In this document: positions 1 through 64,000 of the stretch, one piece after another
Layout: each line of letters opens with the position of its first letter
How positions within the stretch are numbered: the stretch's first letter is position 1
NCBI GenBank assembly: GCA_020629155.1
Contig: JAHDDW010000007.1
Location: 17,525 to 81,524, forward strand
DNA from: Acidimicrobiales bacterium
GTDB lineage: Bacteria > Actinomycetota > Acidimicrobiia > Acidimicrobiales > SZUA-35
Length of the DNA stretch: 64,000 nucleotides
Direction of reading: 5' to 3'
Program-made: the position numbers and the translations under genes
The notes under the pieces: generated by a model
Seen by the model: the letters and a program-made list of their open reading frames with translations, nothing else
What the model was told of the DNA's origin: nothing
The model's database searches: none

Positions 1-611
1 AAGGCGACTAAACCGTAGCGACTCACCGAGCCATAGGTCGGCTTCATCCCGACAATGCCGCAAAGCGACGCTGGCTGGCGAATCGAACCACCCGTGTCAG
101 ACCCAAGCGACAACGGCACATAGTCGGCAGCGACCGCAGCCGCCGAACCACCAGAAGAACCGCCAGGCACACGGGAGGTATCAAGCGGATTTTTTGTGGG
201 GCCAAAAGCCGAGTTTTCGGTCGATGAACCCATCGCGAACTCGTCCATGTTTGTCTTACCGATCATCACTGCATCAGCAGCGCTGAGCTTTTCGACAACC
301 GTCGCGTCATAGGGCGGCACCCAACCTTCAAGCATTTTAGAAGAACACGTCGTGGCGATATTTTTTGTGCACATGTTGTCTTTCACCGCAACAGGCACCC
401 CAGCGAGCGGGCCGACCTCTTCACCGGCAGCGACTTTTTTATCGACTGCTTCTGCCTGCGCTAATGCTTGTTCGCCAGCCACTGTATTAAACGCATTGAT
501 TTCGCCGTCTTTTGTTTCGATCTGTGCGAGGGCTGCTTCGGTGACTGACACCGCGCTCACGCTGCCAGATCGAATTTCTTGTGCTAGCTGCACCGCTGTT
601 TTTTGACTCAT
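1..611 (-). CDS. gatA: Glu-tRNA(Gln)/Asp-tRNA(Asn) amidotransferase subunit A, N-terminal part (gene runs off the left edge)
   Basis: Absent from the ORF track because it is truncated. My reverse-complement translation from ATG at 611 reads [28 protein letters not shown]... and further on ...[19 protein letters not shown] (amidase signature). ATGA stop/start overlap with gatC at 608-611. Confidence 0.9.
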
Positions 612-925
612 CGTTCTTCCCCTAATGCTGGTGGCACTTTAAACTGGTTTGCTTCAACATCTGGAGCAGTCGCCAGTGCACCTTGTTTCACATCAACACG
701 TTCAATTTCATCGTCTCTGAAAACGTTCTGCAAACCAAATGGGTGCGCTGTTGGTTCGAACTTGTCTAAATCGAATGCGTCAAGCTCAGATGCTAGATCC
801 AAAATGGATTCAAGCTGCGGCGTGAACGCTTCAACTTGGCTTTCGTCTAGGTTCAACATCGCGAGTTCGGAAACTTTTTGGACATCTTCTTTAGATAATT
901 TTTTATTGTTTTCAGTTTCAGTCAC
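608..925 (-). CDS. gatC: Glu-tRNA(Gln) amidotransferase subunit C
   Basis: 105-aa ORF with GatC-like sequence ([34 protein letters not shown]...), immediately upstream of and overlapping gatA. Confidence 0.9.
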
Positions 926-960
926 CAGTAAATACTAGTCGGTTCAGATAGCATCTCGAC

Positions 961-1377
961 GTGACTTCTAATTTATTTTTATCGAAAGAATGGATCGATG
1001 CAGCAAAGGCGCTGCAAGCAGAACATGCAGCCGATCTGCCAGAACCAACACTTTCGACGCAAGTGAACGTAAACATCACCAACGTTGAGCATCGAGGCGG
1101 CGAAACACTTGCAGGCCATATCGACACGACCAAAGGTGTTCTGATAATAGAAGAAGGCCATCTGGACGCTGTGGAGCTGACAGTCACGACCGATTATGAA
1201 ACCGCCTATAGCATTTTTGTGGAACGAGACCAAGAAGCTGCAATGACTGCCTTTATCGGTGGCAAAGTGCTTGTCGAAGGCGACGCGAGCAAACTGCTTG
1301 CACTGCAAACCCAAAACATAGACCCAGACCCAGCAACCGCAAAACTTATCGAAGCAATAGACGCTATTACGACGTAA
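961..1377 (+). CDS. SCP2 sterol-carrier-like domain protein
   Basis: 138-aa ORF with an SCP2-like C-terminal pattern (MTAFIGGKVLVEGDASKLLALQ). Non-ATG start inferred from the track. Confidence 0.55.
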   Translation: MTSNLFLSKEWIDAAKALQAEHAADLPEPTLSTQVNVNITNVEHRGGETLAGHIDTTKGVLIIEEGHLDAVELTVTTDYETAYSIFVERDQEAAMTAFIGGKVLVEGDASKLLALQTQNIDPDPATAKLIEAIDAITT

Positions 1378-1496
1378 TGGCTTACTTCCATCGTGGGGTT
1401 GCATCCGCTTCTATAGAGATAAACCCAATCATCTAAGACATCTAATAAAGACTCAATCCCGATACGAGAACCATACCAAATCTAAAGTATTACGGT

Positions 1497-1545
1497 ATAG
1501 GCCACAGAACCTATCTGATGTAAACATCAGGGCCTTGTGGCCTAT
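1497..1545 (+). other. Long nested stem-loop in the spacer between the SCP2 gene and the secreted-protein gene
   Basis: ATAGGCCACA (1497-1506) pairs with TGTGGCCTAT (1536-1545). Inner stem CTGATG (1515-1520) / CATCAG (1525-1530) with a TAAA loop. No U-tract follows. Confidence 0.4.
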
Positions 1546-1609
1546 CTACAGTTAAGAAATCAACAGAATAAGACGATCATTTTACTGGTGAGGGGATGCA
1601 CTAGTTGGA

Positions 1610-3850
1610 TTGGCCATGAAAAGATTTGTCACAATTGTTTTAGCGCTGGTTTTTGTAGCAGCCACGCCACAAGCTATCTTTGCTAATGTTCGCATCGAAA
1701 ATTTTATGTCGACAGAGCTTTCCAACTCGTTAGACGGCACACGAGTATATGATTATGGCAGCGGCACTGATCATGAATTTACCACCACCGCAGATTTTGC
1801 TTCGGGCACGCTGAGCGACAACATTACCGCCCATGACGATGCGGCGGTTGTTAACCTTGACTGGTGGGATGAAGGCTGGACGAAACGGCAATGTTTCGAT
1901 ACAAAAACCTCTACCGCTTATGGGCAATACCCATTTCGTGCTGTCGTTGACACAACAGGGCTCGCCGACGACGACATTCGAGTTGTTGAAGCCTTGTTGC
2001 CTGGATCAAGCGCAACACCTCTGCCCCATTATACCGAAGGTGTTATCGGCACATCAGACACGGTCGTGTGGTTTCAAGGTGAAGGAACCATCGCAGGCAA
2101 AACCTATTGCGTGTATTTCAACAACAGCGACACCGCAGTAACAAGCACGTCTGATGAGATGGCACCGTTCACCTACACTAACGGCCAGTTCATAACCTAT
2201 TATGCTATGTTGCCTGCCTGGAATGGTGTTGGCGGCAACGGCGAGGTCGATGTTATTTCCTACATCAATGGCAATACGGTTTCAGATGGGACAACAACCG
2301 TCACACTCAATCAGGGCCAAATCCACACATTCACTGGCTTTAATCAAGACAGTTTTATCACCGCAACAGGCCCTATCGACGCTTCACATGACAGCAACGC
2401 CAAAGAAGCCTTGACTCCTGAAGGCTTCGCTGATAGCACCCATATTTTTCCAACCACTCGAAGCACGCAAAGCTACCATATTCGTTCACCTTATGGCGCA
2501 ACAACTATTGAGGCGGTGATTAACGGAACGGTTGTTTCGACTACCCCAATCAGTCCAGCAGATAGTGTTGTGAGCATTACCGAAAATGGGTCATCATATG
2601 TAACACTTCGCTCGACTGATGGCACCAAGTTTTTAGCAAGCCATGTCGCCACTGAGACCCATGACGCTTTTTCGGGTATTCCATGGTTCGGCGATGATCT
2701 CTATGGTGTTGCATCTGAAAACTTTCATATTGGTTCGCTAACGGCAACGACAGTTACACACACCAACCAAAACGGTGTCACGGGCACTGTTGGTATTCCT
2801 ACTGCGAGTCTTTACACAATCGCAGGTAACGGACCAGGCCGAGGTAACGGTATTGCTTACAGAATCGAACCTGGGGCGACAAAAATTGCGGCTATCCAGC
2901 AGCGCGACGATAACGGTGTGGAGTCCACTAGCTTTCTACCAGAGAGATTGCTTTCACAAACCTATCGCTTCCCTATCGACCATAATTATTGGACAATCGC
3001 CTGCCCGACGCCTGGCACACAAGTTTCTGTCAACGGCGGTGCTGCACAAAGCTGCAACGGCACCGTTGTCGGCAATCTCTGGTCGACGCTTGGCAACTAC
3101 AACGCTGGGCTTTTGGTCGAAGCTGACCGTCCAGTGTTTGTCTATTATGAATCTGACGCAAATAGTGACGAGCAAAATATTTATGGCGCTAAAGCTTCGA
3201 TTCCATTTACTGCTGGTGTCGGTATCGCTCCTCGCACTATAGAAATGTTTAACTCTTGCGGCAACTGGCTTTCGCCTAGCTTCGCGGTAAACGATGTGCT
3301 TGGATTAGCAAACATCGCTACGGACCTTTCAGCTGGCGGGTCATACACCTATCAGATATCATTCGACGGTGGGCCATTTACTGGCCCTGATGGCACCGCT
3401 GCAACGTCATATAGCGATGGCGACTATATACCGTATGTTTACGACGGCTCTTCTACTGCGCAAATTTTTGTGACGCTTTGTGGATCTGGTTCTGCAATTG
3501 AATCGGTTTCGTTTGAATGCAGTTTACAAGAAGTCTTTAGTGGCGATACTGTTGCGGTTGGAGGTGACGAAGCAGCGTTGCGTGTCTACCCAACGTTGAC
3601 AAATTCATCGCTCATCTATGAATCTTCAACCACGCCAGATAGCTACATTGTTTCTACCGATGTCGGAGCTGCGACACAAATCCAAGCCGCAACAGGAACA
3701 GTTACAAATCCTGCGCCACCATTTACGTCAGCGCCCTATAGCGTGCTTTTCAATTCAGTTTCTGCTCAAAACTCTACACTCACTGCAGCGGTGCGTGATG
3801 AAGGTAGCGTCTTGTTAGAAACTGTTGTTACCTTTGCAATTAACAGCTAA
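1610..3850 (+). CDS. Large secreted protein of unknown function
   Basis: 746-aa ORF with an N-terminal signal peptide (KRFVTIVLALVFVAATPQAIFA). Thr/Ser/Gly-rich and beta-rich composition; no motif I recognise. The start could be ATG at 1616. Confidence 0.7.
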   Translation: MAMKRFVTIVLALVFVAATPQAIFANVRIENFMSTELSNSLDGTRVYDYGSGTDHEFTTTADFASGTLSDNITAHDDAAVVNLDWWDEGWTKRQCFDTKTSTAYGQYPFRAVVDTTGLADDDIRVVEALLPGSSATPLPHYTEGVIGTSDTVVWFQGEGTIAGKTYCVYFNNSDTAVTSTSDEMAPFTYTNGQFITYYAMLPAWNGVGGNGEVDVISYINGNTVSDGTTTVTLNQGQIHTFTGFNQDSFITATGPIDASHDSNAKEALTPEGFADSTHIFPTTRSTQSYHIRSPYGATTIEAVINGTVVSTTPISPADSVVSITENGSSYVTLRSTDGTKFLASHVATETHDAFSGIPWFGDDLYGVASENFHIGSLTATTVTHTNQNGVTGTVGIPTASLYTIAGNGPGRGNGIAYRIEPGATKIAAIQQRDDNGVESTSFLPERLLSQTYRFPIDHNYWTIACPTPGTQVSVNGGAAQSCNGTVVGNLWSTLGNYNAGLLVEADRPVFVYYESDANSDEQNIYGAKASIPFTAGVGIAPRTIEMFNSCGNWLSPSFAVNDVLGLANIATDLSAGGSYTYQISFDGGPFTGPDGTAATSYSDGDYIPYVYDGSSTAQIFVTLCGSGSAIESVSFECSLQEVFSGDTVAVGGDEAALRVYPTLTNSSLIYESSTTPDSYIVSTDVGAATQIQAATGTVTNPAPPFTSAPYSVLFNSVSAQNSTLTAAVRDEGSVLLETVVTFAINS

Positions 3851-3940
3851 ATCATCTGCCGTTAAAAACGGCTGCAAAGCCAAGAACATATCCTATGCCC
3901 GGGTTCCTTTGATAGGCTTGTCTCCGACAAGGAGATGTTC

Positions 3941-5386
3941 ATGACAAAAGCTGACCTCGGGCTGATAGGCCTCGCCGTGATGGGGCAAAATCTGGCATTA
4001 AACTTCACAGATCAGGGAAACACTGTCGCTGTTTATAATCGCACAACATCTGTCACAACCGATTTTGTTGCTGGCCCTGGCGAAGGCCACAGCCTGATTG
4101 CTTGCGAAGACCTACAAACGTTCGTTTCGACTATTACACGTCCAAGACCGATACTGCTTATGGTTAAAGCTGGCCCTGTGGTCGATACTGTTATTGATCA
4201 GCTTCTCCCTTTCCTCGACGAAGGTGACATCATCATCGACGGCGGCAATTCGCTTTATACCGATTCGCAGCGACGTGTCGAAACGCTCGCAGATAAAGGC
4301 ATTCTTTTTGTCGGTTCTGGCGTTTCTGGTGGCGAAGAAGGCGCACGCACAGGTCCTTCTATCATGCCAGGCGGTAACGAGAACGCAGAAAAAACTGTTA
4401 TGCCGCTACTTAAATCAGTCGCTGCGGTTGCCAAAGACGGCAAACCTTGCTGCGAATGGTTAGGCCGTGGCGGCGCTGGGCATTACGTCAAGATGGTGCA
4501 CAACGGCATCGAATACGGCGATATGCAAGTACTTTCAGAGGCATACACAGTTATGAAAGCTATGGGCATGTCACATAGTGAAATGTCCGACACGTTTACC
4601 AGCTGGGATGAAGGGGTTCTCGACTCTTTTCTTGTCGAAATCACAGCCGATATTCTAAAAACGAACGATGATGATGGTTCTCCCCTTGTTGAGAAGATCC
4701 TCGACAAGGCTGGCCAGAAAGGCACCGGCAGGTGGACAGTTATTTCAGCGATGCAAGTTGGCCAGCCAGTCACGCTTGTAAGCGAAGCGGTAAGCGGACG
4801 CATTCTCTCATCGAAGAAGGAAGAACGTGGCCAGGCTGCTGCTATTTTAGAAGGCCCTAAGGCCATGATTGATCGTGACGCAATTTCTTTAGATGATCTG
4901 CGCGATTCTATCTATGGCGCGAAGATCGTCTCCTACGCACAAGGCTTTATGCTGCTTGAGGCTGCTTCGCAAGAATATGACTGGCATCTGAATCTTGGCG
5001 CGATTGCTGGTTTATGGCGCGAAGGTTGCATTATCAGAGCCGCTTTTTTAGACGATATCACCGCAGCGTTCGCTGCACAGCCTGACCTAAACTCGCTATT
5101 GCTCGACGCTGGTTTCGCGAGCCAGCTTAACGCTGCCCAGCAGGGTTGGCGCAACGTTGTCGCAACCGCAGTTGCAAATGGCATCGCTATTCCTGCATTT
5201 GCGTCGGGTCTGTCATTTTATGATGGGTATCGCACCGCAAACGGTTCGGCGAATATGATCCAAGCAATGCGAGATTATTTCGGCGCACACACCTATGAAC
5301 GAGTTGACAAACCTGCCGGCGAATGGTTCCATACTAACTGGACAGGCACAGGCGGATCAACCACTTCAGGCAGCTACAGCGCCTAG
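3941..5386 (+). CDS. gnd: 6-phosphogluconate dehydrogenase (decarboxylating)
   Basis: N-terminal Rossmann motif GLIGLAVMGQNLALN and full-length Gnd-like sequence. AAGGAG lies 6 nt before the ATG at 3941; the track ORF starts two codons earlier at 3935. Confidence 0.93.
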   Translation: MTKADLGLIGLAVMGQNLALNFTDQGNTVAVYNRTTSVTTDFVAGPGEGHSLIACEDLQTFVSTITRPRPILLMVKAGPVVDTVIDQLLPFLDEGDIIIDGGNSLYTDSQRRVETLADKGILFVGSGVSGGEEGARTGPSIMPGGNENAEKTVMPLLKSVAAVAKDGKPCCEWLGRGGAGHYVKMVHNGIEYGDMQVLSEAYTVMKAMGMSHSEMSDTFTSWDEGVLDSFLVEITADILKTNDDDGSPLVEKILDKAGQKGTGRWTVISAMQVGQPVTLVSEAVSGRILSSKKEERGQAAAILEGPKAMIDRDAISLDDLRDSIYGAKIVSYAQGFMLLEAASQEYDWHLNLGAIAGLWREGCIIRAAFLDDITAAFAAQPDLNSLLLDAGFASQLNAAQQGWRNVVATAVANGIAIPAFASGLSFYDGYRTANGSANMIQAMRDYFGAHTYERVDKPAGEWFHTNWTGTGGSTTSGSYSA

Positions 5387-5511
5387 CCAACCTAGCAAGT
5401 TAGCGGCCAGTTGTAGACCACTCTATGTAGTGTTGCTTCACAGTTGTCACAGATTGGTGAGTTGTTCTTCACAGATTTTGGTTTGTGGTTAGTTGTGTTA
5501 GGATTGGTTTC

Positions 5512-5739
5512 ATGATTCAGAAGCCGAAATACACTTTGAACGAGATGCGAGACATGAGCCTAGCGGAACGAAAAGCCAAGCTTCCTAAAGCTCGACTTAT
5601 TACTGATGAATCTGAACTATCAACTAAAGATAAGAACTGGGTTGATTCTTGTGTAAACAACTTTGTTGAGAAAGTCCAAAGAGCAGAAAAGGCAACTGAC
5701 CATGCTTACAAGATTTTTCAGGGTACCGACACAGAGTGA
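5512..5739 (+). CDS. Small hypothetical protein, antitoxin-position gene of a two-gene cassette
   Basis: 75 aa from the ATG at 5512 (AGGA 8 nt upstream). Charged and helical. Its stop overlaps the next ORF's start (GTGA). Confidence 0.45.
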   Translation: MIQKPKYTLNEMRDMSLAERKAKLPKARLITDESELSTKDKNWVDSCVNNFVEKVQRAEKATDHAYKIFQGTDTE

Positions 5740-6041
5740 TTCGCAAAGTTAAAGTTTCTTCAAATGCTTTCGATAAACTCGATGTCTTGCTGCCAGTGAA
5801 ACTCCCTGGGTTTCCTGAAGAATTCACGGTCCAAGATTTTATAGACCTGGAACTTCCTGAAATCATAAACAAATTTGCAACAGAGTTTGATGACTTGCCT
5901 GCATCTGAAACTCAATTACCCAGATACAGATATGCCATTTTTGCTGGACTCATCATCCCTAAGATAGTAGCCTTTGGATTTCTCCACGCTAACAACGAAA
6001 TCTCAGTTCTTGATCTAGAATTAAACCTCAACCAAGTGTGA
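5736..6041 (+). CDS. Small hypothetical protein, toxin-position gene (possibly RelE/ParE-superfamily-like)
   Basis: 101-aa ORF overlapping the upstream ORF by 4 nt. It shares the pattern DF-x3-(E/D)L-x2-I-x5-(F/W)D-x-(L/F)P with the degraded ORF at 12711-12966. Confidence 0.4.
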   Translation: MIRKVKVSSNAFDKLDVLLPVKLPGFPEEFTVQDFIDLELPEIINKFATEFDDLPASETQLPRYRYAIFAGLIIPKIVAFGFLHANNEISVLDLELNLNQV

Positions 6042-6077
6042 AGCAACACCAAAACCGGTACCCCTTTAACTGTTAAG

Positions 6078-7253
6078 TCACCTTCCAGTTGTAGACCAAT
6101 GCCATGGCTCGCTAGGCAAGTTTTTCAGACCGTAATTAGCGGCGTTTGCTTTTAACCAACGGAAACCTGAACTGCTGCTATTTAGTGAAGACCCATTTTG
6201 CGTAAAATCGATAGCTAAACCTGTCTCATGTTGCGAGGACCCAGGACGTGCCGTTGGAGGACGGCAACTGCTCGACCGTTTCTGGTAAATATTGTATTGC
6301 GTGTTACCTCCGCAATTTTGAATCCGAAGCTCGATCTGTCTTTGATGTGACCGCAACCCCCAACCACCGAATTTGATACCATCAGCCGCTGCATCATCAA
6401 GAAGGTTCTGAATATCTGTCGCTATCGAAGCCCTAACCTCTATTGTGTCGCCTGTAGCGGTTTTTACCGTCGCAACCTCAATTGTGCCACCAGCTGCAGT
6501 ATTTACGTCTTTTGTACCAGGCCCGATAAGCTCCTCGATATCGTCATCAAGCTCGACTTCATCATTAAGTGCTTCTATCTGAGCTATCAACTCTCGAAGC
6601 TCTTCTTTAACTTTTTTTGCTTCTTCTTGACGCTCTTCTTCTTCCTGCTCGAAAGCGACAAGCTGCTTTTCATATTCAGCTTTAGCTGTTTCGGCATTGA
6701 GCTCGTTGCCTAACGCAACTCTTTTGTTTTGTTTTGCAATTTGATACTGCTCTATTTTATTAAAGTCGCTATCTGTCAACTCATCCAAAAAATATTCACT
6801 TCGCTGGTACGCCAGATTTTCACTCATCCCGTTCTCTTCATCAACCGCAATCGGGTCTAGCGGCGAAATTTGTGATGAAATATACCCATCAATAAGATTT
6901 GAAGCTAACCCTTCTTCAAGGTCTGCGATTTCCACATCTAATGCAGCAATCTCTTCTTTTGCTACTGCTATAGTACTATCTGCGTCAACAATGCCTTGTT
7001 CTGCGTTACCAATTGATTGTTTCGTCGCAGAAATAGAACGCTGCACATCTTTAATCGACTGATTTATCTGCTTTTCACGTTCGAGGGCGTCACGAACTGC
7101 TTCTTGTAACGTCTCTGCCTCAGATGCTTCTTGCGCCGCATACGTTCCAGACTGTGCCAACTGAGAAACAAACACCAGCGTCGCTACAGCAATAATAAAC
7201 CGGGCAACCATTTTTTTGCTTTGCAACACCACAACCCACCTCCGCCGATCCAT
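6078..7253 (-). CDS. Secreted coiled-coil protein with C-terminal M15B (VanY-like) D-Ala-D-Ala carboxypeptidase domain
   Basis: Signal/anchor segment FIIAVATLVFVSQLAQS, then a long Glu/Lys-rich coiled coil. C-terminal motifs: GWGLRSHQRQ, HETGLAIDF, EPWHWS. The true start may be GTG 7232 or ATG 7211. Confidence 0.8.
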   Translation of the reverse strand: MDRRRWVVVLQSKKMVARFIIAVATLVFVSQLAQSGTYAAQEASEAETLQEAVRDALEREKQINQSIKDVQRSISATKQSIGNAEQGIVDADSTIAVAKEEIAALDVEIADLEEGLASNLIDGYISSQISPLDPIAVDEENGMSENLAYQRSEYFLDELTDSDFNKIEQYQIAKQNKRVALGNELNAETAKAEYEKQLVAFEQEEEERQEEAKKVKEELRELIAQIEALNDEVELDDDIEELIGPGTKDVNTAAGGTIEVATVKTATGDTIEVRASIATDIQNLLDDAAADGIKFGGWGLRSHQRQIELRIQNCGGNTQYNIYQKRSSSCRPPTARPGSSQHETGLAIDFTQNGSSLNSSSSGFRWLKANAANYGLKNLPSEPWHWSTTGR

Positions 7254-7406
7254 GTTTGTGGTTACTTCTACATGATAACAGCATCAGTGGCTAATATATC
7301 TCCACCAGGCAGAACCTATGCCAAGATTGGGCCAAAGGAGCAACAACCAGAGGGTATCTAGAATTCCTAGAGTACCCTTGATCAGGTTCTCTAACGGTGG
7401 TTTGAT

Positions 7407-8255
7407 GTGCCTTTCTCTTTCTCATTAGTCATGTTGCAATGGTCTGTCGGTGGACTATTTTTTCTGTGGGTTACAACTCGCCTGCGTGTCGTTGGCTTGG
7501 GATACGGCCAAATGATGCGCATTACCTACGCTTTAATGGCCGCCGCAGCGTTTAGCATAGGGCTCGCCTGGAATGCAAGCCCGCTACAAAATGCAGCCGC
7601 ATGCGTTACCGCGATAGCTTCTGTTGGCGCGTTAACCCAATCAGTTCGCTATCGGTCTGCTGGCGTTTCAGGACAAACTGCAATCGCAACGCAACGCAGC
7701 GAACGAGTCGCCGCCATGACAGGCATCGATCGCGCCCCGCAACAAAAAGACGCCACAGCAACCGAGTTTGACCCCAACTATGATTTGATAGCCCCAGCAG
7801 CAGGACTACTTGGCGTTGTCGCTGTGGGTGTAGAAGCTGGCGGCCCAGTTTGGCTCCACCTTGCACGACTTATCGTCGGGGCTTTATTCCTCGGCGTTGT
7901 CAGCGACGCTATGCTACTTGGCCATTGGTATCTTGTTCAACCAGGGTTGGGCCGCAAACCATTACGCGACCTTGTTTTGTGGTCTTCGGTTTTATTGCTG
8001 CCCGAAGTAGCACTTTTGCTTATCCCAACTGGCATGTTTTCGGTTTTTTCTGGAGCTATCAATGATGGCTACGGCGGGATTTTAGGCTGGTTTTGGATTG
8101 CTTCTGCTTTGACTACTGCTGGCCTCTTTTTTATGTCTTGGGTAGCGTTGAAAGAAAAACAATACTCTGCTGTCATGGCTGCAACAGGGCTGTTGTATCT
8201 AGCCATTTTAACGGCTTTCTCAATTGACCTTGTCGCTCGCGCTTTACTTCGCTAA
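7407..8255 (+). CDS. Integral membrane protein, unknown function
   Basis: 282-aa ORF with multiple hydrophobic segments; no recognisable motif. Confidence 0.6.
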   Translation: MPFSFSLVMLQWSVGGLFFLWVTTRLRVVGLGYGQMMRITYALMAAAAFSIGLAWNASPLQNAAACVTAIASVGALTQSVRYRSAGVSGQTAIATQRSERVAAMTGIDRAPQQKDATATEFDPNYDLIAPAAGLLGVVAVGVEAGGPVWLHLARLIVGALFLGVVSDAMLLGHWYLVQPGLGRKPLRDLVLWSSVLLLPEVALLLIPTGMFSVFSGAINDGYGGILGWFWIASALTTAGLFFMSWVALKEKQYSAVMAATGLLYLAILTAFSIDLVARALLR

Positions 8256-8277
8256 CTTAATGAGTTAATGAAGGCAG

Positions 8278-8307
8278 CTTTGAGGCGCACAAGACAACCT
8301 CAAAGCT
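8278..8307. terminator. Stem-loop between convergent genes (possible bidirectional terminator)
   Basis: GCTTTGAGG (8278-8286) pairs with CCTCAAAGC (8299-8307) around a 12-nt loop. It lies between the ends of 7407-8255 (+) and sodC (-). T-tracts are weak. Confidence 0.45.
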
Positions 8308-8328
8308 ATTCGCTGTGGTGGTTTCTGC

Positions 8329-8919
8329 TTACGATTCAACCAATTCGATCACACCGCAACCGTGACGGTCTCCTGCATTACCTGTCGGCTGGCCAAAGTC
8401 ATCTTCGTCAGCGTGGAAAATAATTGCGTGACCAACAACATCTGTTTCTGCGCCATCGCCAAGAGTCCAGGCATCCAGAGAAATTTCAAGTGTGCCGTTT
8501 CCTTCAGCGTCAACAACTATATTGCCCATATCGCCGATGTGTGATTCTTCGGCATTTGGCTCGCCATGATCACTATCTTCTTCAAGTGACCAGTGGCCAC
8601 CAGCTGCTTTTCCTGCATCTTCACAAGAACCATCGGCATGAATATGGATACCGTGTGCACCTTCTTCAGCGTTAGCAACTGAAATGTTTGCCGTGACTTT
8701 ACCGTCAACATCTTGAGAATAGACAGCTTCGCCGGTCATCTTTATTTCGCTATCTGTTCCTGAAAGTGCGGCTTTTGCTGTTGGTGCCTTTGCGCTTTCA
8801 TCAGTCGTCGCTGCAACAGTCGTGGTATCCTCGCTAGCACCTTCAGCACTTTCCGAGGAGCAAGCGCTTAGCGCTACTACTGACATGGCAATAATTGCTA
8901 GTGACTTCTTACGTTTCAT
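8329..8919 (-). CDS. sodC: Cu/Zn superoxide dismutase, lipoprotein
   Basis: Lipobox LSAC after the signal peptide. Metal-ligand motifs HGIHIHADGSC, GGHW, HIGDMGN and NAGDRHGCGVI. Confidence 0.9.
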   Translation of the reverse strand: MKRKKSLAIIAMSVVALSACSSESAEGASEDTTTVAATTDESAKAPTAKAALSGTDSEIKMTGEAVYSQDVDGKVTANISVANAEEGAHGIHIHADGSCEDAGKAAGGHWSLEEDSDHGEPNAEESHIGDMGNIVVDAEGNGTLEISLDAWTLGDGAETDVVGHAIIFHADEDDFGQPTGNAGDRHGCGVIELVES

Positions 8920-9030
8920 TACATAATCCTTTATATAGAGTTATATCAATTCACGACAGACTAACATGATTCAAAGCTTCATGCTCACACAGCAACAAGG
9001 TTGCATTATTGCTGAAACATTCAGGTCATT

Positions 9031-9085
9031 ATTCCCACGAAAGTGGGAATCTCTGCTGGACTAGAATCCCCGATTTCTCGGGGAT
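9031..9085. other. Two adjacent perfect 8-bp tetraloop hairpins in the spacer between the pyruvyl-transferase operon and sodC
   Basis: ATTCCCAC-GAAA-GTGGGAAT (9031-9050) and ATCCCCGA-TTTC-TCGGGGAT (9066-9085). No U-tract on either strand. Confidence 0.5.
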
Positions 9086-9206
9086 GACCACCCTGGAATC
9101 GAAAGAGAGCAAAAACGATAGCGATACTTGTGTGCGAAATACTTTACCCGACAGTAGTGGCAGTTTGAGGATGCCAGAACTTCTAAGAGCCGTCAGAACG
9201 CGTCGA

Positions 9207-10433
9207 CTAAGCAGACGACACCCCGCTAGCAGCGATGCTAACGATTTGCTTCGCATGCTGTGCTGAACTGCGTTGCACCTCATCTAGATGCTCTTCAATT
9301 GTTTTTCTATACTGCTCTCTCGCTAAATAGATATCTACGAAATGACTATATAAACCATCAACCGTTAATGACGCCCCCTCATAGGCGCATTTGCCGACGC
9401 CAAAGGAGTCGAGCACTTCTTTATATTTGTGGCTCCAAGTGGTAACAAGTGTCGGCACTCCAGTGGCCAGTGACGAAACCATAGCGTGAAAACGTGCAGC
9501 AACAGTCATATCGAACTGGCCTGCGATGTGGCGCATCTGCTGCGGCGAAACATAGTCGCTGACAAAAGCTACTTGCTTCTTGTTATTTGTGAGGTCTGCT
9601 ATTTTCTGACACACGTCCATATCGTTGTTGTGCAACTTTGTTACGTCGTCTCGCTGGCTGTGCGGCAAAATATAGACGATAACCTCTGGGTGCGTAGCTG
9701 TTATCTTGTCGATAAAAGCAGCGAGTGTTTTGTCATAATCGCTGTGTTTCGCTCGCAGAACTTGGCTAGGGAAAACCCCAATATTTGTTCTCTTCTGCGA
9801 AAATCCATGAGCGGCGAGTAACCGATCTGCTCTATTTTTTTCGGCGTCACTCACCTGCAAACTGAAAGCATAATCAGCTACGTACTCACAGTTTTTGATA
9901 CCTAGTTGCTGTAGATAGTCAAGCGTGCGAGACCCTCTAGCAAAAACTGTATGCACTTTTGGAAGAAAAAATTTGGCGCATCTTTTGTTGATTGAGTTGG
10001 TGAAAGAACCGAGAGCCTGCGAACATTTGACTACTTTTTTCTTTAAAAAAAGTGCTGGCAGAATACTTGCAACGTTGTAGATAAGAAATTTTTCTCGCCC
10101 GTCGACAAAGGTGATGCCGCCTTGGTCTAGATACACATCGCATTGTGCGAGCACTCGCAGATGCTTCTGTTTACGTAGCATCGGCCGCAACGGTAACGCT
10201 AGTTTATAGAAAAGCGCAAGTGGATTTATGAGCGCTCCAAGTATCGCCGGTGTGGCTGGCACAATTTCAAGATTTGGATAGGTATTCAACGCTGAATCTT
10301 CTTGCGGGTACATGCTAAAAAGCGTGAATTGCGCTTTAGGATCTTGCTGCGAAATTGTTTGCAGCGAAGCCTCCAACATCGAAGCGGCGCCTTTATTTCC
10401 CGATAATGCGGATCCGATAATCAGATAGTTCAT
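9207..10433 (-). CDS. Polysaccharide pyruvyl transferase family protein (WcaK/CsaB-like)
   Basis: 408 aa. The N-terminus MNYLIIGSALSGNKGAASMLEASLQTI resembles the pyruvyl-transferase GNxG(D/A) motif. Last gene of a 3-gene overlapping operon. Confidence 0.65.
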   Translation of the reverse strand: MNYLIIGSALSGNKGAASMLEASLQTISQQDPKAQFTLFSMYPQEDSALNTYPNLEIVPATPAILGALINPLALFYKLALPLRPMLRKQKHLRVLAQCDVYLDQGGITFVDGREKFLIYNVASILPALFLKKKVVKCSQALGSFTNSINKRCAKFFLPKVHTVFARGSRTLDYLQQLGIKNCEYVADYAFSLQVSDAEKNRADRLLAAHGFSQKRTNIGVFPSQVLRAKHSDYDKTLAAFIDKITATHPEVIVYILPHSQRDDVTKLHNNDMDVCQKIADLTNNKKQVAFVSDYVSPQQMRHIAGQFDMTVAARFHAMVSSLATGVPTLVTTWSHKYKEVLDSFGVGKCAYEGASLTVDGLYSHFVDIYLAREQYRKTIEEHLDEVQRSSAQHAKQIVSIAASGVSSA

Positions 10434-11476
10434 TTGTTTTCCTTTTGAGTATGATTTTTGGTGAGATACAAATAGATAGCGGCGACGACGACGTCAGATA
10501 GTGTGGCATATAATCTGGCGACAAGCGCAAGAGCTATAGCAACTTCCAAAGGCAAAAATGTTCGAGTTAAAGCAACGATCACACCTTCTCGCACGCCTAA
10601 ACCGCTTGGAACAAAGATTGCATAGATACCAACGATGCCTGCCAAAATGTAGCTAGCCCCAAGGTAGACAAAGCGACTCGGAGAGATCTGTGTCATCGAT
10701 GTTGCCAGTAACACAAATCCTGCACTATTCAAAATACGAGCTGACATAAAATAAACGCTGTGCAATGCAATGTCTTTGACTCCCAAAAGGCTTGCAGGGT
10801 CAACTTTTTGTTTTGTAACCTTACTTAAGAAAAGCGCTATGAACCGACGCACTTTATTGCCTGTTATTGCAAGCAACAGAACAAACCCACAGCTATAGCC
10901 GATCAATAACGGCGTAGTGAAATTATGTTGCGCCCCCAGAAGGATGATAGGAATAACAAGCACCGTCGAAGCGAGCGTCCGGAAGAGCATTTCATAACCA
11001 AAAGCTACAGCCGTTGCCTTTTTGCTTGCACCTTGGGTTTGCCCCCAGCGAAGCTTATAGACGACTGCTCCGACTTGGCCTGGGACGTATTTCATAAGCC
11101 ACGAGCCACAGTGAGATCGAACTGCTTCTGTTTTGCTTGTCTGCCGCCGCGTTATTCGGCGAAAAACTACGCCCCATAATATGCCTGAAGTAACTATTGC
11201 CGCTATATACAGTGCAAACGCTGTGACGTTCCGCACTGAAAGGCTGAGATCAAGGTGGTTAACTTTTGACCAGTTTTGCTGCAAGGTTCGCCAGAAATAC
11301 AATGCTATAGCTGCGATGAGTATTGTGCTGCCTATTTTTGCAAGCGGAGAGTCTTTGATCGATGCTAGCGAGAACCGAGAAGCGTCTTTTTTATCAGACG
11401 CTACAACAGACGCAGCGTCTTGTGTGTTGTGCTGGCTAACAACAGCATCTAGTGGCTTGCCTTGAACGCTAGCCAT
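10430..11476 (-). CDS. Polytopic membrane protein, flippase-like / LPG-synthase-TM-like (UPF0104)
   Basis: 348 aa: a hydrophilic N-terminus followed by about 8 hydrophobic segments. ATGA overlap with the downstream gene and TGATG overlap with the upstream gene. Confidence 0.5.
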   Translation of the reverse strand: MASVQGKPLDAVVSQHNTQDAASVVASDKKDASRFSLASIKDSPLAKIGSTILIAAIALYFWRTLQQNWSKVNHLDLSLSVRNVTAFALYIAAIVTSGILWGVVFRRITRRQTSKTEAVRSHCGSWLMKYVPGQVGAVVYKLRWGQTQGASKKATAVAFGYEMLFRTLASTVLVIPIILLGAQHNFTTPLLIGYSCGFVLLLAITGNKVRRFIALFLSKVTKQKVDPASLLGVKDIALHSVYFMSARILNSAGFVLLATSMTQISPSRFVYLGASYILAGIVGIYAIFVPSGLGVREGVIVALTRTFLPLEVAIALALVARLYATLSDVVVAAIYLYLTKNHTQKENK

Positions 11477-12555
11477 CAGGTTTTGTTGTAGCTACGGATA
11501 GTATCGAGGCTTTTCTTTTTTGAATTGGCAACCATCGCGTACGGGTCAGGGTAGCCAATAGCCATCAACATGACTGGCCGTTCACTCATTGACAGGTTAA
11601 GTTGTTTTGCCATTTTTCTTTCAAGCGGCTCAAAATCTGGCCAGTTAATCATACACGATGAAAGTCCTAGTGTTTCCAGAGCGAAGGCGAAACTCATAGC
11701 TGCCAGTGAGGTATCGACATAGATCGCGTGGCGGTCACGGGCGCTGAAATACGAGTCGAGCTTGCCAACGAGCACAGCGATTACAGGAATATTATCGGCA
11801 TAGCCTGTTGTCCCGAATGGCGTGTTGGCTATCTGAGAAACCAGCTCGGGTTTGTCAAATATACGAAACTCATAGGGCAGGCGGTTACACGCACTCGGTG
11901 CTTGACGTGCGACGACGAGAGCTTTGTCAATTAGCTCGCGCTCGACAGGCTTATCAAGAAACCAGCGCACAGAGCGACGGTGCTTACTTAACGCGAGCAG
12001 CTCGTCATAGCTGGGCAGTTCAACAGGTTCACTTCGTTGATATGGCACAGCATCTGTTTCCTGCGGCACATAGGTTGCAGCGGCAAAAATATCGCTGGCT
12101 TTTTGAATCGTCTTTGTTGGTTTAACAACAGTGAAATATTGCGCCAGAACGTTGTGTGCCCACGTCAGCTCGTCAACATCAACACTGTCTGGCCGCTCAT
12201 TAAATCGCTGCTGCGTCTGCACATATGTTTTAACCGTCTCGACAATATAGTTTTCTGCGAACACATCACGGCGAGGCTGCATAAGCAAACCTTTTTCAAG
12301 CCGATGAGTATTTCGGCGTAACAGTGTGTTGCTTCTATCAGCGCCTTCAAGATTTTGATAGTAGCCTTTTTTTCCTGCCATCACAGCACGCTGTTCACGC
12401 ATAAAATTCACGAACGCGACCCAGTGATAGGGCACGCTCAACAGGTATGAACTGCCAAATATAGTAGTGAAAATCTGTGTTGACTTGCGGCGGGTTTGCC
12501 GTATCGCAGAGAATGAAAGCATCCGCTGAACCATTTTTTTCAGATCATTCAACAT
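11476..12555 (-). CDS. Nitroreductase-family protein with long N-terminal extension
   Basis: C-terminal half carries HRRSVRWF...ARQAPSACNRLPYEFRIF, typical of the nitroreductase fold. About 170 additional N-terminal residues. Confidence 0.75.
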   Translation of the reverse strand: MLNDLKKMVQRMLSFSAIRQTRRKSTQIFTTIFGSSYLLSVPYHWVAFVNFMREQRAVMAGKKGYYQNLEGADRSNTLLRRNTHRLEKGLLMQPRRDVFAENYIVETVKTYVQTQQRFNERPDSVDVDELTWAHNVLAQYFTVVKPTKTIQKASDIFAAATYVPQETDAVPYQRSEPVELPSYDELLALSKHRRSVRWFLDKPVERELIDKALVVARQAPSACNRLPYEFRIFDKPELVSQIANTPFGTTGYADNIPVIAVLVGKLDSYFSARDRHAIYVDTSLAAMSFAFALETLGLSSCMINWPDFEPLERKMAKQLNLSMSERPVMLMAIGYPDPYAMVANSKKKSLDTIRSYNKT

Positions 12556-12710
12556 GAAAATCCTTAATACTACCCGCTGCCGTCAAACATACTAGCTGCC
12601 AAAAGATCTTGCTTGAGCGATAGTCCGAAGTGAACAACTAATCAAAAATAAATCAGCTGTCCCCACACAGACAGGCGACCATTAGCGCAGCAACACAAAA
12701 CGGGGATGCG

Positions 12711-12966
12711 TTACTCCCAATCTTGATCAAGAAAAATATGAACTAGTTCTATAACGCTTGTTGAAACTTTTCTACCAAGCACCGCGTAGGAGCGGCCAGA
12801 CCCAATATGTTGCTTGTACTCGTCTCTCCCCGAATACCCTAAAGGAAATCGATCCCAACCGTCAGCTATCTCTTCAAATATTCTATACAAGTCAAACGTA
12901 TAGAAATCATTTCTTGAAGGCTCACCATTCGACCCCCTCTCAGAAGGAAGCGTCTATCCAAATCAT
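12711..12966 (-). pseudogene. Frameshifted toxin-like ORF related to 5736-6041
   Basis: My translation gives ATG 12966 MIWIDASF-stop. The +1 frame is open from 12953 to the TAA at 12711-12713 and reads ...EPSRNDFYTFDLYRIFEEIADGWDRFPLGYSGRDEYKQHIGSGRSYAVLGRKVSTSVIELVHIFLDQDWE. The longest start-containing piece is 59 aa, which is why it is missing from the track. Confidence 0.45.
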
Positions 12967-12987
12967 CCCAAAAAGATTGCAGAGGGA

Positions 12988-13119
12988 TTACTTTTCTTCT
13001 TCTTTGATCCACTTTTGAAATTCTTTTTTAGCTTCGGCCACAAACCTAGCTCTTGGCTCTACAGATTCAGGCGCAGGCCACTCAGACGCTGACAACTTTT
13101 CAAGATATTCAAAGTTCAT
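12988..13119 (-). CDS. 43-aa ORF in antitoxin position upstream of the degraded toxin-like ORF
   Basis: My translation: MNFEYLEKLSASEWPAPESVEPRARFVAEAKKEFQKWIKEEEK-stop. Below the track's length cut-off. Confidence 0.3.
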   Translation of the reverse strand: MNFEYLEKLSASEWPAPESVEPRARFVAEAKKEFQKWIKEEEK

Positions 13120-13204
13120 TTTTCCCACACCTTTACGTTACTACAGATATCTTACCACCACACCACCCCAAGACAAACACATGTTCGCATCAGCGATTGT
13201 GGCG

Positions 13205-13243
13205 GCACAAAAATACAAAAGGGGGATGCATTATGCATCCCCC
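13205..13243 (-). terminator. Rho-independent terminator downstream of the S8 protease gene
   Basis: 10-bp GC-rich stem GGGGGATGCA / TGCATCCCCC (13221-13230 / 13234-13243). On the minus strand it is followed by TTTTGTATTTTTGTG. Confidence 0.85.
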
Positions 13244-13268
13244 CTTTGTTCAGTACTTCTAACGCTGG

Positions 13269-15350
13269 CTAGTAGGTTGCTGGCAAATATTCAAACCAGC
13301 CATTGCAGGCAATTCTTTCAAGTTGTTTGTAACCAATACCACAACCACCGTCAAGCCAAACACCTTTTGAACGTGTTGTTTCTGATTCAATCTGCTGGCC
13401 GCCAATTCGTGCGTAGTCAATTGTCACGTTACGGTCAACCGTGCTGTGATGATCATTCACGAATGCCACTTTCATAGAAGCGACATCGCCTGCAAAGGTG
13501 TATTCCAGATTCTGATACTCTGTAGCAGCTGTCCAGGTGTGCACAACTGAACCATTAATCTCTAGCTCTAGAATTTCTTCTCCTGTGTCACCTTTTGCTC
13601 GCACCACAATTGCAGTTCCTTCAGGCGCCGAAGATGTATCAAGAACGTTGCTGACATATGTATAGTTATTATCTGCAACAGCCAAAGTCAATTCGGCTTG
13701 ATAGCGAGCCCCAACAACAGCAACATCATAATCGATAGATGCTCCACATTCTACTGCGCCAGTGAGGACACCATCAGTTGCGAGTTGTCCAGTCTCAACA
13801 TCATAAATCTTTAAGGCATAGGCGGCAGGACCAGACGGACATTGAACATCGCCGTGATAGCTAATCATAGAATCGCTTTGAGCTGTTAGAGCATGCTCTA
13901 CAGATACAACAGCACTCTCATTTCCATCATCTGATGAATTGCCACTCACATCGGCATACAAAATTTTGTTGACTTCGCCTTGGCCAGGTGTTGCTGAAGC
14001 GATAACGTCTGCGATGACTTGCTCTGCAGACAATTCAGGGCGTTCGCTCCAGTAGCTTGCTGCAACTCCAGCGGTGTATGGCGAAGAAAATGATGTTCCG
14101 TTAGCTGACGCATAGGCACTATCGCTAGCATTTGAAGCCAACATCACACCTTGACCTGGGGCATAAAGATCGACACAAGAACCATAACTTGAAAAATAAG
14201 CCTGCTTATCAGCGCTGTTAGTCGCTCCGACAATTAGTGCTCTTGTTGCTAACCGCATGCCATAACAGGCATCGCTAGAACCATTACCAGCAGCCATAAC
14301 TGGAACGATATTTGCAGACACCATATTGTTTATGACATCTCTCATTGCAAGCGAACTATGGTAGTTTCTAGCGCCAAAGCTCATATTAACAACACTGTGT
14401 GACTCTGCGTTTACTGCCACCCATTCCCACGCTTTCCAAATATCGGTCCACGTCGCGCCTCCCACACAAGGCAATACTTTCAATGAATGCAGGTTTGCCT
14501 CGTTAGCGACACCAACAGTTTCACCTGCAGCAAGACTGGCCACACCAACACCATGACCACCACAATCTTCCAGAGCACTTGAGCTATCACCTTCAACGAA
14601 GTTTTGACCACTTACGACACGACCATTAAATTCGTTATGTGTTGCGCGAACACCCGTGTCCAGTATGTAAATATTTGTACCTGACCCACGATGCTCAAGA
14701 GCAAAAGAGCCGTCTAGACCTTGACGCTGGTCAAGTCGATCCAGACCCCAAGAGGACGTTTTAGCTTGTGTTTGCGGCGCTTCTTCTGAAGCTAAAGGTG
14801 TGAACTCTTCCAGATCTTCGCCTGAAGCGTCTACTACATCTTCCAACAAATCGACTTTACGGTCTTGTTCTATGTACGAAACATGTTCATTTTTGCGGAG
14901 AGTTTCGACAGCGGCATCATCTAGCTCGGCAACAAATCCAACCAATGCAGCTTCCATCTCAAAGATAATTGTGCCGCCTTCAGCTTTCGCGCTCGCAATA
15001 ACTTCTTTCTGCAACTCAGAGGCGTTAGCTTCCTGCGGGGTAGCTTTCAGCACGACGGTATATCGATCACCATCTCCGACCACTTCATCGATTGGGGCTT
15101 CTAGCACTGGAGCTTCTTTAACTTCAGGCGTAGCATCTGTTGCTGGAGGCAGCGTTGTTGAAGGCGCTAACTTTGTTTCAGGGTCGGCGACAGTTTCTTC
15201 GACACGTTCAGACTCGTTACCTGGCAGTGTTGTAGCGCTTGTGCTGGTTTCATCAGCGCTAGCGTTTGCTTGATCTGCACTGCTACACGCAGCACCGACT
15301 AGCACTAAAAAGCCAAACAAACCCACAAAAAAAGCATTTTTTTTCATCAA
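13269..15350 (-). CDS. Secreted subtilisin-like serine protease (peptidase S8), lipoprotein signal, propeptide and C-terminal putative carbohydrate-binding module
   Basis: Lipobox LVGAACSS. Catalytic motifs ILDTGVRATHNEF (Asp), GGHGVGVASLAAG (His), AAGNGS and NGTSFSSPYTAGVAA (Ser). About 200-aa beta-rich C-terminal tail. Confidence 0.88.
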   Translation of the reverse strand: MMKKNAFFVGLFGFLVLVGAACSSADQANASADETSTSATTLPGNESERVEETVADPETKLAPSTTLPPATDATPEVKEAPVLEAPIDEVVGDGDRYTVVLKATPQEANASELQKEVIASAKAEGGTIIFEMEAALVGFVAELDDAAVETLRKNEHVSYIEQDRKVDLLEDVVDASGEDLEEFTPLASEEAPQTQAKTSSWGLDRLDQRQGLDGSFALEHRGSGTNIYILDTGVRATHNEFNGRVVSGQNFVEGDSSSALEDCGGHGVGVASLAAGETVGVANEANLHSLKVLPCVGGATWTDIWKAWEWVAVNAESHSVVNMSFGARNYHSSLAMRDVINNMVSANIVPVMAAGNGSSDACYGMRLATRALIVGATNSADKQAYFSSYGSCVDLYAPGQGVMLASNASDSAYASANGTSFSSPYTAGVAASYWSERPELSAEQVIADVIASATPGQGEVNKILYADVSGNSSDDGNESAVVSVEHALTAQSDSMISYHGDVQCPSGPAAYALKIYDVETGQLATDGVLTGAVECGASIDYDVAVVGARYQAELTLAVADNNYTYVSNVLDTSSAPEGTAIVVRAKGDTGEEILELEINGSVVHTWTAATEYQNLEYTFAGDVASMKVAFVNDHHSTVDRNVTIDYARIGGQQIESETTRSKGVWLDGGCGIGYKQLERIACNGWFEYLPATY

Positions 15351-15508
15351 ACCCCGCCGTTCAATTAATTCAAATATAGAACAATTACCTACCTACTATG
15401 CCCGCTTCTACAACAACAATCAACATGAACAACTCCAGAGTGACTAAGTTGTCACACTAGCTCACTATTGAACTATGCGATCTCTTTCTGTCAGGCTAAA
15501 GTTAACTC

Positions 15509-16384
15509 ATGGCAACCAAACTTGTTCTGCGTACATGGGTCCTCGGGGCTCGCCCCAAAACACTTGTCGCAGCTGTTGTGCCCGTCACCGTCGGCTCGGC
15601 TTTAGCTTTTAGTGATGATACATGGTTTGTTTCTCGAACAGTCGCAGCACTGTGTGTCTCTATCGCTTTGCAAATAGCCACAAACTATGTGAACGACTAC
15701 GCCGATGGACAGCGAGGCACCGACAACGACCGTGTAGGGCCGCAACGGCTTGTAGCCTCAGGGTTAGCGACGAAATCTGAAGTTAAACAAGCGGCGCTTA
15801 CGTGTTTTGGCATAGCTGGCATCGCAGGACTATTTCTTGCTTTCGTCGTCGGACCTGAACTGCTTGCGGTTGGTGCGCTCTCAATGCTAGCCGGATGGGG
15901 CTACACTGGGGGCTCTAAACCATATGGCTATTATGGGCTCGGCGAACTTTTTGTTTTCATCTTCTTTGGCGTAGTTGCAACCATCGGCTCCTATTATGTC
16001 CATATCAAATCAGTCACAGTAGTTGTAGCTGTTGCGTCAGTTCTTGTCGGCTGTTTAGCAGTGGCGTTAATGATCACCAACAATCTGCGCGACATCGAAG
16101 GCGATGCGATTTCAAACAAAAACACTTTAGCCGTTCTCCTCGGAGAAACCCGAACACGCTGGTTTTATAGCATGACTATTGTGATCGCACTAACGTGTCT
16201 TGCAATTATTAGTGTCACGAAACCCTATGCTCTGTCAGCTTTGCCTGGGTTTGCGATTTACTTCACGCCGCTTAAGCAAGTGATGAGCGGAGCCTCAGGT
16301 CGCCAGCTCCTTCCAGTTCTAGCACAATCTGCCAAGGCACAAATGGCTGTAGGTGCGCTTCTCACTGTTGGGATGCTGCTATGA
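15509..16384 (+). CDS. menA: 1,4-dihydroxy-2-naphthoate polyprenyltransferase
   Basis: UbiA-family membrane protein with the NDYADGQRGTD motif and a second motif region NNLRDIEGD. Confidence 0.88.
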   Translation: MATKLVLRTWVLGARPKTLVAAVVPVTVGSALAFSDDTWFVSRTVAALCVSIALQIATNYVNDYADGQRGTDNDRVGPQRLVASGLATKSEVKQAALTCFGIAGIAGLFLAFVVGPELLAVGALSMLAGWGYTGGSKPYGYYGLGELFVFIFFGVVATIGSYYVHIKSVTVVVAVASVLVGCLAVALMITNNLRDIEGDAISNKNTLAVLLGETRTRWFYSMTIVIALTCLAIISVTKPYALSALPGFAIYFTPLKQVMSGASGRQLLPVLAQSAKAQMAVGALLTVGMLL

Positions 16385-17010
16385 GCACTAACTATTACGA
16401 GCTGCTCGGTGTTACATCGACAGCACAAACCCAGACGATCCGCAAAGCTTATCTAGAGAAGGCTCGACAATGGCATCCAGATAATTTTGGAGACACCCCG
16501 CCATCTGATGCACAGAAACAGATGCAGCGATTAAACGAGGCTTGGCAATGTCTGCGAGATGACGCGTCACGCGCAGCATATGACAGGCAACAAGCCTCAA
16601 AAATTCAGCGACAGAACGTTATCAGAGTTACGAACGATTTTTCGACAGTGAGAACTACTACGCAGCATCGCCGCCAACAAGAAGAGGCGCGCACTCAGAA
16701 ACAAAAAAAATCGTTTCGCAAGTTACTCATAACTTTTGCTGCACTCGCAGGGGCTGCACTCGTCGCATTTTCTTTTCTTTCAACTACGCCAGAGGAAAGC
16801 AACCCTGCCGCTTTGCCCTCTGAGGTTAATTTAGGTGCAAATATAGCTATAGGTGACTGTGTTTCAGTACAAACTGGGCCTTCACTGTTAGAAGTGCCTT
16901 GTGACAGAAACGCAACGGGGCGTATTTTTTCTGTTGCTGCTACATGTGCGCCAGATGCTCAAGAACTTACATTGCAGAACGAGGTAACAATCTGCCTCAT
17001 TGCCGTGTAA
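16381..17010 (+). CDS. J-domain (DnaJ-like) membrane-anchored protein
   Basis: NYYELLGVTSTAQTQTIRKAYLEKARQWHPDNF (HPD motif) and one TM segment LLITFAALAGAALVAFSFL. ATGA overlap with menA. Confidence 0.8.
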   Translation: MSTNYYELLGVTSTAQTQTIRKAYLEKARQWHPDNFGDTPPSDAQKQMQRLNEAWQCLRDDASRAAYDRQQASKIQRQNVIRVTNDFSTVRTTTQHRRQQEEARTQKQKKSFRKLLITFAALAGAALVAFSFLSTTPEESNPAALPSEVNLGANIAIGDCVSVQTGPSLLEVPCDRNATGRIFSVAATCAPDAQELTLQNEVTICLIAV

Positions 17011-17026
17011 GCCAGTTTGAGTTGAC

Positions 17027-17557
17027 TTAAGGCGCCGCCGTCGACGCTGCTTGAGGTTTCGCCGTGGTCACTGGTTTAGTGGTTGTGGTAGGCTTTGCCG
17101 TAGTAGGTTTCGCTGTTGTGGATGGTTTCGCCGTAGTGTTCGCCTTTTTTGTAGTTTCTGGTTTTGCGGTTGTTTTTGGTGTGACTGTTTGTTTAGCTGT
17201 GGTCGCTGGCGCTGTTGATGAAGTTTCGACAGCGGTAGTAGCAACAGGTGCCGTTGTTGGCACAGCAGTTGCTTGCACAATAGCCTGTGTTGTCGCAACC
17301 TGAGTTGTAGCCTGCTGTTCTTGCTTAGTCGTTGTTGATTCTGGCACTGTTGTGGTCGACTTATTTGAAGTAACTGTTTCAACGGCTAAGTCATTTGGCT
17401 GCACAAACGCTACTACTGATGGCTTACTTGTTTCGAAAGCGTCTGTTCTACCAAAGTTGTTTATGGCCCCAAACAGAAAAATAAGTGACAATAGCGAAAC
17501 CACAAAGACAATCGCACTTCCTGTCACATACAACTTTGGGTTAAGATCGCTTTCCAT
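17027..17557 (-). CDS. Membrane-anchored Thr/Ala/Pro-rich low-complexity protein
   Basis: N-terminal TM segment AIVFVVSLLSLIFLFGAI, then mucin-like TTAKP-type repeats (KPSTTAKPTTAKPTTTTKPVTTAKP) encoded by imperfect ~15-nt DNA repeats at about 17064-17300. Confidence 0.6.
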   Translation of the reverse strand: MESDLNPKLYVTGSAIVFVVSLLSLIFLFGAINNFGRTDAFETSKPSVVAFVQPNDLAVETVTSNKSTTTVPESTTTKQEQQATTQVATTQAIVQATAVPTTAPVATTAVETSSTAPATTAKQTVTPKTTAKPETTKKANTTAKPSTTAKPTTAKPTTTTKPVTTAKPQAASTAAP

Positions 17558-17871
17558 ACGTGCTTAGTCGGTCAAAAGACCTATTCTTTAAAGGTTTTCG
17601 ATATTTACTCAGGAATAGCGATTCTATGTCGACAATGTAGTGTGAGTTCTCTACATACGAAGCCTGGAAATTCTATTATTGCTCGTTATCGCCATATTGG
17701 GTTACGAATGAGCTGCATGAAATGTGAAGTCGCTTGGACAGGAGCTTCCGACTCATCATGTTGGGTCTGCGACGAGCCAGGCACTCCAGGGCCTCCCCCA
17801 TCGATCTATCCAGACATAGAATAATCAAACACAAACAGAGCCGACTATGGGCAATCACACAAGAACTTCGA

Positions 17872-18453
17872 TTATATAAGTACTTCAAGTTTGCGTCTAT
17901 GAACGATGGTGTAAGAAATCATCGCAACAGTTACAGTGCTATTTAAAGGTGGTAGCATAAGGACAAAATCCCATTTCCTAACTGCGATAACAGCAAAGAC
18001 CGACGAGACACAAGCCCCAACCCATGTCGGCAAAAACTCTGTGTTTGGATGGTGCCATATTTTATGTATTACTAACAATTTGGCGATAAAATTCACTGAC
18101 ACGGTTAGGCATATCGCAACAACGCCAGATTCTGTAAACCACCAAGCTCCCAAAATACATACCGTGCTAGCTAGTGTAAAATAATCGAATTTAGAAGACC
18201 CACCCATGCCATAGCTAAGCGACAGCAAAAAGATGCATGCAGTGATACCAACCATTGTGCCTGACCAATACAAAGAAAAATTTGCTCCTTCTTGCCATTG
18301 ACCAGAAAAAGAGATGACGTTCAATGTAAGGAAAACTAAAGCTGCCACACTCTGCGGCTTCGTCCTCCCAGCAAGAATATCCATGACATAAGGAGTGATC
18401 GTTATGACTGTTATAACAACACTCAGAACCCCTGCTAGTTGGAAGAAATTCAT
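17872..18453 (-). CDS. Small polytopic membrane protein, unknown function
   Basis: 193 aa with about 6 hydrophobic segments. 4-nt overlap with the upstream MFS gene. Confidence 0.6.
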   Translation of the reverse strand: MNFFQLAGVLSVVITVITITPYVMDILAGRTKPQSVAALVFLTLNVISFSGQWQEGANFSLYWSGTMVGITACIFLLSLSYGMGGSSKFDYFTLASTVCILGAWWFTESGVVAICLTVSVNFIAKLLVIHKIWHHPNTEFLPTWVGACVSSVFAVIAVRKWDFVLMLPPLNSTVTVAMISYTIVHRRKLEVLI

Positions 18454-19661
18454 GTTTTCCCTTCTTTGCGGAGCTGAAAGATATGCAAACCAAGCAACGC
18501 CGTTATAACAAAAACAAACAACAGCACCGCTGAGTATTGAAACATCAGACGCACATCAACACGGGCTGCAAATGCACCCATGGCAAGCATCGGTAGTGTC
18601 ACAAAAATTTGGAGCACGAAGTTCACACTCGAAATTGTTGTTGCCCGTAGCTCTGGCGGGGCGACACGTTGAATAAGATCTTCGTTCTCAATAATTGCCA
18701 GCTGGACTGGCATAAACATCATGATATAGAACAACGGCATCAGAAAATCTGGAGAAAAACTCATAGCAGCAAATAAACAGACGCTGAAGAAAGCCAAGGT
18801 CTGACCGCTCAGTGCTATCTTATGTGCCACCCATGAAGAAAAAGCTCGACTAAAGGCGCCAAATGTCCAAATCACAATAACAAACTGTTGCGTTCCGACT
18901 GCCTGCTCAAGCAAAGACAGGCCCAACTCCATTCCAGAGCGTTTAATAAGCTCAACCACGCCTACTAAAGCGATGAGAAATACCAAAAGCCTTTGTTTTG
19001 TCACCAGCCTAAATACTTTTTTTGTCGCCAGGAAGGAATTCTCTTTGGGTTTATTTTTCGATTGCGGCGGCTCAACCATCGCCTTAATTAGAAACAGAAC
19101 AGCTAGTTGAGGAACAATAGACAGCCCATAGTTGTAGACATACGAAGGCAGAAATGAAAGCACAACGGTGATTGGACTAGCTGCAACAATCCCTGCGATA
19201 GCAAAAGCTTTCATCCGCCCAGCATGTTTTTTGTATTGTGACACTTGACCCAATTTGTCTAACGTTTCGTACAGCAAAGCGCTATCAGCCCCCGAAGGGG
19301 CCGCCATTGCTAACCCAAAGAGAAACAGCGCTACAAGATATGCTGGTATGGATTGAAAAGCGACGATAAGCAAATAACCAGAAATTCTTGCATATTGGCC
19401 AAAATAGAACGCCGTTTTTCTCCCTAAGCGATCTGCAAGATAGCCTGACGGAACCTCAGCTGCAATAATCGCTAAAGCCCAGGCTGCATAACCAAGCGAA
19501 ATTGTGAACTCATCACCGCCTATTTCATTCACAAAAAACTGGTCTATCGGCTGCCAGAAAGCAAAAAACCTCAGAAAACTAAACCAGTTAAGCGCTGTAA
19601 TATTTCTTTGATAGCGCTGAGCGCTATGAGCCATAAGGCCAACTATATCGATCCACCACAA
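18450..19661 (-). CDS. MFS transporter
   Basis: 403 aa with about 12 TM segments. Loop motif GYLADRLGRK typical of MFS TM2-TM3. Confidence 0.8.
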   Translation of the reverse strand: MWWIDIVGLMAHSAQRYQRNITALNWFSFLRFFAFWQPIDQFFVNEIGGDEFTISLGYAAWALAIIAAEVPSGYLADRLGRKTAFYFGQYARISGYLLIVAFQSIPAYLVALFLFGLAMAAPSGADSALLYETLDKLGQVSQYKKHAGRMKAFAIAGIVAASPITVVLSFLPSYVYNYGLSIVPQLAVLFLIKAMVEPPQSKNKPKENSFLATKKVFRLVTKQRLLVFLIALVGVVELIKRSGMELGLSLLEQAVGTQQFVIVIWTFGAFSRAFSSWVAHKIALSGQTLAFFSVCLFAAMSFSPDFLMPLFYIMMFMPVQLAIIENEDLIQRVAPPELRATTISSVNFVLQIFVTLPMLAMGAFAARVDVRLMFQYSAVLLFVFVITALLGLHIFQLRKEGKT

Positions 19662-19749
19662 TAAGGCTATCTCTGAAATAGCTTTTATTTGTTAATTACT
19701 TGGGCAAGCGCACCTGGAACCTCCATGAAAATTTCAGGCTACTCACCCT

Positions 19750-20859
19750 TTATTCATCGATGATTGCGAGATGACGACTTGTCGTGTTGAGGCGGCGAGG
19801 CCCATCGTCAGTGGCGATAACGATATCTTCGATACGCGCGCCCCACTTGTTCGGCACGTAAAAACCTGGTTCGACAGAAAACGCATTTCCGCTCTCTAGC
19901 AGCTCACTATTGCCTTCCACAAGGTATGGGTCTTCGTGAGCTTCAACACCTATGCCATGACCTAACCGATGCGTGAAATACTCCCCCAAACCAGCTTCGG
20001 CTAGATAGTTTCGAGCTGCCCTGTCTACATCTTGCGCAGCAGTCCCCACAGTCGCTGCTTGAAAACCACGTTCTTGCGCTTCGAATAGCGCATCGTATGC
20101 TTCTTGAAATTCTGCTGCTACTTCGCCCGTATAAAAACACCGAGTCATATCTGAGCAATAACCAGGTTGGCCTTCAGGCTCGGCTGTTGTCCCGCCAAAA
20201 TCGATATAGAACGGCTCGTTAGGCTGAATTATTCGGCTGCCTGATTCATGATGAGGGCTTGCCCCGTTCGGCCCTGACGCGACAATCGTAAAGTTAACCT
20301 TCGCATGGCCTTCTGCAAGTATGCGCTCACCAATATCTGCGGCTATGTCAGCTTCGCTGCGTCCGATAATAGGAATCTCCCCAGCTTGCAAACTAGCTCC
20401 GATGCGATCAACGCCATCGGCTGCAAATTGGAGTCGATCTATCTCGGCTTGATCTTTCACCGCACGTAACCTGCCTGTTATCGACGCTGACCGACGCCAA
20501 GAAACGCCAGGCAACTGTGCAAACAAATCAACGAGAAACCGGCTCCAGGTATGATCACCAACGGCGAGCGTTTTTGCGCCACCGACTAGATCAGCCACCT
20601 TTTTGATTGGGTCTTGCGCTTCTGTCCAACCCAGCACCGAGAAAAGCTCGGGGCGCTGCACTACTCTAGCTATCTCAAATTGCGGCAAAACAAGCGTCGC
20701 AGGACCGTCTTGAGGCAGAACAAGCATAGTGAGCCGCTCCAAAGGCATCGCTTTATAGCCAGTCAACCACGGCAAATCAGGCCCAACGGAAAGCAGCAAC
20801 ACGTCTACATTCTTTTCGACCATCTTATTTCTTACTTTTTTGAATCGTTCAGCAAACAT
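19750..20859 (-). CDS. M24-family Xaa-Pro aminopeptidase/dipeptidase
   Basis: Creatinase-like N-terminal domain plus HRLGHGIGVEAHEDPY and the metal ligands ...FSVEPG...ARIED. Confidence 0.88.
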   Translation of the reverse strand: MFAERFKKVRNKMVEKNVDVLLLSVGPDLPWLTGYKAMPLERLTMLVLPQDGPATLVLPQFEIARVVQRPELFSVLGWTEAQDPIKKVADLVGGAKTLAVGDHTWSRFLVDLFAQLPGVSWRRSASITGRLRAVKDQAEIDRLQFAADGVDRIGASLQAGEIPIIGRSEADIAADIGERILAEGHAKVNFTIVASGPNGASPHHESGSRIIQPNEPFYIDFGGTTAEPEGQPGYCSDMTRCFYTGEVAAEFQEAYDALFEAQERGFQAATVGTAAQDVDRAARNYLAEAGLGEYFTHRLGHGIGVEAHEDPYLVEGNSELLESGNAFSVEPGFYVPNKWGARIEDIVIATDDGPRRLNTTSRHLAIIDE

Positions 20860-20932
20860 TTCTTTAATCTAGTCCATTCGACTTGTTCATCAGTGGCAGT
20901 CAACGCCGATAATCAAAAGGCGGAGATACGAG

Positions 20933-21586
20933 ATGACTTACAAAACACAAAGTATAGACACTAGACAAACCCAGCAGCTAGCAGCCCTTTACGGCCAAGA
21001 GCTGACGCTGACATTAGAAGAAACGTATGATAACTATTTTGTTACCAAGAAAGACGTTTTCGCTGTTCAGAAACTATGGCGCCGTTCAGATGATATGCGA
21101 CCTAACTCGTTTTGGGAAGACGTAGCATTGCCGCATACAGCCGATTTTGCGACAGCAGGCCGCCAAGCATGCGACCAGATACTCGGGGCATACAGAACAA
21201 GTTTGCTGAAGGAGATCCACAAACAAGAGCGCCCACTTTCAGAAGTTGACCGCGCACAGGTTTCACGCACCTTGCAAAGCGGCAGCATCCATCTTCTTGA
21301 CGTCTTGCCTGACGCTAGACGAATTGACGCACTAGGCAAATGGTGGCTCGGCAGACTCAACACTGCCGCTATTAAAGAAAACCTTTCGGAAGTTCTTCAT
21401 AGCGATGTTTCACAGCTGCGATCTCTCATACGAGTTAAAGGCGCTGATCTTTGCAGCGACACTTCTTGGCTTTACGGCGATTATCTTCTAAGCGCTTATG
21501 AACTGGCCCATAAAGAGTTGCGAACCTACATTGAAGAAAAAATAGCTACCCTCTACGCTGAGATGATTCAAGAACTCACGCCCTGA
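20933..21586 (+). CDS. Hypothetical protein
   Basis: 217-aa ORF with no recognisable motif. Its 3' end overlaps the 3' end of convergent vapC by 11 nt. Confidence 0.5.
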   Translation: MTYKTQSIDTRQTQQLAALYGQELTLTLEETYDNYFVTKKDVFAVQKLWRRSDDMRPNSFWEDVALPHTADFATAGRQACDQILGAYRTSLLKEIHKQERPLSEVDRAQVSRTLQSGSIHLLDVLPDARRIDALGKWWLGRLNTAAIKENLSEVLHSDVSQLRSLIRVKGADLCSDTSWLYGDYLLSAYELAHKELRTYIEEKIATLYAEMIQELTP

Positions 21587-21956
21587 TCGTTTTTACTGGG
21601 TAGTCAACAATCTTTTGGTCATGTGTTACTAAAATAAGATCGTTAGCTTGTGCTTGTGCTATCAGCATCCTATCAAAAGGGTCTCGATGTATCGGGGGGA
21701 GATTTTCGACAGCTAAGGCATGTTCAATTTCGATAGGTAGTGGTTTGAATCTATGCACCTCCATCTGCTCCACAAAAGAAGAATCAGGTACATCCAATTT
21801 ACCAAGAGCCTTTTTTATAGTAATTTCCCACGGAATGACAGCGCTTACGAAGACACGACTTCGCCCATCAGACAAAACGGCGTGGGCTTCACTTGACAGC
21901 TTAGCAGGCTCACTAACTGCCCAAATAAAAACATGTGTATCGAGGAGAAGATCCAT
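21576..21956 (-). CDS. vapC: PIN-domain toxin (VapC-like)
   Basis: MDLLLDTHVFIWAV... with later acidic residues, the typical PIN layout. Its start overlaps the stop of the upstream antitoxin. Confidence 0.85.
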   Translation of the reverse strand: MDLLLDTHVFIWAVSEPAKLSSEAHAVLSDGRSRVFVSAVIPWEITIKKALGKLDVPDSSFVEQMEVHRFKPLPIEIEHALAVENLPPIHRDPFDRMLIAQAQANDLILVTHDQKIVDYPVKTIRA

Positions 21957-22201
21957 TATAGATGCGCCTCAAACTCGCTCAGTATCTCTTCTGGTAGCTC
22001 TTCGTCAAAATCGTGCGATATTTTTACCTTTCCTCGCCATGACCCTTGTCCAAGTTCGCGAGGCGATTCGTCTACGTGATACGGCATTAGTTTTGCGACA
22101 GGCTTTCCAGCTTTCCCGATGATAACCTCTTCACCTTGTATAACTTGCTCGATAAGTCTAGACAACTGAGCTTTTGCTTCTGTGATTGTGCTTACGTTCA
22201 T
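21956..22201 (-). CDS. Phd/YefM-type antitoxin
   Basis: MNVSTITEAKAQLSRLIEQVIQGEEVIIGKAGKPVAKLMPY. ATG at 22201 is preceded by GGAGG; the track ORF is extended upstream to 22246. Confidence 0.85.
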   Translation of the reverse strand: MNVSTITEAKAQLSRLIEQVIQGEEVIIGKAGKPVAKLMPYHVDESPRELGQGSWRGKVKISHDFDEELPEEILSEFEAHL

Positions 22202-22278
22202 ACCAACCTCCACTTTTATTCTAACCCAACCAGACCAGACCAGCAAGATCTTTTACCAATACTTGTTATCATCAAGGT

Positions 22279-22527
22279 ATGCACCCGCTTTCAACCATTA
22301 TGCTCGTTCTTGGTTATTTCGCTGCTATTCCTTTGGCAACACAAATCGTTTCAATTGTGATGAAACAGCGCCGTATTGCGATGGTTGGCCACCAGGCCGC
22401 CTTTTTAGTAGTTGCGTTGGGTTGGACGCTACGCAAATGGGTTTACGTAGCGCTTATTCACGGCATGTGGCTTGTTGGCACACGCCTATGGTTTGAAATA
22501 ATCCGCCGTAGAACAATAAACCCATGA
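22279..22527 (+). CDS. Small membrane protein, unknown function
   Basis: 82 aa with 2-3 hydrophobic segments, 27 nt upstream of the ATPase gene. Confidence 0.45.
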   Translation: MHPLSTIMLVLGYFAAIPLATQIVSIVMKQRRIAMVGHQAAFLVVALGWTLRKWVYVALIHGMWLVGTRLWFEIIRRRTINP

Positions 22528-22542
22528 ACAACATAATCGTCC

Positions 22543-22548
22543 TATAAT
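22543..22548 (+). promoter_or_regulatory. TATAAT -10 box 6 nt upstream of the ATPase start codon (leaderless-type geometry)
   Basis: TATAAT-GGGTTT-ATG(22555). Embedded in a 9-bp inverted repeat, ATAAACCCA (22516-22524) / TGGGTTTAT (22548-22556). Confidence 0.4.
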
Positions 22549-22554
22549 GGGTTT

Positions 22555-23994
22555 ATGAGACCTTTCCAGGACGATTACTTTGTCGGACGCAAACAAGAAA
22601 TTGCAGACCTTCACACCATGGCTACTCATCCGAAACCATCTATAGCGGTTGTTTACGGTCGCCGCAGAATCGGCAAAACGGCCTTAATCACTAAGACGCT
22701 CGATGAGCAAACATATATTTCGATCGAAGGTACAGAACATCTTTCTGACAGAGAACAGAAGAAACGATTTTGCATTCAAGTTGAAGAAAACATCGGAATC
22801 TCTATCAAACACGTCCCTACAACCTGGTATGAACTATTTCAACTCATCACACCATCGCTACAGAAAAACCCACAAGTGGTTGTTTTTGATGAATTCCAGT
22901 GGCTTGCCAACTACCGCAAAGACATCGTTGGCGACCTGAAACTCGTATGGGACAGGCACTGGAGCAAGATAAGTGGTGTTAACCTCATCCTTTGTGGTTC
23001 AATCGCATCCTTCATGAAAGACAAAGTAATCAAATCCAATGCTCTCTATGGGAGAGTGGAAACAGTTATTCATCTCCAAGCCCTCAAGTTACGTGAGACT
23101 CAGCATCTTCTCGGCTGCGGCATTGAAGAAGCAACCACTGCCTATCTTCTTACAGGCGGAATACCTCAATATCTTGCTCTGCTTACACGCTACAACTCTG
23201 TCCATCTGGCCATGGATGCACTTGCGTTCCAAAAGAATGGCTACTTTACAAATGAATATCATCGCATATTCTCTAGCCATTTTGGACGTAACCCAGAGCT
23301 AGAAAAAATCGTTCGATTCCTTGGTCGACATGGATATGGGGTAAGAAGGGCCAAACTGGCTGCAACCAAGAACATAAGCGACGGCGGCAGGTTAACACAA
23401 CATTTAGACAATTTAGAAGCCGCAGGCTTCATCACGAAAGTGCTACCTTTTAATGCTAAAGCAAAGTCCACCTTGTTGCGGTACGAGCTAACAGACGCAT
23501 ACCTACGTTTCTATTTCGATTTTATAGAACCTAACGAAAACCTTATAAACAGCAATTCGAGCTCTACTCTTTTTTCAACTCGGATAGCTAAGTCTCCTAC
23601 ATATAGGGCGTGGCTTGGCAGATCCTTTGAATACTTATGTAGATATCACGCAGAAGAGATAGCCGAATCTCTAGGCTTCGCCGCAGTAGATTACACACAC
23701 GGCCCCTTTTTTAAGCGCTCTAACAAAGCAACGGAAGGTGTCCAACTTGATTTAGTTTTCAGTCGTGCAGATAACGTTCTTGTCGTTTGTGAAATGAAGT
23801 ATCGTCAACGCCCTATAGGCAAAGAAGTTATCCAAGAACTTACTCGCAAGGAACTCGTTCTACAAAAAATATTTCCCACAAAAACTATCCAACCTGCCCT
23901 TATAAGCGCGTTTGGGGCAACTAGTGGCGTCATTGACACGCTCGGGGAAAAACAGGTCGTTACTTTAAAAAATTTCGGCACTACCTACCGATAA
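22555..23994 (+). CDS. AAA-type ATPase (archaeal-ATPase/COG1672-like) with C-terminal PD-(D/E)XK (DUF234-like) domain, copy 1
   Basis: Walker A YGRRRIGKTALI, Walker B VVVFDEFQW, and a C-terminal nuclease-like motif GVQLDLVF...VVCEMKY. Confidence 0.75.
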   Translation: MRPFQDDYFVGRKQEIADLHTMATHPKPSIAVVYGRRRIGKTALITKTLDEQTYISIEGTEHLSDREQKKRFCIQVEENIGISIKHVPTTWYELFQLITPSLQKNPQVVVFDEFQWLANYRKDIVGDLKLVWDRHWSKISGVNLILCGSIASFMKDKVIKSNALYGRVETVIHLQALKLRETQHLLGCGIEEATTAYLLTGGIPQYLALLTRYNSVHLAMDALAFQKNGYFTNEYHRIFSSHFGRNPELEKIVRFLGRHGYGVRRAKLAATKNISDGGRLTQHLDNLEAAGFITKVLPFNAKAKSTLLRYELTDAYLRFYFDFIEPNENLINSNSSSTLFSTRIAKSPTYRAWLGRSFEYLCRYHAEEIAESLGFAAVDYTHGPFFKRSNKATEGVQLDLVFSRADNVLVVCEMKYRQRPIGKEVIQELTRKELVLQKIFPTKTIQPALISAFGATSGVIDTLGEKQVVTLKNFGTTYR

Positions 23995-24036
23995 GAACTA
24001 TATTTCCACACAAGTTCTGCAACTACCCTCTGGTTA

Positions 24037-25824
24037 TCAAACAGCAAGTGTTGAGGCGATTGAACCAGCATGGTGGCTTGATCTTGTCAGCGGGCTAGAC
24101 GCCACGTGGCCAATGCCTAGTTCTGTTTCGCCGATTTGTTTAAGTTCTTCAAATTCTTCCGGTGTCCACCAGCGTGCGATTGGCAGATGATGCGATGTCG
24201 GCCGCAAATACTGACCGATCGTAACGATATCAACACCAACAGCAGCCAGGTCGACCAGTGTGCTTACTACTTCGTCTTTTGTTTCACCCATGCCGACGAT
24301 AAGACCAGATTTTGTTTGCATACCATAACTTTTTGCTCTTGCAAGCAACGTGAGGCTGCGAGAATAGCGAGCTGATGGACGAACTGCGCGTTGCAACCTT
24401 GCCACCGTTTCGATGTTATGGTTCACAATTTCTGGTTTCGCGTCACACACTGTTTTCAGGTCTGTGGCGTCGCCCTGCAAATCAGAGATCAAAACTTCAA
24501 CGCCAACACCTGGACTCGTTGCATGAATCGCTTCAACTGTTTGAGCTACAATTGCAGCGCCGCCGTCGTCTAGATCGTCACGAGCAACCATTGTAAGCAC
24601 TGCGAATTTGATGCCCATATCAGCAACAGCGGTGGCGACTCGTTGTGGCTCGGCGAGATCAGGTGCGAGCGGCTTGCGCGTGTCGACCAGGCAGAATCCA
24701 CAAGCGCGAGTACATCGCTCCCCTAACAACATAAAGGTTGCTGTGCCTTCGTTCCAACAGTCATAAATGTTTGGACAACCGGCTTCTTCACACACCGTTG
24801 TTAATGAAAGGTCTTTAGTTTTCTTTTTCAGCTCAAGAAACTTCTTATCCGTTTTAAATTTGACCTTCATCCAGTCAGGTTTACGACTGGAAATCTCTAA
24901 CCCTTCGGTTACGCCAGCTTGTTTCAAACGGCTTTGCAATCGCACAGAAACTCCGTCGCGCACCTGTGAACTTCTCTCGTCAGCGACACCAACGTTGTTT
25001 GCATCATCGCTTTTGCCGACCACATGCATAGCAGCAGCTTCAGCATTTGTTTTAGGAACAATTTTTTCACCTGGGCCTTTACCTTGTGAAAAAAGCGACA
25101 AATCTGTTGTCTTTATTTTCCAAACCACATCACTACGATCTGTTGCTGCGAAACCAAAACGAGCAGCCCCATGGGCAACTAGCGATGCAACGACCTGTTC
25201 AACTGTTGCGTCGCTGCCTTCTTGACGCATCGAGGTAACAGCTTTATCTTCGATGCCACATGGCACTATTTTTTCGAACCATGACATGTCAGGGGCAACG
25301 TTTAACGCAAATCCATGCATTGAACGACCACGCGAAAGACGGACACCAACAGCAGCTATTTTACGTGGGTTGTCTGATGTGGCGTCTAACCAAACGCCAG
25401 GGCAGCCAACGATGCGTTCACCTTGCAGCCCAAACTCGGCGAGCGTGTCGAGTATCACTTGCTCGACAGAAAACACGTATTGCGCAGTGTCAACAAGACC
25501 GCCGCCACGTTTGCCTTTCACGTTCATTACTGGGTAACCAACAAGTTGACCTGGCCCGTGGAACGTAACGTCACCACCACGGTTAGTGTGCACAACATTA
25601 GCGCCCAACGCATCGGTGTCAAGCAAAATGTTTTCTGGGTTTGCACATCTGCCTAGCGTAAAAACAGGTTCATGTTCTAAAAGCAGCAGGTGATTTGCGG
25701 TGCCTTTAAACAAGGCCTCTTGCAAATCCCACGCTTCTTGATACGGCACATCAGAACCAAGCCAGCGGGCCTGCAATACAGCACCCGCTTGTGCGGCTTG
25801 TTCAGATGTTTCAACAACTACCAT
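24037..25824 (-). CDS. lipB-lipA: Fused octanoyltransferase (LipB) - lipoyl synthase (LipA)
   Basis: Single 595-aa ORF. The N-terminal part has the LipB motifs HEPVFTLGR, NRGGDVTFHGPGQLVGYP and KIAAVGVR. The C-terminal part has the LipA clusters CEEAGCPNIYDCW and CTRACGFC. Confidence 0.85.
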   Translation of the reverse strand: MVVVETSEQAAQAGAVLQARWLGSDVPYQEAWDLQEALFKGTANHLLLLEHEPVFTLGRCANPENILLDTDALGANVVHTNRGGDVTFHGPGQLVGYPVMNVKGKRGGGLVDTAQYVFSVEQVILDTLAEFGLQGERIVGCPGVWLDATSDNPRKIAAVGVRLSRGRSMHGFALNVAPDMSWFEKIVPCGIEDKAVTSMRQEGSDATVEQVVASLVAHGAARFGFAATDRSDVVWKIKTTDLSLFSQGKGPGEKIVPKTNAEAAAMHVVGKSDDANNVGVADERSSQVRDGVSVRLQSRLKQAGVTEGLEISSRKPDWMKVKFKTDKKFLELKKKTKDLSLTTVCEEAGCPNIYDCWNEGTATFMLLGERCTRACGFCLVDTRKPLAPDLAEPQRVATAVADMGIKFAVLTMVARDDLDDGGAAIVAQTVEAIHATSPGVGVEVLISDLQGDATDLKTVCDAKPEIVNHNIETVARLQRAVRPSARYSRSLTLLARAKSYGMQTKSGLIVGMGETKDEVVSTLVDLAAVGVDIVTIGQYLRPTSHHLPIARWWTPEEFEELKQIGETELGIGHVASSPLTRSSHHAGSIASTLAV

Positions 25825-25854
25825 TATGCCGCCTATAAGGCTAACATCAGCCGC

Positions 25855-27204
25855 TTACGCTAGCTCAGATGTCCAGTCTCTTGTTTCAAGAATTTCTTTC
25901 ACCCGAGCCATAAATGCTGCAGCATAGGCACCGTCAATCGCGCGATGATCCCACGCCATCGCAAGAACACCAACAGAGTGAATCGCGATCGATTCGTTGC
26001 CGTAGGCATCTTCGATCACAACAGGTTTACGCTTGATAGCATCAGTCGACATAATTGCGACCTGTGGCTGGTTGATGATTGGGAATTGCATCATCGTGCC
26101 ATAGCTACCAGCGTTTGTGATCGTGAACGTTCCACCTGAAAGTTCATCAGGAGCAAGCTGCTTTGAACGTGCTCTTGCAGCCACGTCAGAAATATCACGA
26201 GCAACAGAACGCATACGCTTACCATCGGCATCTTTAACTACTGGCGCAAGTAGACCCTGGAAGTCAAGATCAACAGCAATAGCTAGGTTGACATAATTAT
26301 GAACGATGAGTTCGCCGTCGCCAACAGAAGCATTAAGGTGCGGGTATTCACGCAACGCATCGATGATTGCACGAGAGATAAACGGCAAATACGTTAGGCT
26401 GAAGCCTTCTTGTTCACGGAATTTTGCTTTATGCGTTTTGCGGACCTGGTCAACTGCTTCGTAGTCAACTTCGATAGCAGTTAGTGTGTGAGGCGAAACA
26501 GCCTTACTCATCACCATATGTTCACCTGTACGCAAACGAATGTTAGATAATGGCACAACGGTGTCTCGGACACCAGCGTTCACAGAAGGAGCTGCAGGCA
26601 CAGGGGCAAACGTTTGCGCTGGTTGCGCTGGTGCAGGCACTGGAGCCGAGGCAACAACAGGCGCAGCAGGAGCAGGAGCTGGTGCTGGTTGGGCTGGAGC
26701 GCCGCCTTGCCCAGCATCGATAACAGCTTGCACGTCATCACGAGTGATGCGTCCAGCAAGGCCTGTGCCTTGAATCTGGTTAACATCAATATTGTTTTCA
26801 GTGATCAAACGACGCACGACTGGCGAAAGCACTTTACCTTCGGTCGAAGCCGCTGCGACTGGAGCGGCAACTGGCGGAGCTGGTGCTGGTTCAGCTATAG
26901 GAGCCGCAGCTGGTTCTTCTGTAGCAGGCGCTGGGGTTTCTGGCGCAGCGGCAGGAGCTGGAGCAGCAGCCGAATCGCCAACAATAGCAAGCACCGTGCC
27001 AACTTCGACGGTTTCACCTTCAGGCACTTTAATTTCTGATAGAGTACCAGCGACTGGTGATGGCACTTCGGTGTCTACTTTGTCTGTAGATACTTCGAAA
27101 AGAACTTCATCGGCGGCAACTTCTTCGCCGATAGCTTTGAACCATCTAGTGATAGTTCCTTCTGTTACTGTTTCCCCTAGCTGAGGCATTTCTATATCGG
27201 CCAC
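25855..27204 (-). CDS. sucB: Dihydrolipoamide acyltransferase E2 (one lipoyl domain, PSBD, catalytic domain)
   Basis: Lipoyl motif EVSTDKVDTEVPSP, Ala/Pro linkers, PSBD SPVVRRLITENNID and catalytic DHRAIDG. GTG start with AAGGAG 9 nt upstream. Confidence 0.92.
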   Translation of the reverse strand: MADIEMPQLGETVTEGTITRWFKAIGEEVAADEVLFEVSTDKVDTEVPSPVAGTLSEIKVPEGETVEVGTVLAIVGDSAAAPAPAAAPETPAPATEEPAAAPIAEPAPAPPVAAPVAAASTEGKVLSPVVRRLITENNIDVNQIQGTGLAGRITRDDVQAVIDAGQGGAPAQPAPAPAPAAPVVASAPVPAPAQPAQTFAPVPAAPSVNAGVRDTVVPLSNIRLRTGEHMVMSKAVSPHTLTAIEVDYEAVDQVRKTHKAKFREQEGFSLTYLPFISRAIIDALREYPHLNASVGDGELIVHNYVNLAIAVDLDFQGLLAPVVKDADGKRMRSVARDISDVAARARSKQLAPDELSGGTFTITNAGSYGTMMQFPIINQPQVAIMSTDAIKRKPVVIEDAYGNESIAIHSVGVLAMAWDHRAIDGAYAAAFMARVKEILETRDWTSELA

Positions 27205-27308
27205 GACGGTCGACTCCTTGTCATAAATTATTTGCGAACTCGCAGTTATTTGAACATCTTTTCTTACTTCGAACTGTATCCCAGTTACTTCACTGAAACA
27301 CTGTTCTA

Positions 27309-27504
27309 GGGGATGTCTTTTTATTTTACATCCCCTCAGTATTCACGCTGCGCTTAGCACGTTAGCACGCAGCAGGGATGTCTTTTTATTTTACATCCCC
27401 TCAGTATTCACGCTGCGCTTAGCACGTTAGCACGCAGCAGGGATGTTTTTTATTTTACATCCCCTCAGTATTCACGCGCAGCTTAGCACGTTAACACACA
27501 GCCT
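27309..27504. repeat. 3 x 65-bp tandem repeat, each unit with two hairpins, in the lpd-E2 spacer
   Basis: Units start at 27310, 27375 and 27440. Unit sequence: GGGATGTCTTTTTATTTTACATCCCCTCAGTATTCACGCTGCGCTTAGCACGTTAGCACGCAGCA. Units 1 and 2 are identical by eye; unit 3 has a 1-nt deletion and 3' divergence. Confidence 0.9.
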
Positions 27505-27517
27505 GAACAGTAGCTTT

Positions 27518-28924
27518 TTAATGCAACGAGCGGCCTGTTAACGCTAGCATTGTTTCACCATAGAGCTCACTCATTGTTGGGTGTGGCTGGATAAACTGTG
27601 CGACTTCTTCAACAGTCGCTTCCCAGTTAACAGCCATATAACCTTGACCTATTTGTTCAGTAACCCATGGGCCAGCCATGTGCACACCAAGAATTGTGCC
27701 GCCTGTGCCGTCGGCTTTTTTCTCTGCGATAACTTTTACCAAACCATCAGTCTCACCGACGATCATCGCACGGCCATTACCTGTGAAACGATGCTTTGAG
27801 ACAACAACGTCGTAGCCAGCTTCTTTCGCTGACTCTTCACTGTGACCAGCAAACGCTACTTCTGGATAGCAATAGATACACCATGGGACTTTGCCATAAT
27901 CAACTGGCGTTGTTTGTTCGCCCAAAATATCGGTGATCGCCAGCATACCTTCGGCGAAACCAACATGGGCAAGCTGAGCGGTATTGATAATGTCGCCAAC
28001 AGCCCACACATTTTCGACCGTTGTGCGACAGTTTTGGTCGACTTCGATAAAGCCTCGCTCGTCAACTTTTACTTGCGTGTTTTCAAGACCGAGTGTTTCT
28101 GATGCTGGGCGACGACCGATTGATAACACAACCGTGTCGGCAGTGATCTTTTCGTCGTTATCGCCGAAGGTTAAGGTGACACCTTCTGAGGTGGTTTCTT
28201 GCGATTTCACAGCGACTGATGTGCGAATATCGATACCACGTTTTTTGAATGATTTTTCTACAACCTTCACCGCGTCGATGTCACAGCCAGGCAGAATTTT
28301 CGGAGCATACTCCAAGATACTCACCTTGGTTCCCAAGTCACTCATCATGGATGCAAACTCACAACCAATAGCGCCGCCGCCAATAACAACAGCAGACTCC
28401 GGTAGCTCTTCGATGGAGAGCAATTCGTCAGAGGTGACAATTTGCCGGCTATCGATTGGAAAACCTGGCATTGTGCGAGGGACAGAACCAGCAGCGAGAA
28501 TAATAGCATCACCTGTGATTTGATCACCGTCAGATTTGCCACCTGTTATCGAAACGGTTCGATGGTCAGCACCCAAGGTCGCTGTTCCGTCAAATAGTGT
28601 GACTTTGCGGCCTTTCAACAACCCAGTAACGCCGCCAACAAGCTGGTTAACGATGCCCTGCTTGCGTTCTAACGTTTTTGACCAATCAAGACCAAGGTGT
28701 TCAGCTTGCACGCCAAACACGCCAGCATGTTTTACGGTACGTGAAACAGCAGCTGTTTCTAAAAGCTCTTTCGCTGGGATACAGCCGACGTTCAGGCATG
28801 TGCCACCCAGTTTATGTTTTTCGACAAGCGCTACATTCAAACCTGCAGACGCACCATAGAGAGCCGAGGCATAGCCTCCTGGTCCTCCACCTATAACAAC
28901 AACATCAAAATTTTGGCTAGTCAC
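27518..28924 (-). CDS. lpd: Dihydrolipoyl dehydrogenase (E3)
   Basis: FDVVVIGGGPGGY, redox-active GGTCLNVGCIPAK and full-length Lpd-like sequence. GTG at 28924 lies 8 nt after GGAGG; the track ORF extends to 28948. Confidence 0.93.
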   Translation of the reverse strand: MTSQNFDVVVIGGGPGGYASALYGASAGLNVALVEKHKLGGTCLNVGCIPAKELLETAAVSRTVKHAGVFGVQAEHLGLDWSKTLERKQGIVNQLVGGVTGLLKGRKVTLFDGTATLGADHRTVSITGGKSDGDQITGDAIILAAGSVPRTMPGFPIDSRQIVTSDELLSIEELPESAVVIGGGAIGCEFASMMSDLGTKVSILEYAPKILPGCDIDAVKVVEKSFKKRGIDIRTSVAVKSQETTSEGVTLTFGDNDEKITADTVVLSIGRRPASETLGLENTQVKVDERGFIEVDQNCRTTVENVWAVGDIINTAQLAHVGFAEGMLAITDILGEQTTPVDYGKVPWCIYCYPEVAFAGHSEESAKEAGYDVVVSKHRFTGNGRAMIVGETDGLVKVIAEKKADGTGGTILGVHMAGPWVTEQIGQGYMAVNWEATVEEVAQFIQPHPTMSELYGETMLALTGRSLH

Positions 28925-29115
28925 AACAGCTACCTCCATTGGTGGCAAAAATACGTAGCACTTCTATGGCTGTTTGTTGCGCAGTTTCGTTACATCTCTG
29001 CGACGAACAGACCGTTATAGCATAAACCTCAGAAAACAAAAAACTCGCACCCGAAGAAGGAAATTTCAAGTCTGCGAATACAACCCCAATCAAGCTGCTT
29101 GTATAGTTGGCCTAG

Positions 29116-29247
29116 CAGGAGCAGCATTATGAGACTGGCGCTACAAATCCAGTCTATGGGGAAATAATTGAAAACTCAGAACTATCTCTAGAAGAAACTG
29201 TCAAAGAAATTCTAAAGATCATCGGGAGACTTAAAAGAAAAAGCTGA
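29116..29247 (+). pseudogene. Start-less C-terminal gene remnant (P-loop kinase-like tail, e.g. APS-kinase-like)
   Basis: The frame opens right after a TAG and reads QEQHYETGATNPVYGEIIENSELSLEETVKEILKIIGRLKRKS-stop. No start codon. It lies at the edge of the Rpn islet. Confidence 0.25.
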
Positions 29248-29304
29248 AGCTGAATTTTTCGCAGAAAAGCCTCATTCTACACCTCATCACTGCTCAACCG
29301 CCTG

Positions 29305-30225
29305 CTAGAGTTGCTCGATTTGTTGTGGCGTTAATTTAGTGTAAAGACTGATTTGTGACGCAGGCACCCCAGCCTGTTTCATCTGCGTAGCGATACTTTG
29401 TCGTTCTTCCTGTTGCGCTTCTTCTCTGCCTTGTTGTCTGTATCTCTCTTTAAGCGTTGGCATTGCAATTCCTTCGTCTACTAGTTTTTTGGTTAATGTT
29501 TCGTAGGTTTCTGTTTCAAGGTCATGCTCATGCAGATATTTTAAGATCGCATAGAGCAGTTCAGTATCCTCAGTAACCCGGCTTAAATTTATCATTAAAC
29601 CTGCAAGACGTGCAATGGCTTTGTCAGATGCAGGTGGCTTGATAGCTTTCAAAAGTTCAAAGACAAGCGTATTCTCAAGAGAAGCTTTGTCAAAAGATAT
29701 GTCGTGCACATTGACAAGCAGATACTCGAAATTTGGGATGTAACGTTTAAGGTCAAAAGGGATTGTTTCCAACAGTTGGTGCATATTTGTTGCTGAATTC
29801 CAGTGTTCGTTGCCGTGATAGAAAACGAGGGGCAAAATTAGTTTAAAAGGTTCTTTTCCATCATACTTTTCCCAAATCCTTACGATGTAGCGCAGTAGCT
29901 GAAAAATGACTGTCTTGTCAGTTGAGCTTTTATGTTCAAACAGCAAATAGACATACGCTGGATTGTCGCTATCAAGAAGTCTTGTCTTATAGAGTAGGTC
30001 TGAATGCGAACGAATAAGGTCAGGAGAAACAAATGAGTCTTTCTGAGGCGCCAGCGTGCCGAGGTCAAGCAAGTTCACAACTTCTTGTGGAAAGAAATTG
30101 ACGACAAAATCAGCAGCCAGTCGAGGGTTACCGAGCCATTTTTTGAAGAATGCGTCATGCGGTCGATAAAGAGTATTCTTTAGATCATCAGTTGACTTGT
30201 CTTTGTTGACAGGTTCTTGTCTCAT
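29305..30225 (-). CDS. Rpn/YhgA-like PD-(D/E)XK recombination-promoting nuclease (putative transposase family)
   Basis: HDAFFKKWLGNPRLAADFVVNFFP, SDLLYKTRL, YVYLLFEHKSS and FQLLRYIVRIW match the YhgA-like layout (D...ExK). AT-rich islet. Confidence 0.8.
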   Translation of the reverse strand: MRQEPVNKDKSTDDLKNTLYRPHDAFFKKWLGNPRLAADFVVNFFPQEVVNLLDLGTLAPQKDSFVSPDLIRSHSDLLYKTRLLDSDNPAYVYLLFEHKSSTDKTVIFQLLRYIVRIWEKYDGKEPFKLILPLVFYHGNEHWNSATNMHQLLETIPFDLKRYIPNFEYLLVNVHDISFDKASLENTLVFELLKAIKPPASDKAIARLAGLMINLSRVTEDTELLYAILKYLHEHDLETETYETLTKKLVDEGIAMPTLKERYRQQGREEAQQEERQSIATQMKQAGVPASQISLYTKLTPQQIEQL

Positions 30226-30752
30226 AAGAGGAATACTCGAAATGACGCACCCAGTTTAAATGCAGCGTATGCTTTAGCAGCACAGTTCTCTATGAAACGG
30301 AACGTCGCTCCATAGGATTCCATCAAGAATTTACCTTCTGAGCCTAACGAGATGGTTGATAACCACAGCCGAGCATTTCCTCCAGAGAGTTCAACGCTTT
30401 CGTAGATTGCGTTTCGAGCTAGAGAAAAATTTTCATGCCAAGTAGTATCAGTTTCTTGAAGCCAGTGTGAAGAGTTCGAGATCTGAGAAATGAACTGACG
30501 TTCTTCATCTAAAAATTTCTTGTCTCTTGCCCCATAAAAATCGCTATATACCTGATCGGTGAAAGACACAAGTTCGTGCGAAACGACGTCTGGCTTTAAC
30601 GACCAGACGAGACGCCTACCATCTTCTGCCAAGTTATACGCTTCGAGGCAGAAGTGAGACGAAACAACATCAAGAACTTCCTCAGTCGAGACACCCTCGG
30701 GTACGTCCAGTTTAGCTTCTGCAATAAATCCGATATTCAAATAAACACCCAT
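30222..30752 (-). CDS. Hypothetical protein translationally coupled to the Rpn-like nuclease
   Basis: 176-aa ORF. Its TGA overlaps the Rpn ATG (ATGA at 30222-30225). No recognisable motif. Confidence 0.55.
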   Translation of the reverse strand: MGVYLNIGFIAEAKLDVPEGVSTEEVLDVVSSHFCLEAYNLAEDGRRLVWSLKPDVVSHELVSFTDQVYSDFYGARDKKFLDEERQFISQISNSSHWLQETDTTWHENFSLARNAIYESVELSGGNARLWLSTISLGSEGKFLMESYGATFRFIENCAAKAYAAFKLGASFRVFLL

Positions 30753-31002
30753 AGGTGCAAACTACACAAAAAGAGACCCACAATTACATTAAATACTTTA
30801 ATTTCTTTTAAATGCTTTTATCTATCTTACTTTTTGACACCGGCAAGCCAAGTTTGTGCTCGCAGATACCCAAACATTTAAGAATGCAACGATATATACC
30901 TCTTTCTAAATTTTTTTGCTTTCTGAAATAATCGATATTCCATGTAAAGGTAGTTTCTATTCAGTGCACCAGCAAGCAGTGCGGTGAAACTATAGTTGGG
31001 CG

Positions 31003-32259
31003 ATGACCCAGCAGCAAATGCAACGGCTCGACTTCATAGACGCACTGCGTGGAATTGCTGCACTAGCAGTTTTGCTGCAACATTGCGCCGAAAAACTTTG
31101 GCCCGCCTATTACCGTTTTTCGGTTGAAACTATCCGCCCAGGCCAATGGGGCGTGTTCGTGTTTTTCCTCGTCAGCGGCTTTGTCATCCCGCTATCGTTA
31201 AAACGAGAAACCAGCACCGTAGCATTTTGGATAGGCCGTTTCTTCCGCTTGTTCCCTCTCTATTGGGCAATGCTCGCTGCTGCCTATGTTACGTGGCAAC
31301 TTGGCTGGTACGGCGTCGACCCAGCGGTGAGCGCGAAACCATTGTGGCATCTAATCAAAAACGCCACGATGGTGCAAGAATTTATTGACGCAGACCATTA
31401 CATCGGCGCTGCATGGAGTCTAGCTTATGAGATGGTTTTCTATCTCTATATAACCGTCATTTTCATGAGTGGTTTAACGAAAAAGGCTGCAACGAAATCA
31501 ACTATAGCAACACTTGGCTTGGCGATCAGCCTTGGCTTATTAATTACCCCTACCTTTGTTTTAGGGGCAGAACCTCACACAAAACGCATCGCCATCCCTT
31601 TAGCTGTTACTGCGCTTTTCCTCACGATTTTCTGGGACAAGCTAAGCAACAAGTATCACAAAGCAGCTTCTGGGTTTACGTTGTTCATAGGTGTTGCTTT
31701 GCTGCTTAATCAGCCGCTAGATATGTGGTTTACCCTGCTGTTATTCGCCACGATGGGTTGTGGCTGGGTGTATTACGAAGCACATTGTGGCCGGGCACGT
31801 ATCTCAACAGCGCTGCTACTGAGCGTGGCAACAACGTTTCTTTTTGCCTTGCAGCTTCGCTGGTGGACGGTGCCTCATCTTGACCCACAAGGCGCTTTCG
31901 TGACGTGGAAAGCAAGCGCTGTTACCCTCTTTTTTGCGCATGCTACGTTTATAGCAACATATTTTCTGCGCAGCTATAACTACCCTAAAACGCTTCTCTG
32001 GCTAGGCAAAATAAGCTACTCTTCCTATCTTGTACACGCCATAGTTATTAATGCCGTGCCGAAACAGGCTAGTGCGCTGACAACACTTACGGTATGGGTA
32101 GCAATCACACTTGTAATTTCTACAGCAACATTTTATGGAATCGAGCTACCGATGCAAAAAGTCGGCCGACGCCTCCGAACACGATGGCGCACGAGCCGAC
32201 TCGGCGTCAGTGAAATTGACCTTCGCACAGCTGCCAAAGAAGTAAGAACTACTACATAA
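31003..32259 (+). CDS. Acyltransferase family 3 (OafA/YrhL-like membrane O-acyltransferase)
   Basis: RLDFIDALRGIAALAVLLQH N-terminal motif and about 10 TM segments. Confidence 0.82.
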   Translation: MTQQQMQRLDFIDALRGIAALAVLLQHCAEKLWPAYYRFSVETIRPGQWGVFVFFLVSGFVIPLSLKRETSTVAFWIGRFFRLFPLYWAMLAAAYVTWQLGWYGVDPAVSAKPLWHLIKNATMVQEFIDADHYIGAAWSLAYEMVFYLYITVIFMSGLTKKAATKSTIATLGLAISLGLLITPTFVLGAEPHTKRIAIPLAVTALFLTIFWDKLSNKYHKAASGFTLFIGVALLLNQPLDMWFTLLLFATMGCGWVYYEAHCGRARISTALLLSVATTFLFALQLRWWTVPHLDPQGAFVTWKASAVTLFFAHATFIATYFLRSYNYPKTLLWLGKISYSSYLVHAIVINAVPKQASALTTLTVWVAITLVISTATFYGIELPMQKVGRRLRTRWRTSRLGVSEIDLRTAAKEVRTTT

Positions 32260-32483
32260 AGTGTGAAGCCTCCAGGCCTGTTGGCCTGTTGGCCTGTACC
32301 ACAGCACAATAGCAACCCCCACGAAAGCCCACAAGCGGTTGCAAGTGATTCATTTAGCAACCTAAACGACTCCCATGTCAACTGCGCAGATACTAGGACC
32401 GTTCAAAAGGTTTAGCCCATGGCCAACTTCCAAATGAGCCAAAACATTGAAGCACCGTCACCGCTAAGGTTGACAAGAGGTGC

Positions 32484-32521
32484 AATACGAAAGAAGGAGG
32501 CACATGCACTGCGCCCCCTTC
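32484..32521 (-). terminator. Rho-independent terminator downstream of the adhesin gene
   Basis: On the minus strand GAAGGGGGC pairs with GCCTCCTTC (9 bp including one G-U), followed by TTTCGTATTG. Confidence 0.6.
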
Positions 32522-32557
32522 CCTATTCGCTACGTTATGTGATTTATTTGTTTAGCA

Positions 32558-35500
32558 TTAAACTCTGGCTTTGCCAGCCTGATCTTTTTTGAATCGAGTG
32601 GCATAAACCAAACCGCCCATAAGCAGTAGGCCAAGACCAAGAGCGAACAAGACAGTAGTGAAGTTCGTACCTGTTTTAGCTAGAATTCCACCAATGCCAA
32701 CAGTTGCGACATCATGATCATCCTCGTCTTCACCAGCTTTACCGTTCCCATCGACGTTATCGTCATCAGGATCGCCACCAGTTTCAGGACCAACATCATC
32801 GTTTGCTGCATCAGGCATCGAATCAATATCGTTACCCAAATTGCCTTCGCTATCATAGGCTTCACTGATCTCAGCGAAGTTATTAATAACGCCAGCAGCA
32901 TCTGAATCAACACTGAAAGTAATTTCAACTGAGATAGTGTCGCCCGCAACGAGAACATCTGTATAAGTGATAGAAGCTGTCCCATCACCATTATCTGTCC
33001 AGTCACTATCATTCAGCGTCAAACCAGCAGGAATGTAATCGGTGATCGTGATATTTGATGCATCAACTTCGCCCTGATTTATCACGCTGATAATAAAGCT
33101 AACACTGTCACCAGGGTTCACAGAACCAGTGTTTGTGCCGTCAGCTAGCTGCTTCATCAACGCAAGGTCAAATATCGGACCATAGAAACCGAAATCAACC
33201 GTTAGGTTTTCGTTCTCGTCAGCTGTGTTCGGATCATTATCAGGGTTCTCACCTGTTGGTTCTCCGTCGCCAAGCATAACAGTGCCCGACAATACATAGC
33301 CTGTGTCACAACCACAGCCTGAACCGTTATTGTCGTTATCAACATCGTCGTTTGGATCAGTTGACACTGGCGTAGACGGCGCCCAACCAACTAAAGGCTG
33401 ACCTGGTTCCCATTCCATCGGTGGGATACCAACAATGTATTTACCTGCTGGCAAACCGTCGAAGAGGTACATACCATTCGCATCGGTACCTGTTGTAGCC
33501 ACAGCATCATTTACATCTATGATTCCGTCACCATTTATGTCATCAGGAACACCATCATTATCATTGTCAGTGAACAATTCAACCCACACATTCGCGATTG
33601 GCGATTCGTCAGGGTCAATTATTCCATCGTTATTAGCATCGAACCAAACCTGATTACCAATGCTGTAGTCGCCACCGATTACAAGAGACGCCACGTCGTG
33701 GTCATCTTCGTCATCGGTTCCATCACCATCAACATTGTCATCATTGTTACCGTCACCTGTCACAGGACCGATGTCACCAGGTGTGCTGTCAGGATCAGAG
33801 TCAACATCTGAAACAGGGTTACCTTCAGTGTCAGTAAACCCAGCAATTTCAGCGAAGTTGTCGATTGTTCCGGACGCGTCAGCATCAATAGTAAAGGTAA
33901 TGTCAACCGTGGCTGATGTAGTACCAGGAAGTGATGCGATCGGCGTATTCAACGTTGCTGTACCATCTCCGTTGTCAGTCCAATCGCTATCATCAAGCGT
34001 CAAACCAGCAGGAACATAGTCAACTAGTGCAACGTTTGCAGCATCAGTATCTAGCTGGTTAATTACTGTCAAGGTGAACGTCACCTGATCTCCAGGAGCT
34101 ACAGAGCCGACATTGCTGCCATCTGCTAGCTGTTTCGTCAACGCAAGGTCATAGGCTTGTGTGAACCCAAAGTCTAGCGTGTGATCATTTTGACCAGCAG
34201 AGCCAGTGGTGTACATAATCGCTGGGAAGCCGTCCATGTCGACAGCATCAGAATCTGCATCGTCATCATCGTCACCGCTATCTTGTGTTAGCGACCAACC
34301 TTCAAGAGGACCACCAGCAGCATAATCGGCTGGGTTATCCATCTTTATTTTGTATTCCGTGTTTGGATCAACATCAAAGTAGTATGAACCGTCAGGACCA
34401 GTGATCGCTGTTGCAATCAACGTTACACCATCAGCGGCATACAAGTTAACTGTCGCACCAACAACAGGAGCTTCTGAAGGATCTTGCACTCCATCACCAT
34501 CAGCATCAAACCAAACATAGTTACCAATTTGGATAGGAGCTGCTTCACAAAGCGCTTCGATGTCACCTAAGCCACCAGCCTTTTGGAAGTCTTCACCTCG
34601 AAGCATCATGTAGCCACGTTCAGCTGAACCATCGACATTGTTATTCCAAACAAGACCATTTGATGAGAAGTAGAACGGAGGACCAAAAGCTTCAGCAGGG
34701 TTGATCTGTGTATGAACAAGAGGGAACCCAGGAATCTGTTCACTAGAACCTAAGTTTGATTCATGGTGGAACGTACCAACATCAGGTCCACCACCATCGG
34801 TGTAGAATTCATATCCTTCTGGATCAGTTGCAGATGATTCTGCTTGTGCCCATACGCCTACGTCATTACTACCTGTACGATCGCCACATTCAAGGCCATC
34901 TTCAAGCTGGTACGTTCCTGTGGTTGGATCTGTAGCATCAGGCACGAATGCCGAACAAACTAAGTCACCTTGAACAATGACTTTATAGAGTCCTGTTCCT
35001 AAATCTGGAACTTCTAGAAGCCAACCGAACTGGTCAGCTGTCATGTCTTTTAGACCCAGAGTCAAGTTGTTGTTATAGAAATCAATGTCAGTTAACAAGT
35101 GCTGTGGCCGTCCGATGTCATCTTCTGCATCGGGGCGCACGGCAACATTACCTGAAAGATCAACGATATTCGGAACCCAAGCTCCGTATGTTTCTACTCC
35201 TTCATCAAGTGGAGCGTGGCTGTGTATCAATGTGAACGTACCTGTAACTGGATCCACCTCATAGACATAGAACAACATGTCAGCTTCGTCACCTGTAGAA
35301 AGGGCAGTACATGTTACACCAGAGTAAAGTTTTCCATCGTGATATTCTAAAGCAAACGGAATGATATCGGTTGCCGGATCTGGACATGTTTCATAGTCAA
35401 TACCTAATGTGGCATCGTTGTAATCCCAAGAATCGATAACGCTACCATCAGCGGTGCTAAGAGCAACAAGTTCTCGACTTGTCAAGTTATGCACATAGAG

Positions 35501-36487
35501 TGTCGTGTCATCATCAGAAATGTCAATGTCACCTAGAGCACAATTAGCTACTGCTTGGAATACTTCATTTGTAATACTAGGAACTTCTTGGAGATCAGTA
35601 TCTGTACTATGAGGATCATCACAAACATCAAAACCTAGATCAGCAAGATCAACGAATTCAACGGCAGGGCCGCTAGCTAGACCAGTTGCTGGGTCCATAG
35701 GAACTTGGTAAATCGCGCCTGGTCCACCTGGACCGAAATCAACAGCAGCTTTCATGTACGAGGCGAGAAACAATACTTCGTCGGTGCGGTTCCATGCTTC
35801 GCCCCATACGGCTCCGACATCGCCAGTGCTTACCTCTTTATTAGGTGGCGTGTTAACACCAGTGTCATCAACTTGCCAATCATCTGGCCAGTTACCACCA
35901 CTATGGCTATCTGCTCCCCAGTTGAAACCTATTGTCGTTACTGCATCGTTTGCAGCAACATTATCTGGATCATCATGTGCGCCTACTCGGTAACAAGGCA
36001 CCGCTAGGAAAACTCCAGAATGACAGTAGTCTGCTGGGTTCATGACACCAAAACTCAGTGTACAGTTGCCAGCTTCGGCAAACTGGACAGATGACTGATT
36101 GTCAGCACCGCTTGGGCCTGACTCCAGGAATGTTTGATTTGGCCATGTGAACTCAATACGAATTGGTGTGCCTGCAGCAACCGATGTCGAAAGGTCGAAC
36201 GATCCATCAGCGAGCGTTGTGGTCGTGCCGACTGCTGCACCCGTGTCGTCATAAGCGGTGACTACAACTCCAGCTTCACCAGGCTCAGCATCATAAGTAT
36301 CAACACCATTTGGGTGTGGATCACCTTGCGCCTGACGGACACCATCGGCGTTATGGTCTCTAAATACTGACCCCACACAATCGCCGGGGGCTGCACCTAC
36401 TGGTGCCGCTGGCACGATAACAGCTAAAGAAGCTGACAACAGAGCGACAACCCACAAGGCGCACGCTCTTTTGAACAAATTACTCAT
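32558..36487 (-). CDS. Cell-wall-anchored surface protein with SdrD-B-like and DUF11-like repeat domains and LAKTG sorting signal
   Basis: Signal peptide. Repeated motifs GNYVWFDADGDGVQD / GNQVWFDANNDGIID and LALTKQLADG... / LALMKQLADG.... C-terminal LAKTG (32669-32683), then a hydrophobic segment and a basic tail RFKKDQAGKARV. Confidence 0.88.
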   Translation of the reverse strand: MSNLFKRACALWVVALLSASLAVIVPAAPVGAAPGDCVGSVFRDHNADGVRQAQGDPHPNGVDTYDAEPGEAGVVVTAYDDTGAAVGTTTTLADGSFDLSTSVAAGTPIRIEFTWPNQTFLESGPSGADNQSSVQFAEAGNCTLSFGVMNPADYCHSGVFLAVPCYRVGAHDDPDNVAANDAVTTIGFNWGADSHSGGNWPDDWQVDDTGVNTPPNKEVSTGDVGAVWGEAWNRTDEVLFLASYMKAAVDFGPGGPGAIYQVPMDPATGLASGPAVEFVDLADLGFDVCDDPHSTDTDLQEVPSITNEVFQAVANCALGDIDISDDDTTLYVHNLTSRELVALSTADGSVIDSWDYNDATLGIDYETCPDPATDIIPFALEYHDGKLYSGVTCTALSTGDEADMLFYVYEVDPVTGTFTLIHSHAPLDEGVETYGAWVPNIVDLSGNVAVRPDAEDDIGRPQHLLTDIDFYNNNLTLGLKDMTADQFGWLLEVPDLGTGLYKVIVQGDLVCSAFVPDATDPTTGTYQLEDGLECGDRTGSNDVGVWAQAESSATDPEGYEFYTDGGGPDVGTFHHESNLGSSEQIPGFPLVHTQINPAEAFGPPFYFSSNGLVWNNNVDGSAERGYMMLRGEDFQKAGGLGDIEALCEAAPIQIGNYVWFDADGDGVQDPSEAPVVGATVNLYAADGVTLIATAITGPDGSYYFDVDPNTEYKIKMDNPADYAAGGPLEGWSLTQDSGDDDDDADSDAVDMDGFPAIMYTTGSAGQNDHTLDFGFTQAYDLALTKQLADGSNVGSVAPGDQVTFTLTVINQLDTDAANVALVDYVPAGLTLDDSDWTDNGDGTATLNTPIASLPGTTSATVDITFTIDADASGTIDNFAEIAGFTDTEGNPVSDVDSDPDSTPGDIGPVTGDGNNDDNVDGDGTDDEDDHDVASLVIGGDYSIGNQVWFDANNDGIIDPDESPIANVWVELFTDNDNDGVPDDINGDGIIDVNDAVATTGTDANGMYLFDGLPAGKYIVGIPPMEWEPGQPLVGWAPSTPVSTDPNDDVDNDNNGSGCGCDTGYVLSGTVMLGDGEPTGENPDNDPNTADENENLTVDFGFYGPIFDLALMKQLADGTNTGSVNPGDSVSFIISVINQGEVDASNITITDYIPAGLTLNDSDWTDNGDGTASITYTDVLVAGDTISVEITFSVDSDAAGVINNFAEISEAYDSEGNLGNDIDSMPDAANDDVGPETGGDPDDDNVDGNGKAGEDEDDHDVATVGIGGILAKTGTNFTTVLFALGLGLLLMGGLVYATRFKKDQAGKARV
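32688..34530 (-). repeat. Diverged tandem duplication (~1 kb units) inside the adhesin gene
   Basis: Each unit is one SdrD-B-like module plus one DUF11-like module. The DUF11-like copies lie at about 33672-34150 and 32688-33169. Both end in DDHDVA(S/T)...IGG. Confidence 0.7.
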
Positions 36488-36620
36488 AATAACCTCACAT
36501 AGACGTATGGAGGGAAACTAATCGTAGGCGAATTACAAAAGGGGGATAGTAACGAAAATGAAATATTGAGGTAAGCTCTTCTGCACGACGACATAAAATG
36601 GCATCGAATACGCGCAGCTC

Positions 36621-36971
36621 TTAGAAACAGTTTTCTATAAGCTCGACCTTGCCGGTGGGGTCGACAAGGGCGACATCAAAACGGCTTGTTTCGTAATATG
36701 TATCGCTTTGTGCCATCCAAGCAGCGGCGACTTTGCGAATCGTTTGTTGCTTACGCCAGTCAACAGCTTCAGCACCTGAACCAAATACATCAGAACTACG
36801 AGTTTTAACTTCAACAAAAGCGAGTTCGCTCTTGTTGTTAGCGACTATCAAATCGATCTCGCCTTCAGCGACGCGCCAATTGCGTTCTAGAACCTTCCAA
36901 CCTTTTTGTTCATAAAAGGTAGCGGCAGCAGATTCGCCAAGGTCGCCTAGGTCTTTATTCCAGCGACTCAA
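36621..36971 (-). CDS. yraN: YraN-family (UPF0102) endonuclease-like protein
   Basis: GESAAATFYEQKGWKVLERNWR...GEIDLIV...FVEVKTR. Confidence 0.85.
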   Translation of the reverse strand: MSRWNKDLGDLGESAAATFYEQKGWKVLERNWRVAEGEIDLIVANNKSELAFVEVKTRSSDVFGSGAEAVDWRKQQTIRKVAAAWMAQSDTYYETSRFDVALVDPTGKVELIENCF

Positions 36972-37254
36972 ATTGGCCTTCTGGAAGTTGCTCTATTGTT
37001 ATACCTTTAGCACTAGTAATAGTGACTTTATCGAGAAATCGAGAAGGACGATACTTATCCCAAACCCAAGCATCTTTCAATTCGTAGGTAAGAAATTTTT
37101 CTTTTGCATTTGAAACTCGTTCGACTTGGTTTGCAAGATAGTAACGACTATCTGTTTCAACGACGAACCGAAAAAGCTTTATAACGTCACGATATTCTCG
37201 CCATAAGCTGAGTTCATTCTCTGACTCATACTGCTCAAGATCTTCGCCACTCAT
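36955..37254 (-). CDS. DUF2469 protein (actinobacterial conserved)
   Basis: MSGEDLEQYESENELSLWREYRDVIKLFRFVVETDSRYYLANQVE is the typical DUF2469 sequence. Confidence 0.8.
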   Translation of the reverse strand: MSGEDLEQYESENELSLWREYRDVIKLFRFVVETDSRYYLANQVERVSNAKEKFLTYELKDAWVWDKYRPSRFLDKVTITSAKGITIEQLPEGQFESLE

Positions 37255-37273
37255 AAACCCACCACAACTAGAA

Positions 37274-37624
37274 TCAGTCGAAACGACGTTTTTCTTTTAC
37301 TTTTGCAGCTTTACCGATACGATCACGCAAGTAATAGAGTTTAGCTCGACGCACGTCGCCTTTAGTCCACACTTCGATTTTGTCAATGATCGGTGAATGC
37401 ACTGGGAAGATGCGCTCGACACCTACGCCGAAACTTAGCTTACGGACAGTAAACGTTTCGCTGACACTTCCACCCTGACGGGCGATAACAACGCCCTCAA
37501 AAATCTGAATACGTTCACGCTTACCCTCGATAACTTTTACGTGCACTTTCACCGTGTCGCCAGGGACGAACTCTGGGATATCGGTTCTAAGTTGATCTTG
37601 TTCTACGAGTTGCGTTAAATTCAT
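37274..37624 (-). CDS. rplS: 50S ribosomal protein L19
   Basis: [36 protein letters not shown]... Confidence 0.95.
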
Positions 37625-37696
37625 TAGATTTTCCTACCTGGCGATTCATGCTATCTATATAGCCAACCTCTTAATGCTACGAGATTTAAAGCCGAG

Positions 37697-38422
37697 TTAC
37701 ACCTCTAAATCGAACTCATCCAAAAGAATCTTCTCTTCGACTGTTAAACCGCCTCTATCTTCTATAAGATCTGGCCGCAAACAAAGCGTTCGATACAGCG
37801 ACTGCGCTGTACGCCATCGCCCAACTCGTTCATGGTTTCCGCTGAGTAAAACATCAGGCACTTGCTGTGACTCAAACGTTGCTGGCCTTGTGTACTGAGG
37901 GTATTCGAGCAATCCGTGACTAAAAGACTCATCTCGCGCAGATACCTTGTTACCTAAGACACCAGGGAGCAGCCTACCGACGGCTTCTAGAACTACAAGT
38001 GCTGCGGCTTCTCCCCCAGCAAGAACATAATCACCGACAGAGATTTCTCCGTCAACCAAATTGGTTCGCACGCGTTCATCGACGCCTTCATAACGGCCAC
38101 AGAGCAGCGAGAAACCTGACAGCCCAGCAAGTTCTTCGGCGTAGTTCTGGTCAAAACGCCGCCCTGTTGGAGATAGATACAGCAGCGGCTTTGGTGGCTC
38201 AACTGCTCTAACGGCAGCAACTATAGGTTCTGGCTTCAAGACCATGCCTGCGCCGCCGCCAAAAGGGGCATCATCCACAGTTTTATGTTTACCAATACCA
38301 TATTCACGAAAATTGTGAGCACGCACATCTAATAGAGACTTTTTTTGTGCTATCCCTAAGATACTTTCAGAGCAGTAACCAGTGATCAACTGAGGGAAAA
38401 GGGTAAATATATCTATTCTCAT
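37697..38422 (-). CDS. trmD: tRNA (guanine37-N1)-methyltransferase
   Basis: MRIDIFTLFPQL..., VDDAPFGGGAGMVLKPEP and LLCGRYEGVDERV. Confidence 0.95.
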   Translation of the reverse strand: MRIDIFTLFPQLITGYCSESILGIAQKKSLLDVRAHNFREYGIGKHKTVDDAPFGGGAGMVLKPEPIVAAVRAVEPPKPLLYLSPTGRRFDQNYAEELAGLSGFSLLCGRYEGVDERVRTNLVDGEISVGDYVLAGGEAAALVVLEAVGRLLPGVLGNKVSARDESFSHGLLEYPQYTRPATFESQQVPDVLLSGNHERVGRWRTAQSLYRTLCLRPDLIEDRGGLTVEEKILLDEFDLEV

Positions 38423-38892
38423 AGAAGCCCTTCAGGAACTTCAACAAACACTGATGTTTTGTCATGTTTGACATAAAATGTTAAAGGAACCAACACGCCC
38501 TCTTTAAGCTCCAGAAGATCAGACGCTGGGTTAGAAAGGACTGATTCGACACGACCATGCTGGTTTTTATATTGATCGACGACTTGTTTCCCAATAAGCT
38601 CATGGACGAAGAGAACGGTATCATCCTCTATCGCTTCGGCATGGAGAACCAGCCCCCTATATTTCTGAGCTTGCTCTAGGGACTCTACCTCGTTAAAAGA
38701 AACTCGCCATTTATCTTTATGTTTCGCAATTTTTCTTATAGAAACACCACCGAGCGATGTTTGATAGAGCGACCCTGCGACTGTTCTTTTGGGATGATCG
38801 CTAAAAAAATCAACAATGAGGTCACCTTTCAAACCGTGCGGTTTTGTGATGCGACCTATCTCTAGCATCGTTGTTTTATTCGACGAACTCAA
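38419..38892 (-). CDS. rimM: 16S rRNA processing protein RimM
   Basis: LEIGRITKPHGLKGDL motif. The start may be the internal ATG at 38868. Confidence 0.88.
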   Translation of the reverse strand: MSSSNKTTMLEIGRITKPHGLKGDLIVDFFSDHPKRTVAGSLYQTSLGGVSIRKIAKHKDKWRVSFNEVESLEQAQKYRGLVLHAEAIEDDTVLFVHELIGKQVVDQYKNQHGRVESVLSNPASDLLELKEGVLVPLTFYVKHDKTSVFVEVPEGLL

Positions 38893-39115
38893 CCTGGGCA
38901 GTCACACCGTCTTTGGCAGCGGCAGCATTTACGATGGTGCGAATTGCGTTAGCGACACGACCGCGACGACCAATCACACGACCCATATCTCCGTCACCAA
39001 CGGTAACGTTGAGTTGCATTTTTTCGTCTTCTGTTTCCGTTTGTATTGCAACCGCTTCAGGGTTTTCAACAACAGACTGGCAGAGATGAAGCAAAACTGA
39101 TTCAGCCGTGCTCAC
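38876..39115 (-). CDS. KH-domain RNA-binding protein (UPF0109/YlqC-like)
   Basis: [22 protein letters not shown] motif, in the conserved position between rpsP and rimM. Confidence 0.88.
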
Positions 39116-39465
39116 GCTTCCACCTTCTCAGAAGTTTCTACTGCAACAGCAGCAGCCGCTTCTTCTTTGGCTTTAGCAGCGGCAGCTTCCAAAGCAGCGA
39201 CGGTTGTGCCGTCTTCGAATGCAGACCAAGCACCAGAAATTTCTAGCAGTTTTTTCACACGATCAGAAGGTTGCGCACCTTCACGAAGCCATTTCACAGC
39301 TTTTGCGTTATCAACATTAATCAACGAAGGTTCGCTGCGAGGGTTGTATGTTCCAACGATTTCAATGAAACGACCATCACGAGGAGATCGCTTATCAGCA
39401 GCGACTACGCGGTATACAGGTTGTTTTTTCTTACCCATTCTCATGAGACGAAGGCGAACGGCCAC
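39112..39465 (-). CDS. rpsP: 30S ribosomal protein S16 (with Ala-rich C-terminal tail)
   Basis: [35 protein letters not shown]... Confidence 0.95.
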
Positions 39466-39645
39466 AATAATTCTCTCTTTTTTCTAAAGTAATAATAAAC
39501 TTGCACGCTTTAAGCTTTTGCTATGCCACGCAAAGCACCAAACCAAGACGACTATTCAGACTACAGCAATCAACGCTGGGGTCCACCCTTTAGCGCAAAA
39601 TCATCTGGGCGATGCAATGTTTCGATTGCGAGCCAACAAGAAAGG

Positions 39646-40059
39646 CTACACCCACAACCGAGTAAAGGATTCCCCATTCGAAAGCCTATAGACTGAGAAG
39701 TCGCGCACGTCAACCGTTAAGATCTGCGCAATATTCATTACATCAGCCATAGCGACTAACGCTGCATCTGTGAAATCTGGTTGTAGGTCTTCATACTTTT
39801 GAATAACATTTCTTATCGCCAACAAATCACGACTTGCGATATCACAAATCGTTACAGCTCCACGCTCCACCCACTCAAGCAATGCACTTTTACCTGCAAC
39901 ATCAAGAAAGAAACAGGCTTCGGTCAACACAGGAACTATTGAATAGAGCTCGATATCTGAGTTTTGCTGCAAAAATGTTGTTGCCGCTTTATGTTTCGGG
40001 TCTCTAGAAACGAAAAGCGATACGAGAAAACCTGTGTCAACCCATGTCGTGTTTGTCAC
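39646..40059 (-). CDS. PIN-domain toxin
   Basis: 137 aa with N-terminal WVDTGFLVSLF (Asp) and later acidic residues. Overlaps the upstream RHH gene. Confidence 0.78.
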   Translation of the reverse strand: MTNTTWVDTGFLVSLFVSRDPKHKAATTFLQQNSDIELYSIVPVLTEACFFLDVAGKSALLEWVERGAVTICDIASRDLLAIRNVIQKYEDLQPDFTDAALVAMADVMNIAQILTVDVRDFSVYRLSNGESFTRLWV

Positions 40060-40288
40060 GAAGCTTCTCCCAGATTTTTCTTTTTAGCGGTTCTGCTGGA
40101 GGTTCTGCGAAATCACCAACACCAAACAAACTCTCGCCTAATTGGTAGCTAGAACGCTGTTTTTTTGATCTACGAAAATATTCTTTTAAAGCAGCGCGAA
40201 CTACTTCACTTTTAGTAGATCCTGAATGAGACAAGTGCTCTTCAAGTTCTTTTTCCTCTTCGGAAGACAATCTGACTGAGAATACCAC
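40037..40288 (-). CDS. Ribbon-helix-helix (CopG-like) antitoxin
   Basis: VVFSVRLSSEEEKELEEHLSHSGSTKSEVVRAALKEYF. GTG at 40288 is preceded by AGAGGTGG; the track ORF extends to 40378. Confidence 0.75.
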   Translation of the reverse strand: MVFSVRLSSEEEKELEEHLSHSGSTKSEVVRAALKEYFRRSKKQRSSYQLGESLFGVGDFAEPPAEPLKRKIWEKLRDKHDMG

Positions 40289-40393
40289 AGAACCACCTCT
40301 TGTAATACTGTAATACGAATAGATACAGGAGTCAACGTACCGAACTTCGCAGACTACTACAAGCTTTACACGACGCATACTTACGCAATGGCC

Positions 40394-40573
40394 TCACTTA
40401 GCAAGACAACCCACATCATCTGGGCTACGGGCGGGAAACTTGCGCCAGAAAAACTTTTCCAAGAATATCTGATTCCATAAGTTACTAGCCAATGAACTCC
40501 ATATCAGATGTATTTCTTCTTGGATTTTTCTAAGAATAAACGAGCTATCGATATGTTCCAAACGTTGACTCAT
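40394..40573 (-). CDS. 59-aa ORF between murF and the RHH-PIN cassette (doubtful)
   Basis: My translation: MSQRLEHIDSSFILRKIQEEIHLIWSSLASNLWNQIFLEKFFWRKFPARSPDDVGCLAK. One codon under the track cut-off. Its 3' end runs into the right direct repeat of the cassette. Confidence 0.25.
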   Translation of the reverse strand: MSQRLEHIDSSFILRKIQEEIHLIWSSLASNLWNQIFLEKFFWRKFPARSPDDVGCLAK

Positions 40574-40594
40574 CTTGATCTTTTCATAAGCAGA

Positions 40595-41911
40595 TTACTT
40601 TAGCAGTTCATGAGCTAGTTCATCAAGCCTAAGTGAGTTGCTTCCTTTAACAAGAATCGCAGCATCGTCGCTAAGTTCTTCAAGCACAGCAAGCGCAGAG
40701 GCTTTATCTTTGACATGCTCAGCAGCATCGCCGTATGCTGGGCAGTTAACAGCGATGACACGCACGCCTGTATCAGCAGCTTCTTCAGCAATCGAGCTGT
40801 GCTCTTGAGGACCTTCATCTCCAAGTTCAGCCATCAGTCCCAGCACAGCAACTTTCGTTGAGGCATCACTCGCTTGCAAGCTTTTTAAAGCAGCCCGTAC
40901 AGAAACTGGGTTAGCGTTATAGGCGTCATTTATAATTAGCTGACCTTTTGCATTGTTTCGCACATCCATGCGCGCTTTCGAGGGCACTGCCCGCGCTATG
41001 CCTGCAATAGCTTTCTGCAAGTCAACTCCTACTGCTATGGAAGCACCAAGCGCTGCCAGCGCGTTCGGCACCATATGTTCACCCTTGAACGACAATGGCA
41101 CTTCATAGGATTCACCGTTATAGAAGAGTGTGAACCGAACAGACAAGTCACCATCGACTACGATGTTTCCGGCTCGCAAATCGCCTCTACCTATACCATA
41201 GGTCAGCACAGATGCCTGCGTTCGTTTTTCCATAGCTATAACATGCGGATCGTCCGCATTTAGAACAACAGTTCCACTGGCGTCAATTGCCTCTGCCAAT
41301 TCACCTTTCCCCTGAGCGACCGCTTCGATCGAGCCGAACAGTTCTGTGTGCGCCGATGCAACCTTGGTGATCACTCCAACAGTTGGTTTCACATACTCGC
41401 ATAAGTGTTGAATATGCCCAACCCCACGTGCACCCATTTCAGAGACAAGCACTTTCGTGTCTTCTGGCGCTCGCAGTAGCGTTAGCGGAACACCAATTTC
41501 ATTGTTAAATGATCCTTCATTTGCATATGTCGCAATGTGAGACGAGCATGCGGCATAGATAAGATCTTTTGTTGTTGTTTTTCCAACACTTCCAGTGACG
41601 CCAATCAATTGCCCGTCGAAACGACTTCTTGCAAGCGCCCCTAGACTCTCTAGCGCTTGTGATGTGTCTTCAACCATAACGGCGCTTGCTTCAACATCTG
41701 ATTCTGGTTGTTTAGCGGTTAAATATAGCGCTGCACCTTTCTCAACTGCCTTGACAATAAATTCATGACCATCTCGTTCGGCAACAATCGGCACAAATAG
41801 TTCACCTGGAGCTGTCGATCGGCTATCTATAGAGACACCTTCAATAGTCGCATCTGGACCTATCAGTTCACTTTGTAAATATTCGGCTATTTCAAATGCA
41901 GTAAGTTTCAC
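40595..41911 (-). CDS. murF: UDP-N-acetylmuramoyl-tripeptide--D-alanyl-D-alanine ligase
   Basis: Mur ligase layout with the P-loop GVTGSVGKTTTKD and a MurF-like N-terminus (VSIDSRSTAPGELFVPI). Confidence 0.88.
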   Translation of the reverse strand: MKLTAFEIAEYLQSELIGPDATIEGVSIDSRSTAPGELFVPIVAERDGHEFIVKAVEKGAALYLTAKQPESDVEASAVMVEDTSQALESLGALARSRFDGQLIGVTGSVGKTTTKDLIYAACSSHIATYANEGSFNNEIGVPLTLLRAPEDTKVLVSEMGARGVGHIQHLCEYVKPTVGVITKVASAHTELFGSIEAVAQGKGELAEAIDASGTVVLNADDPHVIAMEKRTQASVLTYGIGRGDLRAGNIVVDGDLSVRFTLFYNGESYEVPLSFKGEHMVPNALAALGASIAVGVDLQKAIAGIARAVPSKARMDVRNNAKGQLIINDAYNANPVSVRAALKSLQASDASTKVAVLGLMAELGDEGPQEHSSIAEEAADTGVRVIAVNCPAYGDAAEHVKDKASALAVLEELSDDAAILVKGSNSLRLDELAHELLK

Positions 41912-41990
41912 GTTATAGATCCTATACCTTCAAGCAGGGCTCACATGTTCAATTGTGACCTCTTCCAACTTATTGCCTACCCTTTAACAG

Positions 41991-42385
41991 ATGAACGAAC
42001 CAGTGATTACAAAAGAATTAGGAAAAATTTGCGGACGAGATGCTATCCATCTAGATCAAATAAAATTTGAAGCAACTCATTCAGTTAAGCTTGACGGAGT
42101 CTTCAACGGAGCCTTATGTGAAAATATAATTTCCCAAGACTGGGTGCCATACGAATTACAATTTCATGGGATACTTGAATTCAAGATGACTGAACTGGGT
42201 TTTTCTCATCTCCAGAGCCCTCAGCGAGTTTCCTAAGAATACTTGACTCAAGCAAACTGGCTGAATTCAGAAAACAGGATCATTCATCAAAGATCAGAGA
42301 CACACATCAACATTTCATAGTTGCGACCTATGACGATATAATTGAAGTAATTGCTGATGGGTTCGACTTGTCGTTAGATGAGTAG
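41991..42385 (+). pseudogene. Small AT-rich ORF split by a -1 frame change at a GGGTTTT(T) run
   Basis: Frame A (41991-42236) ends ...EFKMTELGFSHLQSPQRVS-stop. The -1 frame is open from 42194 to the TAG at 42383-42385 and reads ...RILDSSKLAEFRKQDHSSKIRDTHQHFIVATYDDIIEVIADGFDLSLDE. Confidence 0.45.
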
Positions 42386-42399
42386 TCGATTCTTCTGTC

Positions 42400-43473
42400 A
42401 TGACATACCATGGAGCAATGGCTTCAGATTCTCAGAAAACAAAACTAATCCTTCTTTTTGGCGGTAAATCAGCTGAACATACGATCAGTTGTATAACCGC
42501 TACTCACATCTTCGCAAACACGAATAAAGACGTATACGATATTGAATTAATTGCAATAACTAAAGACAATGCATTCGTCAGGCCTGACCCTTCACAATCT
42601 CCTCTTGCCGCAGAAGGCGAACCAATAGATTTTGTCGCCTCACTCAACGTGAACCCTGACACTGTTGTTTTTCCGATTCTCCACGGCCCACTAGGCGAAG
42701 ATGGCACGATGCAGGGCCTGCTAGAAATATTTGATGTGGCATACACTGGCCCTGGGGTTCTAGCCTCAGCGCTTGCGATGGATAAAGCAATGTTTAAAAC
42801 CTTTCTTGACCATCATGGCATTCAGCAAGCAAAATGGAAGTCGTTTAGCGAAAGCGACTACGTTTCATCTTCAGATGAAATCATTGCAAGCTGCATAACA
42901 GACCTGAAGCTTCCTTGCTTTGTAAAACCTGCAAACATGGGCTCTTCTATAGGCGTAAGTAAAGCTAAATCAGAAGAAGAACTTCGCAAAGCGTTTGAAG
43001 CAGCCTTCGTATATGACGAAGTTGTTATCGTTGAAGAGACCATTGTTGGTCGAGAAATAGAACTTGCTGTACTTGGCAATCAAGAGCCTGAGGTTTCCAC
43101 ACCAGGCGAAATTCTTGCAGCCGCAGACTTTTATGACTACAAAGACAAATACTTCGACGGCAAGTCACAAAGTGTGATTCCAGCCACGCTTCCATCTGAG
43201 GCAGTTAAAGAAATGCAGACTATCGCTATCGATGCCTATAAAAAACTAGGTCTTGAGGGTCTTTCTAGAGCAGACTTTCTCTATGAAGAAAATGGTCGAG
43301 GCATATTTTTGAATGAGTTCAATACCATGCCAGGTTTCACGCCAATCTCTATGTACCCAAAGCTTTGGGAAAACGACGGTCTTTCGTATAGCGACCTTAT
43401 AGACAAGCTCATCGAGCTTGCACAAGAGCGATACTCTCGTCGATCTGTCAAACGAGTTACCGACGTCCTCTAA
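42400..43473 (+). CDS. ddl: D-alanine--D-alanine ligase
   Basis: LLFGGKSAEHTIS, PILHGPLGEDGTMQGLLE and the ATP-grasp motifs FVKPANMGSSIGVSK and LNEFNTMPGFT. Confidence 0.93.
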   Translation: MTYHGAMASDSQKTKLILLFGGKSAEHTISCITATHIFANTNKDVYDIELIAITKDNAFVRPDPSQSPLAAEGEPIDFVASLNVNPDTVVFPILHGPLGEDGTMQGLLEIFDVAYTGPGVLASALAMDKAMFKTFLDHHGIQQAKWKSFSESDYVSSSDEIIASCITDLKLPCFVKPANMGSSIGVSKAKSEEELRKAFEAAFVYDEVVIVEETIVGREIELAVLGNQEPEVSTPGEILAAADFYDYKDKYFDGKSQSVIPATLPSEAVKEMQTIAIDAYKKLGLEGLSRADFLYEENGRGIFLNEFNTMPGFTPISMYPKLWENDGLSYSDLIDKLIELAQERYSRRSVKRVTDVL

Positions 43474-43684
43474 AAAGTATTAGATGCTATCGACACATCA
43501 GCAGAGTTACAGGCCAAGGTTACAACGATGCTTTCTTGTCTTGGCATAGCGATAAAGCAACAATGAATATTGAGCTACATACTGACTCTGTTTCTCCGAT
43601 AGATGGGTTAGAGTGGTTCACTAACACCTTTGCGAACATACTTTCGTGAAAGTTACAATAAGGCTTGATATAGGGGTTCTGAGC

Positions 43685-45079
43685 ATGACAAACTTTTCAT
43701 CGTCACAACGTTCAGAGCATACGCTGCTGTCGACACAAGAGGAAGAAAACCTTATCGAGGCAACAGCCACGTTTGTTGCGCAAAAACTAGCCGACGAGAA
43801 AACCCGAAGAGAGATTTCTGGAGAACCTGCACAAAGTGCACAAACTGTTGATCATTCGAGAGCTGTCCTCATAGCAGAACAAATGCGTGTTATCCGCAGC
43901 GAGCTGTTAGCAGCTGGGAAAGTTCTTTCTTCTGCCCAGGCTACTAAAATTCGAGACAATGTCGAAAGCCAGTTAAATGGGTTGGGGATTCTACAAAGCT
44001 TGCTAGAGAACGATCAAACAACTGACGTGCTTGTCAACGGCTTTGACCAAGTGTTTATCAAACGAGTCGACGGCACTAAAAAGAAAATCGAAGGCACCAT
44101 GATCGGCTCTTCTGATGCTGACCTGATACGCCTTATCAACAGCGAAGCGCAAAAACATGGCAAAAAATGGAATGAAAGCGAACCCACTGTAGGTTTAGCG
44201 TTGAGATCAAAGACAGGTCGAATTGACAGGTTAAGTGGTGTAGCGTTTGTTACAACTCGCCCATCGGTGACTATCCGTCGACCTAACTACAGTATTATCT
44301 GCCTGCAAGATCTGGTTGAACTCAACGCACTCAACGAGTCAGTGGCTAACCTTTTGCGTGCGCTGGTGTTAGCGAAAAAAAACATTTTAGTTTCAGGCGG
44401 CACAGGCGCAGGTAAAACAGTGCTTCTGCGGTGTTTGATAAACGAAATTCCTCCTGATGAGCGTTTGATCAGCATAGAAGATCCTATCGAACTGGGGTTA
44501 CAGTATTTTATCGATTTACACCCAGATCAGATAGAAGGATTTACTCGGCGAGCGGACGCAGCTGGCAAAGGCGAGTATACGATTCGAACGTTTTTGAAAG
44601 AAGCAGGTCTTCGTCAAAGCCCTGATCGTGTCCTTGTCGGAGAAATACGTGGTGCTGAAGCAGTCGAAATGTATTCAGCGATGACACAAGGCAACGCAGG
44701 CTCAATGTGTACGATTCACGCCGATTCGTCTGAATTGGCATTACAGCGTCTGCAAATGTATTTATTGATGGCACCTGAGCATTACTCACCGTCTGCGGTG
44801 ACACGCATGGGAGCTCAAGCCGTTGACTATGTTGTCCATGTCGAACATCTCCCTGAAGGTCGAGTTGTGTCTCAGATACGGCAGGTGACGAAAGGAACAA
44901 GCGAAAATATTATTGAATCAGATCTTCTCTACAGCTACAAAAAGCAGTTCTTCAAACCACCTGCAGCAGTCGGAATGAACCCGTTAACGTTAGAAGATCT
45001 CGAAAAGGGTGAAGCGGCTGCCAACGATACTTTTCGACGCATCGAAGCCAGCGGTTTACGCAACAACCAGATGACATAA
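43685..45079 (+). CDS. CpaF/TadA/VirB11-family secretion ATPase (no partner genes nearby)
   Basis: Walker A SGGTGAGKTVLL, Asp box ERLISIEDPIEL, Walker B/Arg finger RVLVGEIRGAEA and His box GSMCTIHADS. The track ORF starts at GTG 43646. Confidence 0.82.
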   Translation: MTNFSSSQRSEHTLLSTQEEENLIEATATFVAQKLADEKTRREISGEPAQSAQTVDHSRAVLIAEQMRVIRSELLAAGKVLSSAQATKIRDNVESQLNGLGILQSLLENDQTTDVLVNGFDQVFIKRVDGTKKKIEGTMIGSSDADLIRLINSEAQKHGKKWNESEPTVGLALRSKTGRIDRLSGVAFVTTRPSVTIRRPNYSIICLQDLVELNALNESVANLLRALVLAKKNILVSGGTGAGKTVLLRCLINEIPPDERLISIEDPIELGLQYFIDLHPDQIEGFTRRADAAGKGEYTIRTFLKEAGLRQSPDRVLVGEIRGAEAVEMYSAMTQGNAGSMCTIHADSSELALQRLQMYLLMAPEHYSPSAVTRMGAQAVDYVVHVEHLPEGRVVSQIRQVTKGTSENIIESDLLYSYKKQFFKPPAAVGMNPLTLEDLEKGEAAANDTFRRIEASGLRNNQMT

Positions 45080-45356
45080 TGATTTTCTGCTGTTACGCTT
45101 TAAGCTCCTCTTAGGCATTAGACATTCAGCATCCCCTGTACCTTCACTTTTACTATAGAGACCGAGCGATAGTATGCCGAGATAATCACTACGGTCAACA
45201 ATACCTGCATGATGATTTGTAAAGACAGGTTGACATTTTGACGATTGCAGCCGATAATGGTAGTGCACCCTTAGGGATGAATAGGGGTGAAGTTCGAAGG
45301 TCTCGGAGTGCCATCGTCCATCGCAGATGGAGGGAGGAGCCGAGACTGACGCATTT

Positions 45357-45974
45357 TTATGGCTGTACAATACTTTCAATTATAGGTTTAGAAATCTTCT
45401 TTAAGTGAGAAAACCACGCAGTGTCATCGATTTTAGTATTGCGCTGATTAAACGACACTGAGCCTGCTATAGCGTCAGCTAGCCATCCAATCGGATCTGA
45501 TTTCCGATACCAATCATATGTAGCTTGCAAATGAATACCTTCTTGTCGACATTGCGTGATGGCTCTACTATCGGTTCTGTTCTGTCCATTATTTCTAAGC
45601 GAAGCCTCACGAGTTTCAAGTAATATATTTTGTATGTCATAGGATTGAGTTATCTGGAGAAGACGTACCAAACACTGAAAGCGCGCTTCTTCCTGATCTT
45701 TAGGTTTGCAAGTATTTATAACGGCTATTGGCGTTAACGCATGATGCGCTGCGAGATCAAGCATCTCAAGCCGACGTGTTCGACCTCTATCAGTCCAATG
45801 AAAAGGTTTTTTGCTAGGGTTTGCTTCCTGCGCCAGTTTTTTGATTTCTCCGAAGGTCGTTATTGAATGGTTAAACAAAAGCCCTCCGCCTACCACATAT
45901 TTCTGGGGTGAACCTTCTAACTCGACGACAGACTCGTCTAAAATTAGGGTATAGCTATTTGGTAGGTTATTCAT
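45357..45974 (-). CDS. DUF3800-like protein
   Basis: N-terminal YTLILDES, mid FHWTD and C-terminal WLADAIAG fit the DUF3800 pattern (DES...H...aD..a). AT-rich islet. Confidence 0.55.
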   Translation of the reverse strand: MNNLPNSYTLILDESVVELEGSPQKYVVGGGLLFNHSITTFGEIKKLAQEANPSKKPFHWTDRGRTRRLEMLDLAAHHALTPIAVINTCKPKDQEEARFQCLVRLLQITQSYDIQNILLETREASLRNNGQNRTDSRAITQCRQEGIHLQATYDWYRKSDPIGWLADAIAGSVSFNQRNTKIDDTAWFSHLKKISKPIIESIVQP

Positions 45975-46284
45975 TGCTTGCCGCCAGTGCTGCTGGTTTC
46001 CTCATTCTAGACAACCAAGTATAAGCTTCAAGACCTTTTAACAGTACCAACTCCAGAGCTTTTAGGAAGGCCTATTAATGTACATTTCCTCAGCATTCCC
46101 ACATCGCTCGGACCGCTCCACAGAGGTTTCAGCGGTTTCCTGGTTAAGTCGTTAGCAGAAAACCGATTAATAGACATACCCTTTGAGACATGAGTGAGAG
46201 CTTCTATAACCAAGAGCAGAAGAAAACCTATTTTTTAGAGATACCCTTAACTCCGAGCTTAAATAGTATTGAGGTGCCTTCACG

Positions 46285-48624
46285 GTGACTGTTGATTTGT
46301 CTGCTTCAAAAAGAATAGCGGTTACTGGAGCGACAGGGTTTTTAGGTACCGCGCTTGTCGAACGGCTGCTGCGGTGCGTGCCGAACTGTGAAATAGTGCT
46401 GCTGGTTCGTCCAGGGAAAAAATCGTCACCTGAGAAACGTGCAAAACGTGAAATCTTCCGCAATGATGCGTTCGACACCCATCTTAAAGCTGTCGGCAAA
46501 GACCAATTTTGGGAAGAAATAGAACGACGAGTCACCGTTATCGCTGGAGATGTTGGCACCGATGGCCTCGGCCTCGACGAAAGCGGCCGCTCGGCACTCA
46601 AAACATGCGACACCGTTATTCACTCGGCAGCTACTGTCAGCTTCGACGCTGCGCTCGATACCGCTGTCGAAGTGAACCTGCTTGGCCCGACCCGCATCGC
46701 AAAAACGCTCCAAGATCTAGAATCTGACGCACACCTTGTTGCTGTGTCAACCTGCTATGTCGCTGGCAACAGACGCGGCAAAGCCGACGAAGAGCTTCTT
46801 AGTGACACGCCGTTTCATATCGATGTTGACTGGCGTCAAGAAGTTAAAGCCGCCCGACGAGTGCGTTCCGATTCAGATGCCGAATCTCGCACCTCAGCCA
46901 AGCTTAGCGATTTCCGTAAAGAAGCCGAAGCCGAATTAGGAGCAGCAGGCACACCCCTACTCGCGGCTAAAACCGAACAGATACGCCAGCGCTGGGCACA
47001 CGACCAACTTGTCGAAGCAGGCCGCGCTCGCGCGAAATCGCTTGGCTGGCCAGATGCATACGCCTACACCAAAGCGCTCGGCGAACGAGCGCTGCACGAA
47101 AGCAAAGGCTCGGTGCCCGTTTCCATCGTGCGGCCATCGATTATCGAATCGGCCTGGGCCGAACCGAAACCTGGCTGGATCAAAGGTTTTCGCATGGCCG
47201 AGCCAATCATCATCAGCTATGCTCGTGGCCTTTTGAAAGCATTCCCTGGTGTGCCTGAAGGCATCGTCGATGTTATCCCTGTCGATCTTGTCGTCGCTGC
47301 TATCATCAACGTGACGCTGCGAGGCCACGACAAAAGCGACAAGATCGACATCACCCAAGTTGCATCAGGCAGCCGCAACCCGCTGCATTATCGACGTCTT
47401 GTCACCTTAGCTAAAGAATGGTTCACGCAGAACCCTGTCTATGACAGCCTGGGCCAACCCATAGCGGTGCCAGAGTTTACGTTTCCTGGAAGAAATGCTG
47501 TCGAGAAAAAGCTTGACTGGCTGCAACGTGGCCTTACCCAAGCAGACAAGTCATTAAAACTGTTTCCACTGCGAGGCAAAAAAGCGCTCCTTAACGCCGA
47601 GCTTGAAGACCGAAAAAATCAAGTTGATCGAGCCGCAGGCTACGTGAAAATTTACGGTTCGTATGCTGAATGCGAAGCGCTCTATGGCGTTGATAACCTG
47701 CTAGGCCTTCACAATAGTTTAAGCAAAGCAAACCAGAAAGCGATGGGCTGTGACCCGCAAATAGTTGACTGGGACCATTACGTCACCAAGGTGCACTTGC
47801 CGTCGATTATTAAACACGCGAGAGTGAAGACCACCCCCACGAAGACTGATACCACGAGCAGAGAAGCGCGCCTGCGAAAACGCGTGCTTGCTCCAGAAAG
47901 ACAAATCGCTGCGTTCGACTTTGAGAACACAATCGTCGCTGGCAATGTTGTATCTAACTATGCCTGGTTGGCGACGCAGAACATGAACACCTTTGAACGA
48001 GGACGATTCACAGCCAAACTGATGGCAGAAGTGCCTTCGTTCATGTCGCTCGACAAGCAAGATCGCACCGATTTTTTACGTCATTTCTATCGCCGCTATG
48101 AAGGTTTCTCAGTTGAAGAAATGGCTCGGTTGGCACCAAAAATCCTCACCGACCATATCTTGCCAAATGCCTATCCTGCCGCGTTGCGACGAATCAGAGA
48201 ACACAAACGACTTGGCCATCACACGGTGCTAGTCACTGGGGCGTTAGATATCGTGATCGAACCGTTGAAACCTCTGTTTGACTATGTGATCTGTTCACAA
48301 ATGACGCAGCACAACGGCCGCTATAGCGGCGAGCTGCTCGACATTCCCCCAACTGGCGAAGTACGCGCGCAGCGTCTGCGAGAATACGCAAAGTCGCAAG
48401 ATATCGACCTTGGCGAATCCGTCGCCTACGGCGATTCACCGTCAGATTTACCGCTGCTCGACGCCGTCGGGTTTCCTGTTGCGGTTAACCCAGAGACTCG
48501 TTTGGCATCCACAGCTATGAAACGTGGCTGGCTGATAGAATATTGGACCAAAGCACAAGGCGGCAATACACAACCCGTGCTGCCTTTAAGCCCCTTACCT
48601 ACAAAAACTCGGAGCAGCTCATGA
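46285..48624 (+). CDS. Fused fatty acyl-CoA reductase-like (NAD-binding 4 / SDR) - HAD-IB phosphatase-like protein
   Basis: N-terminal VTGATGFLGTALVERLL and YAYTKALGE (YxxxK). C-terminal AAFDFENTIV (DxD-type HAD motif I), VLVTGALD and YGDSPSDLPLL. Confidence 0.8.
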   Translation: MTVDLSASKRIAVTGATGFLGTALVERLLRCVPNCEIVLLVRPGKKSSPEKRAKREIFRNDAFDTHLKAVGKDQFWEEIERRVTVIAGDVGTDGLGLDESGRSALKTCDTVIHSAATVSFDAALDTAVEVNLLGPTRIAKTLQDLESDAHLVAVSTCYVAGNRRGKADEELLSDTPFHIDVDWRQEVKAARRVRSDSDAESRTSAKLSDFRKEAEAELGAAGTPLLAAKTEQIRQRWAHDQLVEAGRARAKSLGWPDAYAYTKALGERALHESKGSVPVSIVRPSIIESAWAEPKPGWIKGFRMAEPIIISYARGLLKAFPGVPEGIVDVIPVDLVVAAIINVTLRGHDKSDKIDITQVASGSRNPLHYRRLVTLAKEWFTQNPVYDSLGQPIAVPEFTFPGRNAVEKKLDWLQRGLTQADKSLKLFPLRGKKALLNAELEDRKNQVDRAAGYVKIYGSYAECEALYGVDNLLGLHNSLSKANQKAMGCDPQIVDWDHYVTKVHLPSIIKHARVKTTPTKTDTTSREARLRKRVLAPERQIAAFDFENTIVAGNVVSNYAWLATQNMNTFERGRFTAKLMAEVPSFMSLDKQDRTDFLRHFYRRYEGFSVEEMARLAPKILTDHILPNAYPAALRRIREHKRLGHHTVLVTGALDIVIEPLKPLFDYVICSQMTQHNGRYSGELLDIPPTGEVRAQRLREYAKSQDIDLGESVAYGDSPSDLPLLDAVGFPVAVNPETRLASTAMKRGWLIEYWTKAQGGNTQPVLPLSPLPTKTRSSS

Positions 48625-50222
48625 CAACCACACCGAGATCGAACCCAAGACCTGGTTTTGTGTTAGAAGTCGATCAGAAAACACCCCCTGTTGTTTTTCC
48701 ACATGGATCTAGCTTCACACTAGAGACCTTGCCACAAAAGACAAGTCGAGTGCTCTACCCGAGCGAACCGTTTGCTGCCGCTGCTGAAACGACCGCCATG
48801 ATCGCAGACGCTTTTGCTGCGCCGCAAGGGTCTGCACCGCTGAGCGACCTGCTTAAAGCAAACACGAAACTGACCATCGTTTTCAGCGATATTTCTTACC
48901 CCTATCCTGCGATGCGCAAACCTGATATACGACAACAGGTTATCGAACATGTTCTTGAACTAGCCGCTAGTGCTGGCTGCGATGATGTGCATCTCATAGC
49001 GGCAACTGGTTTACAGCGTAAAATGACAGACAAAGAGTTTCGCCATGTGCTTGGCGACAGAATCTGCGGGTCGTTTGATAGTGACCAGCTTTATAGCCAT
49101 AACGCTTATGACCGTGATGCGCTAACGACGCTCAGCGCCAAAGGCGGCGAATCGTTCTCGCTGAATACACGAGTCGCCGAATCTGATCTTGTTGTTGCTG
49201 TCAACGTTTGTTCTCATCCAACACATAGCGGCTGGCACCTTTTCACGAACGGTCTTTCTGACTATCAAGCCAGCTATGAGCAGAACAATCCGACGCTCGC
49301 AAAAAAAGCATCATCGGTTGCTGACACCAAAAAGTCTGCTGCTTATAAAGTAGCGCAAAAACAAGGCCAGCTACTCGATAAATACGGCCCCACTATTTTT
49401 CATATTGAAGCGGTTGTTAATAATAATGTGTATGGTGACGGCCCGTTGCGTGTGCTCCAGAAACGTGAATGGGAGTGGAACCTGCGTGACAAAGCCGCCT
49501 TTGGCGCACTTCGCAAAGGCCTCACCCAACTTGCAGGGCTAGCGTCTCGTAAAGCTGGCAACGCCTGGCGTGCACCGTATGAAACTATTGCGCTGCATTG
49601 TGGCGATGTAGCAGCTGTCCATAACGCTTCGGTCGAAAAACTGCTTGAACAAAACGTTGTTCCTGTTGAAGGACAAAGCGACATCTTGACAATGGGGCTC
49701 AGCGATTTCGGCCCACACAGTGTCGATTCGACCCAAAACCCTCTTCTGGCGCTCGCTGAAGGTTTAGGCACTGTTTTTAACAACTACATCGGCAAACCTC
49801 TGGTTCGTAAAGGCGGCGTCATCATAATGAGCCACCCGATGAAGGCGTCGTTTGACCCTGTGCATCATTCGCCTCATATCGACTTTTTTGAAGAAGTAAT
49901 CAAAGAAACAACTGATGCGCCCACGATTGAAGAAACCTATGCAGATCGGTTCGTGAACGATGACTGGTATAAACATCTTCACCAGACAGGGTTCTCGTTC
50001 CATGGCGGCCATCCGCTGCAACTGTGGTATCAGCTAGGCGCCGCTTTAACGCACGTAGCACAAGTTATTGTCGTGGGTGGTGACACCGAAACAGTTCGCA
50101 CACTAGGGCTGAAACCAGCTTCAACGCTACAAGATGCGCTTGAAATGGCAGAAGCAGTAGTGGGTAAAGACGCAACGTTAAGCCATGTCGCCTCTCCGCA
50201 TCTGATCGCTCACGTTAGCTGA
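48621..50222 (+). CDS. LarA-like (lactate racemase N-terminal domain / DUF2088) protein
   Basis: 533 aa from ATG 48621 (GGAG upstream; ATGA overlap with the preceding gene). The family assignment comes from overall resemblance only. Confidence 0.5.
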   Translation: MTTTPRSNPRPGFVLEVDQKTPPVVFPHGSSFTLETLPQKTSRVLYPSEPFAAAAETTAMIADAFAAPQGSAPLSDLLKANTKLTIVFSDISYPYPAMRKPDIRQQVIEHVLELAASAGCDDVHLIAATGLQRKMTDKEFRHVLGDRICGSFDSDQLYSHNAYDRDALTTLSAKGGESFSLNTRVAESDLVVAVNVCSHPTHSGWHLFTNGLSDYQASYEQNNPTLAKKASSVADTKKSAAYKVAQKQGQLLDKYGPTIFHIEAVVNNNVYGDGPLRVLQKREWEWNLRDKAAFGALRKGLTQLAGLASRKAGNAWRAPYETIALHCGDVAAVHNASVEKLLEQNVVPVEGQSDILTMGLSDFGPHSVDSTQNPLLALAEGLGTVFNNYIGKPLVRKGGVIIMSHPMKASFDPVHHSPHIDFFEEVIKETTDAPTIEETYADRFVNDDWYKHLHQTGFSFHGGHPLQLWYQLGAALTHVAQVIVVGGDTETVRTLGLKPASTLQDALEMAEAVVGKDATLSHVASPHLIAHVS

Positions 50223-50855
50223 AAGATACACATTCCTTAGTGTTGAAGCAGCCTCAGCGGCGTTTGAGCTGTGGAGCTTTTAACGTTTCTCTTTCCAAGC
50301 GTCTCAACAGCTGCTAGCCCAGCCTTTTCTTCAAGAATAAAACTTGTCTGATCACTGTTTTCTCAACATGCGCCAGCACAAAGTTGTGCCATGTGTCAGG
50401 TGACCAATAAAAGGTTCTTCATTAGTGATCAATATATGCACCTTCGGGTTATCTGAATCGGAAGGAAAAACAGATGTAGTTTCTGAATAATCTGACAATA
50501 CATGTTTGAACCAACTAGCAACTAGGCCCAGCACTCCTAAAAAAGGTCGTGAGTGGCAAAGTAGCGTTTGGAGTGTCTTATTATTCTGTAGGTTTACAAG
50601 ACACCCGAAACCGAGAAGTGTTGCGACTCAAAACCCGCTTAAAAAAGCGTTTTGTTGTGTCTCAACAAGTCGTCTCATAGAATATTGTCTCGTGATGATT
50701 TGCTTTAGGGGTTTGAGAGATGTCCCTATTGGAACTTCGGGATGGCTGACTGTAGGCACTATTCTATTGGGTTGCATTTGGCGATTCCCAAACGGCACAC
50801 CCCAAAACCCTACTTTGCGGCATGGCAGCTACCCGAGTACTGGGCCTAGTCGGAA

Positions 50856-51635
50856 TCAACTTTGAAAGTTTTGGCCGTGTTGGCTGGCTTGACTCGTTGG
50901 AGTTGTCGTTACTGATTTAGGAAGTATTAGCCGTCTCGGATGGTCTGGTAAAGGTGGGTTCGTTGTTGGCGGCTTCTCGGGCGGCGCTGTTTGTGTGACG
51001 GGTGGCGGTGGGAGCGTTTGCTGTACCGTGGGAGATGACTCTTGTTTTTCTGGTTCTTGATTGTTGTTTTCCGATAGATAGAAAAGAGGTGATTTATCGC
51101 CGCCGATTTGGGTTGCGAGCATTTGGTAGTACCTAATCAGGCCATGTTTAGGATCTGCTTTCAGGGCGTAACAGCGATCAGGGTTCGCTAGCTTATTTAT
51201 AGCTTTTTTTGCGAAATTCACTCCTGAGAAAAGTTTAGAACCTTGGTAGGTAACAAAGTTTCCTATTGAATGAGTTGGCTGTATCCCATGTTTGCGGAAA
51301 GAGAACGATTTGAAGTAAGTGGCTGTTCTGCTGATTAATGATGGGACAAGAGCCACTTGGCTTACCGCTAAAATAATAGCTATAGGTAGCAGCGCTATGT
51401 TTATTGCTGGGAATAAAGCAGCGTAGAGAGCTGTATGCGCGGCGATTGTTGTGCCTGCATGAACTTTTTTTACGACGAAACCCGCTTTGCCGTTAGTGAC
51501 AAGTTCACCGCTTTCTAACAGTTGGGCAGCAGAAAGAAATTTTTGGAAGAATGTGGGGGCTTTAGTCAATCTAGCTATTTCTAGATTGTGATGGTATCTG
51601 GACCTGAAATCAGTCCATTCTATAATTTCCGCCAT
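50856..51635 (-). CDS. Hypothetical membrane protein with Pro/Thr-rich C-terminal tail
   Basis: 259 aa with a hydrophobic stretch AALFPAINIALLPIAIILAVSQVALVPSLI and a tail PPPPVTQTAPPEKPPTTNPPLPDHP. AT-rich. Confidence 0.55.
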   Translation of the reverse strand: MAEIIEWTDFRSRYHHNLEIARLTKAPTFFQKFLSAAQLLESGELVTNGKAGFVVKKVHAGTTIAAHTALYAALFPAINIALLPIAIILAVSQVALVPSLISRTATYFKSFSFRKHGIQPTHSIGNFVTYQGSKLFSGVNFAKKAINKLANPDRCYALKADPKHGLIRYYQMLATQIGGDKSPLFYLSENNNQEPEKQESSPTVQQTLPPPPVTQTAPPEKPPTTNPPLPDHPRRLILPKSVTTTPTSQASQHGQNFQS

Positions 51636-51665
51636 ACCTGCCAGTTTAACGCAAAAATTATGTCA

Positions 51666-52400
51666 TTAACGTTGCCGCACTAGAAGGTGGCGAGCCATTT
51701 CTTTAGCTCGTGTCTCCCAGCTTTCGTATTGTCCAAGTCTTTCTAAGATGTCTTTTAAAATTATTTTGTTCGGAGTATCTTTTTTAGTCTCGTTTTTCAG
51801 TTCTTCTTCAATTTCCCACACGTTCTCGTCGCTGGCTAGTCGGGTTAGCCAATAATTCCAAGTTCCATTTGATTTAAGGTTAGTTAGATCAATAATTGGT
51901 TCGGGTGCAACTGGTTGCACATGGAAGCCATATGACATACTACCTGGTCCTACTGCTACGATGTCAGAAGCAACGTTTCCACGCATGTTTACCTTACTGT
52001 TCTCAGGCACAGAGAAGCCATGTGCGACGCCGCCTTCTCTGCCTATCACACCTTCTGCCGTGTTTCCTTCGATGTTTCCAATTTGGACTATCACACCGTT
52101 TCCTTCGATCAGCAGTCGTTCTGCTTTCTCGGGATCACCTATTACTAATTTGTTTAATAAGTTGGATAGTTTTTCTAAGTCAAATTGTTCAAGTGAATCT
52201 TTTTTGTCCAGTAAATTTTTGATTTCTTGTTCATCTTCTGTCCCCCGAAACTTTTTGAAAATTGAACCGCAAAATTTTTGTATAGCCTTTTGGCCAGCTT
52301 CGGTTAAGGTTCTGGTAGCAACAATTTTGGTTACGTACAAGCCGTAACTCAAGCTACTTGGAGCAAATTCAGCCAGTGTTTTTATTATTTCTATTTTCAT
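51666..52400 (-). CDS. Hypothetical protein (helical ends, Gly/Asn/Val-rich beta-repeat-like centre)
   Basis: 244 aa from ATG 52400 (GGAAGG upstream). The central segment is IEGNGVIVQIGNIEGNTAEGVIGREGGVAHGFSVPENSKVNMRGNV. 30 nt upstream of 50856-51635. Confidence 0.55.
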   Translation of the reverse strand: MKIEIIKTLAEFAPSSLSYGLYVTKIVATRTLTEAGQKAIQKFCGSIFKKFRGTEDEQEIKNLLDKKDSLEQFDLEKLSNLLNKLVIGDPEKAERLLIEGNGVIVQIGNIEGNTAEGVIGREGGVAHGFSVPENSKVNMRGNVASDIVAVGPGSMSYGFHVQPVAPEPIIDLTNLKSNGTWNYWLTRLASDENVWEIEEELKNETKKDTPNKIILKDILERLGQYESWETRAKEMARHLLVRQR

Positions 52401-52797
52401 ACAACAACCTTCCATGTTTAAGTGTTTGCAAATCCAATGATATGGAAGCATTAAGAGAACACAAACGAATCTAAATTTCTTTTAAAGATGTCTAACGTTG
52501 TCTATGGTTGTGGTATAAGTTCAAGCAACTACGTTTACCTTGTCACTGACTGAAACACAAAACTCGACCATTTGGTCTTCTCGCAATGGAACGTTTCCGA
52601 AAACCCGTCGTACGATTCGGTTTGAGAGGTGTCGTTTGTAGCATCGTCTGGCACACAGGCCCATTATCGACAACTACCAATTTTTTCCTGCTTGAAGGCT
52701 GTGTCTGTTCTTAGGCAAACAAAAGATAGCCTGAAGGAACTGTCGATCTACTGCATCTCTCCGGGAATGCTACAGAAAGCCTTCGGATACCTCTTCA

Positions 52798-53601
52798 ATG
52801 TTTAACAAAGAAACCAAACAAACTACAGGCATTTATTACAAGACAGATTGGGCGCATAAGCGATGGTCTCGCAAAGTTCGTTCAGCGTGGGTTTGGCTAT
52901 TCATGAAGCCTTCAATCGGCATCTACGGTCGACCAAAAACTATCGGCGCTGACCGCCTCAAAAATGTTAGCGGTCCCGTCGTCTTTGTGGCTAACCATCA
53001 CAGCCACGCTGATACAACACTGCTGCTGGCTACCATTCCTGCGCATCTGCGATCGAATCTTGCTATCGCTGCTGGTGAAGACTATTTTTTTCCTAACAAA
53101 ACTGCAGGGTTTCTATCAGCGTTGTTTATCGGCGCTATCCCTATCGACCGTAATCGCATATCAAAGCTTTCTATACAGAATGCGCAGCAAGCGCTTGAAG
53201 CTGGGCGAAACCTGCTGATCTTTCCTGAAGGAAGCCGAAGCCCTGCAGGGTGGAACGGCGAACATAAGCCAGGCGCCGCTTTTATCGCGAAACGTGTCGG
53301 CGTGCCACTTGTACCTATCTACATCTACGGAACAGGTACCGTACTCCCGAAAGGTAAATGGTGGCCACGCAAATCGCCATGCGCTGTTGTATTCGGCGCG
53401 CCAATAGAAACCTCTGGCAAAGACAAACCTAAAGTGCTTGCAGCACGGTCACAAGCAGCTGTCGCTCAGCTCGCTGATGAGTTCCGCAATGGTTGGTGGT
53501 CTTCCATACGCAACGCCAACAAAAATGAAACCCAGGCACCAGCACCTGAAGCGAGCGCCTGGCGTCAACGTTGGGCTTCACATCCCGAAGACTCCAAATA
53601 A
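52798..53601 (+). CDS. 1-acyl-sn-glycerol-3-phosphate acyltransferase family (PlsC-like)
   Basis: Motif I ANHHSHADT (HX4D) and motif III FPEGSRS. Confidence 0.85.
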   Translation: MFNKETKQTTGIYYKTDWAHKRWSRKVRSAWVWLFMKPSIGIYGRPKTIGADRLKNVSGPVVFVANHHSHADTTLLLATIPAHLRSNLAIAAGEDYFFPNKTAGFLSALFIGAIPIDRNRISKLSIQNAQQALEAGRNLLIFPEGSRSPAGWNGEHKPGAAFIAKRVGVPLVPIYIYGTGTVLPKGKWWPRKSPCAVVFGAPIETSGKDKPKVLAARSQAAVAQLADEFRNGWWSSIRNANKNETQAPAPEASAWRQRWASHPEDSK

Positions 53602-53624
53602 CGCTGCCACGCTACACTTAGCAA

Positions 53625-54815
53625 ATGGTCGCGTTGCAACAGAAAATCCCCAGGATCAGCGTCCGAAGAATATTTTTGCTGCTCCTAGTTTTTCTTCTTG
53701 TTGCCGTAGCTACTCTTTTCTTGCGACGACCTTGGGCTGCCACGGCATTGCAGGAAGGTTTCCCTTCCAGGACATGGCCTGCTGAAGGATCTTTCACACA
53801 GCAAGGCAATATCGAACCCATCGAACAACTCCCTCTTCCTATACTGCAATCAACAGCTGATTTTCAAACACATTTTGAACGATCAAAAGGGTCAGCCGTT
53901 CTTGTCATCAAGAATGGAGAAATTGTCTATTCACAGTTTGCGGATGGCTTTTCTTTTGACACAAAATTCAACTCATATTCTATGGCTAAAAGCCTGGTCG
54001 CAGCACTTACGATCAAAGCGATTTCAGACGGCAAGATCGCTTCGATAGACGCAACTGTTGGCGAGCTTTGGCCCGAAGCACAGGCAACCAGCGTTGCTGA
54101 TGTCACAGTACGAGAACTGCTAGATATGCGCAGTGGGCTTTCGTTTGAACAAGATCCAGGAACCCAAGGCGACGCCAACGCCGATCTTTCTTTCAAAAAC
54201 CAAGCTGTCGATTATGGCCCGTTTAGCAAGAGCGCACGTTTACATATTGAAGGTGTCGACGCTATCCTCAACGAAGTCGATCGCAACGAGGCAGATCGTG
54301 GCACGTTTCTTTATCAGAACCTTAACACCGCGATACTTGGACGCGTGTTAGAGACAGTCTATGCGAAATCGATTGATGAGCTACTATATGAGAAGATTGT
54401 TGTACCTGCTGAAGCTGGCGGGTTTCATTGGCGTCTCTATACAAAGGCTGACCAGCACAGTGCCTATTGCTGCATTTATGCGACAGCTCAATGGTGGGCT
54501 GAAGTGGCAAGATATCTCATGAATAATGGAGCAAAGCAAGAACCATTTCTTTCACAGAAGTGGTTTCACTATTTCCGTGGCGATGACATAGCGCCCGATG
54601 CGCTAGCTGAAGGAACGTACAGAAGCCAAATTCGCTACAACATTTTGGACCGACCAGGCGAAGATCTACAAGGACGGTTTCACTATTTCAGCGGCCAGAA
54701 TGGGCAAATCACTTATTATGTTCCAGATGAAGACCTTCTCGTCGTTCGTTTCGGCGAGCAGTACCAGTTGCTTCATTCCACTCTCTATCAGATAGCAAAC
54801 TTTGAGCCTTTGTGA
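53625..54815 (+). CDS. Serine hydrolase, beta-lactamase/PBP4*-like family
   Basis: N-terminal TM/signal segment, SxxK motif in FNSYSMAKS, and a later YQNLN (YxN). Confidence 0.72.
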   Translation: MVALQQKIPRISVRRIFLLLLVFLLVAVATLFLRRPWAATALQEGFPSRTWPAEGSFTQQGNIEPIEQLPLPILQSTADFQTHFERSKGSAVLVIKNGEIVYSQFADGFSFDTKFNSYSMAKSLVAALTIKAISDGKIASIDATVGELWPEAQATSVADVTVRELLDMRSGLSFEQDPGTQGDANADLSFKNQAVDYGPFSKSARLHIEGVDAILNEVDRNEADRGTFLYQNLNTAILGRVLETVYAKSIDELLYEKIVVPAEAGGFHWRLYTKADQHSAYCCIYATAQWWAEVARYLMNNGAKQEPFLSQKWFHYFRGDDIAPDALAEGTYRSQIRYNILDRPGEDLQGRFHYFSGQNGQITYYVPDEDLLVVRFGEQYQLLHSTLYQIANFEPL

Positions 54816-54883
54816 GCTACATTAGCTAACAGCAAAACCCAAAAGTCGGCCTATTAGTCTTTATTTTTTACTCATAGGCCGAT

Positions 54884-54889
54884 TATAAT
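54884..54889 (+). promoter_or_regulatory. TATAAT -10 box 6 nt upstream of the second ATPase start codon
   Basis: TATAAT-ATCTTG-ATG(54896). Preceded by a 9-bp inverted repeat, TCGGCCTAT (54846-54854) / ATAGGCCGA (54874-54882). Confidence 0.4.
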
Positions 54890-54895
54890 ATCTTG

Positions 54896-56311
54896 ATGGG
54901 ATACGATTTTGTCGGAAGAGAAAAAGAGCTGCAGCAATTAGAAAGCATGCTACAGCGTAGCAAACCCTCCATAACTGTTATTTATGGAAGAAGACGCATT
55001 GGCAAAACCGAACTTATGAAGAAAGCTGTTTCCCAACAGCAGCACCTTTGGTTTGAGGGAACTGAAGGTCTTTCAACAAAACAGCAGATGGACCGATTCA
55101 TGCTCCAAATGACCGACCAAACAGGCATCACGCCTGAGGCTCCAGCAAAAAACTGGGCTGAACTTTTTCATACTCTAACCCCTCATTTCAAAGTAAACCC
55201 TTGCGTGCTGATCCTGGACGAATTTCAATGGCTGGCAAACTACCAGAACAGCGTAGTCTCTGACTTAAAAATGATTTGGGATCGATACTGGAGCCAAATT
55301 TCAGGAATGAAGCTAATTCTATGCGGCTCGATAGCTTCGTTTATGAAAGATAATGTCATAAAATCTTCCGCTCTTTACGGAAGAACGGAAACAATTATTC
55401 ATCTTCAAGCATTAAAATTGCGTGAGGTAGCTCTGTTACTTAACAAAGGCCCAGCAGAAACAATCGAGGCATACAACCTTTTCGGAGGCATCCCACTCTA
55501 TATCGCAATGTTGAGAGACCACGGTTCTTCTGTTGTCCTTGCGACGGAGGAACTAGCATTTACTCCTAACGGCTATTTTACAAATGAATATAAGCGAATA
55601 TTCACTAGCCACTTCGGGAAAAATCCAGTCTATGAAAAACTTATTCGCCTGCTCGCCGCTCATCCGTATGGGCTAACAAGAAACAAGATCACTGCTACTA
55701 AAAATATCGGAGAAGGAGGAAGACTAACTTCCTATCTCCGCAATCTTGAAGATGCAGGCTTTATCGCCTCAACAACACCTATCGATAAAAAATCGACATC
55801 CAAATTGATTAACTATGAGATCATTGATCCTTATATTCGGTTTTATTTTGCGTTTATAGAACCAAATCGTAAGAAGATCGAGGCCCAGGGCGGCCCTCTA
55901 TTTCCAGCAATATCACGCTCCGCGAAATATCGTTCGTGGCTTGGCAGATCGTTTGAATATACCTGTCGGGCACACACGTATGAGCTAAGTGACAAACTAG
56001 GTTTTCGCGCAGTGTCTTACTCTGCTGGACCTTTCTTCCGTAGCGCTTCAGAGGCAACACATGGCGTCCAGCTTGACCTTCTCTTCGACAGAGCAGACAA
56101 TGTTTTACTGGTTTGTGAAATGAAATATAGCCAAAATAAAATCGGCGTAACCATCCTCAAAGAGCTAGAACGCAAAGAATCAATCTTGACAGAGTTCTTC
56201 CCCAGCAAAACAATCCTTTCAACGCTGATCACTGCTAACGGGGTGACGAAAGAGGTACAGGAACATTTAGGGCCGAATCGCATCGTCTCGATTAAAGACC
56301 TCCTGGCTTGA
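54896..56311 (+). CDS. AAA-type ATPase with C-terminal PD-(D/E)XK (DUF234-like) domain, copy 2
   Basis: Walker A YGRRRIGKTELM, Walker B LILDEFQW and GVQLDLLF...LVCEMKY. Long identical runs with copy 1. Confidence 0.75.
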   Translation: MGYDFVGREKELQQLESMLQRSKPSITVIYGRRRIGKTELMKKAVSQQQHLWFEGTEGLSTKQQMDRFMLQMTDQTGITPEAPAKNWAELFHTLTPHFKVNPCVLILDEFQWLANYQNSVVSDLKMIWDRYWSQISGMKLILCGSIASFMKDNVIKSSALYGRTETIIHLQALKLREVALLLNKGPAETIEAYNLFGGIPLYIAMLRDHGSSVVLATEELAFTPNGYFTNEYKRIFTSHFGKNPVYEKLIRLLAAHPYGLTRNKITATKNIGEGGRLTSYLRNLEDAGFIASTTPIDKKSTSKLINYEIIDPYIRFYFAFIEPNRKKIEAQGGPLFPAISRSAKYRSWLGRSFEYTCRAHTYELSDKLGFRAVSYSAGPFFRSASEATHGVQLDLLFDRADNVLLVCEMKYSQNKIGVTILKELERKESILTEFFPSKTILSTLITANGVTKEVQEHLGPNRIVSIKDLLA

Positions 56312-56317
56312 GTAAGG

Positions 56318-57172
56318 CTACATAGCTAGTAGCACGATTCCGAATAAGGCAAGAAAAACTCCAGAAAGTTGGATCCAACGAAGTCGTTCTTTAAAGAACA
56401 CATAGGCTAGCAGAACATATATTGCTGGCGAACTACCCGCAATTGGCGCAGTAACAGCAGTGTCAGCCGAACCAATTGCATAGTTATAAAAAAGCCCAGC
56501 AAGAATGCCAAGAGGAATAGAAATAGCAAAAAACTTTAACGGCTTTGGAAGCCGCATACAATCTGTTTCTTTAGAAAATTTTATCATAGCTAGATAGACA
56601 ACAGACAGCGAGACAAATGAAAGATATTGCGGTAGAAACCAACCTACATTTTCTACTGGAATATCTATTAGAGCGAAATAGACGCCCCATAACAGCAACG
56701 CGCCAAGCGAGTACCAAATAGGAGTACCTTTTGATTGAGAAGTTGGACTCAGCCCAGCGCTTAAAGAGGATAGCAGAACCCCACAGAGCACCATACCGAT
56801 CGCCCCGACCTCGATTACTGCCAAGGTCTCGCCGAAGAAGAATACTGCTACTAGTGCACTAACAGCTGGGAAAGATCCACCGATTACGCCACCCAGAATT
56901 GCATTACCATCTGCAAGCCCTCGCACAAAGAATAAACTCCCGAAAGCTAGAACGATACCTAAACCAAGAATCTGGAACCATTCATAGAAAGTCATCGACT
57001 GCAGTTCGCCACGACTAAAGAAAAGCATTGGGCTAAAGAGAACCAACGTAAGAATAGACTTCCAAAACGAAATCCGGAGAGAAGAATTATGATGTTTGAT
57101 GAGTACAGCAATGACGATATCCGAAACGGCAAATGATACATTAGCTAAGAAGGCAGCTAAAACAGGGTTCAT
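56318..57172 (-). CDS. EamA/DMT-family transporter
   Basis: 284 aa with 10 hydrophobic segments in two repeats. Confidence 0.75.
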   Translation of the reverse strand: MNPVLAAFLANVSFAVSDIVIAVLIKHHNSSLRISFWKSILTLVLFSPMLFFSRGELQSMTFYEWFQILGLGIVLAFGSLFFVRGLADGNAILGGVIGGSFPAVSALVAVFFFGETLAVIEVGAIGMVLCGVLLSSLSAGLSPTSQSKGTPIWYSLGALLLWGVYFALIDIPVENVGWFLPQYLSFVSLSVVYLAMIKFSKETDCMRLPKPLKFFAISIPLGILAGLFYNYAIGSADTAVTAPIAGSSPAIYVLLAYVFFKERLRWIQLSGVFLALFGIVLLAM

Positions 57173-57242
57173 CCAGCACTCTGGGTATGATGTTCGAAGT
57201 ACTGGCTAAAAAAATTCATTAGAAATATTCATTCTACAGTTT

Positions 57243-57815
57243 TTAATTGCAGCGTCCGTCTTGTTCGCGAAAAGCGTACCCGACGATTTCGCCTTCTGGC
57301 GATAGCGTCACGTTACAGCAGTCACCTAACACCTCAGCCAGTTTGCGTCTCCCCCGCTGCACACGAGATTTCATAGCAGAAACCGAAACATTTTCTTGCT
57401 GGGCTGCCACGACTTGACTGATACCGTCAATCTCGACTTTACGCAAAGCATCGCTATATTTAGCAGGCAACGAGTCAATCATTGGCTGCAAACAAGCTGC
57501 CAATTCTTGCGATGCTTGATTAGGAGCTACCGATAGTTCTGCATCAACCATCTCAAACGCAGAACTATCAAGTGACTCATGATGCTTACGTGTTCTGTAA
57601 TGGTCGATCACAGCATTACGAGCCGTTCTATATAGCCACGCCAGTGGATTGTGAATAGAATTCGGCGGCTGTTTCATAAATCGCTCTAGAACGTCTTGCG
57701 TCACATCTTCGGCTGCACTCACGTCGCTAATACGACGTGAAACAAACTGGAAAATCTGCGAATATAAATCGAACCGCCCAGCGGCGCGGTCATTTTCTTT
57801 ATCTGAATCTGCCAT
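57243..57815 (-). CDS. ECF-type RNA polymerase sigma factor with Cys-rich C-terminal tail (SigZ-like)
   Basis: 190 aa from ATG 57815. Region 2 DVTQDVLERF and region 4 ISQVVAAQQENVSVSAMKSRVQRGRRKL. Tail GDCCNVTLSPEGEIVGYAFREQDGRCN. Confidence 0.8.
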   Translation of the reverse strand: MADSDKENDRAAGRFDLYSQIFQFVSRRISDVSAAEDVTQDVLERFMKQPPNSIHNPLAWLYRTARNAVIDHYRTRKHHESLDSSAFEMVDAELSVAPNQASQELAACLQPMIDSLPAKYSDALRKVEIDGISQVVAAQQENVSVSAMKSRVQRGRRKLAEVLGDCCNVTLSPEGEIVGYAFREQDGRCN

Positions 57816-57843
57816 CTCTACACCTACGATACTCGAACAGGTC

Positions 57844-58320
57844 TTAGCAACAAGAAGAACCAGATGCTGCCGTCGAGCAACATTGGCTAGCAGATTCGCT
57901 ACCATCAGCGCCTTCCAACACGGTATAGAACTCCCATGTCCCAACAGGAACATCGGGAGCAGTCACGTACACCTTATCTTGGACGCTATGACAGCATGAT
58001 TCTTTCATAGCATTACGAGTCGTTAAACCTTTCTCGACAAATTCTCCAGCAAGATGCTCTACCGATTCTGAGTCGGCAACTTCGACCCCAAGATGATTAA
58101 GCGGCGGAGCGTCAATGTTCTCGAATAACACAAGTTTGAGAGGAGGATCAGCTACTACAAAGTTTGCATAGCCGTCACGCACTTTAGCTGGCGCGACGGT
58201 AAACAATTTTTCGTAGAATTCGATCGCTACTGTCAGATTTGACACGTTAAGCGCTAACTGCAATCGACTCGTAGGTGTGTTCTCTGTCTGATTGTTCTCT
58301 TCTATCATTTTGCTCGTCAT
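57844..58320 (-). CDS. ArsI/CadI-family glyoxalase-fold metalloenzyme
   Basis: RLQLALNVSNLTVAIEFYEKLF...GYANFVVADPPLKLVLFEN...LNHLGVEV with a vicinal Cys pair ESCCHSVQDKVYV. C-terminal QCC...SSCC. Confidence 0.75.
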   Translation of the reverse strand: MTSKMIEENNQTENTPTSRLQLALNVSNLTVAIEFYEKLFTVAPAKVRDGYANFVVADPPLKLVLFENIDAPPLNHLGVEVADSESVEHLAGEFVEKGLTTRNAMKESCCHSVQDKVYVTAPDVPVGTWEFYTVLEGADGSESASQCCSTAASGSSCC

Positions 58321-58395
58321 AGTGTTTCCTTTTTAGCTTCTGCTATCTCAGACGAAGCCCTACCCAAAAGGACGCAAAACGAATCTACGTTAACT

Positions 58396-59967
58396 CTATT
58401 TTGCGTTTACTCCATGCCCGACATGGCCGTGATCTCCATGGTTGTTCGCAAGAGGTGCGCAATAGGCAGCGTCTGCTGGCTGAGAATATGTTTTCGCTGG
58501 GTTTGGGCAAAGCTGCGAACGTAAATCTTCTGCCGATACTTTCTGTGGCCCAGTATATTGCGGACGATATTTTAATGCTGGCCCAGGTAAAGGGTTCAAA
58601 TAATCAGGACCGCCATCTGTCAGATAACCCATCCCACAGCCGCCAAAAGAGTCATTGTTCACACAGTTATCTAAAAACATTTGGTTAGTCTCGCGATGCC
58701 AACCACCCCACCAATCGCCGTGCACTGTTGCCCCTGGTGTTCCTACCTCAGATGTTTTAGGGTTAACGTCGGAAGAAAGATACCAACCGCTAGTATCTTC
58801 ACCTTTATCCACCACATAGTTGACGAAATATTCAAGATTTGTAAACGTTGTTTGCCCTTGACAATCGCTGCCAAACCAACCACCGTATGCAGGAACTGAA
58901 AAGTTATTAGGGTCGCTTGCATCTTTGCCATTCCAGCATTGAGGAAACTTTACGTTCATTTCCAACACGGTTCTATTTTGGCCAACAGCATAGCGATCGC
59001 CATTACAGTCAGGAATTATGTTTGCGGCAGGGTCTTGCGGCAATGAGAAGTTATCGGAGCATTTAAACGAAAATTGTCCTAGCGCACTGCCTGGGCCTTC
59101 TAGCGTATTGATGTTGGAGGCTGTGATCATCGCTGCTTCTGGAGGATATGGCTGGGCGTCTCCGTTTGCTAAACCTTCCCCTTTGTAATAGACAACAATG
59201 CGCTCAGGGATACGCACATTGCCCTTGCTGTCGAACATTGCTGGCACCCAATAGCCTGTGCGGTTTAGCTCTTGCCCGTTGCAGGTGCTGCTACCAGAAT
59301 TAAGCAACGTGTCATAGGTCGAAAACGCATTCACATGAGTATTACCGAAATACATATGAAGATGAGAAGCCCCAGGTTTCTTCGGAAAAACTAACGCGTC
59401 GTCATAACTGAAATGAGAGAACTCACACGATGTGCGGAACTGGCCGCCTGCAGGTATTGGAAATGAATGCTCAGGGTTACCTTCTGGGTTACCTTGGTAT
59501 TCTGAGCGTGGCCCATAGAGTTCTTCCACTGGAAGCTGTGCTGATGGCGTGTTTAAAAAAGGGCTTGCATCGTGATTGGTATTGCGGTGTGGGCTAGAAA
59601 GAATCATGTCAAGATTTGCTTGGCCAGTCAAATTTACTGGTTGGTTATCTTTTGACGTATCGGTTTTTTCTTTTGACTGCGCTTCATCTGCTACGTTTGT
59701 TTCATCTGGCGTCTCTTCTTCTTTAGTGTCTTCAGTATTTTCTTTCCCAGAGGTCTCCGAAGACTGGACGACTATTGTAGAGAGAGCGCTAGTTGCTGAT
59801 TGGGAATTCACCGACGTATCTGTTGCTAGTTGACTAGATCCATCATCTGCCAGCAAGCTGGACGACAAAATTCCGACGCCAAGCAAAACAAAAACCCCTC
59901 CGAAATAGGCAGCTACTTTTTTGGCTGATACTTTTTGTTTCCGCTGTTGAGATTGGTTGTGATCCAT
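58396..59967 (-). CDS. Membrane-anchored secreted DUF1996-domain protein
   Basis: TM segment VAAYFGGVFVLLGVGILSS and an acidic/Ser-Thr linker. DUF1996-like core FRTSCEFSHFSYDDALVFPKKPGASHLHMYFGN. Confidence 0.65.
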   Translation of the reverse strand: MDHNQSQQRKQKVSAKKVAAYFGGVFVLLGVGILSSSLLADDGSSQLATDTSVNSQSATSALSTIVVQSSETSGKENTEDTKEEETPDETNVADEAQSKEKTDTSKDNQPVNLTGQANLDMILSSPHRNTNHDASPFLNTPSAQLPVEELYGPRSEYQGNPEGNPEHSFPIPAGGQFRTSCEFSHFSYDDALVFPKKPGASHLHMYFGNTHVNAFSTYDTLLNSGSSTCNGQELNRTGYWVPAMFDSKGNVRIPERIVVYYKGEGLANGDAQPYPPEAAMITASNINTLEGPGSALGQFSFKCSDNFSLPQDPAANIIPDCNGDRYAVGQNRTVLEMNVKFPQCWNGKDASDPNNFSVPAYGGWFGSDCQGQTTFTNLEYFVNYVVDKGEDTSGWYLSSDVNPKTSEVGTPGATVHGDWWGGWHRETNQMFLDNCVNNDSFGGCGMGYLTDGGPDYLNPLPGPALKYRPQYTGPQKVSAEDLRSQLCPNPAKTYSQPADAAYCAPLANNHGDHGHVGHGVNAK

Positions 59968-60126
59968 GTGCGCCTTTAGAGAATGCAGCTGTTTACCCTA
60001 CCATTAAGCGTATCTGCTTGAATTCTAGTTTGAAGTCAACTTTGATTTGATTGCTTGGCAATAAACAAATCAGAGAAGTGATTAAGAGCATGTATTTAAT
60101 CTAGATATCAGATAGAGTTTTTTATT

Positions 60127-63100
60127 GTGACAGGTGAAAACGATCAAATAGCAGCAGGCCAAAACTCGTGGTTTGAAAAAGAAATGTATGACCAGTGGAG
60201 GCAGAATCCGAAATCGGTTCCAGAACAGTGGCAAGCTAAGTTTGCTGGCGTGGCCGAATCTCCAACTGCTCCGACAGCCACAGCCCCTGCGACAGCTAGT
60301 CAACCAGTTGCAGCTGCCGCACCAGCAACAGCTCTTCCTGCAACGCCAGCTCTTGCTGCTCAAGAAAAAGAGACACCAGCAAAGAAGCCAGCAAGTTCTA
60401 CAGACACCGCCGCTGGCGAACCGATCAAAGGCGTTCCAGCTCTTATCGCTAAAAACATGAACGAAAGTTTGACTGTACCCACGGCAACATCGTTCCGTGA
60501 AGTGCCGGCAAAACTACTTGAGCTTAACCGTAAAGTTGTTAATAATCATCTGAGTCGTATTCGCGGCGGGAAAATCAGTTTTACGCACCTTATTGGCTAT
60601 GCGATTGTACGAGCTATCGTCGAAGAAGTCCCAGGCCTCAGCAACTCCTATGTTGAAGACGAAAACGGCAAACCTCGTCTTATCCGCAATGAACACGTCA
60701 ACCTTGGTATCGCTGTTGACCAGCAAAAACCAGACGGATCTCGTTCACTTATTGTTCCAGTTATTAAAAACACTGAAACAATGAGCTTTGCAGAGTTCGT
60801 TGCGGCATACGAAGCGCTTGTCAAAAAGGTTCGCGGCAATAAAATAGCTGTCGACGATTTGATGGGAGCGACAGTCACGCTCACCAATCCTGGAACTATT
60901 GGCACTGTCCAATCTGTTCCGCGTTTAATGCCTGGCCAAGGTGCGATCATTGGCGTTGGCCGCATCGGCTACCCAGCAGAATTTGAAGCGACAGATCCAA
61001 GAACTATCGCAAAACTTGGTATTTCGAAAATTATTACCGTCACCTCAACCTATGACCATCGCATTATCCAAGGTGCTGAATCTGGTTTCTTCTTAAAGAA
61101 AGTTCATGAACTTCTCGTTGGCAAAGAAGAGTTCTATGACAAAGCATTTGCCGACTTAGGTGTTCCTTACGAAGCGATCAAATGGAACAGCGACGCTGCT
61201 CGCAGCAGTGAAGATAACCGATCAGCGACAAAACGACTCAATAAAGAACTCGCTGTTAGCAACCTTATTAACCAGTACCGATCTCGTGGGCATCTAATTG
61301 CTACAACAAATCCGTTGAAAGAAACCGCGGAGCAAATGCACACCGAGCTTGACCCTGCCACCTATGGTTTAACTATATGGGATCTTGACAGAGAGTTCCT
61401 TACTGGCTACGAAAACAGTGTGTACGCCCCGATTAGTACAGACAAAACACATATGAAACTCGGCGATATTCTTGGCACACTCAGAGATGCCTATTGTCGA
61501 ACAATCGGTATTGAATACATGCATATTTCTGACCCAGTCGAGAAGCGCTGGATGCAGGAACAGCTTGAAGGCAGCGATGTAACAACCGACCCGAAGCAGC
61601 AGCAACGCATTTTAGACAGAGTGTGCGCGGCTGAAGCATTAGAGAAATTTCTTGCTTCTCGCTACGTCGGCCAAAAACGTTTTGGGCTTGAAGGCGCTGA
61701 GAGCGCTATCGCCATTTTAGATGCTCTTCTTAACGAAGCTGCTGGCGATTCTTTAGATAAAGCCATCATTGGTATGGCACACCGTGGCCGTCTCAACGTT
61801 CTTCTTAACATCATGGGCAAAGACCCAGTCAAGCTTTTTAAAGAGTTCGAAGGCGCTATCGATGCTGACGCTGTTCAAGGTGGCGGCGATGTCAAATATC
61901 ACCTTGGGTATGAAGGAATCCACACGAATCCAGCTGGCGAGCAGCTCGAAATAGAACTTGCTGCTAACCCATCGCATCTAGAAGCGGTAGACCCTGTCGT
62001 AGTGGGTATGGCACGCGCATACATGGACCAGAGCGACACAGGCGGCTATCCAATTCTGCCTATTCTTGTCCACGGAGATGCTGCGTTTGCTGGCCAAGGT
62101 GTTGTGCCTGAAACGTTGAACCTTTCGCAGGTAAAAGGTTACAAAGTAGGCGGCACTGTCCACCTTGTCATTAACAACCAACTGGGATACACCACTGCAC
62201 CGCACCAGTCACGATCGACTGATTATTCAACTGATGTGGCTAAAGCTGTTCAGGCACCTATTTTCCATGTCAACGCTGACTATCCAGAAGCGTGTGCGAG
62301 GGTAGCGAAGATAGCCTTTGATTACCGTCAGAAATTTAATAAAGATGTTGTGATCGATATGATCGGCTATCGCCGACACGGACATAACGAAGGCGATGAT
62401 CCAAGCTACACGCAGCCGATGATGTATAGCAAGATTGCTACACGAGATTCAGTTCGAGACATGTATGCTCAAAGCCTTGATCAGCGAGATGAGATTGCTA
62501 GCGAAAAATCTGATGCCGTTTCTAAAAGTTACTATGACACGCTCCAAGCTGCGTTAGATAAAGCTCGTGCTGAAGCTCCTCCAGCTGGTTTGAAAGCGAA
62601 ACCTGCGCCAGAGCCAGTTGGTGTACTCCCACCAGTTGACACTGCTGTCGACGTTGAAGCAATCAATCATATTTTCGATATTTTGAATACTACACCTGAA
62701 GGGTTTACCGTTCATCCGAAACTTGCGAAACAGTTTGAAGCACGCAAGAAACTTTTCGCTGAAGGTCAAGTTGATTGGGCACTTGGCGAAGCATTCGCTT
62801 TGGGCACAATAGCAGCCCAAGGTACACCTGTGCGTATGGCTGGTCAAGACTCTCGTCGTGGCACGTTCGCACATCGCCATGCGACGCTACATGATTATGA
62901 AACAGGCGAAGAATACACTTCATTAGAAGCAGCTTCACCAAACGGCAATTTCTGGATTTATGACTCGACACTTTCGGAGTATGCTGCGCTTGGTTATGAA
63001 TATGGCTATGCGGTTGCTAACCCTAAAGCGCTTGTCTTGTGGGAAGCCCAGTTTGGAGATTTTGTCAACGGCGCTCAGATTGTTATTGATCAGTTCCTTG

Positions 63101-63807
63101 TCGCTTCTGAAGATAAGTGGGATCAGTCAGTTAGTTTAGTGATGCTGTTACCGCACGGCTATGAAGGCCAAGGTCCAGAGCATTCATCTGGCCGTTTAGA
63201 GCGTTTTTTGTTGGCCTGTGCTGAAGATAACATTCAAATCGCGAATGTGACAACAGCGGCACAATTCTTCCATTTGCTACGTCGACAGATAATCCAGCCA
63301 GATTCCAGGCCACTTATCGTATTCACGCCAAAATCTGGTTTACGGGCAAAAACCTCACGTTCTCCGCTTGAGAAACTTGTAAGCGGCCATTTCGAAGAAA
63401 CGCTCGACGATACCTCTGCAACTTCGCCGGAAGCAATCACCCGGGTTATCTTCGCATCAGGCAAAGTTGGAACCGAAGCGTTGACACACAAAGATGAGAA
63501 TAATCTCGACTTTGCCGCGGTAGTCAAAGTTGAACAACTCTATCCTTGGCCATTTGAAGGTGTTGCAGACGCATTAGCTAAATATAGCAATGCGAAAGAA
63601 ATTGTCTGGCTGCAGGAAGAACCTGAAAACATGGGCGCTTGGAACGCTGTTAAAGGCCGCCTCTATGAACGTCATGGAAACACGCACAAAATCAAACGTG
63701 TGAGCAGACGTGAATCTGGAAGCCCTGCGACAGGTTCAGCGGCGATTCATCGCCAAGAACAAGCTGAGCTACTTGAAAAAGCTTTCGATAAGGACATTTT
63801 CAACTAG
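60127..63807 (+). CDS. odhA: Multifunctional 2-oxoglutarate decarboxylase/dehydrogenase E1 with N-terminal E2-like acyltransferase domain (Kgd/OdhA type)
   Basis: 1226 aa. N-terminal SWFEKEMYDQW, Ala/Pro linker, acyltransferase core DHRIIQGAESG, then the E1o motifs GMAHRGRLNVL, HGDAAFAGQGVV, RRHGHNEGDDPS and LPHGYEGQGPEHSS. Confidence 0.93.
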   Translation: MTGENDQIAAGQNSWFEKEMYDQWRQNPKSVPEQWQAKFAGVAESPTAPTATAPATASQPVAAAAPATALPATPALAAQEKETPAKKPASSTDTAAGEPIKGVPALIAKNMNESLTVPTATSFREVPAKLLELNRKVVNNHLSRIRGGKISFTHLIGYAIVRAIVEEVPGLSNSYVEDENGKPRLIRNEHVNLGIAVDQQKPDGSRSLIVPVIKNTETMSFAEFVAAYEALVKKVRGNKIAVDDLMGATVTLTNPGTIGTVQSVPRLMPGQGAIIGVGRIGYPAEFEATDPRTIAKLGISKIITVTSTYDHRIIQGAESGFFLKKVHELLVGKEEFYDKAFADLGVPYEAIKWNSDAARSSEDNRSATKRLNKELAVSNLINQYRSRGHLIATTNPLKETAEQMHTELDPATYGLTIWDLDREFLTGYENSVYAPISTDKTHMKLGDILGTLRDAYCRTIGIEYMHISDPVEKRWMQEQLEGSDVTTDPKQQQRILDRVCAAEALEKFLASRYVGQKRFGLEGAESAIAILDALLNEAAGDSLDKAIIGMAHRGRLNVLLNIMGKDPVKLFKEFEGAIDADAVQGGGDVKYHLGYEGIHTNPAGEQLEIELAANPSHLEAVDPVVVGMARAYMDQSDTGGYPILPILVHGDAAFAGQGVVPETLNLSQVKGYKVGGTVHLVINNQLGYTTAPHQSRSTDYSTDVAKAVQAPIFHVNADYPEACARVAKIAFDYRQKFNKDVVIDMIGYRRHGHNEGDDPSYTQPMMYSKIATRDSVRDMYAQSLDQRDEIASEKSDAVSKSYYDTLQAALDKARAEAPPAGLKAKPAPEPVGVLPPVDTAVDVEAINHIFDILNTTPEGFTVHPKLAKQFEARKKLFAEGQVDWALGEAFALGTIAAQGTPVRMAGQDSRRGTFAHRHATLHDYETGEEYTSLEAASPNGNFWIYDSTLSEYAALGYEYGYAVANPKALVLWEAQFGDFVNGAQIVIDQFLVASEDKWDQSVSLVMLLPHGYEGQGPEHSSGRLERFLLACAEDNIQIANVTTAAQFFHLLRRQIIQPDSRPLIVFTPKSGLRAKTSRSPLEKLVSGHFEETLDDTSATSPEAITRVIFASGKVGTEALTHKDENNLDFAAVVKVEQLYPWPFEGVADALAKYSNAKEIVWLQEEPENMGAWNAVKGRLYERHGNTHKIKRVSRRESGSPATGSAAIHRQEQAELLEKAFDKDIFN

Positions 63808-64000
63808 ATCACCAGTGAAGTGCATGTACATTTTGTTACTTGCATGAAGTCTCTACCAGCTATAGAGAGCCAGACCTTCTAAGGCCACTTTGTCATTGGC
63901 GACCTTTGGATTTCTTTTCGCAACTCCTTAAGAAACCTCAAGATGCTCCGATGTGGGATTTGTCCGAAACGTATTCAAGGAGAACATCGTGGCAACTAAG

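What the first reader, a model, noticed from the sequence alone, without database searches (positions are those of the whole stretch)
5400..6098. Integrase-less ~0.7-kb cassette inserted in the 3' end of the M15 peptidase gene, with the gene's last 7 codons duplicated in different codons
CCAGTTGTAGACCA occurs perfectly at 5407-5420 and 6085-6098.

- **Right copy.** On the minus strand it is the real end of the peptidase gene: ...CCA TGG CAT TGG TCT ACA ACT GGA AGG TGA = P W H W S T T G R stop.
- **Left copy.** It continues as TGG TCT ACA ACT GGC CGC TAA, the same W S T T G R stop spelled with different Gly, Arg and stop codons.
- **Boundary.** Similarity ends exactly at the Trp codon. Upstream of the left copy the frame reads ...QHYIE instead of ...SEPWH.

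This is the attL/attR-type signature of an element that integrates into the 3' end of a gene and supplies a replacement gene end, displacing the native one.

The ~680 bp in between is AT-richer by eye. It has perfect 13-bp inverted repeats near both ends (GTGTTGCTTCACA at 5430-5442; reverse complement at 6037-6049). It carries only two small overlapping ORFs and no recombinase. So it is either a cis-mobilisable element moved in trans or the stump of a larger island.
Basis: partly seen in the sequence, partly recalled or inferred. Interest (0 to 1): 0.7.

Follow-up and report, generated by a model that had tools for sequence, protein, structure and literature searches.

The report
Integrase-less toxin–antitoxin islet at gene end
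A 0.68-kb piece of foreign DNA carrying a likely toxin–antitoxin gene pair sits at the very end of a cell-wall peptidase gene in an uncultured Acidimicrobiia bacterium, flanked by two copies of the gene's last codons; it is a small, recombinase-less example of a known kind of integrated mobile element.

Summary
CCAGTTGTAGACCA occurs only at 5407-5420 and 6085-6098. Both copies encode W-S-T-T-G-R-stop on the minus strand, with different Gly, Arg and stop codons. The 664 bp between them has lower GC (0.40 against 0.47) and a 17-nt subterminal inverted repeat.

It carries two overlapping ORFs and no recombinase. ORF2 belongs to an unannotated family of about 100-aa proteins. A confident model (pLDDT 91.5) is closest to RelE/ParE/HigB toxins. 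ORF1 matches the small upstream partner found with every homologue examined, so the cargo is probably a new type II toxin-antitoxin pair.

Elsewhere this module lies:
- directly behind a tyrosine integrase (L194);
- inside a tRNA-Ala-flanked island (L170);
- in a 1.45-kb cassette flanked by copies of an acyl-CoA dehydrogenase gene's 3' end (L164/L165).

A second peptidase locus (L012) shows the same duplicated end around a different toxin-antitoxin pair.

Best reading: the integrase-less remnant of a site-specific integrative element, like a cis-mobilisable element (CIME), kept by its addiction module. No close relative exists in the collections searched, so no empty site could be found, and mobility is inferred. 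It is a new member of a known kind, of moderate interest.

The parts
3935..5386 (+). gnd (6-phosphogluconate dehydrogenase). This is the left chromosomal flank. Its stop codon lies 13 nt from the stop codon of the displaced peptidase end.
   Evidence: Pfam 6PGD E=3e-121 and NAD_binding_2; sequence.
5397..5420 (-). Displaced copy of the peptidase 3' end, the distal att-like repeat. It reads TGG TCT ACA ACT GGC CGC TAA plus CTT. Only the last 7 codons are present.
   Evidence: 24-nt direct repeat at 83% with 6075-6098. Translation is ...KQHYIE-WSTTGR*. Its Gly, Arg and stop codons are the commonest or near-commonest in the window's genes.
5407..5420 (.). Left copy of the perfectly identical 14-nt core, the putative crossover region.
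   Evidence: Only two occurrences in the window, expected 0.01.
5421..6074 (.). Inserted cassette, low in GC and unique in sequence.
   Evidence: GC 0.40 against 0.467. No other copy in the window or in 190 loci. No match in plasmids or phages.
5429..5474 (+). Repeat motifs upstream of ORF1. The left arm of the 17-nt inverted repeat is at 5430-5446. A direct 15-nt copy, AGTTGTTCTTCACAG, lies 31 nt further on at 5460-5474. These are candidate protein-binding sites: an operator or integrase arm-type sites (inference).
   Evidence: the repeat finder I1 and D9; shuffle test.
5512..5739 (+). ORF1, 75 aa, a putative antitoxin-like partner. An AGGA motif lies 8 nt upstream of the ATG.
   Evidence: No family hit and an orphan in the word-index search. 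It aligns with the small ORFs that precede ORF2 homologues, sharing the motif T..E(L/M)..MS..ER...(I/V)TD.
5736..6041 (+). ORF2, 101 aa, a RelE/ParE-fold protein and putative toxin. Its GTG start overlaps the ORF1 stop (GTGA).
   Evidence: 21 distant homologues by exhaustive phmmer and 83 by profile search. AF2 model pLDDT 91.5, pTM 0.83. Top Foldseek PDB hits are HigB2 5jaa, ParE1 8c24, ParE2 7r5a and HigB 6af4, with prob up to 0.99 and TM 0.55-0.63.
6033..6049 (+). Right arm of the 17-nt inverted repeat. It overlaps the ORF2 stop codon.
   Evidence: the repeat finder I1.
6075..6098 (-). Functional 3' end of the peptidase gene, the proximal att-like repeat. It reads TGG TCT ACA ACT GGA AGG TGA plus CTT. 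Under the integration model, the tail after the core was supplied by the element.
   Evidence: AGG makes up 3.7% of Arg codons in the window's genes.
6078..7253 (-). Target gene: a 391-aa secreted coiled-coil protein with a C-terminal VanY / M15B D-Ala-D-Ala carboxypeptidase domain.
   Evidence: Pfam VanY E=7e-12. The C-terminal EPWHWSTTGR* is conserved in relatives.

Best explanation
The 678-bp unit is the integrase-less remnant of a small site-specific integrative element, in practice a cis-mobilisable element (CIME).

**Integration (inferred).** The element integrated by recombination between its attP and the last codons of the VanY-type peptidase gene. Its attP carried a 24-nt mimic of the gene's end: the 14-nt core TGGTCTACAACTGG, then codons for Gly-Arg-stop, then CTT. 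The integrated state therefore has:
- the gene body joined to the element's tail (6075-6098), so the protein is unchanged;
- the native tail pushed 678 bp downstream (5397-5420), next to gnd.

**Loss of the recombination genes (inferred).** The recombination genes were later deleted, or the element was always served in trans. What remains is the two att-like repeats, short arms with repeated motifs, and one operon.

**Cargo.** ORF1 (75 aa) and ORF2 (101 aa, RelE/ParE fold) most likely form a type II toxin-antitoxin pair. An addiction effect of that pair would explain why this piece survived.

**Shown:** the repeats, their coding equivalence, the cargo's fold and conserved two-gene architecture, and the cargo's association with an integrase and with att-flanked islands elsewhere.

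**Inferred:** the integration event, the direction (which tail is native), the former presence of an integrase, toxin-antitoxin activity, and any present-day mobility.
For: 1. **Repeat.** The 14-mer is exact and unique to these two places. The copies stay similar beyond it in a way that preserves Gly-Arg-stop and the 3 nt after the stop. With uniform codons the chance of Arg followed by stop is about 0.004 (my calculation). This rules out a plain target-site duplication.
2. **Target.** EPWHWSTTGR-stop is the conserved C-terminus of this peptidase in all 80 genome loci. The left copy is therefore a real gene-end fragment.
3. **Recurrence at the peptidase.** In L012 a second WSTTGN-stop lies 1763 bp downstream of the gene. 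It brackets a DUF5615/DUF433 pair.
4. **Recurrence with the same cargo at another gene.** In L163-L166 the ORF1/ORF2 homologues plus an HTH_31 gene form a 1448-bp cassette.
   - The cassette is bracketed by 81-93 nt copies of an acyl-CoA dehydrogenase 3' end at 95% identity.
   - All three differences within the coding part are synonymous.
   - A third, 32-nt copy lies alongside.
5. **Cargo linked to integrative elements.** In L194 the order is HTH_17, tyrosine integrase, ORF1', ORF2', with the integrase stop overlapping the ORF1' start. In L170 the module lies in a 7.7-kb island with a TrwC relaxase, flanked by 47-nt tRNA-Ala 3' repeats.
6. **Cargo is toxin-antitoxin-like.**
   - The two-gene architecture is conserved: a 54-89 aa ORF followed by one of about 100 aa. 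The stop and start overlap by 4 nt in most contexts and abut in the rest, across about 10 different neighbourhoods.
   - The confident model is closest to RelE/ParE/HigB toxins.
7. **Composition.** The insert has low GC.
8. **Assembly.** The arrangement is present in a second assembly.
9. **Definition.** CIME is defined in PMC5704250.
Against: - No empty site and no excised form was seen. The closest peptidase relatives are only 33-37% identical over the full length, and none has gnd alongside.
- No integrase that targets this peptidase end was found in 160 peptidase loci. The three integrases present sit next to tRNA genes (L059, L061) or a tRNA-like contig end (L004).
- No tyrosine recombinase was detected in the 64-kb window.
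- Codon evidence for direction is ambiguous. The right tail's AGG and GGA are rare in the genome. But the peptidase gene itself uses AGG in 3 of 20 Arg codons and CGC in 0 of 20.
- The ORF2-toxin link rests on fold only: Foldseek E 0.03-0.1, with no Pfam, NCBIfam, PDB-sequence or hhalign signal.
- Six other contexts of the module show no gene-end duplication.
- The low GC is only about 2 SD below the window mean.
Confidence: 0.65

Rival explanations
1. Imported allele. The peptidase gene (or its 3' part) and the toxin-antitoxin module arrived together from a related, more AT-rich Acidimicrobiia genome. They entered by homologous recombination anchored in or upstream of the peptidase gene. The far end was joined at the resident gene's last codons, and the left copy is the stump of the replaced resident gene. 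No dedicated recombinase acted in this genome.
For: The peptidase's own Arg codon use (CGC 0/20, AGG 3/20) departs from the window's genes (CGC 26%, AGG 3.7%). Its GC3 (0.38) resembles the cassette (0.36-0.39) rather than gnd (0.49). The left copy uses genome-typical codons.
Against: - To join at the 14-mer, the donor fragment must already have carried a peptidase-end sequence on the far side of the cassette. That only moves the att-type duplication into the donor.
- The AT-rich part of the gene is the Glu/Lys-rich coiled coil, so composition may simply reflect amino-acid content.
- It does not explain the three stacked copies at the acyl-CoA dehydrogenase end.
Confidence: 0.12
2. Paralogue remnant. 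Two tandem peptidase paralogues once stood here. The downstream one was deleted or overwritten by the toxin-antitoxin genes except for its last 21 nt.
For: Tandem VanY paralogues with similar C-termini are common in relatives, for example L059, L062, L071, L083 and L097.
Against: - Tandem paralogues in relatives usually differ in the tail (WSTNGN, WSVDGN, WSIDEG...). A perfect 14-mer would be unexpected.
- The deletion would have to stop exactly at the Trp codon.
- It does not explain the same architecture around the same cargo at an unrelated gene with three copies.
- It does not explain the cargo's link to an integrase.
Confidence: 0.08
3. Transposon-type insertion. A non-autonomous element with inverted repeats (MITE-like or casposon-like) inserted and made a 14-bp target-site duplication.
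For: There is a perfect 14-bp direct repeat and a 17-nt inverted repeat near both ends. Casposons are known, from my own knowledge, to make 14-15 bp duplications at gene 3' ends.
Against: - Similarity continues past the 14-mer with different bases that keep Gly-Arg-stop and CTT. A target duplication cannot produce that.
- The inverted repeats are subterminal and asymmetric, 9 nt and 35 nt from the core.
- There is no other copy in the window, the loci, plasmids or phages.
- Hits to the 17-mer in viral contigs are one unrelated family matching only 20-23 nt.
Confidence: 0.03
4. Autonomous cassette system. Toxin-antitoxin mini-cassettes that carry a mimic of a host gene's end are a mobile unit in their own right. 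They are inserted and stacked by a recombinase encoded elsewhere, in an integron-like way, and are not decay products of larger islands.
For: - The cassettes are compact and intact, with no pseudogene debris in the window (91 nt and 37 nt of non-coding arms).
- Gene-end copies are stacked in L164, including two adjacent copies with nothing between them.
- L006 has a tandem gene end without cargo, where the syntenic L019 has one.
- Each case carries different toxin-antitoxin cargo.
Against: - Only three or four cases were found in 1.3 Mb of loci.
- There is no common repeat structure among the cassettes.
- The core does not fit the integron attC core GTTRRRY (sequence).
- The direct integrase-module fusion in L194 gives a simpler origin by deletion.
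- The divergence of L164 after position 6047 could be an assembly switch at a repeat.
Confidence: 0.1

Closest known systems
Cis-mobilisable elements (CIMEs) and tandem accretion of ICESt1/ICESt3-type elements at the 3' end of fda in Streptococcus thermophilus
   Same: - Integrated at the 3' end of a protein-coding gene.
- Flanked by direct att repeats that contain the gene's end.
- No integrase or transfer genes.
- Older copies are pushed outward by later insertions, as in L164.

The definition is in PMC5704250. The fda details are from my own knowledge and from the title of Pavlovic et al. 2004 in that reference list.
   Different: - Much smaller: 0.68 kb against several kb.
- A single operon as cargo.
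- A different phylum (Actinomycetota, Acidimicrobiia) and a different target (VanY peptidase).
- No cognate integrase-bearing element for this site has been identified.
- Mobilisation in trans is untested.
tRNA-gene genomic islands flanked by a duplicated tRNA 3' end
   Same: The topology is the same: the element supplies a replacement 3' end and displaces the native one. Examples occur in the same group of organisms:
- L170: tRNA-Ala, 47-nt repeats, carrying the same module.
- L036/L061: tRNA-Lys.

   Different: The target is a protein-coding gene. The replacement end is therefore constrained at the amino-acid level and differs by synonymous codons.
Type II toxin-antitoxin systems of the RelE/ParE/HigB superfamily
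   Same: - Two small co-directional genes with overlapping stop and start.
- The downstream protein has a beta-alpha-alpha-beta-beta-beta fold closest to HigB2, ParE1 and ParE2.
- It is scattered in variable neighbourhoods and on integrated elements.
   Different: - No sequence-level match to any Pfam, NCBIfam or PADLOC toxin or antitoxin family.
- The partner has no recognisable DNA-binding domain.
- Toxicity and neutralisation are untested.
Integron gene cassettes
   Same: Short, promoter-poor cassettes, often toxin-antitoxin pairs, stacked at one site and separated by repeats.
   Different: - No attC-type imperfect palindrome with a GTTRRRY core.
- No intI, attI or Pc nearby.
- The repeat is a host gene end, and it differs from site to site.
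IMEX elements (integrative elements exploiting XerCD at dif)
   Same: Integrase-less elements inserted by a recombinase supplied in trans.
   Different: The target is not a dif site. Two unrelated coding 3' ends are used by cassettes with the same cargo (window; L164).

Membership tests
Cis-mobilisable element (CIME) | [quoted passage not shown] | tested here: met
   24-nt repeat with a perfect 14-nt core at 5397-5420 / 6075-6098. Both copies encode WSTTGR-stop.
Cis-mobilisable element (CIME) | Lacks its own integration and transfer genes. | tested here: met
   Only ORF1 and ORF2 are present. Neither hits a recombinase or relaxase family in Pfam, PHROGs, PADLOC or NCBIfam.
Cis-mobilisable element (CIME) | Derived by decay from an integrase-bearing ICE or IME. 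| tested here: inconclusive
   Homologous modules sit directly behind a tyrosine integrase in L194 and inside a relaxase-bearing tRNA-Ala island in L170. No integrase remnant lies in the 91 nt upstream of ORF1, and no parent element for this site was found.
Cis-mobilisable element (CIME) | Can be excised or mobilised by a related element's integrase acting on its att sites. | not testable with these tools
   Needs read-level junction data or an experiment.
Type II toxin-antitoxin, RelE/ParE superfamily | Two adjacent small genes in one operon, conserved as a pair. | tested here: met
   GTGA overlap in the window. The pair is conserved in every context examined.
Type II toxin-antitoxin, RelE/ParE superfamily | The toxin has the RelE/ParE fold. 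| tested here: inconclusive
   The AF2 model (pLDDT 91.5) has HigB2, ParE1 and ParE2 as its top PDB matches, with prob 0.99 and TM 0.55-0.63 but E only 0.03-0.1.
Type II toxin-antitoxin, RelE/ParE superfamily | Sequence membership in a described toxin family (ParE_toxin, HigB, RelE and others). | tested here: not met
   No Pfam, NCBIfam or PADLOC hit for the window protein, and no toxin-family hit in any of the 22 members of alignment A1. There is no PDB sequence hit, and hhalign against a ParE gave probability 0.7%.
Type II toxin-antitoxin, RelE/ParE superfamily | The toxin inhibits growth and the partner neutralises it. | not testable with these tools
   Needs an experiment.
Integron cassette | An attC site with a GTTRRRY core, and a nearby intI/attI. 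| tested here: not met
   The core reads GTTGTAG, where a T occupies a purine position. No tyrosine recombinase was detected in the window by motif, phmmer or a 3-sequence HMM.
Transposon or casposon with target-site duplication | An exact duplication bounded directly by terminal inverted repeats. | tested here: not met
   Similarity continues beyond the exact 14-mer with synonymous changes. The inverted repeats lie 9 and 35 nt inside.

The most novel reading that the evidence does not exclude
Acidimicrobiia may harbour a cassette system in which very small toxin-antitoxin units each carry a mimic of a host gene's last codons as their attachment site. A recombinase encoded elsewhere would insert and stack them at the 3' ends of conserved genes. 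This would work like an integron but use gene ends instead of attC/attI. The window's 678-bp unit would then be a complete mobile unit, not a decay product.
Probability: 0.1. Interest if true: 0.75.

Novelty: new member of a known kind. Interest (0 to 1): 0.4.

Why it matters
Three points make it worth recording.
1. It is a clean, minimal example of how integrative elements protect their target gene by bringing a replacement end. Here that end is visible as synonymous recoding of seven codons, in a little-studied uncultured lineage (Acidimicrobiia).
2. It uncovers an unannotated two-gene family: at least 83 members, no Pfam or NCBIfam model, and a confident RelE/ParE-like fold. The family travels on integrated elements and is a good candidate for a new toxin-antitoxin family.
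3. Together with L012 and L164, it suggests that the 3' ends of conserved protein-coding genes are recurrent landing pads where toxin-antitoxin cassettes pile up in these genomes. That could be used to find their integrases and to mark strain-variable islets.

None of this overturns current understanding.

Tried and rejected
**Empty site.**
- The peptidase was searched against one genome per species and against JGI metagenomes. The best full-length identities were 33-37%.
- gnd is never adjacent to the peptidase.
- Exact-protein look-ups found only one further contig, with the same arrangement.
- The test is therefore not possible with these collections.

**Other copies of the cassette or its ends.**
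- None in the window or in 190 loci.
- None in plasmids or phages.
- The 17-mer arm matched 11 viral contigs, but these are one unrelated family sharing only 20-23 nt.
- The ORF2 family is absent from viral contigs.

**RNA genes and signals.** No tRNA or tmRNA in the window. No Rfam hit in 4800-6700. No sigma-70-like promoter or intrinsic terminator.

**An integrase targeting the peptidase end.**
- Regex, phmmer and HMM screens of all loci found three tyrosine integrases.
- L059 sits next to tRNA-Leu. L061 sits next to tRNA-Lys.
- The L004 integrase lies 90 nt from a short peptidase gene. It also abuts a tRNA-like contig end, and its 'NSTTGN-stop' matches the gene end in only 11 of 18 nt. I judged this not to be evidence.

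**A shared end motif between the window and L012.** AAGCA(A/G)CAC before the displaced copy, and GTTGTAGA, were seen by eye. Scanning all loci for the window core with up to 2 mismatches returned only genuine gene ends. I treated the motif as chance.

**Gene-end duplication around the module.** None was found in L167, L169, L170 (local), L172, L174 or L176.

**Codon usage as a pointer to the native tail.** It gave conflicting signals.

**A first IR shuffle test was invalid.** It counted short palindromes and was redone with separated arms.
Full report
**1. The observation**

The 14-mer CCAGTTGTAGACCA occurs at 5407-5420 and 6085-6098 and nowhere else in the window, even with one mismatch allowed. 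Shuffles expect 0.01. A 14-nt direct repeat arose in 22 of 5000 shuffles of the surrounding 1.6 kb.

The repeat extends to 24 nt at 83% identity, 5397-5420 and 6075-6098. Read on the minus strand:
- The right copy is ...CCA TGG CAT TGG TCT ACA ACT GGA AGG TGA. This is the true end of a 391-aa ORF (6078-7253) whose C-terminal third is a VanY / M15B D-Ala-D-Ala carboxypeptidase domain.
- The left copy is ...ATA GAG TGG TCT ACA ACT GGC CGC TAA. Its last seven codons encode the same W-S-T-T-G-R-stop, and the three bases after the stop (CTT) also match. Upstream it reads KQHYIE instead of SEPWH.

The stop of the left copy lies 13 nt from the stop of the convergent gnd gene at 3935-5386.

The inverted repeat is real and a little longer than reported: 17 nt at 94%, 5430-5446 and 6033-6049. 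A perfect separated IR of 13 nt or more arose in 17 of 5000 shuffles and in 4 of 181 real tiles of the window. A direct copy of the left arm lies 31 nt further in, at 5460-5474.

The insert has GC 0.402 against 0.467 for the window, the lowest 1.4% of equal-sized windows. The Glu/Lys-rich coiled-coil part of the peptidase gene is equally AT-rich.

An independent Logan assembly (SRR14415274, a contig seen in 3 samples) has the identical arrangement, so this is not an assembly artefact.

**2. Organism and target**

All relatives of the peptidase are from Acidimicrobiia / Acidimicrobiales MAGs. The C-terminus EPWHWSTTG(R)-stop is conserved in all 80 genome loci fetched. The left copy is therefore a true fragment of such a gene's end and not a chance ORF tail.

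No close relative exists in either large collection. The best full-length identity is 33-37%, and none of the 160 loci has gnd or the cassette next to the peptidase. This is the main gap in the argument.

**3. The cargo**

ORF1 (5512-5739, 75 aa) and ORF2 (5736-6041, 101 aa, start overlapping the ORF1 stop as GTGA) hit nothing in Pfam, PHROGs, PADLOC or NCBIfam. Both are orphans in the word-indexed search of 5.8 billion proteins.

More sensitive searches found a family:
- An exhaustive phmmer of ORF2 found 21 distant homologues of about 100 aa, at 26-42% identity.
- A profile search then found 83 members, all unnamed and without Pfam domains.

With a 64-sequence alignment, AlphaFold2 gives a confident model (pLDDT 91.5, pTM 0.83) with strand-helix-helix-helix-three-strand topology. 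Its best PDB matches are HigB2 (5jaa), ParE1 of M. tuberculosis (8c24), ParE2 of V. cholerae (7r5a), pneumococcal HigB (6af4) and BrnT. Probability is up to 0.99 and TM 0.55-0.63, but E is only 0.03-0.7. There is no sequence-level support.

In every genomic context examined, the homologue is preceded by a 54-89 aa ORF whose stop overlaps or abuts its start, by 4 nt in most cases. ORF1 aligns with those partners through the motif T..E(L/M)..MS..ER...(I/V)TD.

A conserved two-gene unit with a RelE/ParE-fold second gene, scattered through unrelated neighbourhoods, is the profile of a type II toxin-antitoxin pair. That assignment is an inference from fold and architecture.

**4. Is the duplicated gene end a recurring signature?**

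Yes, in two ways.

*Same target, different cargo.* In L012 the peptidase ends TGG AGT ACG ACA GGC AGT TGA. A second copy, TGG AGC ACG ACA GGG AAC TGA, lies 1763 bp downstream on the same strand. Between them are a DUF5615 (PIN-like) and DUF433 pair, and beyond them PIN and Phd/ParE genes. L006 has two copies of the end in tandem with nothing between, where the syntenic L019 has one. That case could also be simple slippage.

*Same cargo, different target.* In L163-L166 (three Acidimicrobiales MAGs and one ENA metagenome contig) the ORF1/ORF2 homologues plus an HTH_31 gene form a 1448-bp cassette.
- It lies downstream of an acyl-CoA dehydrogenase gene whose last 81-93 nt (...DIFEGTEQIQQLVIARALSGMRIE-stop) are repeated at the far side at 95% identity.
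- All three differences within the coding part are synonymous.
- A third, 32-nt copy lies next to it.
- L164 departs from L165 and L163 exactly at the end of the 81-nt copy and continues into a HigA-like HTH gene. This is either a further stacked cassette or an assembly switch at the repeat.

A screen of all 1.3 Mb of loci for duplicated ORF tails returned these cases and little else that is credible. The signature is therefore specific but not frequent. Six other contexts of the module show no such duplication.

**5. Link to recombinases**

- No tyrosine recombinase is detectable in the window.
- The integrases near peptidase genes in L059 and L061 lie next to tRNA-Leu and tRNA-Lys. The L004 integrase abuts a tRNA-like contig end.
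- The module itself is tied to integrative elements. In L194 the order is HTH_17 (Xis-like), tyrosine integrase, ORF1 homologue, ORF2 homologue, all co-directional. The integrase stop overlaps the ORF1' start.
- In L170 the module lies inside a 7.7-kb island with HTH_17, a TrwC relaxase, a DDE gene and a TIR protein. The island is bounded by 47-nt repeats of the tRNA-Ala 3' end.
- Deleting everything to the left of ORF1' in an L194-type element, up to its distal att site, would give the layout seen in the window.

**6. Mechanism**

A plain target-site duplication is excluded. The copies remain related beyond the exact 14-mer through different bases that keep Gly-Arg-stop and CTT.

The only economical explanation is recombination between the resident gene end and an incoming DNA that already carried a homologous gene end. 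That is attP x attB integration.
- Its topology fixes the tail after the right core (GGA AGG TGA) as element-derived.
- It fixes the tail after the left core (GGC CGC TAA) as native.
- The left tail uses the commonest or near-commonest Gly, Arg and stop codons of the window's genes. The right tail uses rare ones: AGG 3.7%, GGA 14%.
- That fits the model, but the peptidase gene itself uses AGG in 3 of 20 Arg codons and never CGC. Codon evidence is therefore not decisive. It leaves room for the rival in which the peptidase allele came in together with the cassette.

The repeated TTCACAG-type motifs, two direct copies by the left core and one inverted by the right core, could be arm-type recombinase sites or the operator of the operon. 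This was not tested.

**7. Comparison with known systems**

[quoted passage not shown] The classic examples at the 3' end of fda in Streptococcus thermophilus are from my own knowledge.
- Two defining features are met here: att-type repeats and no recombination genes.
- Origin by decay is plausible but unproven.
- Mobilisation in trans cannot be tested here.

It is not an integron cassette: there is no GTTRRRY core and no intI. It is not an IMEX: the target is not dif and differs between cases. It is not a transposon or casposon.

**8. Verdict**

I estimate about 0.65 that it is an integrase-less att-flanked remnant of a site-specific integrative element carrying a toxin-antitoxin-like module.

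It is a new member of a known kind. The new elements are the target (VanY peptidase end), the host lineage, the very small size and an undescribed RelE/ParE-fold two-gene family. Interest is moderate at 0.4.

The more novel reading is a dedicated, integron-like system of toxin-antitoxin cassettes that mimic gene ends. It is not excluded, but I give it about 0.1.

Noticed in passing
L164 4492-6058 (also L163, L165, L166): Three copies (32, 93 and 81+ nt) of the 3' end of an acyl-CoA dehydrogenase gene bracket a 1448-bp cassette. The cassette holds the ORF1/ORF2 homologues and an HTH_31 gene. L164 diverges from L165 and L163 exactly after position 6047 into a HigA-like HTH gene and then the contig end. 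This is either a second stacked cassette or an assembly switch at the repeat.
   Followed up: partly
L012 4934-7783: Downstream of the peptidase lies a run of toxin-antitoxin genes. DUF5615 + DUF433 sit between the two copies of the gene end, followed by a PIN fragment and a Phd/ParE pair. This looks like a toxin-antitoxin islet built at this gene end.
   Followed up: partly
L006 2513-2566 versus L019 about 5000-5030: L006 has the peptidase end in tandem: TGGTCGACGACCGG ccgctga ctggtcgacgac TGGTCGACGACCGG tcggtga. It fills the whole intergenic spacer with no cargo, whereas the syntenic L019 has a single end. It could be a relic of a lost cassette or slippage on the GTCGAC-containing unit.
   Followed up: partly
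L170 701-8481: A 7.7-kb island flanked by 47-nt repeats of the tRNA-Ala 3' end (94%). It carries HTH_17, a MarR-like gene, a TrwC relaxase, a DDE_3 gene, the ORF1/ORF2-type module and a TIR-domain protein. No integrase is called in it.
   Followed up: partly
L194 92-2013: A compact co-directional block of HTH_17, a tyrosine integrase and the two-gene module. Weak imperfect repeats (GCACGTAG.TG) lie at 7-26 and 2007-2026, 2000 nt apart. This may be a complete 2-kb integrative element, but the left edge is at the contig end.
   Followed up: partly
L036 5139-5185 / 8021-8067; L061 5113-6590: An ordinary tRNA-Lys island. In L036 a 47-nt repeat of the tRNA-Lys 3' end flanks about 2.9 kb. In L061 a tyrosine integrase follows the tRNA.
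   Followed up: partly
window 6078-7253: The peptidase gene's Arg codon use (CGC 0/20, AGG 3/20) differs from the window's other genes (CGC 26%, AGG 3.7%). Its GC3 is 0.38 against 0.49 for gnd. The gene itself may be of foreign origin, or the bias may come from its coiled-coil composition.
   Followed up: partly
window about 29050-30450, 41500-42100, 51150-52300: Other stretches with GC at or below 0.42, as low as or lower than the cassette. Their content was not examined.
   Followed up: no
L143 13877-14093; L145 9165-9597; L144 5541-5715: Tandem repeats spaced 216 nt (174 nt in L144) give identical 12-aa ORF tails: CLVGLSDAHPTR-stop, and TKPSPEPKWPRS-stop in L144. Their nature is unknown.
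   Followed up: no
L020, L032, L041, L050, L053, L059, L062, L064, L067, L071, L072, L074, L083, L097: Two to four tandem VanY-type peptidase paralogues occur in the same orientation. Their tails are similar but distinct (WSTTG., WSTNG., WSVDGN, WSI.EG...).
   Followed up: no
L164 about 4702-4730, 5879-5893, 6155-6180: The motif GTAGGGA recurs in pairs. It lies upstream of the ORF1 homologue, upstream of the HTH_31 gene, and in the sequence after the 81-nt gene-end copy. It may be an operator of the HTH regulators. This was seen by eye only.
   Followed up: no
L004 1161-4905: A short (186-aa) VanY peptidase preceded by a 570-aa protein that looks multi-membrane-spanning by eye. A tyrosine integrase (3520-4725, minus strand) follows 90 nt after its stop, and a tRNA-like T-arm lies at the contig end. 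This peptidase may itself be cargo of an integrated element.
   Followed up: partly

Follow-up and report, generated by a model that had tools for sequence, protein, structure and literature searches.

Inspection of the window (the whole 64,000-nt stretch of DNA that was analysed) confirmed two minus-strand ORFs, named orf176 and rpnL (the rpn gene of this locus), together with the ATGA overlap between them given in the preliminary description (Table 1). Sequence comparison indicated that both ORFs are genuine genes rather than chance frames, because the nuclease ORF matched PF04754 and orf176 had 279 homologous clusters with the same termini. In the rpn frame there was no alternative in-frame ATG, GTG or TTG ahead of the HDAFFKK motif, so that the overlapping ATG is the sole usable rpn start, and no SD-like motif was seen upstream of it. 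Given the confirmed overlap, orf176 and rpn form an operon in this genome. A promoter and terminator scan of the divergent intergenic region gave no match to the sigma-70 consensus, and an Rfam scan of the islet gave no match.

Table 1. Positions of the genes and predicted elements of the orf176-rpn islet in the window
Feature	Position	Strand	Description
orf176	30222..30752	-	176-aa ORF, ATG start at 30752, TGA stop 30224-30222
rpnL	29305..30225	-	306-aa ORF, ATG start (30225-30223); full-length Rpn/YhgA-like recombination-promoting nuclease
ATGA overlap	30222..30225	-	orf176 TGA and rpn ATG; predicted termination-reinitiation coupling site, read from sequence
PD-(D/E)XK core	29710..30162	-	rpnL residues 22-172, including D24, D76, E97 and K99; from alignment
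Predicted intragenic RpnS ORF	29305..29463	-	Met255-Leu306, 52 aa, in the frame of rpnL
SD-like GAAGGA	29470..29475	-	6 nt 5' of the Met255 ATG (-12 to -7)
Divergent intergenic region, orf176/acyltransferase gene	30753..31002		35% GC; presumed orf176-rpn promoter region
Start-less gene tail (...YETGATNPVYGEIIENSELSLEETVKEILKIIGRLKRKS*)	29116..29247	+	lpd-side border of the islet

The rpnL product scored 164.8 bits against PF04754 (E 2.5e-48, curated cut-off 21) and 75.7 bits against TIGR01784 (curated cut-off 52.1). When it was aligned with RpnA of E. coli and 75 homologues, its residues D24, D76, E97 and K99 fell on D11, D63, E82 and Q84 of RpnA, positions that were reported to be essential (Kingston et al. 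2017, PMC5350276). Lysine is the majority state of the RpnA-Q84 column in the rpnL clade (73/78). With family profiles above their cut-offs and intact catalytic residues, the Rpn/YhgA-like identity that had been proposed for this protein was upheld, and every one of the motifs quoted for it (HDAFFKKWL, SDLLYK, LLFEHKSS and FQLLRYI) was found. Judged from its sequence, the product of rpnL is a genuine Rpn/YhgA PD-(D/E)XK nuclease (PF04754, TIGR01784, COG5464). The AF2 model of RpnL had a pLDDT of 82. A global Foldseek search with the full model returned weak restriction-endonuclease matches alone, the RpnA-S entry not being among them, and PDB sequence searches with Rpn and with the Rpn profile did not retrieve RpnA-S. 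PADLOC-DB profiles matched neither orf176 nor rpn.

Met255 of rpnL lies at most one alignment column from Met244 of E. coli RpnA, the iTIS defined by mutation. A Met was found within ±3 columns of this position in 70 of the 75 homologues, and in 68 of these 70 an SD-like motif stands ahead of it. Three Met codons had been put forward as internal starts; the one in IAMPTLK, which is Met255 with GAAGGA upstream, corresponds to the RpnS start. Because rpnL keeps the internal start of the family, the sequence predicts that it very probably encodes an RpnS antitoxin of its own, 52 aa long. A trait of the family is hypervariable 4-aa repeats 8-20 residues past the RpnS Met, and exact tandem 4-aa repeats were present in the tails of 47 of the 70 homologues with an internal Met. 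The rpn paralogue on contig C20 carries a QGLE x4 repeat 10 residues past the same Met, and the tail in the window, RYRQQGREEAQQEERQ, has no exact tandem 4-mer. The AF2 model placed helices at residues 258-284, 289-296 and 300-305 of the RpnL tail, which may be compared with the three-helix bundle of RpnA-S.

orf176 encodes an acidic protein (pI 4.8) with relatives in 279 clusters at E ≤ 1e-3, about 175-190 aa in length and with common N- and C-termini. Five clusters at 37-39% identity are each precisely 176 aa long, and the family members are all acidic, with pI values of 4.6-5.9. The motifs of the family are an N-terminal MGxYLxIG, an L(G/S)xEGK(F/I)xME and a C-terminal (F/L)RV(F/Y)(I/V/L). 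The AF2 model of orf176 was confident (pLDDT 85.4, pTM 0.83). orf176 is a real gene for a folded protein of a rare, patchily distributed, uncharacterised family. Pfam, NCBIfam, PADLOC and PHROG profiles gave no match to orf176 or to 10-47 family members; the sole PHROG match among 47 members, at E 0.008, was due to chance. Foldseek searches of the model against PDB and BFVD returned nothing below E 1e-3 (best TM about 0.25-0.3, none above 0.33), and the orf176 profile gave chance matches only against PDB sequences. No relation between the orf176 family and the Rpn alignment was found by hhalign (probability 0.1%). In genome scans of two phyla the family was found in 1/401 and 0/401 genomes, adding no contexts; it was found in none of 10 Rpn-rich genomes, and tblastn searches of plasmids and scans of viral contigs yielded no member.

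The islet had been called AT-rich, which holds only to a mild degree: the two genes have a GC content of 42.3%, at the 5th percentile of 1.5-kb windows (genome mean 46.9% ± 2.7), and their GC3 is not deviant. The gene remnant reported at its border was recovered, on the lpd side, as a start-less 43-codon tail after stops; a family or genome match was not found for it, including any paralogue in this genome. Both orf176 and rpn are absent from 40/40 relatives, and the islet sits at a synteny break; the genes next to lpd in genomes of the same genus are here located on other contigs. Neither terminal inverted or direct repeats nor a target-site duplication flanking the islet came up in a repeat search, and no second copy of the orf176-rpn unit was found elsewhere in the genome. 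For rpn genes, movement by HGT in the absence of defined ends has been reported (Zhong et al. 2023, PMC10400941). orf176 and rpn probably arrived together. Within its order, this genome alone carries them, and a joint arrival would also suit a functional unit.

The preliminary description regarded the two genes as an obligate pair, which did not hold: none of 80 other Rpn loci had an orf176 relative within 3 kb. Rpn-superfamily neighbours of the orf176 family were identified by Pfam scans and an iterated HMM, taking in PF12784-type nucleases. A directly adjacent Rpn-superfamily gene was present in 3 of 19 independent contexts and absent in the other 16. The three lineages are the window (PF04754), L111-L116 (PF12784/TIGR01784, on both sides) and L130-L133 (PF12784), the last with the nuclease gene upstream on the same strand, an arrangement conserved in 22 contigs. 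There was no fixed gene order or tight spacing across these lineages. In the window, orf176 precedes rpn with a 4-nt overlap; the nuclease gene precedes the family gene in L130 (73-nt gap) and L111 (111-nt gap) and follows it in L115 (100-nt gap), so that the gaps outside the window are 73-111 nt. No co-variation of the family gene with the adjacent nuclease was found. The family proteins of L111 and L115 are 92% identical and the neighbouring nucleases 20%, and the PDDEXK_2 genes flanking two family genes of 96% DNA identity share only 20% identity with each other. Moreover, nucleases adjoining family members retain normal Rpn tails, including EGKA-type 4-aa repeats, and do not look in need of a trans antitoxin. 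A conserved or dedicated two-gene pair is thus not supported. As to the two findings that had been named as counting against the proposal, a conserved association was indeed lacking, but the catalytic residues are present, not missing.

In L136 an Rpn-superfamily gene lies 3.9 kb from the family gene, and one further lineage has a convergent YhcG/DUF1016 PD-(D/E)XK gene. Apart from the three lineages with an adjacent nuclease gene, the contexts consist of housekeeping genes or of islands of the conflict type, with Rhs arrays, TA modules and STAND ATPases. Seen from the side of the nuclease, unrelated genes often directly precede Rpn genes: in 17 of 75 cases a same-strand gene ended ≤30 nt ahead of the Rpn gene, and in 7 the two overlapped; the genes upstream include those for an SDR, GltX, a MetY-like enzyme, an epimerase and a Fic protein. 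The copy number of the Rpn superfamily was 4 in the 3.17 Mb of G000, 1-2 in the 6.4 Mb of G041 and 0 above the cut-off in the 7.0 Mb of G042. If rpn copy numbers are low, adjacency in 3 of 19 lineages, together with the L136 gene, is beyond chance expectation. This surplus leaves room for a looser functional link, and a true one between orf176 and Rpn is conceivable, if doubtful.

We consider it fairly probable that the locus is a small horizontally acquired islet in which orf176 and rpn are linked in expression and do not form a dedicated pair. Here rpn would be an Rpn system like those already published, complete in itself and acquired with orf176 presumably in a single event. Full-length RpnL would be a Mg-dependent PD-(D/E)XK DNA endonuclease that is presumably toxic in excess. 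Because its sole start overlaps the orf176 stop and has no Shine-Dalgarno motif, synthesis of RpnL would depend entirely on ribosomes that terminate on orf176, and translational coupling may thus keep its expression low and coupled. The internal in-frame Met255 start, an ATG with its own SD, would independently give a 52-aa protein with the putative function of RpnS, which would bind the C-terminal helical domain of RpnL and hold RpnL in check. The orf176 family travels in variable or conflict-type neighbourhoods, mostly standing alone. Counting against this reading, the strict 4-nt overlap without SD, which ties RpnL expression to orf176, is an arrangement that selection could have favoured.

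It could be asked whether Rpn-superfamily nucleases instead have in the orf176 family a facultative accessory factor, namely a trans inhibitor or immunity protein or a sensor, which would make the locus a two-gene Rpn variant. We hold this to be possible but rather doubtful. The three independent lineages with an adjacent gene on the same strand are in line with it, as are the L136 gene, the convergent YhcG/DUF1016 gene and the acidity of the whole family; of the 5 cases with an Rpn-superfamily gene in the locus, 4 have it directly next to the family gene, and in the window the two genes overlap and probably arrived together. Weighing on the other side are the 80 Rpn loci without a family member, the 16 contexts without an adjacent nuclease gene, the variable order and spacing, the lack of co-variation and the RpnS-type tails that the adjacent nucleases have kept. 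Furthermore, the genes of L111-L116 form an rpn array, a setting that makes chance adjacency more frequent. The polar motif G-K-x-x-M-E, which hardly varies and takes in the invariant G140, K141 and E145, resembles a ligand or catalytic site more than a fast-evolving immunity surface. That the family is an unrecognised Rpn-superfamily partner, serving as a trans inhibitor or an infection sensor with a fold absent from PDB, is unlikely.

The conflict-type neighbourhoods would also suit an orphan immunity-type gene of Rhs polymorphic-toxin or interbacterial-conflict arrays, functionally unrelated to Rpn and drawn from the common flexible gene pool. Contigs L124-L129, from the human gut, carry a cassette that opens with a family member and also holds an Rhs C-terminal fragment and two small genes; it is bracketed by direct repeats of ~56 nt and occurs in at least three different upstream contexts. 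The family gene of L107 sits among a series of small ORFs, downstream of an Rhs/YD-repeat gene; TA modules, AbiEii, EAD11 and STAND-like ATPases are carried by other contexts, and the very rare and patchy distribution in the two phyla would fit as well. However, Rhs genes were present in only 2 of 19 contexts, no consistent cognate toxin lies upstream, several contexts are plain housekeeping (ThrRS, PurL, CysRS) and the family resembles no known immunity family, which makes this origin quite improbable. The Rpn family entries bear the historical annotation 'putative transposase', which, like the synteny break at the islet, might be taken to mean that Rpn is a transposase-like mobility gene and orf176 the passenger cargo of a defined mobile element. 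The islet showed neither terminal repeats nor a target-site duplication, the unit has no second copy in the genome, and no evidence of autonomous transposition by Rpn was reported (Zhong et al. 2023, PMC10400941); we regard such an element as highly improbable.

Rpn nucleases are a very widespread and recently explained toxin/defence family, the regulation of which is thought to be purely intragenic. To this family the locus adds a distant Rpn from an uncultured lineage, in which the whole predicted RpnL/RpnS layout is kept, and it may illustrate how the toxic long form could be tied to an upstream gene via translational coupling. Of greater use, as a by-product, is the orf176 family itself: rare, well folded, unannotated and ~180 aa in length, it recurs in conflict-type neighbourhoods, including three times beside Rpn-superfamily genes. 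If the link to Rpn is functional, the orf176 family would be a new class of regulator for Rpn nucleases; otherwise the locus is an ordinary island. Were orf176 a true partner, this would be a two-component Rpn toxin/defence variant, alongside the gene-within-gene RpnS antitoxin.

Compared with the RpnL-RpnS systems of E. coli RpnA-E/RpnP2 (PMC5350276, PMC10400941), the locus is alike in the common Pfam and NCBIfam families and catalytic positions, in the internal Met and SD at the same position with a predicted C-terminal three-helix tail, and in a sporadic, HGT-type distribution without defined ends. In contrast to RpnA, RpnL of the window, which is ~20-25% identical to it (estimated from the alignment), has K, the clade majority state, at the Q84 position. 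Unlike those of RpnA-E/RpnP2, its tail has no exact 4-aa tandem repeat, and its start overlaps an unrelated upstream gene, so that rpnL does not stand alone. A small second gene also adjoins rpn in rpnE-ypaA and rpnC-rpnCSs, but in those loci the extra gene follows rpn and duplicates its tail, providing a separately encoded extra RpnS (Zhong et al. 2023, PMC10400941), whereas orf176 is upstream, is 176 aa long and has no detectable similarity to Rpn. The PDDEXK_2 (PF12784) 'PD-(D/E)XK nuclease family transposase' genes of L111-L116 and L130-L133 share with rpnL the TIGR01784 superfamily, an Rpn-like tail (with 4-aa repeats in the PDDEXK_2 proteins) and a same-strand position beside a 176-family gene. 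They differ in belonging to another Pfam family, in having the opposite order or a family gene flanked on both sides, and in their 73-111-nt gaps. Type II toxin-antitoxin operons are similar in having a small acidic upstream protein, a downstream nuclease (here presumably toxic) and a 4-nt overlap; however, orf176-rpn lacks their conserved co-occurrence, fixed order and co-variation, and the toxin in the window carries its own predicted intragenic antitoxin.

The 306-aa product of rpn matched PF04754 (Transposase_31/YhgA-like) with an E value of 2.5e-48 and TIGR01784 (the Rpn family) with 75.7 bits at a cut-off of 52.1, which bore out its earlier assignment as an Rpn/YhgA-like nuclease. It was aligned with the E. 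coli K-12 rpnA product, a paralogue on contig C20 of the same genome and 75 homologues (80 genome loci). RpnA residues D11, D63, E82 and Q84 are essential (Kingston et al. 2017, PMC5350276) and corresponded to D24, D76, E97 and K99 of the window nuclease, so the catalytic D/E/K residues, which the preliminary description had allowed might be missing, were present on alignment. Where RpnA has Q84, the window nuclease has K99; lysine occupied this column in 73 of 78 sequences and is the majority residue in this clade. In the AF2 model (pLDDT 82), an alpha/beta core of PD-(D/E)XK type was accompanied by a helical middle region and, from residue 258, by three helices at the C-terminus. RpnA-S was not among the hits of Foldseek and PDB sequence searches, which gave weak restriction-endonuclease matches only.

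Rpn genes are gene-within-gene toxin-antitoxin systems, in which a short form (RpnS) from an internal start, Met244 in RpnA, inhibits the toxic full-length RpnL; RpnS is a three-helix bundle with variable 4-aa repeats 8-20 residues past this Met (Zhong et al. 2023, PMC10400941). A search for internal in-frame starts had been proposed, and a candidate was found at Met255 (ATG at 29463), which aligned within one column of RpnA Met244 and had GAAGGA 6 nt 5' of the ATG. A Met lay within three columns on either side in 70 of the 75 homologues, 68 of them with an SD-like motif and 47 with exact tandem 4-aa repeats. The window nuclease shares the Met position and the SD-like motif with the RpnS layout of the family; three C-terminal helices are predicted, and its tail has no exact 4-aa repeat. 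We conclude that the gene by itself constitutes a complete Rpn system, of the single-gene type already described. The 306-aa C20 paralogue, ∼28-33% identical to it, carries QGLE four times after the same conserved internal Met, and no neighbour from the family of orf176, the 176-aa ORF upstream of rpn, was found beside it.

The reported overlap of orf176 and rpn was read from the sequence as ATGA. No other ATG, GTG or TTG was found in the nuclease frame upstream of the first conserved motif, so in sequence terms the long product would start only at the overlap; no purine-rich SD was found before this ATG. The islet formed by the two genes between lpd and an acyltransferase gene had been called AT-rich. 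Its GC content of 42.3% was indeed lower than the genome average (46.9 ± 2.7%) and fell at the 5th percentile for 1.5-kb windows, but the deviation was mild, and its GC3 was normal. At the border described as a gene remnant, a start-less tail does occur, but it had no family match (Pfam included) and nothing similar elsewhere in the genome. An Rfam scan of the islet gave no match. A terminator scan flagged a 5-bp hairpin with the orf176 ATG in its loop (GCACC-TATG-GGTGT, 30745-30758, minus strand), which is probably due to chance.

Coordinates of the islet features, Rpn-superfamily genes of the window genome (G000) and Fic-Rpn gene pairs
Feature	Sequence	Position	Strand	Description
orf176	window	30752..30222	minus	176-aa ORF
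rpn	window	30225..29305	minus	306-aa ORF
ATGA overlap	window	30222-30225	minus	orf176 TGA shares bases with rpn ATG
Gene tail	window	29116-29247	plus	43 codons without start; stop codons precede; between lpd and rpn stop
Second PF04754 Rpn gene	G000 C20	84727-85515 (L002:1462-2382)		
PF12784 gene	G000 C3	170568-171278		
PF12784 gene	G000 C18	147486-148169		
Fic-Rpn	L085	∼2130-4005		4-nt overlap
Fic-Rpn	L061	∼4160-5810		1-nt gap

No match to orf176 was obtained in Pfam, NCBIfam, PADLOC or PHROGs. It is nevertheless a real gene, as demonstrated by homologous clusters, conserved motifs and a confident alpha/beta AF2 model (pLDDT 85, pTM 0.83), for which no significant fold match was found in PDB or BFVD. 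Five clusters of exactly 176 aa were 37-39% identical to it, and an exhaustive profile search gave 279 clusters of ∼175-190 aa (the 176 family) with a near-invariant N-terminal MG.YL.IG, EGK(F/I).ME and a C-terminal RV(F/Y)I. All these proteins are acidic, and their source records, from Ca. Electrothrix, Ca. Kentrum, Saprospiraceae, Riflebacteria and gut metagenomes, name them just 'hypothetical protein'. The family is very rare: it was found in none of 40 relatives of the window genome, in 1 of 401 genomes in the phylum of genome G041 (G041 itself, included in the count), in none of 401 in that of G443 (likewise included), and in no viral contig or plasmid.

The two genes had been regarded as an obligate pair, and the neighbourhood survey did not support this view. 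An HMM search detected a 176-family member within 3 kb of Rpn in 0 of 80 loci from other genomes, and 16 of 19 independent 176-family contexts had no adjacent Rpn-superfamily gene (PF04754, PF12784 or TIGR01784). Neighbours in these 16 included AAA_14/DUF4143 ATPases (twice), Rhs fragments or arrays (twice), TA modules, AbiEii, EAD11, an NNH3 NTPase with pentapeptide repeats, a convergent YhcG gene and plain housekeeping genes (ThrRS, PurL, CysRS, PPIase). In the other three contexts a same-strand Rpn-superfamily gene was directly adjacent: the window (orf176 followed by the PF04754 gene, 4-nt overlap), the L130-L133 lineage (PF12784 gene 73 nt upstream, in 22 contigs) and the L111-L116 lineage (PF12784/TIGR01784 genes on both sides). 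At locus L136, a PF12784 gene lay 3.9 kb away. The variable order and spacing counted against a dedicated pair, as did the 20-32% mutual identity of the flanking nucleases compared with 92-96% for the L111/L115 family genes, the normal Rpn tails of adjacent nucleases (EGKA-type repeats included) and the lack of relation between the family and Rpn by hhalign.

Also counted against it was that Rpn genes frequently adjoin unrelated upstream genes: of 75, 17 followed a same-strand gene at 30 nt or less, and 7 overlapped it, with an SDR, GltX, a MetY-like enzyme, an epimerase and a Fic protein among these genes. Two Desulfobacteraceae MAGs have a gene for a Fic/DOC-domain protein of 281-283 aa immediately upstream of Rpn; the Fic proteins are closely similar, so the two loci are probably one lineage. 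Another tight, unrelated coupling was seen at L113:65-2229, where the gene of a 177-aa family member has a 1-nt overlap (ATGA-like junction at 598) with that of a membrane-anchored protein of 543 aa carrying a glutamate-synthase domain (PF01645). At L111:2795-4384, L112:30-1865 and L115:128-1481, the family gene lies among diverged PDDEXK_2 (Rpn-superfamily) genes that form an array. Compared with L115, where the downstream nuclease gene is intact, L112 has lost 632 bp and retains a 3' remnant. ORF translations suggested IS21-type istA/istB-like genes upstream of the L111 array.

Neither islet gene was found in the 40 relatives of the window genome, 3 of which belong to its genus, 21 to its family and 16 to its order. 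The islet is at a rearrangement breakpoint, because the genes that follow lpd in genomes of the same genus lie on contigs C20 and C47 of the window genome; this position fits the published spread of rpn genes by HGT without defined ends (Zhong et al. 2023, PMC10400941). Comparison of window 28949-36487 with G001 C5 and G002 C125 showed that synteny upstream of lpd is broken. The acyltransferase (31003-32259) had a single same-genus homologue, 49% identical and in a different context.

On balance we favour, with some reserve, an acquired islet carrying a self-contained RpnL/RpnS nuclease, whose long form would be expressed by coupling to orf176, an unrelated upstream orphan gene. A weaker candidate is a role of the 176 family as a facultative accessory factor of Rpn, in keeping with the three adjacent contexts and at odds with the remaining 16. 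Rpn-superfamily genes, counted in three genomes, numbered 4 in 3.17 Mb (G000), 1-2 in 6.4 Mb (G041) and none above cut-off in 7.0 Mb (G042); at such densities, two adjacencies in the 18 contexts other than the discovery one gave a back-of-envelope P of ∼1e-3, compared with ∼0.08 if each genome had tens of copies, as rpn arrays do. Since P depends on the assumed copy number, the association is suggestive and not established. It seems rather improbable that the family represents orphan immunity-type genes of Rhs/conflict arrays, a role that its Rhs, TA and AbiEii neighbours would suit and its housekeeping ones would not. That the unit is a transposon with cargo is very improbable; a repeat search found no terminal repeats flanking the islet. 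The Rpn gene itself is a new member of an already known kind, and on present evidence there is no new system; the uncharacterised 176 family merits follow-up.

A cassette with a 176-family member was observed in human-gut metagenome contigs (L124:3811-7290, also L125-L129), in the order 185-aa family member, 298-aa Rhs C-terminal fragment and proteins of 122, 113 and 62 aa. It is flanked in L124 by ∼56-nt direct repeats (3880-3935 and 7166-7221, 87-93% identical), is found with at least three distinct kinds of upstream context, and has the look of an orphan toxin/immunity cassette that recombines.

What the first reader, a model, noticed from the sequence alone, without database searches (positions are those of the whole stretch)
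50856..52400. Two co-directional unknown genes forming the inserted block: candidate novel two-component module
**Gene 1 (51666-52400, 244 aa).** It has helical N- and C-terminal regions around a Gly/Asn/Val-rich segment that looks like short beta-solenoid repeats (IEGNGVIVQIGNIEGNTAEGVIGREGGVAHGF...NMRGNVASDIVAVGPG).

**Gene 2 (50856-51635, 259 aa).** It lies 30 nt downstream and has a central hydrophobic membrane segment and a proline-rich tail (PPPPVTQTAPPEKPPTTNPPLPDHP).

Neither protein matches a family I can name. They are AT-richer than the flanks, are transcribed against the surrounding operon, and are followed by the inverted-repeat-bounded noncoding segment. A soluble sensor or scaffold-like protein plus a membrane protein on an inserted block is the kind of layout seen in abortive-infection, defence or toxin-immunity modules. 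Nothing in the sequence proves that here.
Basis: inference. Interest (0 to 1): 0.6.

Follow-up and report, generated by a model that had tools for sequence, protein, structure and literature searches.

The report
Orphan gene pair inserted in lipid operon
Two real-looking genes with no relatives in any database sit on a 2.6-kb piece of DNA that only this Acidimicrobiales genome carries, inside an otherwise deeply conserved lipid-gene cluster; nothing shows they are a defence or toxin system.

Summary
Two co-directional minus-strand ORFs (g1 52400-51666, 244 aa; g2 51635-50856, 259 aa) exist as described. Both are far longer than any ORF in 1000 shuffles, and both read as coding in their own frame.

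The "inserted block" is strongly confirmed. The LarA-like and PlsC genes are adjacent in 77 of 77 related Acidimicrobiia loci (gap 48-362 nt) and in 9 of 9 same-family loci checked. Here the gap is 2,575 nt. It is GC-poor and has no DNA match in the other 87 genomes of the family.

Both proteins are orphans. No significant match turned up in Pfam, NCBIfam, PADLOC, PHROGs, PDB, phage or plasmid records, IMG/VR or JGI metagenomes, about 1,000 related genomes or a 5.8-billion-cluster protein database. A full phmmer scan of g1 against 1.84 billion representatives also found nothing. Single-sequence AlphaFold models were unusable.

Two links exist, both inside the same genome. The first 60 residues of g2 resemble a fragment beside a ParE-like toxin. 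About 200 nt of the noncoding tail resembles the region just upstream of a serine resolvase.

Best reading: a lineage-specific islet, probably a mobile-element remnant, carrying an orphan two-gene unit. The defence or toxin-immunity idea is neither supported nor excluded, and co-occurrence cannot be tested. Interest is low to moderate.

The parts
50223..52797 (.). Lineage-specific insertion (2,575 nt) between the stop of the LarA-like gene and the start of the PlsC-type acyltransferase gene
   Evidence: The LarA-like to PlsC gap is 48-362 nt (median 131) in 77 of 77 Acidimicrobiia loci and about 70-110 nt in 9 same-family loci. No DNA match in the other 87 genomes of the family. GC 0.431, the 4.6th percentile of genome windows; trinucleotide distance at the 88th percentile.
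51666..52400 (-). g1: orphan 244-aa acidic soluble protein. N-terminal part predicted helical at low confidence, Gly/Asn/Val-rich centre with short internal repeats, helical C-terminal part
   Evidence: ORF. Native-like codon score of 0.235 in its own frame only. GGAAGG lies 7 nt upstream of the ATG. No homologue in 5.8 billion clusters or 1.84 billion representatives. No family match. AlphaFold pLDDT 42.6 overall, 65-79 only for helices at 179-243.
50856..51635 (-). g2: orphan 259-aa membrane protein. About 60-aa N-terminal domain, 35-43-aa hydrophobic segment (one long helix or a helical hairpin), basic juxtamembrane region, Pro/Thr/Gln-rich tail
   Evidence: ORF. Hydropathy and charge. Codon score positive over 50950-51550 and negative in the last ~100 nt. 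No homologue outside this genome. Residues 5-60 match G000:C58:46489-46656 at 39-41% identity, E 2e-7 to 3e-8.
51636..51665 (-). 30-nt spacer between g1 and g2, beginning with a second in-frame stop (TAA TGA). No terminator on this strand
   Evidence: Sequence. The terminator scan found none on the minus strand between the genes.
52401..52797 (.). AT-rich region (GC about 0.36-0.42) between the divergent g1 and PlsC genes. It must hold the promoter of the pair and a new promoter for PlsC. A TAGACA-N15-TAGATT sequence lies upstream of g1 (inference only)
   Evidence: Composition. Sequence. No coding signal in any frame. The consensus scan found no promoter here that meets its rules.
50521..50850 (.). 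330-nt noncoding segment closed by a 16-nt inverted repeat, starting 6 nt after the g2 stop. Strongly structured, and contains a small hairpin resembling a bidirectional terminator (50636-50649)
   Evidence: Inverted repeats I5, I8 and I9. RNA fold z-score -6.3 on the gene strand and -3.4 on the other. Terminator-like hairpin. No Rfam family.
50526..50725 (+). About 200-nt repeat shared with G000:C18:164404-164600, which ends a few bases before the start codon of a serine resolvase gene. Carries several GTGTCT/AGACAC motifs. Possibly a res-like or regulatory site (inference)
   Evidence: nhmmer E 7.8e-22; 78% identity over the 143-nt blastn core. The resolvase is PF00239, E 2e-43. The window holds no resolvase remnant.
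48621..50222 (+). Left flank: LarA-like gene, intact. Its ATG overlaps the stop of the acyl-CoA reductase/HAD fusion gene by 4 nt (ATGA)
   Evidence: Pfam Lar_N. Sequence. Present in 57 of the 61 family genomes searched, this one included.
52798..53601 (+). Right flank: PlsC-type acyltransferase gene, intact, now cut off from its ancestral upstream partners
   Evidence: Pfam Acyltransferase. Orthologues lie directly after the LarA-like or reductase gene in relatives.

Best explanation
**What it is.** A 2.6-kb islet found only in this Acidimicrobiales lineage has been inserted into the short spacer between the LarA-like and PlsC genes. These belong to a gene trio conserved across the class: acyl-CoA reductase/HAD fusion, LarA-like, PlsC. 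The islet carries one two-gene transcription unit, read against the operon, that encodes two orphan proteins.
- g1 is an acidic cytosolic protein.
- g2 is a membrane-anchored protein. Its N-terminal domain, and probably its C-terminal part with the proline-rich tail, face the cytoplasm.

**Where it came from.** The islet ends in a structured 330-nt segment closed by an inverted repeat. That segment contains a copy of the sequence that elsewhere in the genome sits directly upstream of a serine resolvase. The most likely history is delivery as cargo of a small mobile element, or recombination at a resolvase-associated site, with the recombinase since lost.

**What is shown and what is inferred.**
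- Shown: the insertion, the intact and coding-like ORFs, their orphan status, and the two intragenomic links.
- Inferred: co-transcription, membrane topology and mobile-element origin.
- Guessed: that the proteins act together at the membrane as an accessory, conflict-type or element-maintenance function rather than in the host's lipid pathway.
For: **Insertion**
- 77 of 77 class-level loci and 9 of 9 family loci have the LarA-like and PlsC genes adjacent and co-directional.
- no DNA match in the other 87 genomes of the family.
- low GC.

**Real coding ORFs**
- both are longer than any ORF in 1000 shuffles.
- the codon score is frame-specific.
- the protein database already holds exactly these 244-aa and 259-aa products as singletons on the 151,295-nt contig.
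- the N-terminal domain of g2 is conserved at protein level (E about 1e-7) with a second locus, without detectable DNA similarity. That argues the domain is, or was, translated and under selection.

**One unit**
- same strand, 30-nt gap, no terminator in between.

**Mobile-element link**
- a 200-nt repeat (nhmmer E 7.8e-22) matches the region immediately upstream of a resolvase. That resolvase sits in an islet with VapC, PIN_12 and DUF4143-ATPase genes.
- the islet ends in a structured segment (z-score -6.3).
Against: - The insert contains no recombinase, transposase or integrase gene or remnant.
- There is no convincing target-site duplication. The best flanking direct repeat is 15 nt with 14 matches, about what chance gives in 3 kb by my own estimate (about 0.2 expected).
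- The resolvase-proximal repeat has only two copies, so it is not a repeat family.
- The codon usage of g1 is native-like. This fits long residence, or a donor with similar usage, as well as it fits recent transfer.
- The genome is probably a metagenome-assembled genome (59 contigs; its relatives in the collection are MAGs), and the joins could not be verified with reads.
- No function is demonstrated for either protein.
Confidence: 0.6

Rival explanations
1. **The first reader's idea.** The pair is a self-contained conflict module: abortive infection, defence or toxin-immunity. The cytosolic g1 would sense or restrain, and the membrane protein g2 would act as the effector, for example by disturbing the membrane.
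For: - The layout is a soluble protein plus a membrane protein on an inserted, GC-poor, oppositely transcribed block.
- The only relative of the g2 N-terminal domain lies directly downstream of a ParE-like toxin gene.
- The tail repeat is shared with a resolvase/PIN islet.
- A strong PADLOC PDC-S27 candidate ATPase lies 2.5 kb away (E 4e-102).
Against: - No PADLOC, Pfam, NCBIfam or PHROG match was found for either protein, whole or in pieces. The best PADLOC hits are at E 0.006, about 14 bits.
- No homologues exist, so there is no co-occurrence or defence-island statistic.
- Both proteins (244 and 259 aa) are larger than typical type II toxin-antitoxin partners.
- Two enzyme genes (PlsC-type acyltransferase, beta-lactamase-family protein) separate the pair from the PDC-S27 gene.
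- The C58 fragment has no start codon between the toxin's stop and the matching stretch, and it may be a dead remnant.
Confidence: 0.12
2. **Non-functional DNA.** The ORFs are remnants of foreign or decayed DNA that happen to remain open, or genes already on the way to loss, with no current role.
For: - Both are singletons in 5.8 billion protein clusters.
- The g2 codon score of 0.092 is below the genome's 5th percentile (0.111), and its tail scores as non-coding.
- g2 has a weak ribosome-binding context.
- Single-sequence AlphaFold gives no confident fold.
- The islet has lost any recombinase it once had.
Against: - Two open frames of about 270 codons are each beyond anything in 1000 shuffles.
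- The codon score of g1 is at the genome mean, and only in its own frame.
- The double stop and clean start arrangement look like maintained genes.
- The g2 N-terminal domain is conserved at protein level with a paralogue.
Confidence: 0.15
3. **Structural or envelope role.** g1 would form a short beta-helical, bactofilin-like scaffold that g2 anchors to the membrane.
For: - The Gly/Asn/Val-rich centre of g1 has Ile at six-residue spacing in its first three hexads (IEGNGV, IVQIGN, IEGNTA) (my reading of the sequence).
- g2 has a membrane anchor and a proline-rich tail.
Against: - No Bactofilin or Hexapep match, even at a permissive E-value on the isolated segment.
- AlphaFold pLDDT is 22-26 and no strands are predicted there.
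- About 66 residues is short for a stable solenoid.
- An essential structural role is unlikely for a gene pair found in no relative.
Confidence: 0.04
4. **Assembly artefact.** The block was misjoined into the contig during metagenome assembly.
For: - The genome has 59 contigs, and its relatives in the collection are metagenome-assembled genomes.
- The block's composition differs from that of its flanks.
- Reads could not be examined.
Against: - It would need two precise misjoins exactly in a ~100-nt spacer between two syntenic genes inside a 151-kb contig.
- The codon usage of g1 matches this genome.
- Pieces of the block have diverged paralogues on two other contigs of the same genome.
Confidence: 0.04

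Closest known systems
Strain-specific genomic islets or 'morons' carrying ORFan cargo
   Same: A short, GC-poor block, transcribed on its own, is inserted between conserved genes. It is absent from every relative examined. It carries repeat sequence shared with a recombinase-bearing islet elsewhere in the genome.
   Different: It has no recombinase, no tRNA target, no clear target duplication and no phage genes. The cargo has no family at all.
RexA/RexB of phage lambda and similar abortive-infection pairs of a soluble sensor plus a membrane effector (comparison from general knowledge)
   Same: Two adjacent co-directional genes encode one cytosolic protein of about 250 aa and one membrane protein, on DNA that is not part of the host core.
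   Different: There is no sequence similarity to any phage record or to any Abi or defence model. g2 has one hydrophobic hairpin or long helix and a long soluble part, not a compact multi-pass channel. No prophage context, and no phenotype known.
Type II toxin-antitoxin modules (ParDE/RelBE, VapBC, HEPN-MNT)
   Same: A tight two-gene arrangement. The paralogue of the g2 N-terminal domain sits next to a ParE-like toxin gene.
   Different: Neither protein has a recognisable toxin fold or a DNA-binding antitoxin domain. Both are two to three times larger than usual partners, and one is membrane-bound.
Bactofilin and hexapeptide-repeat beta-helix proteins
   Same: A Gly/Val/Ile/Asn-rich segment with some six-residue periodicity lies between helical ends in g1.
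   Different: No profile match, no predicted strands, and only about 66 residues.
Miniature inverted-repeat elements and res sites of serine resolvases (for the noncoding tail)
   Same: A 330-nt segment is closed by 16-nt inverted repeats. Inside it, a 200-nt stretch with several GTGTCT/AGACAC motifs is homologous to the sequence directly upstream of a resolvase gene.
   Different: Only two diverged copies exist in the genome. The inverted-repeat arms are not shared with the second copy. There is no target duplication. Binding or recombination is untested.

Membership tests
Known or candidate anti-phage defence systems (PADLOC-DB 2.0) | Significant match of at least one component to a system model | tested here: not met
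   The best g1 hits are PDC-S52 at E 0.006 (14.3 bits) and Csx1 at E 0.0067. g2 has none.
Known or candidate anti-phage defence systems (PADLOC-DB 2.0) | Location in a defence island or prophage | tested here: inconclusive
   A PDC-S27 candidate ATPase lies at 54893-56311 (E 4e-102), separated from the pair by two enzyme genes. No phage genes were found.
Type II toxin-antitoxin module | Recognisable toxin domain (ParE/RelE, PIN, MazF, HEPN, Doc and others) | tested here: not met
   no such Pfam or NCBIfam match, whole or in pieces.
Type II toxin-antitoxin module | Antitoxin with a DNA-binding domain (RHH, HTH, AbrB) | tested here: not met
   none in g1 or in the g2 N-terminal domain.
Type II toxin-antitoxin module | Two small adjacent co-transcribed genes | tested here: inconclusive
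   They are adjacent with a 30-nt gap and no terminator. At 244 and 259 aa they are larger than usual, and expression was not testable.
RexAB-like abortive infection pair | Homology to RexA/RexB or another Abi family | tested here: not met
RexAB-like abortive infection pair | Protection against phage through membrane depolarisation | not testable with these tools
   Needs expression and phage challenge.
Bactofilin / hexapeptide beta-helix | Profile match (PF04519 or PF00132) and a predicted beta-helix | tested here: not met
   Searches gave no match. One search gave pLDDT 22-26 with no strands at residues 100-175.
Horizontally acquired genomic islet | Absent from the orthologous site in relatives | tested here: met
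   77 of 77; 9 of 9; two same-genus genomes; no DNA match in the other 87 family genomes.
Horizontally acquired genomic islet | Atypical composition | tested here: met
   GC at the 4.6th percentile and trinucleotide distance at the 88th. The deviation is moderate, not extreme.
Horizontally acquired genomic islet | Recombinase gene, tRNA target or target-site duplication | tested here: not met
   no resolvase remnant; no tRNA; only a chance-level 15-nt direct repeat.
Horizontally acquired genomic islet | Sequence shared with other mobile loci of the genome | tested here: met
   a 200-nt repeat also lies directly upstream of a serine resolvase on contig C18.
Membrane anti-sigma factor | Anti-sigma domain (zf-HC2 or RskA) and an adjacent sigma factor gene | tested here: not met
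   no such domain. g1 has no sigma-70 regions. The nearest ECF sigma gene is 5.6 kb away.

The most novel reading that the evidence does not exclude
The pair is a functional two-protein conflict module of a kind not yet described. A cytosolic partner (g1) would control a membrane-inserted effector (g2). The N-terminal domain of g2 would define a new small domain family that also occurs next to a ParE-like toxin. The module would have been carried into a conserved lipid operon by a resolvase-associated element.
Probability: 0.08. Interest if true: 0.6.

Novelty: new member of a known kind. Interest (0 to 1): 0.25.

Why it matters
This is a clean, well-bounded example of how a small foreign block can split a class-wide conserved operon without destroying it. 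The operon is acyl-CoA reductase/HAD, LarA-like, PlsC, and PlsC must now be expressed from a new promoter.

The two proteins add to the pool of true orphans, with no relative among about 15 billion predicted proteins. If they proved to be an active membrane-directed module, they would define new families. With a single occurrence there is nothing to compare them with, so the case rests entirely on experiment.

For the scan, the useful result is negative. The defence-module label should not be attached on present evidence.

Tried and rejected
**Family and structure searches**
- Profile searches of whole proteins in Pfam, PADLOC, NCBIfam and PHROGs, and of five separate segments in Pfam at E up to 10, gave only sub-threshold hits. 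These were DUF6988 at 18.5 bits against a 27-bit cut-off, PFam54_60 and Rnk_N.
- I suspected a HEPN-like C-terminal domain in g1 because of an R-x6-H in its last helix and a weak Csx1 hit. I dropped it: no HEPN-clan match appeared, and the domain is only about 65 residues.
- PDB sequence search found nothing.
- Single-sequence AlphaFold2 gave pLDDT 42.6 for g1 and 44.1 for g2. Foldseek against the PDB with the g1 model gave nothing below E = 5. I did not run fold searches on the g2 model because it is too poor to mean anything.

**Homologue searches**
- The 5.8-billion-cluster word-index search for g1, g2 and the N-terminal domain alignment returned only the query or nothing.
- A full phmmer scan of g1 against 1.84 billion representatives returned only itself.
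- Six-frame searches of 60 relatives, 300 genomes of the order and 400 of the class found only the window's own copies and the C58 fragment at convincing E-values; three other hits (E 0.005-0.009) were weak.
- GTDB genome contigs, IMG/VR and JGI metagenomes gave nothing. Phage and plasmid records gave nothing significant; the only hit was E 0.3.
- A weak hit of the g1 centre in genome G030 (E 0.005) lies in an antisense, GC-rich frame of another gene and is spurious.

**Insertion ends and other checks**
- A 15-nt direct repeat (50710-50724 and 52619-52633) looked like possible recombination cores flanking the genes. It does not extend and is at chance level.
- No resolvase remnant in the window, no Rfam family, no tRNA.
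- A genome-wide fuzzy motif script timed out. It was replaced by a pattern search, which found only a handful of copies of the ACACxCxAAAxxCTRCTTTGC motif.
Full report
**1. What is in the sequence.**

- g1 runs from ATG 52400 to the stop at 51666, 244 aa. The frame is open up to 52481, with further in-frame ATGs at 52451 and 52415. The 52400 ATG is preceded at 7 nt by GGAAGG. The public protein collection holds exactly this 244-aa product.
- g2 runs 51635-50856, 259 aa, and is likewise present as a database singleton.
- The two genes share one reading frame. They are separated by TAA TGA plus 27 nt, so they are two genes and not one gene split by a recent nonsense mutation.
- No terminator-like hairpin lies between them on their strand.

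**2. Are they more than chance?**
Yes.

- In 1000 dinucleotide-preserving shuffles of the 2,575-nt block, the longest stop-free frame averaged 113 codons (max 207) and the second longest 96 (max 150). The observed values are 271 and 268.
- I built a codon log-odds score from 910 long ORFs of the same genome. g1 scores 0.235 in its own frame, against a genome mean of 0.252 (sd 0.079), and is negative in the other five frames.
- g2 scores 0.092, below the genome's 5th percentile of 0.111. Its first 100 codons score 0.18 and its proline-rich tail is negative.
- g1 therefore looks like an ordinary gene of this genome. g2 looks coding except for its low-complexity tail.

**3. What the proteins look like.**

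- g1 is acidic (36 D+E against 32 K+R) and has no hydrophobic segment.
- A single-sequence AlphaFold2 model of g1 was poor (mean pLDDT 42.6). Helices were predicted at 34-99 at low confidence (block pLDDT 42-58) and at 179-243 at moderate confidence (65-79). Nothing was predicted for residues 100-175.
- That central part is Gly/Asn/Val/Ile-rich. It contains short internal repeats that are also visible at the DNA level: IEGN twice, 12 residues apart, and a GF-x-V-(P/Q) unit twice, 30 residues apart (families D10 and D3).
It has no support from profiles or from the model.
- g2 has a hydrophobic stretch of 35-43 residues (about 63-105; maximum 19-residue hydropathy 2.47) that contains three prolines. 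Basic residues flank it on both sides. I infer that this fits a helical hairpin with both ends in the cytoplasm somewhat better than a single span.
- After the hydrophobic stretch, g2 has a basic region of about 90 residues and a Pro/Thr/Gln-rich tail. Its AlphaFold model is unusable (pLDDT 44.1).

**4. The block is a genuine insertion.**
The flanking genes are these:

- an acyl-CoA reductase/HAD fusion (46285-48624);
- a LarA-like gene (48621-50222), whose ATG overlaps the preceding stop as ATGA;
- a PlsC-type acyltransferase (52798-53601).

Evidence that the block between the last two is an insertion:

- In nine genomes of the same family, the three genes are contiguous and co-directional, with roughly 70-110 nt between the LarA-like and PlsC genes.
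- In 80 further Acidimicrobiia loci, 77 contain both genes. In all 77 they are adjacent and co-directional, with an estimated gap of 48-362 nt (median 131).
- Here the gap is 2,575 nt.
- The three other genomes of the genus lack the LarA-like gene. In the two whose locus was fetched, the reductase gene abuts PlsC directly. They too show no room for the block.
- The block has no DNA match in the other 87 genomes of the family.
- Its GC content is 0.431, the 4.6th percentile of equal-sized windows of this genome. Its trinucleotide distance is at the 88th percentile.
- An assembly chimera would need two exact misjoins inside a ~100-nt spacer. That is hard to square with g1's native codon usage and with diverged relatives of parts of the block on two other contigs.

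**5. Orphan status.**
No significant match was found for either protein in any of the following:

- Pfam, PADLOC, NCBIfam or PHROGs, or Pfam when the proteins were cut into five pieces and scanned at E up to 10;
- PDB sequences;
- phage or plasmid records;
- IMG/VR, JGI metagenomes or GTDB genome contigs;
- six-frame searches of 60 relatives, 300 genomes of the order and 400 of the class;
- the 5.8-billion-cluster protein collection;
- for g1, a full phmmer pass over 1.84 billion representatives, which returned only the query.

A weak hit of the g1 centre in one family genome falls in an antisense, GC-rich frame and is spurious.

**6. Two links inside the same genome.**

(a) The g2 N-terminal domain has a paralogue fragment.

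- Residues 5-60 of g2 match a frame on contig C58 at 39-41% identity (E 2e-7 by HMMER, 3e-8 by tblastn). No DNA-level similarity is detectable.
- That frame begins right after the stop of a small ParE-like toxin gene (PF05016, E 0.0033, below the curated cut-off).
- It has no start codon between the toxin's stop and the matching stretch. The only upstream ATG lies inside the toxin gene. It has no membrane segment and stops after about 75 residues. It may be a remnant.
- The match shows that the g2 N-terminal domain is a real, evolving protein domain.

(b) The noncoding tail shares a repeat with a resolvase locus.

- About 200 nt of the tail (50526-50725) match C18:164404-164600 (nhmmer E 7.8e-22; 78% identity over the 143-nt blastn core).
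- On C18 this sequence ends a few bases before the ATG of a serine resolvase (PF00239, E 2e-43). The resolvase sits among VapC-PIN, PIN_12 and DUF4143-ATPase genes.
- The shared stretch contains several GTGTCT/AGACAC motifs and a small hairpin whose stem is conserved while its loop differs.
- In the window no resolvase follows. Instead, the stretch lies inside a 330-nt segment closed by a 16-nt inverted repeat at 50521-50536 and 50835-50850. That segment folds far better than shuffles: z-score -6.3 on the gene strand and -3.4 on the other. It matches no Rfam family.

**7. Most likely explanation.**
I read the block as a small islet, brought in by or recombined at a resolvase-associated mobile sequence whose recombinase is gone. 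It carries a two-gene unit for a cytosolic protein and a membrane-anchored protein.

- The insertion, the ORFs, the orphan status and the two links are shown.
- Co-transcription, topology and mobile origin are inferred.
- That the proteins act together at the membrane in some accessory, conflict-type or element-maintenance role is a guess.

I put this reading at 0.6. The specific defence, abortive-infection or toxin-immunity reading gets about 0.12. It rests only on layout and on neighbourhood hints: a ParE-like toxin next to the paralogue, PIN genes next to the repeat, and a PADLOC PDC-S27 candidate ATPase 2.5 kb away. No profile evidence supports it. The other rivals are non-functional remnants (0.15), a bactofilin-like scaffold with an anchor (0.04) and an assembly artefact (0.04).

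**8. Comparison with what is known.**

- In layout, the pair recalls soluble-plus-membrane abortive-infection pairs such as RexAB (from general knowledge), and it recalls two-gene addiction modules.
- It fails every membership feature I could test for these, for bactofilin or hexapeptide proteins, and for anti-sigma factors (see the membership table).
- It does meet three of the four features tested for an acquired islet: absence from relatives, atypical composition, and sequence shared with another mobile locus. It lacks a recombinase and a target-site duplication.

**9. Verdict.**

- The "inserted block of two unknown genes" is confirmed and sharpened.
- The functional proposal remains untested speculation, because the genes occur only once in all data searched.

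This is a new instance of a familiar kind of feature, a lineage-specific islet with orphan cargo. Interest is 0.25. It would rise only if experiments showed an activity.

Noticed in passing
window 46285-53601 and loci L015-L023, L029-L108: The trio of acyl-CoA reductase/HAD fusion, LarA-like gene and PlsC acyltransferase is contiguous and co-directional in 9 of 9 family loci. LarA-like and PlsC are adjacent in 77 of 77 further Acidimicrobiia loci. A LarA-type (nickel-pincer racemase family) protein fixed inside a lipid-gene cluster across a whole class suggests an undescribed step in lipid metabolism. The other three genomes of this genus have lost the LarA-like gene; the reductase-to-PlsC junction, seen in two of them, is kept.
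   Followed up: partly
window 54893-56311 (+): This 472-aa ATPase (Pfam ATPase_2 plus DUF234) matches the PADLOC phage-defence candidate PDC-S27 over its full length (E 4e-102). No match was found within about 9 kb of the FAR-HAD/PlsC genes in two same-genus genomes.
   Followed up: partly
window 50521-50850: This 330-nt noncoding segment is closed by a 16-nt inverted repeat and has nested inner inverted repeats. The RNA fold z-score is -6.3 on the minus strand and -3.4 on the plus strand. No Rfam family matches. It contains a hairpin resembling a bidirectional terminator at 50636-50649, whose stem is conserved and loop changed in the C18 copy.
   Followed up: partly
G000:C18:162393-167416 (locus L024 2394-7417): An accessory islet with a DUF4143 AAA ATPase, a VapC-like PIN, a serine resolvase, a PIN_12 protein with tandem repeats near its C-terminus, and a pentapeptide-repeat protein. 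The 200 nt upstream of the resolvase are the only other copy of the window's tail repeat.
   Followed up: partly
G000:C58:46441-46958 (locus L025 6442-6959, minus strand): A ParE-like toxin ORF (87 aa) is followed immediately by a fragment similar to the g2 N-terminal domain, with no start codon between the toxin's stop and the matching stretch. A possible AbrB/SpoVT-like small ORF lies divergently upstream; that label comes from eye inspection only, with no Pfam match.
   Followed up: partly
window 50555-50576 (minus strand) and 50796-50825; G000 C18:164432, C33:11695, C36:~290: A motif of about 21 nt, ACACxCxAAAxxCTRCTTTGC, occurs in about five places in the genome. Two of them lie in inverted orientation inside the 330-nt segment. 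A pattern search found 3 exact-to-pattern copies plus chance-level near matches. Its meaning is unknown.
   Followed up: partly
window 45357-45974 (-): The first-stage note calls this 205-aa ORF DUF3800-like. Pfam gave no match at E <= 0.001 in my scan. Its codon score is low (0.091), as for g2.
   Followed up: no
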